DNA of 62,799 bases, filler included, from Collodictyon triciliatum (Eukaryota): NCBI GenBank assembly GCA_043381765.1. It is 30 parts of 30 records of this genome, joined end to end, with 100 filler letters (N's around TTAATTAATTAA, not from the genome) between each part and the next. Parts side by side here need not be neighbours in the genome. Positions count along the whole stretch, not along the records: positions 38,020 to 39,994 come from JBHJMP010009781.1; 29 more parts are not named here. The stretch is one strand, 5' to 3'. Under the pieces are notes generated by a model that did no database searches, was not told the origin of the DNA, and saw only the letters and a list, made by a program, of their open reading frames with translations. Positions 1 to 62,799 of the stretch are shown piece by piece; within the stretch, counting starts at the first letter, position 1, and the number at the start of each line of letters is the position of its first letter. Made by a program: the position numbers and the translations under genes.

Positions 1-28823: not shown

Positions 28824-29901
28824 AGTTAATCCCGGGTGCCGAATTTTATCACGAGATTTTGATGAGATTCTCAGGATTGACTTTGAAAAAGATGAGAATA
28901 TCATAGGCAAGGGTGGATTTGGTTTAGTCTTCAAAGTCACACTCCATGGAATTACATATGCAGTGAAAAAAATCGCAGATGCGTCCCTACGTAAGGGCCC
29001 TGATGGATTCGACTATGAAAAAGAGGGTAAAATGATGCTTGGGATGCAGCACCCTAACATTATCACATTATTTGATTTTGGATACCGTAATAGAGACCTA
29101 CTTTTTGTCATGGAGTTTGCAGATGGTGGAGACCTTTGTTCACTAATCAGAAAGTGCAAAGGGCTTGGAAACGAGATGACCATGAGATATGGTATGCACA
29201 TTATCGAAGGTCTTGTGTACCTGCATTCTTACTCCCCACGCCCTATTCAGCACCGAGATCTAAAGACAGAAAATGTTCTGCTTATCAACGGGATTGCAAA
29301 ATTGATCGACTTTGGTGTCTCGAAAAGTGGCGTTTCAATTAATTTGGAAAGCGAGTTTAGTGGATCCAAGAACTGGTCTCCTCCTGAAGTTTTTGTGGAG
29401 GGAAAGAGTATGGGTTTACCCAGTGACGTGTATTCTTACGGTGTTATATTATGGTCGATGCTATCTGGAAAATATCCTTACGAAGGCATGACGTACTCAA
29501 AGGTCGGATATGAATTGTCAAAGGGAACGCTGCCTATACCCGCCTCATGCCCCAAAAATCTTGCAGATTTGATTCACAAGTGTTGGGATAGAGACTACGA
29601 AAGGAGGATAAGTGCATCATCAATAAAAGATGAACTCAGCGTTGTCATCAGCAGTCCCATAATGGTTACACCAGTTCCTAGCGTTGTCTTAATTAAGGAC
29701 ATGACTCATGAAGAGCTGGTTGGTTATCTGCAATCAAATAGAGTAAGCCCAGCACTAGTTCAATCGCTCGCTGAAAGAGAGATTTCTGGTCGTCAACTTT
29801 TACTGATGAATGAAGCAGATTTTAGGCAACTGACACCAACGGTGAGCACTGAACAAATTCAAATCATACTTAACATGATAGAAGAAGCAAGCAAGACGTA
29901 G
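28824..29901 (+). CDS. TKL-type protein kinase with C-terminal SAM-like domain (start uncertain)
   Basis: IGKGGFG, AVKK, HRDLKTEN, DFG, PPE, DVYSYG, CW motifs, then EISGRQLLLMNEADF (SAM-like). The frame is open from 28786 with no introns. Confidence 0.88.
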
Positions 29902-30248
29902 TCATCATACCAAGGCTCAAGCCCCTCGCATTTCGTTTACTTGGACGTCCGTCGAAGCCACATCTCGATTGCATGAGTTTTCCCCCCTAAAATAAAATAA
30001 AGAAATGAAGAGGGAAAATTGAGCTATGAATACTCTAGTTATTCGCAGTCAGTTGGTCCAATCGTTAGTACAAATTATAATGCTGCAGTGGACAAAATGC
30101 CATTATGTTAGTGGGTCGAGAGTGTTGTTATTCCTGCAATTCTTTCGTGATATGACCCTGCAAGACTTTTGACCGTGACACGCTGTGATTGAATCAAGTG
30201 AGATGAATTCTGTTGCGCCGCTTGGATTTACCTTCTCCAAGCTGCTTG

Positions 30249-30307
30249 TGTGCGGCTTGTTGTAACCTTGAATCGAATAAAGGGGAAAAAAATGCGCGGC
30301 TTGTTGT
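30249..30307 (+). mobile_element. Ultra-short LINE-tail insertion with 15-bp TSD (1 mismatch)
   Basis: 29-nt insert 30264-30292 AACCTTGAATCGAATAAAGGGGAAAAAAA between TGTGCGGCTTGTTGT (30249-30263) and TGCGCGGCTTGTTGT (30293-30307). Confidence 0.9.
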
Positions 30308-31030
30308 TTTCGCGTCTTGGCTGCGACGGCCAAATAAGGGGAAGGCGGGTGGTTTTGCCTTGCACTCAAATAATCTGCAATTCGACAATCCAGGTTTCAT
30401 TTCTCTGCGCGCCAGTCGAGTCCCTTCGGAGCAGAACAAAGATCGTAGCTTGAAAAGTCTCACGATCTCCGACTAGCTCGAGTCTTTTTTTTTTTTTCAA
30501 CAAATTAATAATCAAGACAAAAACAAAAAACAAAAAAACAAAAAACAAAAAACAAAAAACAAAAAAACAAAAAACAAAAAACAAAAAACAAAAAACNNNN
30601 NNNNNNNNNNNNNNNNNNNNNNNNNNNNNNNNNNNNNNNNTTAATTAATTAANNNNNNNNNNNNNNNNNNNNNNNNNNNNNNNNNNNNNNNNNNNNCTTT
30701 CTGTCTTTCTGTCTTTCTGTCTTTCTGTCTTTCTGTCTTTCTGTCTTTCTGTCTTTCTGTCTTTCTGTCTTTCTGTCTTTCTGTCTTTCTGTCTTTCCTC
30801 TCTCCTCTTCCCTCTTCCCTCTTCCCTCTTCCCTCTTCTTTGTATTTTTCTTTTTCATTATTACGTCTGATTTTATAAAACCTATACTATACTTTTTCGT
30901 TCCCAACTCATTTATTTGAATTTGATTGTTTTGGATTCCATCCAACTTATTTTTCTGTATATGGTGTCATAGAAAATCGACTACCTTTTTTTTTTTTAAA
31001 AAAAAAAACAAAACAAAACAAAACAATGCA

Positions 31031-32275
31031 GATAAGACGAAAACGACATCTGTGCTGGAAAATACTGGTAGCGCCATTCTCGGAGGTTATTTGAGTTTAT
31101 TTAAGTCTGCCCAGCGACTACCATCAAGTAGAAGGGCAGGTAGTCTCGACCCAGAGACCATTCTTGGGACAGCAGAGAATGCAACCAAGGCGATTGCACG
31201 GTCTGGAATCAAAGAACAGCTGTGCGGTGACAGTGGATATTCTGCATCATCCGATCTGCTGCAAATAGCATCATACAAGCAATGTTCAGACGCCGATGCA
31301 GCTGCAGTTACCGTCTCTGCAAACGGAAGCCCTGGAGTGCTTATCAGTAAAGAAGCGTATGGAGCAAACCCTGACCCTACACTACATGTGGCGAACACAG
31401 CAAGCAACTTCTATCAGTCGAACCTGACAATTGGGTCGGACATCCTTAACGTGAATCTGGAGACTTCTGGAGTGAATGGGAAGGACGTTAAGGTTGAGAA
31501 TCTGCAAACGCCCATCAGGATTGTCATCGCACGCTCTAACCCGGACAACCTTGACCTTTCAGAGTACATGCCATCATGCAACTTTTATGACGAGGCCAAG
31601 AGAGACTGGAGCGGAGAGGGATGCAGCATGGTGAGCTACACAGATGCACAGGTCACATGTATGTGTAACCACTTGACGTCGTTTGGCAGTGCGCTCAAAA
31701 GGGTTGTTGCAGCGACCAACTCAAAGAGCCGGTCTCGAAGCAAAAGAAAGTCTCGAAGCCGCACAAAGGTCAGGAGAACACAAAGCAGAAGCAGAAATGC
31801 GACAAAGTCCAACCGACACTCACGCAGTCGTAGCCCTTTTGGTACCAGATCCAAGCGGTACACCAAGAGTCGGACGAGGTCGCGCAAACCTGCAATGACG
31901 GCATCCCCAGGACCGCAGGGCCAGTCGCGAAGCAAGAAGCCAGGGGCAGGAGGCTCGGCAGGCGGAGGCGGAGGCATGATAGGAATAATAGCAGGGGCTG
32001 TTGGGGGTATCGGGGGTATTCTTCTTATTGTAGGCGGAGTTATCCTCTACAGACGCCGCCGCAATTTGCTTAGAAGTGCTCCAAGACAGTTGGGTATTCC
32101 CAATAGATCGCAATCCTGGCAAAGGTCGCAACCTTACATTTCGGCGAAGGCTAACCCCCCACCAGAAGAAAATGATGCAATTTCCAGCCCTTCAAATTAT
32201 CCTCAGCATTTCCTTAGGAGCGGGACAGGTCCTTCGCCCTCTCTGCCGCCACCTGAGGAATCTGACAATGAATGA
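31031..32275 (+). CDS. GAIN/GPS-domain single-pass membrane protein, terminal exon
   Basis: GPS motif CNFYDEAKRDWSGEGC...VTCMCNHLTSFG, an RS-rich segment, a Gly-rich TM helix IGIIAGAVGGIGGILLIVGGVILY, RRRR stop-transfer and a Pro-rich tail. CAG acceptor near 31031. Confidence 0.85.
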   Translation, partial: DKTKTTSVLENTGSAILGGYLSLFKSAQRLPSSRRAGSLDPETILGTAENATKAIARSGIKEQLCGDSGYSASSDLLQIASYKQCSDADAAAVTVSANGSPGVLISKEAYGANPDPTLHVANTASNFYQSNLTIGSDILNVNLETSGVNGKDVKVENLQTPIRIVIARSNPDNLDLSEYMPSCNFYDEAKRDWSGEGCSMVSYTDAQVTCMCNHLTSFGSALKRVVAATNSKSRSRSKRKSRSRTKVRRTQSRSRNATKSNRHSRSRSPFGTRSKRYTKSRTRSRKPAMTASPGPQGQSRSKKPGAGGSAGGGGGMIGIIAGAVGGIGGILLIVGGVILYRRRRNLLRSAPRQLGIPNRSQSWQRSQPYISAKANPPPEENDAISSPSNYPQHFLRSGTGPSPSLPPPEESDNE

Positions 32276-32772
32276 GTAAGAAAAAAATGTGCTGCTGAGG
32301 GGATGTTTTAAAGAAAACAAGAGTTAATATAATTTTTTATTCTAAAAGTCTTAGCTGTTGAGCCCGTCTCAACAATCTTTCATTCAACCATCCTGCAAGT
32401 AGTTCCAAAGTAGGTGAGGATGTGTGGGAGATAAAAAAGGGAAAAAAACAGGGAAAAAAATAAAAGAAAAAAAAGAAGGGAAAAGAGAGGTCATTGAGGC
32501 TTGATAAGAGACGCATGGATTTCTTTTGGGGACGCGTGGTAGTATCCCACGAGCATGAGAGAAAAAGGGACGGGTGATATTGATTGGATGGAGGAGGGGG
32601 AATACTGCTTTGATGGCGCAAGCTGTCGAAAAGGATGGTGAAAAGAGAAGTGAGGTTCGTTTCATAAGCACTNNNNNNNNNNNNNNNNNNNNNNNNNNNN
32701 NNNNNNNNNNNNNNNNTTAATTAATTAANNNNNNNNNNNNNNNNNNNNNNNNNNNNNNNNNNNNNNNNNNNN

Positions 32773-35700
32773 TCTTTGAGTCGGCGATGATTTCTTCATA
32801 TTTGTGACTGAGAACGGCAATCAGGAGATTAATTAGAAGAATATTGAACATGAAGAGAAATCCAAAGTATAGAATTGGACCAAGAACAGGACTTGTCATG
32901 TAGATATCTTCGAAACTTAGACCACCAAACATGAAAGAGATGAAGCTGTAAATCAGATATTCAGTTGACGAAAGGTATACGACGTTTCTTCCAACAACAA
33001 CATAAATAGCAGTCCCAAAAGCAGCCATGAAGACAAATATCAATATGAGAAACATTATCATTTCTCCAAGCATTTTAAATATTACTGTCAATAACAGACC
33101 AAACTTTTCATGGACACGGAAAAAGTAAAGAAGTCTTGTCCATGCAAAGAAATTCAGTAGACTTAAAAAATTCTGCTTGATGTAGTCAAATCGAACAATA
33201 TCATGATATAAAGAAAAATCTTTCCTTGTCGAAACACCTTCAAAGTTGTGAGAAAAGGCGAGGGCATCGATGTAAATGTGAAAAAAAATTGTGAGAAATA
33301 AAGAAAAAACGATAAGCATGTCAATCCAGTTCCATCCAGAGGTCATGTACAGTTTGATTCCTTCTTCAACAATCTGGTCAATTTCATGTAAGAATAACCC
33401 AACCGCATACACAATTATCATCAGTCCGATAAAATTTAAGAATTCATCTCCACCGTAGTTGGGTCGAACAATAGTGAGAATCCTAGTGCTTACAATATTC
33501 CCACCTGAAGTTGGATATTCAATCACTTGGATGACATATGCCATCAAATCTGCATTATCACAGGCAATGAGAGCTTCTAAGAAAACGACCCTTGATTGGA
33601 TATCAAGCCATCCATCTTCCTGTAATCCATTCAGCCGTAATACTGCTTCCGTTTGGTTGATAGGTAAATCCTCAGCGAATCCACCTCCATGATACCAGAC
33701 CCTTTGCTGACCGTATACACTAACACCAGCCAGGTCACTCTCTGATATCCATTTGAATTTTTCAGAATGACCATAGCTATTTTTATCTTCATTCTCGTGG
33801 CTGAAAGAAGATAGGCATTTTGTCGTGTTCAGGGGTGAGGGTTCAGTGAGATAAGATGGCGGATAATCGTTACAATCACGCAGCTTTGAGCGGAGCTGGC
33901 GGATTCGAACCGGTGAAGCTAATCGATAGTATGCTATTTTTTCAGAATCTGTTGTAGCTTGCGAAATATTACCATAGATGCTCCATCCACTGTATGCGAG
34001 GGGAATGAAAACCGTCTCCACATAATCGAAAAGTCCCTTTGAGAGCAGATTATCATCGTCCTGATTGCCGGTGAACGTTTTCTCAAGGGTTTTAGTGAAA
34101 TAGACAGATGAGATACCGTCAGAAACGTTTTGGTTTGTTGTATAAATTGAGAGTGCAGTTAAGAAGACGATGTAGTGGAAGAAACAAAAGTAAAAGTTCC
34201 CTTGAGGTGAGGTTGAAGCCGTTGCAGTGCGATGAAAAAATTTGGCAACTTTACCAATATGCTTGTCATAAGCTTTGAATATTGCCTTTTCCTGTCTTTT
34301 ATTTTCTTCGTCTTTAGAAAATTTTTTATCATCACAATCATTTTCACCATATTTGGGATTATCAGATCCATTTTCATCTTTTTTGAGCACAGGACTCTTA
34401 TCTCCCTTATCTTCAATCTTTTTCTCATCGAAATCTTCCTTGGAACTAGCTCCTGAACCAATATAAATGTTTTCGAGGATATCTTCATCTTCGTGGGAAT
34501 TACCAGACCAAATACTGTCAACTTTTTTGGAGACATCTGGGAACGAGAGGAAATACTTCGCCTTTGCTTCTCGAGCCTTTTCGATGTAGTGCTCTGGCAC
34601 CTCGTAATTTCCTCTAATACTTTCAGATGTCTTAGATTCCTCCTCAATCAATTTCATAGCATAGTAATCGAATATTACCGGGATGCTGCGGTCTCGAATG
34701 GATAAAACCCGGAGTAGAGACAAAATTGTGAGGGCTTTTTCGATGGGGTCACGTGTATTTCCCTTTTTCCATTTCAGTATATCAATAACTGAACGTAGTT
34801 TGTCGAATTCGTAAAGATTTCTCTTCAAGCTGATGGTTTTGAGATGCATTATGCTGCATAATTCCGGTGGCAGGGCTAAAAGTATAACTTTCTATCAAAA
34901 TTTATCAAAATTCTTATAAAATTAAAGAGAAGTTCTGCCAGCGAATAAAATAAATAAAAATTTAACAGAATCGAAAAATAAGAAAAAGAATTTGATGAAA
35001 CATACCAACTTCACGTTCATGATACCACTCCTTTGCATCCTTAGATAAATCAACTGTGGGATCATCTATTATTCCTAGCTTGTTATAGTCAAGACAAAGT
35101 GTCCGGAGTTTTGATAGCTTGCTCACAAAAGATGGGACTGATGTAACCATATTATGACTCATGTCAAGCTGAATCAAATTAGTAAGATATTGAATTTGTT
35201 CGGGAAATGCATGAAACCTATTATTTGACAATGTAAGAGATGTCAATTTGGTCAGATATTTTGCAAAGTGACCCAGAGAGGTTAGCCCAACCTTCGAGAT
35301 ATCTAGGATTTTTTCACCAGTTTGAAATTTTTCCAACAATTTCTGGTCATTGATATTCGAGCATGTCAATTTTATAGTTTCTACTTCCAGAAAGTCTCCT
35401 ATGTTTTCAGGGATATGTGTAAAGTCGTTGCTTTGAATGTCCAGGGTTTTCAGTTTCTGTAAGGCGGCAAGTTCGGTAGGGATGGATGTAAATTTGTTGG
35501 AGGACATTCCCACATACTCTAGGCAACGCAAGTTTGTAAAGCTATCGGGAAGAAATTGAATCGAATTGCCGTGGAATGATAAACTCACAACCAATTTCAT
35601 ACTCATGAATATATCTGGTATCTCGTTAAGTTGGTTTCCAGAAAATGACAGGATTTTAATGGAGGTCATCGTCGAGATGTAATCTGGTAAAATCGAAAAC

Positions 35701-35843
35701 TTATTGTGAGATATATTAAGCTCGGTAAGCCTTGTCAAAATAATTGTAATCGGAAGCGTTGATATTTCATTCCTTTCCAGATTCAAAGATTCTAGGAGCA
35801 TTAAGTGGGAAAGGCATTGAATATCGCCAAGACCATTTGCATC
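32773..35843 (-). CDS. LRR-containing polycystin-2/TRPP-like cation channel, partial, 2 exons
   Basis: LRR exon 35006-35843 joins through a GT-AG intron (34876-35005) in frame to an exon with polycystin-domain motifs (VRIRQLR, YHGGGF, LQEDGWLDIQSRVVF), SGWNWID and TM helices ending LINLLIAVL. Confidence 0.85.
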
Positions 35844-36210
35844 NNNNNNNNNNNNNNNNNNNNNNNNNNNNNNNNNNNNNNNNNNNNTTAATTAATTAAN
35901 NNNNNNNNNNNNNNNNNNNNNNNNNNNNNNNNNNNNNNNNNNNCTCTTTCTCTCTTTCTCTCTTTCTCTCTTTCTCTCTTTCTCTCTTTCTCTCTTTCTC
36001 TCTTTCTCTCTTTCTCTCTTTCTCTCTTTCTCTCTTTTTCTTTGTCTCTCTCTCTCTTTCACTTGTGACATGATATGATCGGCAACAAAATGCAGAGAAT
36101 AAATGAGTGTCTCCTTTCCCTGTTGACTGGCTGACTTTATGCGATATGCTCTGACACGCTGTCACATGCCTTCCAATACTTACCTTGTCCTTTTTCAAAG
36201 ATCGCGTGCC

Positions 36211-37759
<1,549 letters not shown>

Positions 37760-38019
37760 GTATATTGCCACCTAATATAACTCTCCTTTCTTTATACTTC
37801 TACTTCTACTTCTACTTCTACTTCTACTTCTACTTCTACTTCTACTTCTACTTCTACTTCTACTTCTACTTCTACTTCTACTTCTACTTCTACTTCTACT
37901 TCTACTTCTACCTCTACTTNNNNNNNNNNNNNNNNNNNNNNNNNNNNNNNNNNNNNNNNNNNNTTAATTAATTAANNNNNNNNNNNNNNNNNNNNNNNNN
38001 NNNNNNNNNNNNNNNNNNN

Positions 38020-39233
38020 ATAAATGAGGAAATAGCAGATAAGGCTTACCCATACAAAAAATAATAATGTGGAGCTATCCACTACGAATTAAATGCTCTT
38101 GGAATTACGAGTAATAATAGTACCGAAAAATAAAGGACAGCTTGAGTAAACCATCCTGCTCTAAGCAACTCAGTTCTAGCAGAGAGGGTCAATCACCGAG
38201 GTTCATGCTTCCAAAAGCCAATAGATTACCCATGGGATTTAACCTTCTGATATGGAGCTTTAGGGGATTAACGAACCCAAAGAGTAAAAGAGGCTGTAAA
38301 CGCTGCTATTTTCACTCACGCAGACATCGTCTGCCTCCAAGAAACGGCTGAGCCCTGACCACCTAACCAATAATCAAACACCTTTGAATCGAATAAAGGA
38401 AAAAACCAATAATCAAGGATGGAAAGTGCATGAATGTGGCTCTGTGACGATAATCAACACATATATGCAGGACAGTGGATAGGTGCACGTTTAGTCCATG
38501 CACCAACAACCTCTCCAGAATGCACCATGTGCCATAGTGGAGACGACTCTACCGAACACACATTTGTGAAGTACTCTCTTGCTCAAAAAGTAGCAGAATC
38601 TACCCACAAGATGCTCTCTGAGCTTGATTATGCTCCCAACCAACCCAGCGCGTCAGACATCCTGTTTGGTGCACAATAATAAATGACCCACGACTTTGGA
38701 ATACTCTGGACTGTCACAAGGGGACATATGCTGTGGTCCCTATGGAGTGTGCGTGCATTCTCTCGCACTAATGATTCACCCAAACGAGAAATCCATGTAT
38801 GCAGGCTGGAAAGCCTCGTGCAATACAGCTTCCTGAACAGCTTGCTGAAACACGCCCGCATTCTTCGCTACTCTGACCGCAAGCGAAGAGAGATGTGGGA
38901 ATGTGTCGTAAGATATCTCCCACAGCATATCCAACCCCTGCTACCCACGCAACCAATCAACCAGATGGGACGCCCGCCTGACCAACTCTCTATCACTGAT
39001 TTCTTTACAGTTGTTTCATCAGCAAATAATTTTTAATCTAGGCTCTTCAGAGTTGAGGTTATTCTCAACCCTCTCGAGTGCATAGTGATGAACCATGAAC
39101 CCAGCTTCCGTACCAAGCTGGCCTGCACTCTTATCCGACACACGTCACTGCTTTCAACCAAGGTGCAAACCAATTACGTCGGATTGTAAAAAATCTAAAA
39201 ACCCTTCCTTCCCTTGAATCGAATAAAGGGAAA
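38020..39233 (+). mobile_element. Internally deleted, decayed L1/Tx1-like LINE (ORF1 end, APE start, zinc-binding C-terminus, 3' UTR, terminal hairpin)
   Basis: 38145-38300 is similar to 60560-60728; ADIVCLQET APE motif. Jumps to WIGARL..CTMC..EH near 38476. ORF2 stop at 39036; ends CCCTTGAATCGAATAAAGGG-AAA (39211-39233). Confidence 0.85.
38365..38416 (+). mobile_element. Ultra-short LINE-tail insertion with 13-bp TSD, nested in the LINE
   Basis: 26-nt insert 38378-38403 ACACCTTTGAATCGAATAAAGGAAAA between perfect AACCAATAATCAA copies at 38365-38377 and 38404-38416. Confidence 0.92.
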
Positions 39234-40480
39234 CTCTGGGGTCGTGGATCATTTGGAGTTGCGGGCTAAACAGGATGTTGAGTGCAATGAGTCGGTTGGG
39301 AGCTTAATCAATCCCAGAGATGCTTTCCCCCCATTATGACGCTTATCAAGCCATGGCCCGAGCGTGTGTTGCCACCAATCGTATGCAATTCTGCTGGGCC
39401 CTCTTATTTATTTATTGGGTTGTTTGAACGTTTGTCTTACTATCCATTTATTTTTTTTTTATCTGCCAGGCTGCTTCGTGTACTTGTGTGTTTCCGTAGA
39501 CATCAAATCGGGGCCTTCATAATTTGTTCTTGTTGCATAATCCTTTTTTTTCCCTATATCTTAAGCTCTGAGCCTGTGTTCCATGGTTGTACGCTCTGGA
39601 GCGACTCAGACGGACTGGACTTGAGAGGTCCAGTCAGGGGACGCGATACCATAATTGAGGCACGGATGTCGCAGACAGAAAGAAATGGATATCGGGGTGA
39701 GTCCTACCGTACTTTATGGGATTTGCTTTCTTCATTTTTATTGGCGGTTGACGCTCCAAACACTTTTCAGACTAGGACGGTACACTCACCTTTTTATTTA
39801 TTTATTTTATTCTTCCTTTCAATTTTGTGCACGATGGTGGGGATGTTGGCTGGTTGGTACACTCACCTTACTCATCGGCAGGATATTTTGCCAATGACGA
39901 GTTGTGTTTTTTGAAGATGGGAAAGAGGTAGAATAGAATAGAAAAAAAAAAAAAAAACAAAGAAAGCGCCAAACGAACACAAGACCATCAGTTCNNNNNN
40001 NNNNNNNNNNNNNNNNNNNNNNNNNNNNNNNNNNNNNNTTAATTAATTAANNNNNNNNNNNNNNNNNNNNNNNNNNNNNNNNNNNNNNNNNNNNACCAAA
40101 TATTTTGTATGATAAAATTTGATCAGAACCACACTGTTCTACTATCAGAATGCTTGTGAATTCTGGCCTAAAGATTCCACTGTCTTGTAAAATGTGTGTT
40201 GAATATGTTAATTATGGAGTTTTTTTATGTATTGAGATAATTCAATATATGAAATAAATAAATAAAAATATTCCTGATAAAAATGAAACGAACAAAATTC
40301 ACAATAAGGCTTGTATATGATCTAAAATTGCGAGCGCAAAGACCCATGTGCGGTGAGATAGGGAAAAATGAGCCTATTTGGCTAGTTCGTCAGGTGCTAC
40401 TATGAAAAGCTTTTGTTAGATTCCACTAAGAAAGCATTGAAATTACTCTATCCGTAACTTTGTATATCTGAAATAATTAA

Positions 40481-40509
40481 TTTTTTGTTCCTTAATTCGA
40501 TTCAAAGTG
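40481..40509 (-). mobile_element. Ultra-short LINE-tail element (degenerate, no visible TSD)
   Basis: Minus strand CACTTTGAATCGAATTAAGGAACAAAAAA, one mismatch in the core. Confidence 0.65.
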
Positions 40510-42610
40510 CAGCGCGGTTTTGCCATACAAAGGGACGAGATAAGTGCGCCTGGTAAAAAGCAAACGCGAGTAGAAGACACCACCGTAGAAAGGCTAGCAA
40601 TATCTATAATGTTTGTTTTAAAATCTTTTCATGTCGTAAAATTCAATCACCTTGGTTTTTCGAACATCTATTCTTATAATACATCCATCACCCAATCTCA
40701 TCTGTGCTCATGTGAGAGATAAAGAAAATTTTGTAATGATAACAAAGAAGCAGAGTCTACTACTTAGAATTATATAATCAAAGAACTTATGTATTAAGTC
40801 ATGCAAAGTGTATCATACTTAATTCCGACTAATTGAAGTGTAATTTTGCGACTAAAGACGCCGCGTTGAAAGGACGACTATCTCCGGACTATTTGGAATG
40901 TATAATTGTTTGTTTAAGTTTCCAAAATATTGAGGTTTAATGTAGTAACTAATTCAACTATAAATATATATATATGTTTTTTTGGAGTCTATCCGACAAT
41001 TCAAGAGCATTATTCTTACGAATCCGCTATTGCCTTTGTTGCAGGAGTTGTGCAGTATGTCAGCTATTGCTCGTAATCTGCTGGATACTAAATGTGAATT
41101 GATCAATAAAAACGGTTTCTAAAGTTGAAAGAATTCAATATATATAAATAAAGAATGGGGTAGTAAATATCAAAACAGTAAATAGAGTAACCACTTCCTC
41201 ATCACGCAGATTTCTTCCTCTTCGATGGTTGCAAATGTTCGAACAAACAATTAATGTTGCGTATTATCTGATTTTTATTATTGTGAAATTATGTCATCTC
41301 ACATGTATTAAAAATCGATTCTTCGATATAATTTGTTATTATAAAGTTACATTATTACATTTCCGGTGCCAAATGATCAGCTTCAGTCGCAGGGATGCAG
41401 TCATTATAGATGAACTTTATCCTCCCTTTTTGGCCATAGCTCAACCATTTTCTCTATCCTATGGACAGTGAGGGTCATTTAAGGTATTGTTTATAATAGC
41501 ATGACTAATAGAAGTAAATATTGTCATATATTTTGATACGGCCTGCGGTTGATGAAAAAAACTTAACAATGGTAATAAAAAAATAATGATAAATAACTCA
41601 CCTCCTACCCTAAATCATAGAGATACCCCGAGCACAATAAACGATGAGGGGCTTAGTCTGTTATCCTGATAGTATGCTCCCAGGCATGTTAAATTGACGG
41701 CAGCTTCGCTTGATAAAAAAATAAAAATATAGAGGGAGGAAGGCATATAATTATTATATAGATCAGAATATGTTGTATTTTTTCACTAGTACGTGAATCC
41801 CATAAAAAGCCTGGGTTGAGAAGAGATAGGCAAAAAGATCAAAATAACCGAAATGATGGCAAGTATGTGGCTAAATGAGATGTACTTGATGTTTGCATCT
41901 TTGGATAAATCCGTCCAAGAGAGTGCGATGTGGACAACAGAGTAACCAATGTCTCAGTCGCCGTCATGCCCGTGAAAATTATCCCAAGCTGCACGTGATG
42001 GGATTAGAGCTCAATATACACCATAAATAATAATAAAACTAAAGCTATAGCTATGAAGATAAAAGAATNNNNNNNNNNNNNNNNNNNNNNNNNNNNNNNN
42101 NNNNNNNNNNNNTTAATTAATTAANNNNNNNNNNNNNNNNNNNNNNNNNNNNNNNNNNNNNNNNNNNNGAGTTTTATTGATGCCTTTATTCTTGCAGTAA
42201 TGTGCATATACGAGTTTCATAAACGAGCTTCATATGCCTTAACCACATTATTTTTCTTTCGATTTTAAATGACTAGAATCACTAGCTTATCATTCCCCTG
42301 CATGAAAACTATTCACTACGATTGTGTCGCAGTGCTTTATAGATTATTTTATTTGTTTCCCTGAATATATAAATTGAACATATAGGGCCGTGTTCTCGTT
42401 CCGTCTGCTGCAGATGAAACAGGGGATTTCCCTACTGGTTTTTATTTAATTCTATAAATCATTTTTGAATATATACATATTAGAAAGCTAGAATCAAATT
42501 CATAAGCAACCGCCAGGACGGCAGTCTTTTGAAAAAAATATATGTTGTTTCATAATTCGAAAACTGATAATTGCTCCTAACCATTATCGTGATTGGTCGA
42601 AATTCTTAAG

Positions 42611-44142
42611 TGGAACCTGCTGAACCTGGAGAAAAGAAAAAGACAATATCACTCGTCAATGTAAACACGGAACTACAGTTTATAAAGGTAAATCTATGGG
42701 TTTATTTTATATTCCCTTCTCTGAGCAATCACGGTTGCAAACAAGAGGTTGGACCACATGATTTTTTTTTAAATGAAAAAACCTTTTCTACAGAATGTAG
42801 CCTGGTCACCGGATAAAAGCGACCCATTGCTGCTCGCGGTAGCCACGCAATCTGGAAAAATATCGTTGACATCATTTTCCACCACTTCGAAAATAGTAAA
42901 GGAGTTTGTTCCGCGGCCTGCGTATGACTATTTTATACTGTTTCCCATGAAATTCGTAGTAAATATAAAAAAGAAAGGTTGCTTAAATTAGTATAAAATG
43001 TTTTGGGGTCGCTATCTTAAGACTGAGTTAAAACTTTCAAAGATTATCATTCTAAACAGCATCTTGAATAAAATGGGGAAGAATTGATCTACTTTTTTTT
43101 TTCTTCTGAGTCCTAATTCAATAGCCGAACATGCAATGCCGTAGCTTGGAATCCCGTGAATCCGAATCAACTGGCTGCTGGTTATGAAAAAGCCAACCGA
43201 GACAACAGTGGCATGATTTGGGATATCAACCAGAAAGGTTTAGATGCCTTATTATAAATGCTGTATATTATTGATATATCCAGTTTAGCTCTTATCTCTC
43301 CCAAATTTCAAGAAAGTCTAGCCTAGCAATCTCCTCACACCATATTATAACAATAGATGACGGACAACAAAACCGTTTGAAACAGGTAGCTTATTTGTAT
43401 GAGTGTGTTTTCCTTTGTTTAATATCCATTTTTATTATAAAGGATATCGAAAACCTTTGAATTCGTGAATTTCTAATTATTCTTCAAATTATACAGGCAG
43501 CGAAATTCTCTGGGGCAGGAGATTTCATAGGCCAGCGTGACTTTGGAAGGTACATTCACACTTAAAATGAATTTTTGAATCGCAATTATCTTTTTTTAAA
43601 TATCTTCTGATATTTGAATTACCTGTTTTCTAATATGAAGTTAACAATATCATACATAAGGGTGAATGAATGATAAATACAATGCATTTAATTTTTTTTT
43701 TATTAAAATTTGTTCTGATTATTTTCTCTCAAAATATCTACATAAACACCAATCATATAAAATTAAAGGCTATCTTGTATGTTATTTTAAAGACATACTG
43801 AATCAAATCCCCATTGTATACTAATTGGTGATTGCATATCTCAGGGGAAATGTCGACATGAGTTTCAACATATCTTCTGACATATCCTCTGAAGCTATCA
43901 CGAAGCCTCATTTGGAATTTTCACCTTCAGATTCTATTGTAATACAAATAATATACCTTCAATGGAATATAGAGGAAAATTTGCAACACCAATACAGACT
44001 TTTATATTTAACACCAACCATTCCATCATCATATAAGCTGAGCTAATCAAAGATAATTTATCAAGGACATTTACAAGTCATTCCTTTTTTCCTTTATATC
44101 AATTCATTATCGCTTCAAATAGACATCTCTTGCCTGGGTCCC
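42611..44142 (+). CDS. MIOS: GATOR2 subunit MIOS/Sea4 WD40 region, internal fragment, multi-exon
   Basis: LQFIK|NVAW..LLLAVATQSGKISLTSF..KEFVPRPA|RTCNAVAWNP..LAAGYEK..MIWDI, and later KPHLEFSPSDSI|TSLAWVP. Confidence 0.85.
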
Positions 44143-44349
44143 NNNNNNNNNNNNNNNNNNNNNNNNNNNNNNNNNNNNNNNNNNNNTTAATTAATTAANN
44201 NNNNNNNNNNNNNNNNNNNNNNNNNNNNNNNNNNNNNNNNNNTATTTTTATTATTATTTTTATTATTATTTTTATTATTATTTTTATTATTATTTTTATT
44301 ATTATTTTTATTATTATTTTTATTATTATTATTTTTTTTTTATTTTTAT

Positions 44350-44414
<65 letters not shown>

Positions 44415-44417
44415 TAA

Positions 44418-44471
<54 letters not shown>

Positions 44472-44585
44472 TGATGTTGCTGCGAACTTTTTATCTTAGA
44501 TTGGTCATTCACAAATAGATTTTGTAGTTCAGGAGTGGATGATGACATAATATCGACAAACTTACTTGTAGGTGGTAAGGAACAC

Positions 44586-46081
44586 TTCACGAGGCATCCG
44601 AAGATACTCCTGCTCTACACCCATGTTGTGATAAGCGATCGCCATGCTCGAGGCGTTTGATGATGTCAGTGTCTGCGACTCGAGAAATGTCATGGCTTTT
44701 CGTGCGCAAGCGAGAGCTTCTTCGTGCCTGAGCATGGAAGAGTTTATGATGCACGTGTATATAGGGATGTATGATATAATAATGTTGTTATTTGTTCGTG
44801 TTTTTTTTTTTTTGAACCTTCCCAGTTGTGAAAGAATCGCACACATGTTCAATATTGTGCCTGCAGGATTCTCCACGTCTGTTATGTCAAGCATAGACTC
44901 AATCTCAATTGCATTCTTGACATATGTGTGTGCTTCTTGGAATTTCCCTTTCCTGTTTTGATGCATGTATTGAGAATAGTGTGAATAAATCGCCATTTTT
45001 TCCAACTCGATGGATTTTCTTTCCATAGAATCTGCTTTTGTTATTCAAATTTGCTCCTTTTTTTTTCATTTTTCTATTCTTTTGCTCAGAATCTGTAAAA
45101 GAAAAATAGCGATCCTAGTATGGTGCTGCTATAGTATATGCTATGTAATGTTACCGATTACATCATGTGAATGAATAAATTAAAAAAAAGGCAACGAAAC
45201 CCCATATTTTGACTAACTTTCGACAGAAACACGCCAAGTTATTGAGTGTGATGGCCCGGCAGCGTAGCCGAGATATATTTGATTGTTGACTCCATCCCTG
45301 ACCAGCGGTCAGCTGCTTTGCTCTTTTCAAATATTTGAGCGAATTTGGATAATCCCCTGATGTAAAGCAGAGAGGAAATTCGATTCGTGAATATACCAAC
45401 GTACTTTATCTCACAGTGACTCATTGATTTAAAGAAAGAATCGAAAAGGTACCTTGCTCAAGGAGAACCATTGCATGAGTGTTTGTCGTTTCAATAATCT
45501 TCTCCAGTGTGAGCCAGGATTCATCACTGCACGAGCCGAACACGTCTCCTTTCAACTGCAGTGTAAGCTCCAAGTATTTGATCCCTTCTTCGATGCGGCT
45601 CTACAATCATATTTACAAATAGGATTAGATATAAGAGAGCTAAATATGCCTCCGGGAAAGTCATTAAAAAAAAAAAACATCTCCCATTTCCTGAAAGGAT
45701 GTTACATAAGGAGTGATTTTGACGGCTTTACGTGCTCTTTTTATTTTATGACGACGAAAAATGCAGCGAAATGGTAAAACATATATATTTGTAATTGAGA
45801 ATAAATATAAAAGTTGATAAAGAAATTAAAGAAATACAACAACTGAACAGAAGAGGGAGAGAAAGATGGAATCGCAAAGTGTATGTAGCCGCTGAGGTAA
45901 TAATTGTGTAAAGAATATGGAAAAATAAAGGAACGAATAAAGGAGGAATAGAGAGAATGGCTTGGCGAGGTGTCGGATCGTCTTTTTCGTTGAGCGATGA
46001 GTCCTGAAGCAAGCAAAGAAGAGAAACCTCTGAGAGAAGTCTGGAGGCGATCTTCTCCGACGCTGCGATTTTCTTTTCCAT
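44586..46081 (-). CDS. Tetratricopeptide-repeat protein, multi-exon, partial
   Basis: AITLNNLACF, AGTILNMCAILSQLGR|HEEAL and AIAYHNMGVEQEYL TPR motifs with GT-AG junctions. Confidence 0.8.
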
Positions 46082-46316
46082 GTGCCTATAAAAGCTGCAT
46101 CGCGTGATTAGGGTGGCAGTCTTTTCTTTTCTTTTCTTTTCTTTTCTTTTCTTTTCTTTTCTTTTCTTTTCTTTTCTTTTCTTTTCTTTTCTTTTCTTTT
46201 CTTTTCTTTTCTTTTCNNNNNNNNNNNNNNNNNNNNNNNNNNNNNNNNNNNNNNNNNNNNTTAATTAATTAANNNNNNNNNNNNNNNNNNNNNNNNNNNN
46301 NNNNNNNNNNNNNNNN

Positions 46317-46398
<82 letters not shown>

Positions 46399-46402
<4 letters not shown>

Positions 46403-47900
46403 CTATTGCAGTGATTGATTGAGTAGCAGGTGTTTTAGCCTCATATGCGCTTCTTTTTCTTGGATAGGAAGCCGTTTCTCGCTGGGAGTCAAAAGAGTTT
46501 CGACAGCAGGTCTGCTCCCATAAACAGTACTTGAAGAGTAATTTGTTATTCCCGAAGCTTCAAGGTGCTCACTTTCTTCTTCAGTAGAGCATTCTAGGAG
46601 GGTGACAGGCTGGATGGACTGTTGTTCTTACAATTCAGAGTCTGGGATACCGTTTGTTATGGATTACACAGCATTAGCTGAAGAAGGAATCTCTTGAATG
46701 GACTCAGGAGCCATGCCATATAAGGTGGCTGGTGGGTGTGGTTTGCTGGGTGCCATTATGCTGATTCCCGATTCTGTTACCGAGTTGGATTGGGCTTCCC
46801 TTTCCTCGGCATCCTCTCCATGATTTGAAAGTGAATTTACTGAGATATCATCAGTCTAAGGGGATTGGTAATCTTTGAGGCTGGCAATGTTTTCACCGAT
46901 TCTTCGAAAAAGTGATTTCAATACTGACACTGCTTCCTCCGTGTTGATTGGCGAACTTGATGAAACACTTTCAAACAAATTGCCTAAGGATTCATCCATT
47001 TTTTTCCATATCCATTACTTGATTTTGGGGCCGTTCCTGAAGCTTTTCCTTGATTGAGACTCTGAGCACTCCACCCAAGGGTGTCTTGTCAAGATTTCTC
47101 CCTCTGTCGTTAGAAGGCGAAATGCCTTGCTTTTAGCCTTGTTGGTAGACTCTAGATAAGTTTTGGTAGCGCAATTAGTGATTACTTACCCAGTCTTCAG
47201 CGCTATGGTCGGCTACTGTTGTGTTGGAGCCCAAGAAGCGAGTGGTGGCGTTTTGTTTGTTAATGTTCACTTGTTTGGTCCAATTGGCTTGACAATTGTT
47301 TTTTTTTTTTTTTTTAATTTTTAAATTTTAATGGTTTGGCGTTGCGTATCATTCCCTCCTTCGTTGGGAGAGTCGGTGAGATGCCACACTCAAAGAGGGC
47401 GTATCTCAACACGACACCATCTCTCATGTATGTCAATGAAGAAGGTTTGCTTTTTCCATTTTTTCCCCGTTCTTCTTCAAATGTTACGAGTGCATCATTC
47501 ATGCATATTCCTCCAGGCTTTGTCCACTTGACTTTGATTGGGGTGATGTGCTCACTGCAACCTTCGAAAATGTGAGTCCAGTAGATGTCCAACGAGATTT
47601 GGATAAATGCATAGCGTTGATGAAATTTATTGCTGGAATGAGATTGTGTTGGTAGTCGAGAGCCGAAAAGGCCCCTCTTTAATGAAGACTTCCCCATTTC
47701 CTTTCTTAAGATGAGCGGTTTCGAGTACGAGGGCAGGATTGTCCACCATAAGTGTTATGTCCTATTCGTAGCGTTTTCGGGATTCATAACAGCCTGCAGT
47801 GAATTCGGCATATACGCTCGGTTCATGAAAGAATGGACTACTCATTACTTGCCTTGAAGAAAGACGAAACTATCATGACATTTGTTTTTTGGATACTTGA
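46399..47900 (-). mobile_element. Decayed LINE ORF1 copy
   Basis: Colinear nucleotide similarity to 58790-60260 (shared TPIKVxWTKPGGICMNDALVTF), with many stops and frameshifts. Confidence 0.88.
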
Positions 47901-48579
47901 TCCGAAGTAGAGCTTTTCCATTTTGCTGATTCCCCCACATATCAATAATAGGATGAATAAGACCTCAAACCATACTCGAAAATGCAGTGCCAATTGGTGC
48001 ATATGTTGCTGGCGGTCTCGCTCGTTATGTTTGGTGCTGGCCTCAAACCGAAGGCGGCTACACTCCGAATGGTGGACGCATTCATTGGGAGAATCTGTGT
48101 AGCATAATTACAACATATGTTGATCAAGTATCCACTCTGCACGACACCATAAGAACTCATACAATACGAAAGGCAAAGGGAAGGATGATGTTTATTCGAG
48201 AAGTGAGAGATTACCAGGCACTAGGCATAGGTATGGACACGTTGTATTTGTTTGTTGATATACCGCATTTCGATCTTTGAGAGTCTCGCANNNNNNNNNN
48301 NNNNNNNNNNNNNNNNNNNNNNNNNNNNNNNNNNTTAATTAATTAANNNNNNNNNNNNNNNNNNNNNNNNNNNNNNNNNNNNNNNNNNNNTCTTTCTCTC
48401 TTTCTTTCTCTCTTTCTTTCTCTCTTTCTTTCTCTCTTTCTTTCTCTCTTTCTTTCTCTCTTTCTTTCTCTCTTTCTTTCTCTCTTTCTCTCTTTCTTTC
48501 TCTCTTTCTTTCTCTCTTTCTTTCTCTCTTTTTCTCTCTTTTTCTCTCTTTTTTTCTCTTTTTCTCTCTTTCTCTCTTT

Positions 48580-50064
<1,485 letters not shown>

Positions 50065-50465
50065 GTCGTCTTCCTTGTCTGTTCTTTTCTCCTGCTCGCA
50101 AAGGGACCCGATCAAAGACTCTCTATGGCCTCCCAAGTAACACGCGATTCCAGTGTCTGAAGCGGCAGAGCAGTCCAAAAAGAAAAAAAAAAGAAGGGGG
50201 CGAGAATATTCTTAATGCTAGCGAATCAAACACTGCAACGAGCTAACTCTTTCGCACCGCCTTCTTGACGCTTTTTTTTTTTTTTACAAAAAAAAAAAAA
50301 AATCAAATAAAAGTAAATTAATCTTGAAAAATAACATAAGTTAGATTTGAATTTTTTTTTTTTTNNNNNNNNNNNNNNNNNNNNNNNNNNNNNNNNNNNN
50401 NNNNNNNNTTAATTAATTAANNNNNNNNNNNNNNNNNNNNNNNNNNNNNNNNNNNNNNNNNNNNA

Positions 50466-52437
50466 GAAAAAAGTGAATGCTTATCATGTCCAGCCGGTAC
50501 ATTCAACAATAAAACTGGCTCACACAATCAATCATCATGTATTTCATGTCCAAATGGAAGCTACAGCTCAGAAAGAAGCTCATCATGTAGTTTATGCTTA
50601 TCAGGATTCTATCAAAAAGAAGGAATCACAAAAGACTCACAATCATGCTACGCTTGTCCGAAAGGAACATTCAACTTGAACTCCGGCTCATATGGAAACA
50701 CATCATGCATACAATGTCCACAAGGGACTTGGAACGATAAAAATGGTCTAGCATCATGCACATCATGTCCAGCTGGGACATTCAACAAAAAAACTGGCTC
50801 ATTTGATGTATCATCGTGCATTTCATGTCCAAATGGAAGCTACAGCTCAGAGAGAAGCTCATCATGTAGTTTATGCTTATCAGGATTCTATCAAAAAGAG
50901 GGAATCACAAAAGACTCAAAATCATGTCATGCCTGTCCAATAGGCACATTCAACTCGAACTCTGGCTCATATGGAAACGTATCATGTATTGAATGTCCAC
51001 AAGGCACTTGGAATGATAAGGATGGTCAAGCGTCATGTACATCATGTCCAGCTGGTACATTCAACAATAAAACTGGTTCATTCAATCAATCGTCGTGTAT
51101 TTCATGTCCAAACGGAAGCTACAGCTCAGAGAGAAGCTCATCATGTAGTTTATGCTTATCAGGATTCTATCAAAAAGAGGGAATCACAAAAGATTCACAA
51201 TCATGCTATGCTTGTCCAAAAGGCACATTCAACTCTAATTCCGGCTCATATGGAAACACGTCATGCATACAATGTCCACAAGGCACTTGGAATGATAAGG
51301 ATGGTCAAGCATCATGCACAGCATGCCCAGCCGGTACATTCAACAATAAAACTGGCTCACTCAATCAATCATCGTGTATTTCATGTCTTAATGGGAGCTA
51401 TAGCTCAGAAAGAAGCTCATCGTGCAGTTCATGTCCTTCAGGATTCTATCAAAAAGAGGGAATATTAAAAGACTCAAGCTCATGCTATGAGTGTCCAAAA
51501 GGCACTTTCAACTCGAACTCCGGCTCATATGGAAACGCGTCATGCATACAATGTCCACAAGGGACTTGGAACGATAGAGATGGTCAAACATCATACACAT
51601 CATGTCCAGCTGGTACATTCAACAATAAAACTGGCTCACTCAATCAATCATCGTGTATTTCATGTCCAAATGGAAGCTATAGCTCAGCTGGAAGCGCACC
51701 ATGCAGCTTATGCTCATCAGGTTACTACCAAAAAGAGGGAATCACAAAAGATTCACAATCATGCTACGCTTGTCCAAAAGGCACATTCAACTCTAACTCC
51801 GGCTCATATGGCAACACATCATGTATCGAATGTCCACAAGGCACTTGGAATGACAAGGATGGTCAAGCATCATGCACATCATGTCCAGCTGGCACATTCA
51901 ACAACAAAACTGGCTCATTCGATGAATCATCGTGCATTCCATGTCCAAATGGAAGCTACAGTCCTGAAAGAAGCGCATCATGCAGCTTATGTTCATCAGG
52001 TTACTACCAAAAAGAAGGAATCTCAAAAGACTCACAATCATGTCATTCTTGTCCAAAAGGCTCATTCAACTCAAACTCCGGCTCTCATGGAAACAAATCA
52101 TGCATTAAATGCCCACAAGGGACTTGGAATGATAGAGATGGTCAAGCATCATGCACATCATGTACAGCTGGGACATTCAACAACAAAACTGGCTCATTTG
52201 ATGTATCATCGTGCATTCCATGTCCAAACGGAAGCTACTGCTCAGCTGGAAGCGCATCATGCAGCTTATGCTCATCAGGTTACTACCAAAAAGATGGAAT
52301 CACAAAAGACTCACAATCATGCTACGCTTGTCCAAAAGGCACATTCAACTCAAACTCCGGCTCATATGGAAACAAATCATGTATTGAATGTCCACAAGGT
52401 ACTTGGAATGATAGAGAGGGTCAAGCATCATGCACAT
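50466..52437 (+). CDS. Cysteine-rich tandem-repeat (GCC2/GCC3, ephrin-receptor-like) surface protein, internal fragment
   Basis: Frame open across the whole contig. CxxCPxGT(F/W/Y) repeats organised in a 279-nt (93-aa) unit, about 7 copies, with many N-x-S/T sequons. Confidence 0.88.
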
Positions 52438-52795
52438 NNNNNNNNNNNNNNNNNNNNNNNNNNNNNNNNNNNNNNNNNNNNTTAATTAATTAANNNNNNN
52501 NNNNNNNNNNNNNNNNNNNNNNNNNNNNNNNNNNNNNATTTTTTGTCTGCGGCTTCTTCATAAAAAAAAAAAAAAAAAAAAAATATTTATTTTATTTATC
52601 AAAAAAAAAAAAAAAAAAAGAGTGGAAACGCCAATAACGGCAAAAAGAAAGATCGTAAAGAACACGTAGGTAAACAGCACATTAAGCATAAACGAAATAA
52701 TACATTCAAGTGGAGCAAAATGCGGTAAAAAAAGTGTTTAATGGTTCGTATAATTCGATAACGCATCATAAACATTATTATTTTATGGAACTCAC

Positions 52796-54361
<1,566 letters not shown>

Positions 54362-54610
54362 CTTAGCAACAACACTGGAGTGTTAATGACCAGGACCAAG
54401 AAAGTAGATAGGATAATACATACATACATACATACATACATACATACATACATACATACATACATACATACATACATACATACATACATACATACATACA
54501 TACATACATANNNNNNNNNNNNNNNNNNNNNNNNNNNNNNNNNNNNNNNNNNNNTTAATTAATTAANNNNNNNNNNNNNNNNNNNNNNNNNNNNNNNNNN
54601 NNNNNNNNNN

Positions 54611-56522
54611 CGGCTGAGTTATGAAAAAATATTTTGTTCGGCCAATCAACAAGCAAGAGCAATTCTTGAGCTTGAAGAGCAAAGTTCACAGCGTTGGTGA
54701 CCTTCTCGAAGGCAATCATGAATGCATCTCCTTCGGTCTTCACCTCATATCCCTGGTTACGAAATTGGATATATTTGAGTGAATGGATAAAATTATATGT
54801 AAATATATTACAAATTAAAAGATGGACTTGTGAAATAAACTATCGATATAATTAATGACAGATGAGCACATAATCATGCATCTTCTTACCTTATTCCTTT
54901 TCATAACCTCTCTCATTGTTTCATTGTGAAGATTCAACACTGTCAACATCTCTTCAGGGTATTTATCCCAAAGGGAAGTATAGCTTTGAATATGGGTAAA
55001 AATGAGCGCGATGGTTCCTGTGGGTGCAACATCGTTCTGGACTCTGGACTTCCTCATAGAAGTGGAAAATGAAGTAAAAGACGAGGCAGCTTCTGGACTG
55101 TTGACAGCAATTTGCTTCAAAATGTCACCAAAGTTTGGCCTATCCGTCGGGTCTTGTGCCCAGCATTGTTCGGCGAGAAGCTGAAGAACGGGAATGGATT
55201 CGTGTGAAGGATGAAATTCTGGGCGCAACGAACCATCCGCCACACGCATGGCCACAGACTCGGCAAGTTCACCCTAGGAGATGAAAAAATCATTCGTTTT
55301 AAGAGAATATAGGTTCCATTCTTTTTATTGTTAATACAAACATTTCAACAACCAGCTAATCTCAAAGAAATAGTTTCTGAATGAAGAAATAATTGATTAA
55401 AATATACGTCGTAAGGTTCCTCTCTGCTCAAGACTTCCCAGATGATGATGCTAAAGCTGAATATGTCGGATTTGCCTGTGTACTCTTCTCCTTTGATAAC
55501 CTCTGGGGCCATCCAAAGAAGCGTCCCAGGTGGCGCAGCGTCCTTTTCACGGGTAGATTGCACGCCAGTAAGACCAAAGTCGCTGAATTTTTTTAATCAA
55601 TATGAATAATACCGAAAATTACAAAATAATTTTCTTCTCTTTATAACAAAAAAAAAAAAAACATCTCCGAATTCATCTTTTCAGATATCATATTAAACCT
55701 GATTTTACAGTTCCACTTATCGTCCAACTGCGATAAGATTCGAAATCGGTGCATGATTAAGTGGTTTGTATGTTAGTGATTGATTGGAATGTCTACATAC
55801 AATGAACATAATATTGCAAAAGAAATCACCAGCAAGTTAGGACTTTTTAAATCCTTGTGCAAGATTGGGGGGTTGGACATGTGCAGGTATTGAAGCCCTT
55901 TTTTAAAATATGTATTAATGATTATATGAAATGTTTGCAGAGCCACCCAGGCCACTATACTTTTATAAATCATTAAGATTGAAGTACCTTTCGCAGCATC
56001 TGTGATGAAGGAAATCCTCATGTCTTCGTCGAGTTCAATAGCACTGTCGTGCAGAATCTGATAAAAGAATCCGAGTGAATGGTACCATTAAATTATATTA
56101 TTGCGGGGCAAATTAAAATCGATTTAGAATCGCTCATCATTTTACATATTAACCCACATCATATAAACTTCCTCGGGTCATTAATTCGGATACGATACAC
56201 AAGTTCTCCGGTTCTACACAAGCAGCCATGTACAAGACAATATTAGGATGGCGAAGTTCCCTTATTATTTTTTTAAATATAACTTAGAATAACTTCGTCA
56301 CAAAATTAACCTAATATCACACGTATTTATGCATATGATAAAACATCTGAAGACGAAGCAAGTATCAAATAGAAATATATATATAGATAGGAAGGCAGAA
56401 AAGATTACTCACACCATGATTCCAACTTCGGCCTCAAATTCTCGAATCGCTGCTTTTGTCAGCTTCTTTGAAATTAGTTTTTTAATAGCTACATCTGAGC
56501 CTCTCCACTTGCCTATGAATAC
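54611..56522 (-). CDS. TKL kinase followed by a class III nucleotide cyclase domain, internal fragment, multi-exon
   Basis: VAIKK, LRHPNIV, HKDLKSPNLL, SDFG, GTLLWMAPE, CWAQDP, then APTGTIALIFTHIQ..LWD and GYEVKTEGDAFMIAF. Confidence 0.9.
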
Positions 56523-56684
56523 CTACAAAAATTATAGATTACTACCAATTTTTGTTTACTAAAAGACATATTAATGAACTAAAANNNNNNNNNNNNNNNN
56601 NNNNNNNNNNNNNNNNNNNNNNNNNNNNTTAATTAATTAANNNNNNNNNNNNNNNNNNNNNNNNNNNNNNNNNNNNNNNNNNNN

Positions 56685-56768
<84 letters not shown>

Positions 56769-57021
56769 CCGATTCACTTTAATGCCTCTGTAACGCATCC
56801 CAGAGTAGAATAATAATGATGATGGTAGAATGATTACGATACGACCAGAGATATTTGCAGTTTCTTTGGTACAGCTCAACATGATTGCGACTCTTGAGGT
56901 GCTTTAATTGAAGACCTTCTCTTTTGCGGCAAGAACGTTTTTTGTTTTTTGTTTTTTGTTTTTCTTGTTTTATTTTATTTTTTTAATTTATCGTATATGC
57001 GGATATTTTCAAGGTTTGAAG

Positions 57022-58420
<1,399 letters not shown>

Positions 58421-58613
58421 CTGTACAGATATCACACAGATTGAGTGAGGTCAGGTGATAACCTCATGCACACGAAAAAGATAGGGTTATTTTAGAAATT
58501 GAACCATGAGTTGGGGAAGTAAAAAAATTTATTCAAGAGAGGCGTAAAATGGATATGTGTATGCATTAAAAAAAAAGAAAGAGAAAAAAAAAAAAAAAAA
58601 AGGGGGGGGGGAG

Positions 58614-58656
<43 letters not shown>

Positions 58657-58756
58657 NNNNNNNNNNNNNNNNNNNNNNNNNNNNNNNNNNNNNNNNNNNN
58701 TTAATTAATTAANNNNNNNNNNNNNNNNNNNNNNNNNNNNNNNNNNNNNNNNNNNN

Positions 58757-60728
58757 CCACAATTATAAAAGTGCGATTGAGAACGGACTCTTCAAAGACG
58801 AAGACTGCTTTGTCCGCCTTCGGGGCAAGAAATGGCCGGTTCTCTCTTTCGCAAACCGTAGTAATATGTGCAAGCAACTGCGGGAGGTTATGGAAGCCCG
58901 AAAGTGCTACGAGAAGGACGTGACACTTATGGTGGACAGCCCTGCCCTCGGACTCAGGATCGCCTTCCCAAGAAAAGAAAACGCAGCCGCCTTCATTAAG
59001 GAGAGATCTTTCCAGCTCCTCAACCACCTTTATACCCCCATGCCAGCAAAAACTGTCACAAAGGTTGCGCACCTGTCTAACATACCGCTGGGGGTCAGCT
59101 GGACTGACATTTTCGAAGCCTGCAGTGAATACTTCACCCCAATCAAAGTCAACTGGACAAAGCCTGGAGGAATATGCATGAATGATGCACTCGTTACTTT
59201 TGACGAAGAACGGGAAAAAATGGGGAAAATACCTACCTTTGTCGTCATTCATGATAGACGCTGTGGCGTGGAGATACGCGCCCTCAAAGAGTCTGACATC
59301 CCATCAACTCTCCCCAACAAAGAAGGGTATGACACAAAAGGTCAAACCACAAAGAAGAACTGCTACTGCCAAGCCGATGTCCATCAATCAAGCGGCCACC
59401 AACAAACAAAACACCGCCACCCGCTTCTCAGGGGTTCAACACAAAAGAAACCGACTTCAGCGCTAAAGACTGACCAACCTTGCAGGAATCATCTGTGCAA
59501 AACAAGCCCAGAGCCCACAAACAAGGCCAAAGGCAACACGCGTTTCGTCTTCTAGCACCAGAGGGAGAAATCGTGACAAGACACCCGCACATGAAGTGCT
59601 CGAAGTCTCAATCAAGACAAAGGTTCAAGAGCGGCCCCAAAATCAAGAAACAGATATCGAAATGATGGACGAATCATCAGGCGATTTGCCCGAAAGTGCT
59701 TCATCAAGTTCGCCGATGAACATAGAGAAAGCAGTATCAATCGTGGAATGGCTTCGAAGTGGAGGAAACATCGCTAGTCTTTAAGATTTCCAACCTGCTC
59801 AAGCCGCTGATATCTCACCAAGCTCACCTTTAAACCATGGAGAGGACGCCGAGGAAAGGGAAACCCAAGCCAACTCGGTAACAGAATCGGGGAACAGCAT
59901 AATGGCACCCAGCAAACCACACCCGCCTACCTCCTTAGAGGGCATGGCTCCTGGGACCACTCAAGAGACTCTTTCTTCAGCAAGTACTGCGCAATCCATA
60001 ACAAACAACGTCCCAGACTCGGGATTGGAAGAACAACAGTCCATCCAACCTGTCGTCGTCATAGAAGGTTCTGCTGAGGAAGAAAGTGAGCACCTTGAAG
60101 CTTCGGGATCGACAAACTACTCCTCAAGTACTGTTTGTGGGAGCAGACCTGCTGTCGAAACTCTTGCGACTCCCCAGCGAGAAACGACTTCCTATCCAAG
60201 AAAAAGAACCGTAGACGAATATAAAACACCGGTTACTCATCCTGCAAACACTGGCGCACCAAAAAAGACCGAAACCGTCGAAGATAAAGCCTCGCCCGAG
60301 GAATAGAGAATGAATCAGTCAAGTACACCACCGAATATAGCGAGCCAGAGAGCAAGCCAGAATGAAAGTAGAAACATGGGCAACCCTGCCTACCGTGTGG
60401 ATTAGGGGAAAAATTGGAACCGAGGGTTTCTAGTGACCGACAGAGTGCATCTCCCAACACACCAGCTACAAAGGGGTTGCAGCCCAAAGTCCAAAACCAT
60501 CCGACAAATCCTGGCCGAACCGCGAGCAATTATACTAGCGGCCGAATGAAGGATAACTCGAGTAAACCATCCCACTCTGGGCAACCCAGCTCCAGCGGAG
60601 AGGACCAATCACCGGAGGCTACGGTCTCCAAAAGCCAATAGATTATTAATGCGTTTTAACGTTCTGTCGTGGAACGTTAGGGGGATTAACGACCCCCAAA
60701 AAAGAAAAGAGGCCCTAAACACTGCTCT
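58757..60728 (+). mobile_element. L1/Tx1-like LINE: decayed ORF1 (RRM-like plus S/T/P-rich) and start of ORF2 APE endonuclease
   Basis: ORF1 pieces broken by stops and frameshifts, ending TAG at 60641. ORF2 ATG at 60649 reads MRFNVLSWNVRGINDPQKRK, the APE motif I. Confidence 0.9.
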
Positions 60729-61520
60729 NNNNNNNNNNNNNNNNNNNNNNNNNNNNNNNNNNNNNNNNNNNNTTAATTAATTAANNNNNNNNNNNNNNNN
60801 NNNNNNNNNNNNNNNNNNNNNNNNNNNNTCTTTTTCTTTTTTCTTTTCTTTTTTCTTTTCTTTTTCTTTTTCTTTTTCTTTTTCTTTTTCTTTTTCTTTT
60901 TCTTTTTCTTTTTCTTTTTCTTTTTCCGTTTTCACATAAGGTGTTCCAGTGGATTGAGTTTGCTCAACGCGAATGGCCGCGGCTGACAGCGCACGGAGTC
61001 TATCCTGTTTGCTTTTTTATGCGTATTTTCGCGAAATTAAGATGCTTTTATTGATAGAATTTTGATTTTATGTGAAATCAGACATGCTCCAGAGAAAAAT
61101 AAACCAATAGTTTTACGTTGCATGCACATTTTGTCCTATTTTTTTTAACAAAGAAACAAAACAGATCAAAACAAAACAAAACAAAACAAAAATGGATATG
61201 TTTTATAACTCAAATTACATGTTTTGTAAAACTATTGGAGTAGAAACAAAGTTTACTCATCGAAGCGAACCTCGTATACAATCAACGCATAGGCCTTCAC
61301 GTATCTGCATGATTATCTGATTTCACGAGTCTATCTGGCAGATTCTCAGTTTTCAATTGCTGATGCAGTCGTATTTGACCTTGTTTATTCTGGATTCGTT
61401 AGATTTTCCACATCTATTTGTTAACATAAAGACACCATTATTATTTTATTAACAGAGAAATACATCTCTGGCAAATTCTTTATCGTTTAATCTTTACAGA
61501 AATTACTTTAACTATCTGTT

Positions 61521-61578
61521 AAATACAATATTCAAATTACTTTGAATCGAATAAAGGAAAAAAAAATACAATATTCAA
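61521..61578 (+). mobile_element. Ultra-short LINE-tail insertion with 15-bp TSD
   Basis: 28-nt insert 61536-61563 ATTACTTTGAATCGAATAAAGGAAAAAA between perfect AAATACAATATTCAA copies at 61521-61535 and 61564-61578. Confidence 0.92.
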
Positions 61579-61647
61579 TTTCAAAGTATTGGCCAGAGTC
61601 TATTATTATTTTAAGAAAAGATGATTGACACAATTATCACAAATTAG

Positions 61648-62670
61648 AGTGCCCTCTCTAAGGAAGAGCGTATCAAATGCTCTGCGCTGACCCGCTGGTT
61701 TGACCATATTCAAAGCAACCCAATATTTTCGGGCAATTTAACTCCCACTCCGATTCAGCTGAACGTCGATTTCATTCCAAGGGTTTTCCTTTAGTCATCA
61801 TCCTAAATTTATTTATGTTTTCAATCAAAGCATTCAAATAGTGTGCTCTTCAATGGATAGTGGCACCCACTCTTGTTTTCCAATCGGCTCTTATTTAATT
61901 CTATGTTTTCTTTAGAGCTTCGACAAGCCTATGATTCCTGAACCCTCCGCATCAAGTGCTGAAGTAAGTTCTCCAGTTACAGTTGAAGAGAAAAAGGACA
62001 AGAAGAAAGCTGCGCCAAAAGCTGCCGATGCACAAACCAATGTCGAAAAGCCTGTGAAGGAGGCCAAAGAGCCAAAAGAACCGAAAGAACCGAAAGAACC
62101 GAAAGAACCAAAGGAGCCGAAAGAATCGAAGGAACCTAAGGAGCCGAAAGAATCGAAGGAGGCTAAAAAGCCTAAGGATTCAAAAGAGAGCAAGGAGGGT
62201 ACATAATTACGCTGGAGCTACTTCATTTTTTTTGTTCAATTTTGTAGTTATATTTGATGTATATAAAGGAAGCCAAGTCAAACTTTTTATTTAATTTACG
62301 GATTGTATGCATCAAGTTGTCGGCGAAGAGGACATTACGGTCGACCTATCAAAGCTCGATTTTCGCGTTGCCCTCATTAAAAAGTATGATATACCATAAT
62401 TTCTTGGCCGAATCCTTCATGTATCTCATATTTAGTGCACTGCTTCATGAACTATATTCGCTGATAACCTTAGAACAGCACATATCTCCCAAACTCTTTT
62501 TTTAAAAAAATCCCAGTTGTCCTCTCTGTAAATTAATAACCATAATAATCAGGGCCTGGAAGCATCCAGACGCAGAGTCTTTGTATGTTGAAGAGGTCGA
62601 TTTGAACGAGAAGGCCCCCCGCACTGTTGTTTCTGGGCTGGTTGGGAAAGTGCCTTTGGAAGAAATGCAG
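61648..62670 (+). CDS. Arc1p/AIMP1-like aminoacyl-tRNA synthetase cofactor (GST-like end, KEP linker, tRNA-binding OB fold), partial
   Basis: [10 protein letters not shown], a (KEP)n linker, then [39 protein letters not shown]. Confidence 0.85.
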
Positions 62671-62699
62671 GTTTTAGTCCCACTGTATTTTCTTTTTTC

Positions 62700-62799
<100 letters not shown>

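Follow-up and report, generated by a model that had tools for sequence, protein, structure and literature searches.

At positions 38020–39994 of the window, by which we mean the whole 62,799-nt stretch of DNA analysed, a LINE-derived sequence ends in a short box of potentially pairing letters, and similar boxes recur outside the LINE. The question raised by this locus is whether the box is the signal by which the reverse transcriptase (RT) of the LINE recognises its RNA, as an earlier note on this DNA had proposed, and whether such a box can be retroposed on its own. The parts of the window are joined by N44-TTAATTAATTAA-N44 linkers, one per ~2.08 kb (for example 60729–60828), and the TTAATTAATTAA-bearing linkers carry stops in all six frames. 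As the window is a chain of ~2-kb contigs, the copies of the motif lie on separate contigs and the term resident LINE is valid only within 38020–39994; features across a linker are no genomic neighbours. Apart from two exceptions, the parts are ordered by steadily falling size, from ~1990 nt down to 1975 nt, and long A or T runs stand at or near contig ends (10228–10348, 20100–20187, 44352–44396 and 58625–58656), and it is in such runs that the assembly seems to be interrupted. The contigs, which are eukaryotic and have ~34% G+C, carry genes for a polycystin channel, LRR, GPS and Ephrin_rec_like proteins and a protein kinase. Large open reading frames without introns encode the polycystin-type channel (32774–34891, minus strand) and a protein with 16 Ephrin_rec_like repeats and NCD3G (50466–52436, plus strand), while the protein kinase exons at 36600–37920 (plus strand; HRDLKSANI and DFG motifs in translation) are separated by introns of ~100 nt or longer that contain long trinucleotide repeats (37030–37170 and 37800–37919).

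The stretch 38125–39233 is a rearranged LINE copy. Its 5′ part (38125–38474, plus strand) contains an AP-endonuclease start recognised by eye only; about 60 first codons of this domain are present in the window (38200–38474 and 60640–60728), and Pfam returned no match to them. An internal deletion at 38474/38475 fuses this part to the C-terminus of ORF2, and loose ends of contigs were found before 38475. The ORF2 C-terminal region (38475–39036, plus strand) comprises the last ~185 codons with a zf-RVT-like CCHC, has two in-frame stops near 38677, matches Pfam zf-RVT weakly (14.3 bits, E 0.066) and is 92% identical up to 39011 to L010, a metagenome locus described below. Further fragments of the family lie at 24453–24639 (minus strand; ORF2, 95% identical to L010) and 60545–60726 (plus strand; 5′ fragment with AP-endonuclease start, 77% identical to 38129–38307), both cut at a contig end, and at 39235–39320, where an inverted, older ORF2 fragment (minus strand, 79% to L010) begins one base past the A-run of the plus-strand copy. 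Insertion of the plus-strand copy into an older minus-strand LINE was considered and rejected, as that LINE does not carry on in the DNA left of 38125. All window copies, and L010, are fragments that lack the RT (RVT_1) portion.

A protein search among 1.84 billion representatives returned 14 proteins at E ≤0.001, among them seven close fragments and four full-length relatives with ~30% identity; a sister family, represented by P0002 and P0016, is 62% identical; a search for longer homologous proteins gave no match. The L010 C-terminus passes the Pfam zf-RVT cut-off (32.4 versus 27.5 bits), and P0001, P0002 and P0004 score 29–36 bits for the same domain. Exo_endo_phos and RVT_1 are found in all four full-length relatives (P0009–P0012) and zf-RVT in three of them, and the best match of P0009 among solved structures is human L1 ORF2p (E 3e-57, versus 1e-23 for R2). 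On the basis of this domain architecture we call the element L1-like; it appears to be an AP-endonuclease-type LINE of a freshwater eukaryote, with the match of P0009 as a proxy for its place in the L1 clade. The hallmarks of non-LTR elements, an A-rich 3′ end, target-site duplications and 5′ truncation, were all found.

The ORF stop of the LINE, TAA at 39034–39036, is followed by 174 nt and then by CCCTT (39211–39215), GAATCGAATA (39216–39225), AAGGG (39226–39230) and AAA (39231–39233). This terminal box (39211–39233, plus strand; variant B, CCCTTGAATCGAATAAAGGG followed by AAA) is the end of the LINE-derived stretch. A copy nested within the LINE, at 38381–38405, reads CCTTT-GAATCGAAT-AAAGG-A6, and a copy at 30264–30292 reads AA-CCTT-GAATCGAATAAAGGGG-A7. 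All three sequences are as the earlier note had described them, including a spacer that it gave as ~175 nt and an AATAAA (39221–39226) that overlaps the 3′ arm. The 22-nt word CTTTGAATCGAATAAAGGAAAA matched the window seven times at up to 3 mismatches (15844+, 19889−, 30266+, 38382+, 39212+, 40507− and 61540+) and had no match in 100 dinucleotide shuffles. The consensus of the box is C(C/T)TTGAATCGAATAAAGG(G), 18–20 nt long, followed by a short A-run.

Five of these seven matches, all but those at 39212 and 40507, are tiny insertions of 26–32 nt in total, each built of 0–4 extra letters, an 18–20-nt box and an A-rich run of 5–10 nt. The nested micro-element (38378–38405, plus strand) reads ACA-CCTTTGAATCGAATAAAGG-A6 and lies between two copies of AACCAATAATCAA (38365–38377 and 38404–38416); an X2 contig spans it (38371–38521) with 2 differences. 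The copy at 30264–30292 (plus strand) has a B-like tail, AA-CCTTGAATCGAATAAAGGGG-A7, with the duplication GCGGCTTGTTGT at 30252–30263 and 30296–30307. The copy at 61536–61563 (plus strand) reads ATTA-CTTTGAATCGAATAAAGG-A(n) between copies of AAATACAATATTCAA (61521–61535 and 61564–61578), and the one at 19862–19889 (minus strand) reads CTTTGAATCGAATAAAGG-AAAAAGAAAT between copies of AAATTGGTTTCCACA (19890–19904 and 19847–19861). Four of the five short copies are thus directly flanked by complex direct repeats, of 12, 13, 15 and 15 nt; in a control, a repeated word of at least 11 nt was found at 62 of 1782 random positions (3.5%), mainly in simple repeats. The fifth, diverged copy (the one at 15846; 15844–15867, plus strand) has the changed loop GAGTCG, lies in A-rich low-complexity DNA and is without a clear duplication. 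In L1-type elements, the combination of an A-run with 12–15-bp duplications is the established mark of target-primed reverse transcription by a LINE that has its own endonuclease.

All five short copies begin 4–8 nt upstream of the G in GAATCG, a span of 4 nt at the edge of the box, which bears out the proposal that the short copies start near the 5′ base of the stem. Five of the seven ends in the window stop at this one point, 18–22 nt from the A-run, so that box-only copies are the commonest class, and no window copy ends between 30 and 110 nt. Among the joints listed for the contigs of runs X4 and X18, there are joints at 38405 with a 24-letter side, which suggests more box-only copies beside other repeats. 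The copies, at 26–32 nt, have neither a SINE-type pol III promoter head (tRNA, 5S or 7SL derived) nor a body, and an Rfam search of the window returned nothing at gathering score, LINE 3′ element models included. A miRNA row in that search was at chance level (E 0.79), and a likeness of the box to a tRNA T-loop was rejected, since the two differ in the crucial first letter of the loop and agree in no other feature. Together with the locus L010 described below, these data show that the box is the terminus of the LINE, that the box-only insertions are products of target-primed reverse transcription and that their 5′ edge is sharp.

The window being a chain of short contigs, one might suspect that the box is an adapter, an assembly chimera or a chance repeat. 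The lack of any match in 100 shuffles, the complex target-site duplications around the copies and the provenance of L010 from a different collection argue against an artefact, as do contigs from other runs that cover the nested copy (2 differences) and the end at 39233 (5 differences), and we regard this explanation as hardly credible. These contigs come from four metagenome runs (X1, X2, X4 and X18 among their codes) that were aligned onto 38020–39994. Freshwater and lake runs include contigs near-identical to parts of this stretch; a 269-nt X1 record differs from it at 5 positions and 151-nt X2 records at 1–2. In the four-run alignment, 39406–39735 is without contig cover, and the depth in the bin 39208–39273 is given without a split into box-only contigs and those that would carry UTR plus box.

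If the box is the LINE's terminus, other copies of the LINE should carry it too, as the earlier note had recognised. When metagenome contigs were searched for the box followed by an A-run, 18 loci came up, of which one, L010, is real and independent of the window data; the other 17 are chance matches with no A-run beyond the pattern, four of them being one and the same sequence. The same scan of viral contigs gave two matches, both chance, and that of genome contigs gave six, all on large Bacteroidota contigs and judged chance by record titles; viral contigs also held no match to a word of the L010-type UTR and no relative of P0015. On its minus strand L010 is 92% identical to 38475–39011. Its ORF2 stop, TAG, lies 18 nt past the point equivalent to 39011, and the 74-nt 3′UTR that follows cannot be aligned with 39012–39208, but it terminates in ...ACA-CTTTGAATCGAATAAAGG-A10. 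The window stretch ~40469/40480–40599 (minus strand) is 82% identical to the L010 3′UTR, which identifies the seventh copy of the motif (40480–40599, minus strand; ~120 nt, starting T-GCTAGCC and ending in CTTTGAATCGAATTAAGG plus an A-rich run) as a 5′-truncated LINE end rather than a micro-element. We refer to the 3′UTR of L010 and of this copy as type A and to that of the LINE at 39012–39208 as type B. Both other LINE 3′ ends that were found, L010 and 40480–40599, thus end in box and A-run, and the box is carried by all three LINE 3′ ends seen, across two unrelated UTRs.

Type A is likely the original form. At least five X4 contigs, at least five X18 contigs and at least one X2 contig have loose ends behind 39011 that read GCTAGCC..., the L010-type UTR, which makes type A the majority form; related ORF2 proteins end in ...ITDFFAVL..., comparable to ...ITDFFPVL... 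in L010, which indicates that it is also the older one. The type-B spacer (39012–39208, plus strand) consists of the last ORF2 codons and a 3′UTR unlike that of type A. Within it, 39042–39193 (152 nt) has ~86% identical counterparts in contigs of 345–917 nt from X4 and X18, where the flanks on both sides are different, so that this part of the presumed 3′UTR is a separate repeat. The 3′UTR at 39037–39208 is therefore probably a minority form of composite origin, and the end of type B could be either a subfamily that arose by recombination or a chimera produced by template switching. In X4 and X18 the end of ORF2 itself recurs many times over; its summed word depth, which does not equal copy number, reaches ~1900–1970 and falls to ~20–35 past 39010. 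On the same contig a repeat of ~55 nt at 39794–39850 reaches a summed word depth of ~1900 (X4) and ~1070 (X18), equal to that of the LINE ORF2 end; contigs diverge from it on either side, and it has no second copy within the window.

Alternatively, box and A-run might themselves be the preferred template, as a small RNA or a protected 3′ fragment, and longer ends would arise by RT jumps to other RNAs; the type-B end at 39012–39233 would then be a chimera, born of template switching or of a separate micro-insertion, and no LINE subfamily. The other flanks of 39042–39193 would fit this, and no target-site duplication was found around the copy at 38125–39233 or the box at 39211. The junction 39011/39012 is moreover a recurrent breakpoint: the two types part here, and the 40599 (minus strand) copy has its first letter at this point, which may be another preferred site of RT stops or template switching. 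Three of the four clean 5′ junctions of short copies carry two to four extra letters, and site-specific switching is known for the fungal LINE MGL, in the part of that report concerned with it (PMC2104539). The B-like tail (CCTTG...GGGG) of the micro copy at 30266, however, shows that the B tail propagates as a variant rather than marking a single accident, and type-A LINEs end in the box as their normal terminus in both copies (L010 and 40480–40599). We consider the preferred-template account quite improbable. At 39211 itself, where the spacer is atypical and the copy lacks its own target-site duplication, the box could be a separate event at that one locus. The ORF2 stop follows six to eight codons after the 39011/39012 junction.

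The claim that the micro-element is the LINE's terminal hairpin held in part: it is the LINE's terminal module, but a strong hairpin is found at one place only. A 7-bp hairpin with a 10-nt loop (UUCCCUU / AAGGGAA, −8.4 kcal/mol) is predicted at 39209–39232 (plus strand) and is present in both the MFE and the centroid fold of 39100–39236 (z −2.4). No other copy folds convincingly; for the common tail the values are −0.3 to −3.1 kcal/mol, with an MFE of 0 for its 18-nt core. In the L010 UTR the MFE fold leaves the box unpaired, and neither of the two type-A UTRs folds better than shuffled sequence (z +0.6). The case for a hairpin is accordingly weak, the predicted fold being convincing only in the minority B variant.

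The earlier note had further suggested that stem variants keep pairing, and had proposed covariation analysis of the hairpin as a check. Read as strings, the variants do retain pairing: in an alignment of eight tails a 4-bp core can pair in all eight. The columns are nearly invariant, however, with three pairs that do not vary and a fourth that is C-G in two tails and U-G in six, splitting two sublineages. No pair within the element varies on both sides in these eight tails, a sample of low power, so that no compensatory change was seen; the covariation score was reached by 57 of 500 shuffles, and registers slid by +2 and +3 scored higher. As the shuffle and slide controls were not exceeded, retained pairing is without statistical support at this low power. 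Eight tails from two sublineages are a small sample.

The same alignment points to the box as a sequence unit. Sixteen columns are invariant in all eight tails. The A and B tails thus agree in 16 core letters, yet their UTRs have nothing in common upstream of the box. Similarity between the two types begins at column 9, the same place at which the micro-copies start (give or take their 0–4 extra letters), and this coincidence of two independent boundaries defines the box as the unit. The A-run follows directly after GG(G) in seven of the eight tails, without a variable spacer (the copy at 30268 has one additional G), which fits initiation positioned by the box. Extra letters at 5′ junctions are typical of an RT running off the end of its template, and the 2–4 extra letters at three of four clean junctions fit an RT that had reached a template end.

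These features have to be weighed against a relaxed, L1-like mode, in which the A-run alone is recognised, the box is kept as a polyadenylation signal in young copies and the micro-elements are abortive products of RT pausing or RNA decay. The AATAAA within the box alone could explain part of its conservation, the common tail has no stable hairpin, the eight tails gave no sign of covariation, and the distant relative P0009 is closest to human L1 ORF2p. In X4 and X18, word depth climbs steeply toward the 3′ end of ORF2, so that the short copies could be the tail of a steep truncation profile. Yet AATAAA covers just 6 of the 18 conserved letters, A and B UTRs that share nothing upstream have identical core letters in the box, all five short copies end within 4 nt of one another, and the window holds no copy of intermediate length (30–110 nt). 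Recognition of the A-run alone, the main rival reading, seems to us less likely but quite conceivable.

We consider it somewhat better than an even chance that the 18–20-nt box is the stringent-like 3′ end of an L1-like LINE, at which the ORF2 protein engages the RNA and at whose 5′ edge the cDNA often stops. By analogy with stringent LINEs, we infer that the ORF2 protein would engage its RNA at the box, that priming would take place in the adjoining A-run, and that cDNA synthesis would often end at the 5′ edge of the box, leaving box and A-run alone to be integrated. Such a stop might arise because the bound protein blocks the handover to elongation, because RNA upstream of the protected box is trimmed, or because the box edge is a hot spot for pausing and template switching. 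A role of the box as an RT recognition signal and as a free-standing minimal substrate, as the earlier note had proposed, is a reasonable supposition. A stronger form of it, that box and a few A's are the complete natural substrate for target-primed reverse transcription, that the box is portable, working on unrelated 3′UTRs, and that the ORF2 protein has left its footprint in the sharp edge of the micro-elements, we put forward only tentatively and consider doubtful; here the upstream RNA would have been trimmed, or the RT would have been unable to leave its bound site.

To our knowledge, template choice by LINE reverse transcriptases is settled for few elements only. Human L1 has broad truncation lengths and chooses its template by poly(A), and the tails of UnaL2 and ZfL2 are of the (TGTAA)n type, that of the present LINE being an A-run. 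The 5′-truncated insertions of human L1 resemble those described here in their AP-endonuclease nick, A-run priming and duplications of ~12–15 bp, and the two elements have in common an AATAAA at the extreme 3′ end and frequent 5′ truncation; unlike human L1, the present LINE has most of its window ends at a single point. L1-clade LINEs with conserved 3′ hairpin ends are known (PMC3472496). According to the sections of that report on monocot and green-alga L1-clade LINEs (LINE1-1_ZM and L1-1_CR), their conserved 3′ end of ~45–50 nt is followed by poly(A) (Ohshima 2012, PMC3472496) and forms a solid hairpin with compensatory changes that is shared with SINEs (PMC3472496). As described there, these elements are like the present LINE in being L1-like, in having a conserved 3′ end plus A tail proposed as an RT template signal, and in a 3′ end far better conserved than the rest (PMC3472496). 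The present LINE differs from them, so far as those sections describe them, in that its box is 18–20 nt, its common stem has 4–5 weak pairs, no compensatory change or SINE partner was seen, and the box alone is retroposed (PMC3472496).

In the L2 clade, according to the passages on this point, the ORF2 protein of zebrafish L2 (ZfL2) binds its cognate 3′ stem-loop by experiment (Hayashi 2014, PMC4176376), and UnaL2 and ZfL2, of eel and zebrafish, carry a stem-loop with a specific loop beside the terminal repeat where reverse transcription starts (PMC4176376). These elements belong to another clade, and binding is experimental there whereas the present case is known from sequence alone (PMC4176376). 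For the Magnaporthe LINE MGL, the passages on its chimeric retrocopies describe site-specific RT template switching near hairpins, with recurrent position-specific cDNA ends, as here, that are ascribed to RT pausing or jumping; parts of MGL of 230–5461 nt are fused to other RNAs there, whereas the present product is a bare 18–20-nt tail (PMC2104539). In a shallow literature search, tail-only LINE copies of 20–30 nt did not come up. Two features are unusual here: the unit measures just 18–20 nt, and copies of the box alone outnumber the other ends in the window.

What the finding means depends on which reading is correct. If the box is merely a pause site and poly(A) signal, the micro-elements are ordinary, though extreme, 5′ truncation. 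If box and A's are indeed the complete substrate, they would rank as the smallest retrotransposition tag known from nature and would give a direct handle on template choice by an L1-type RT. If the box is the recognition site, that site would have been mapped naturally twice, by the convergence of two UTRs and by insertions that keep nothing else; it would then provide an 18–20-nt candidate tag with which RNAs might be channelled into target-primed reverse transcription, and the LINE would offer an L1-like enzyme of stringent-type behaviour for comparison with human L1.
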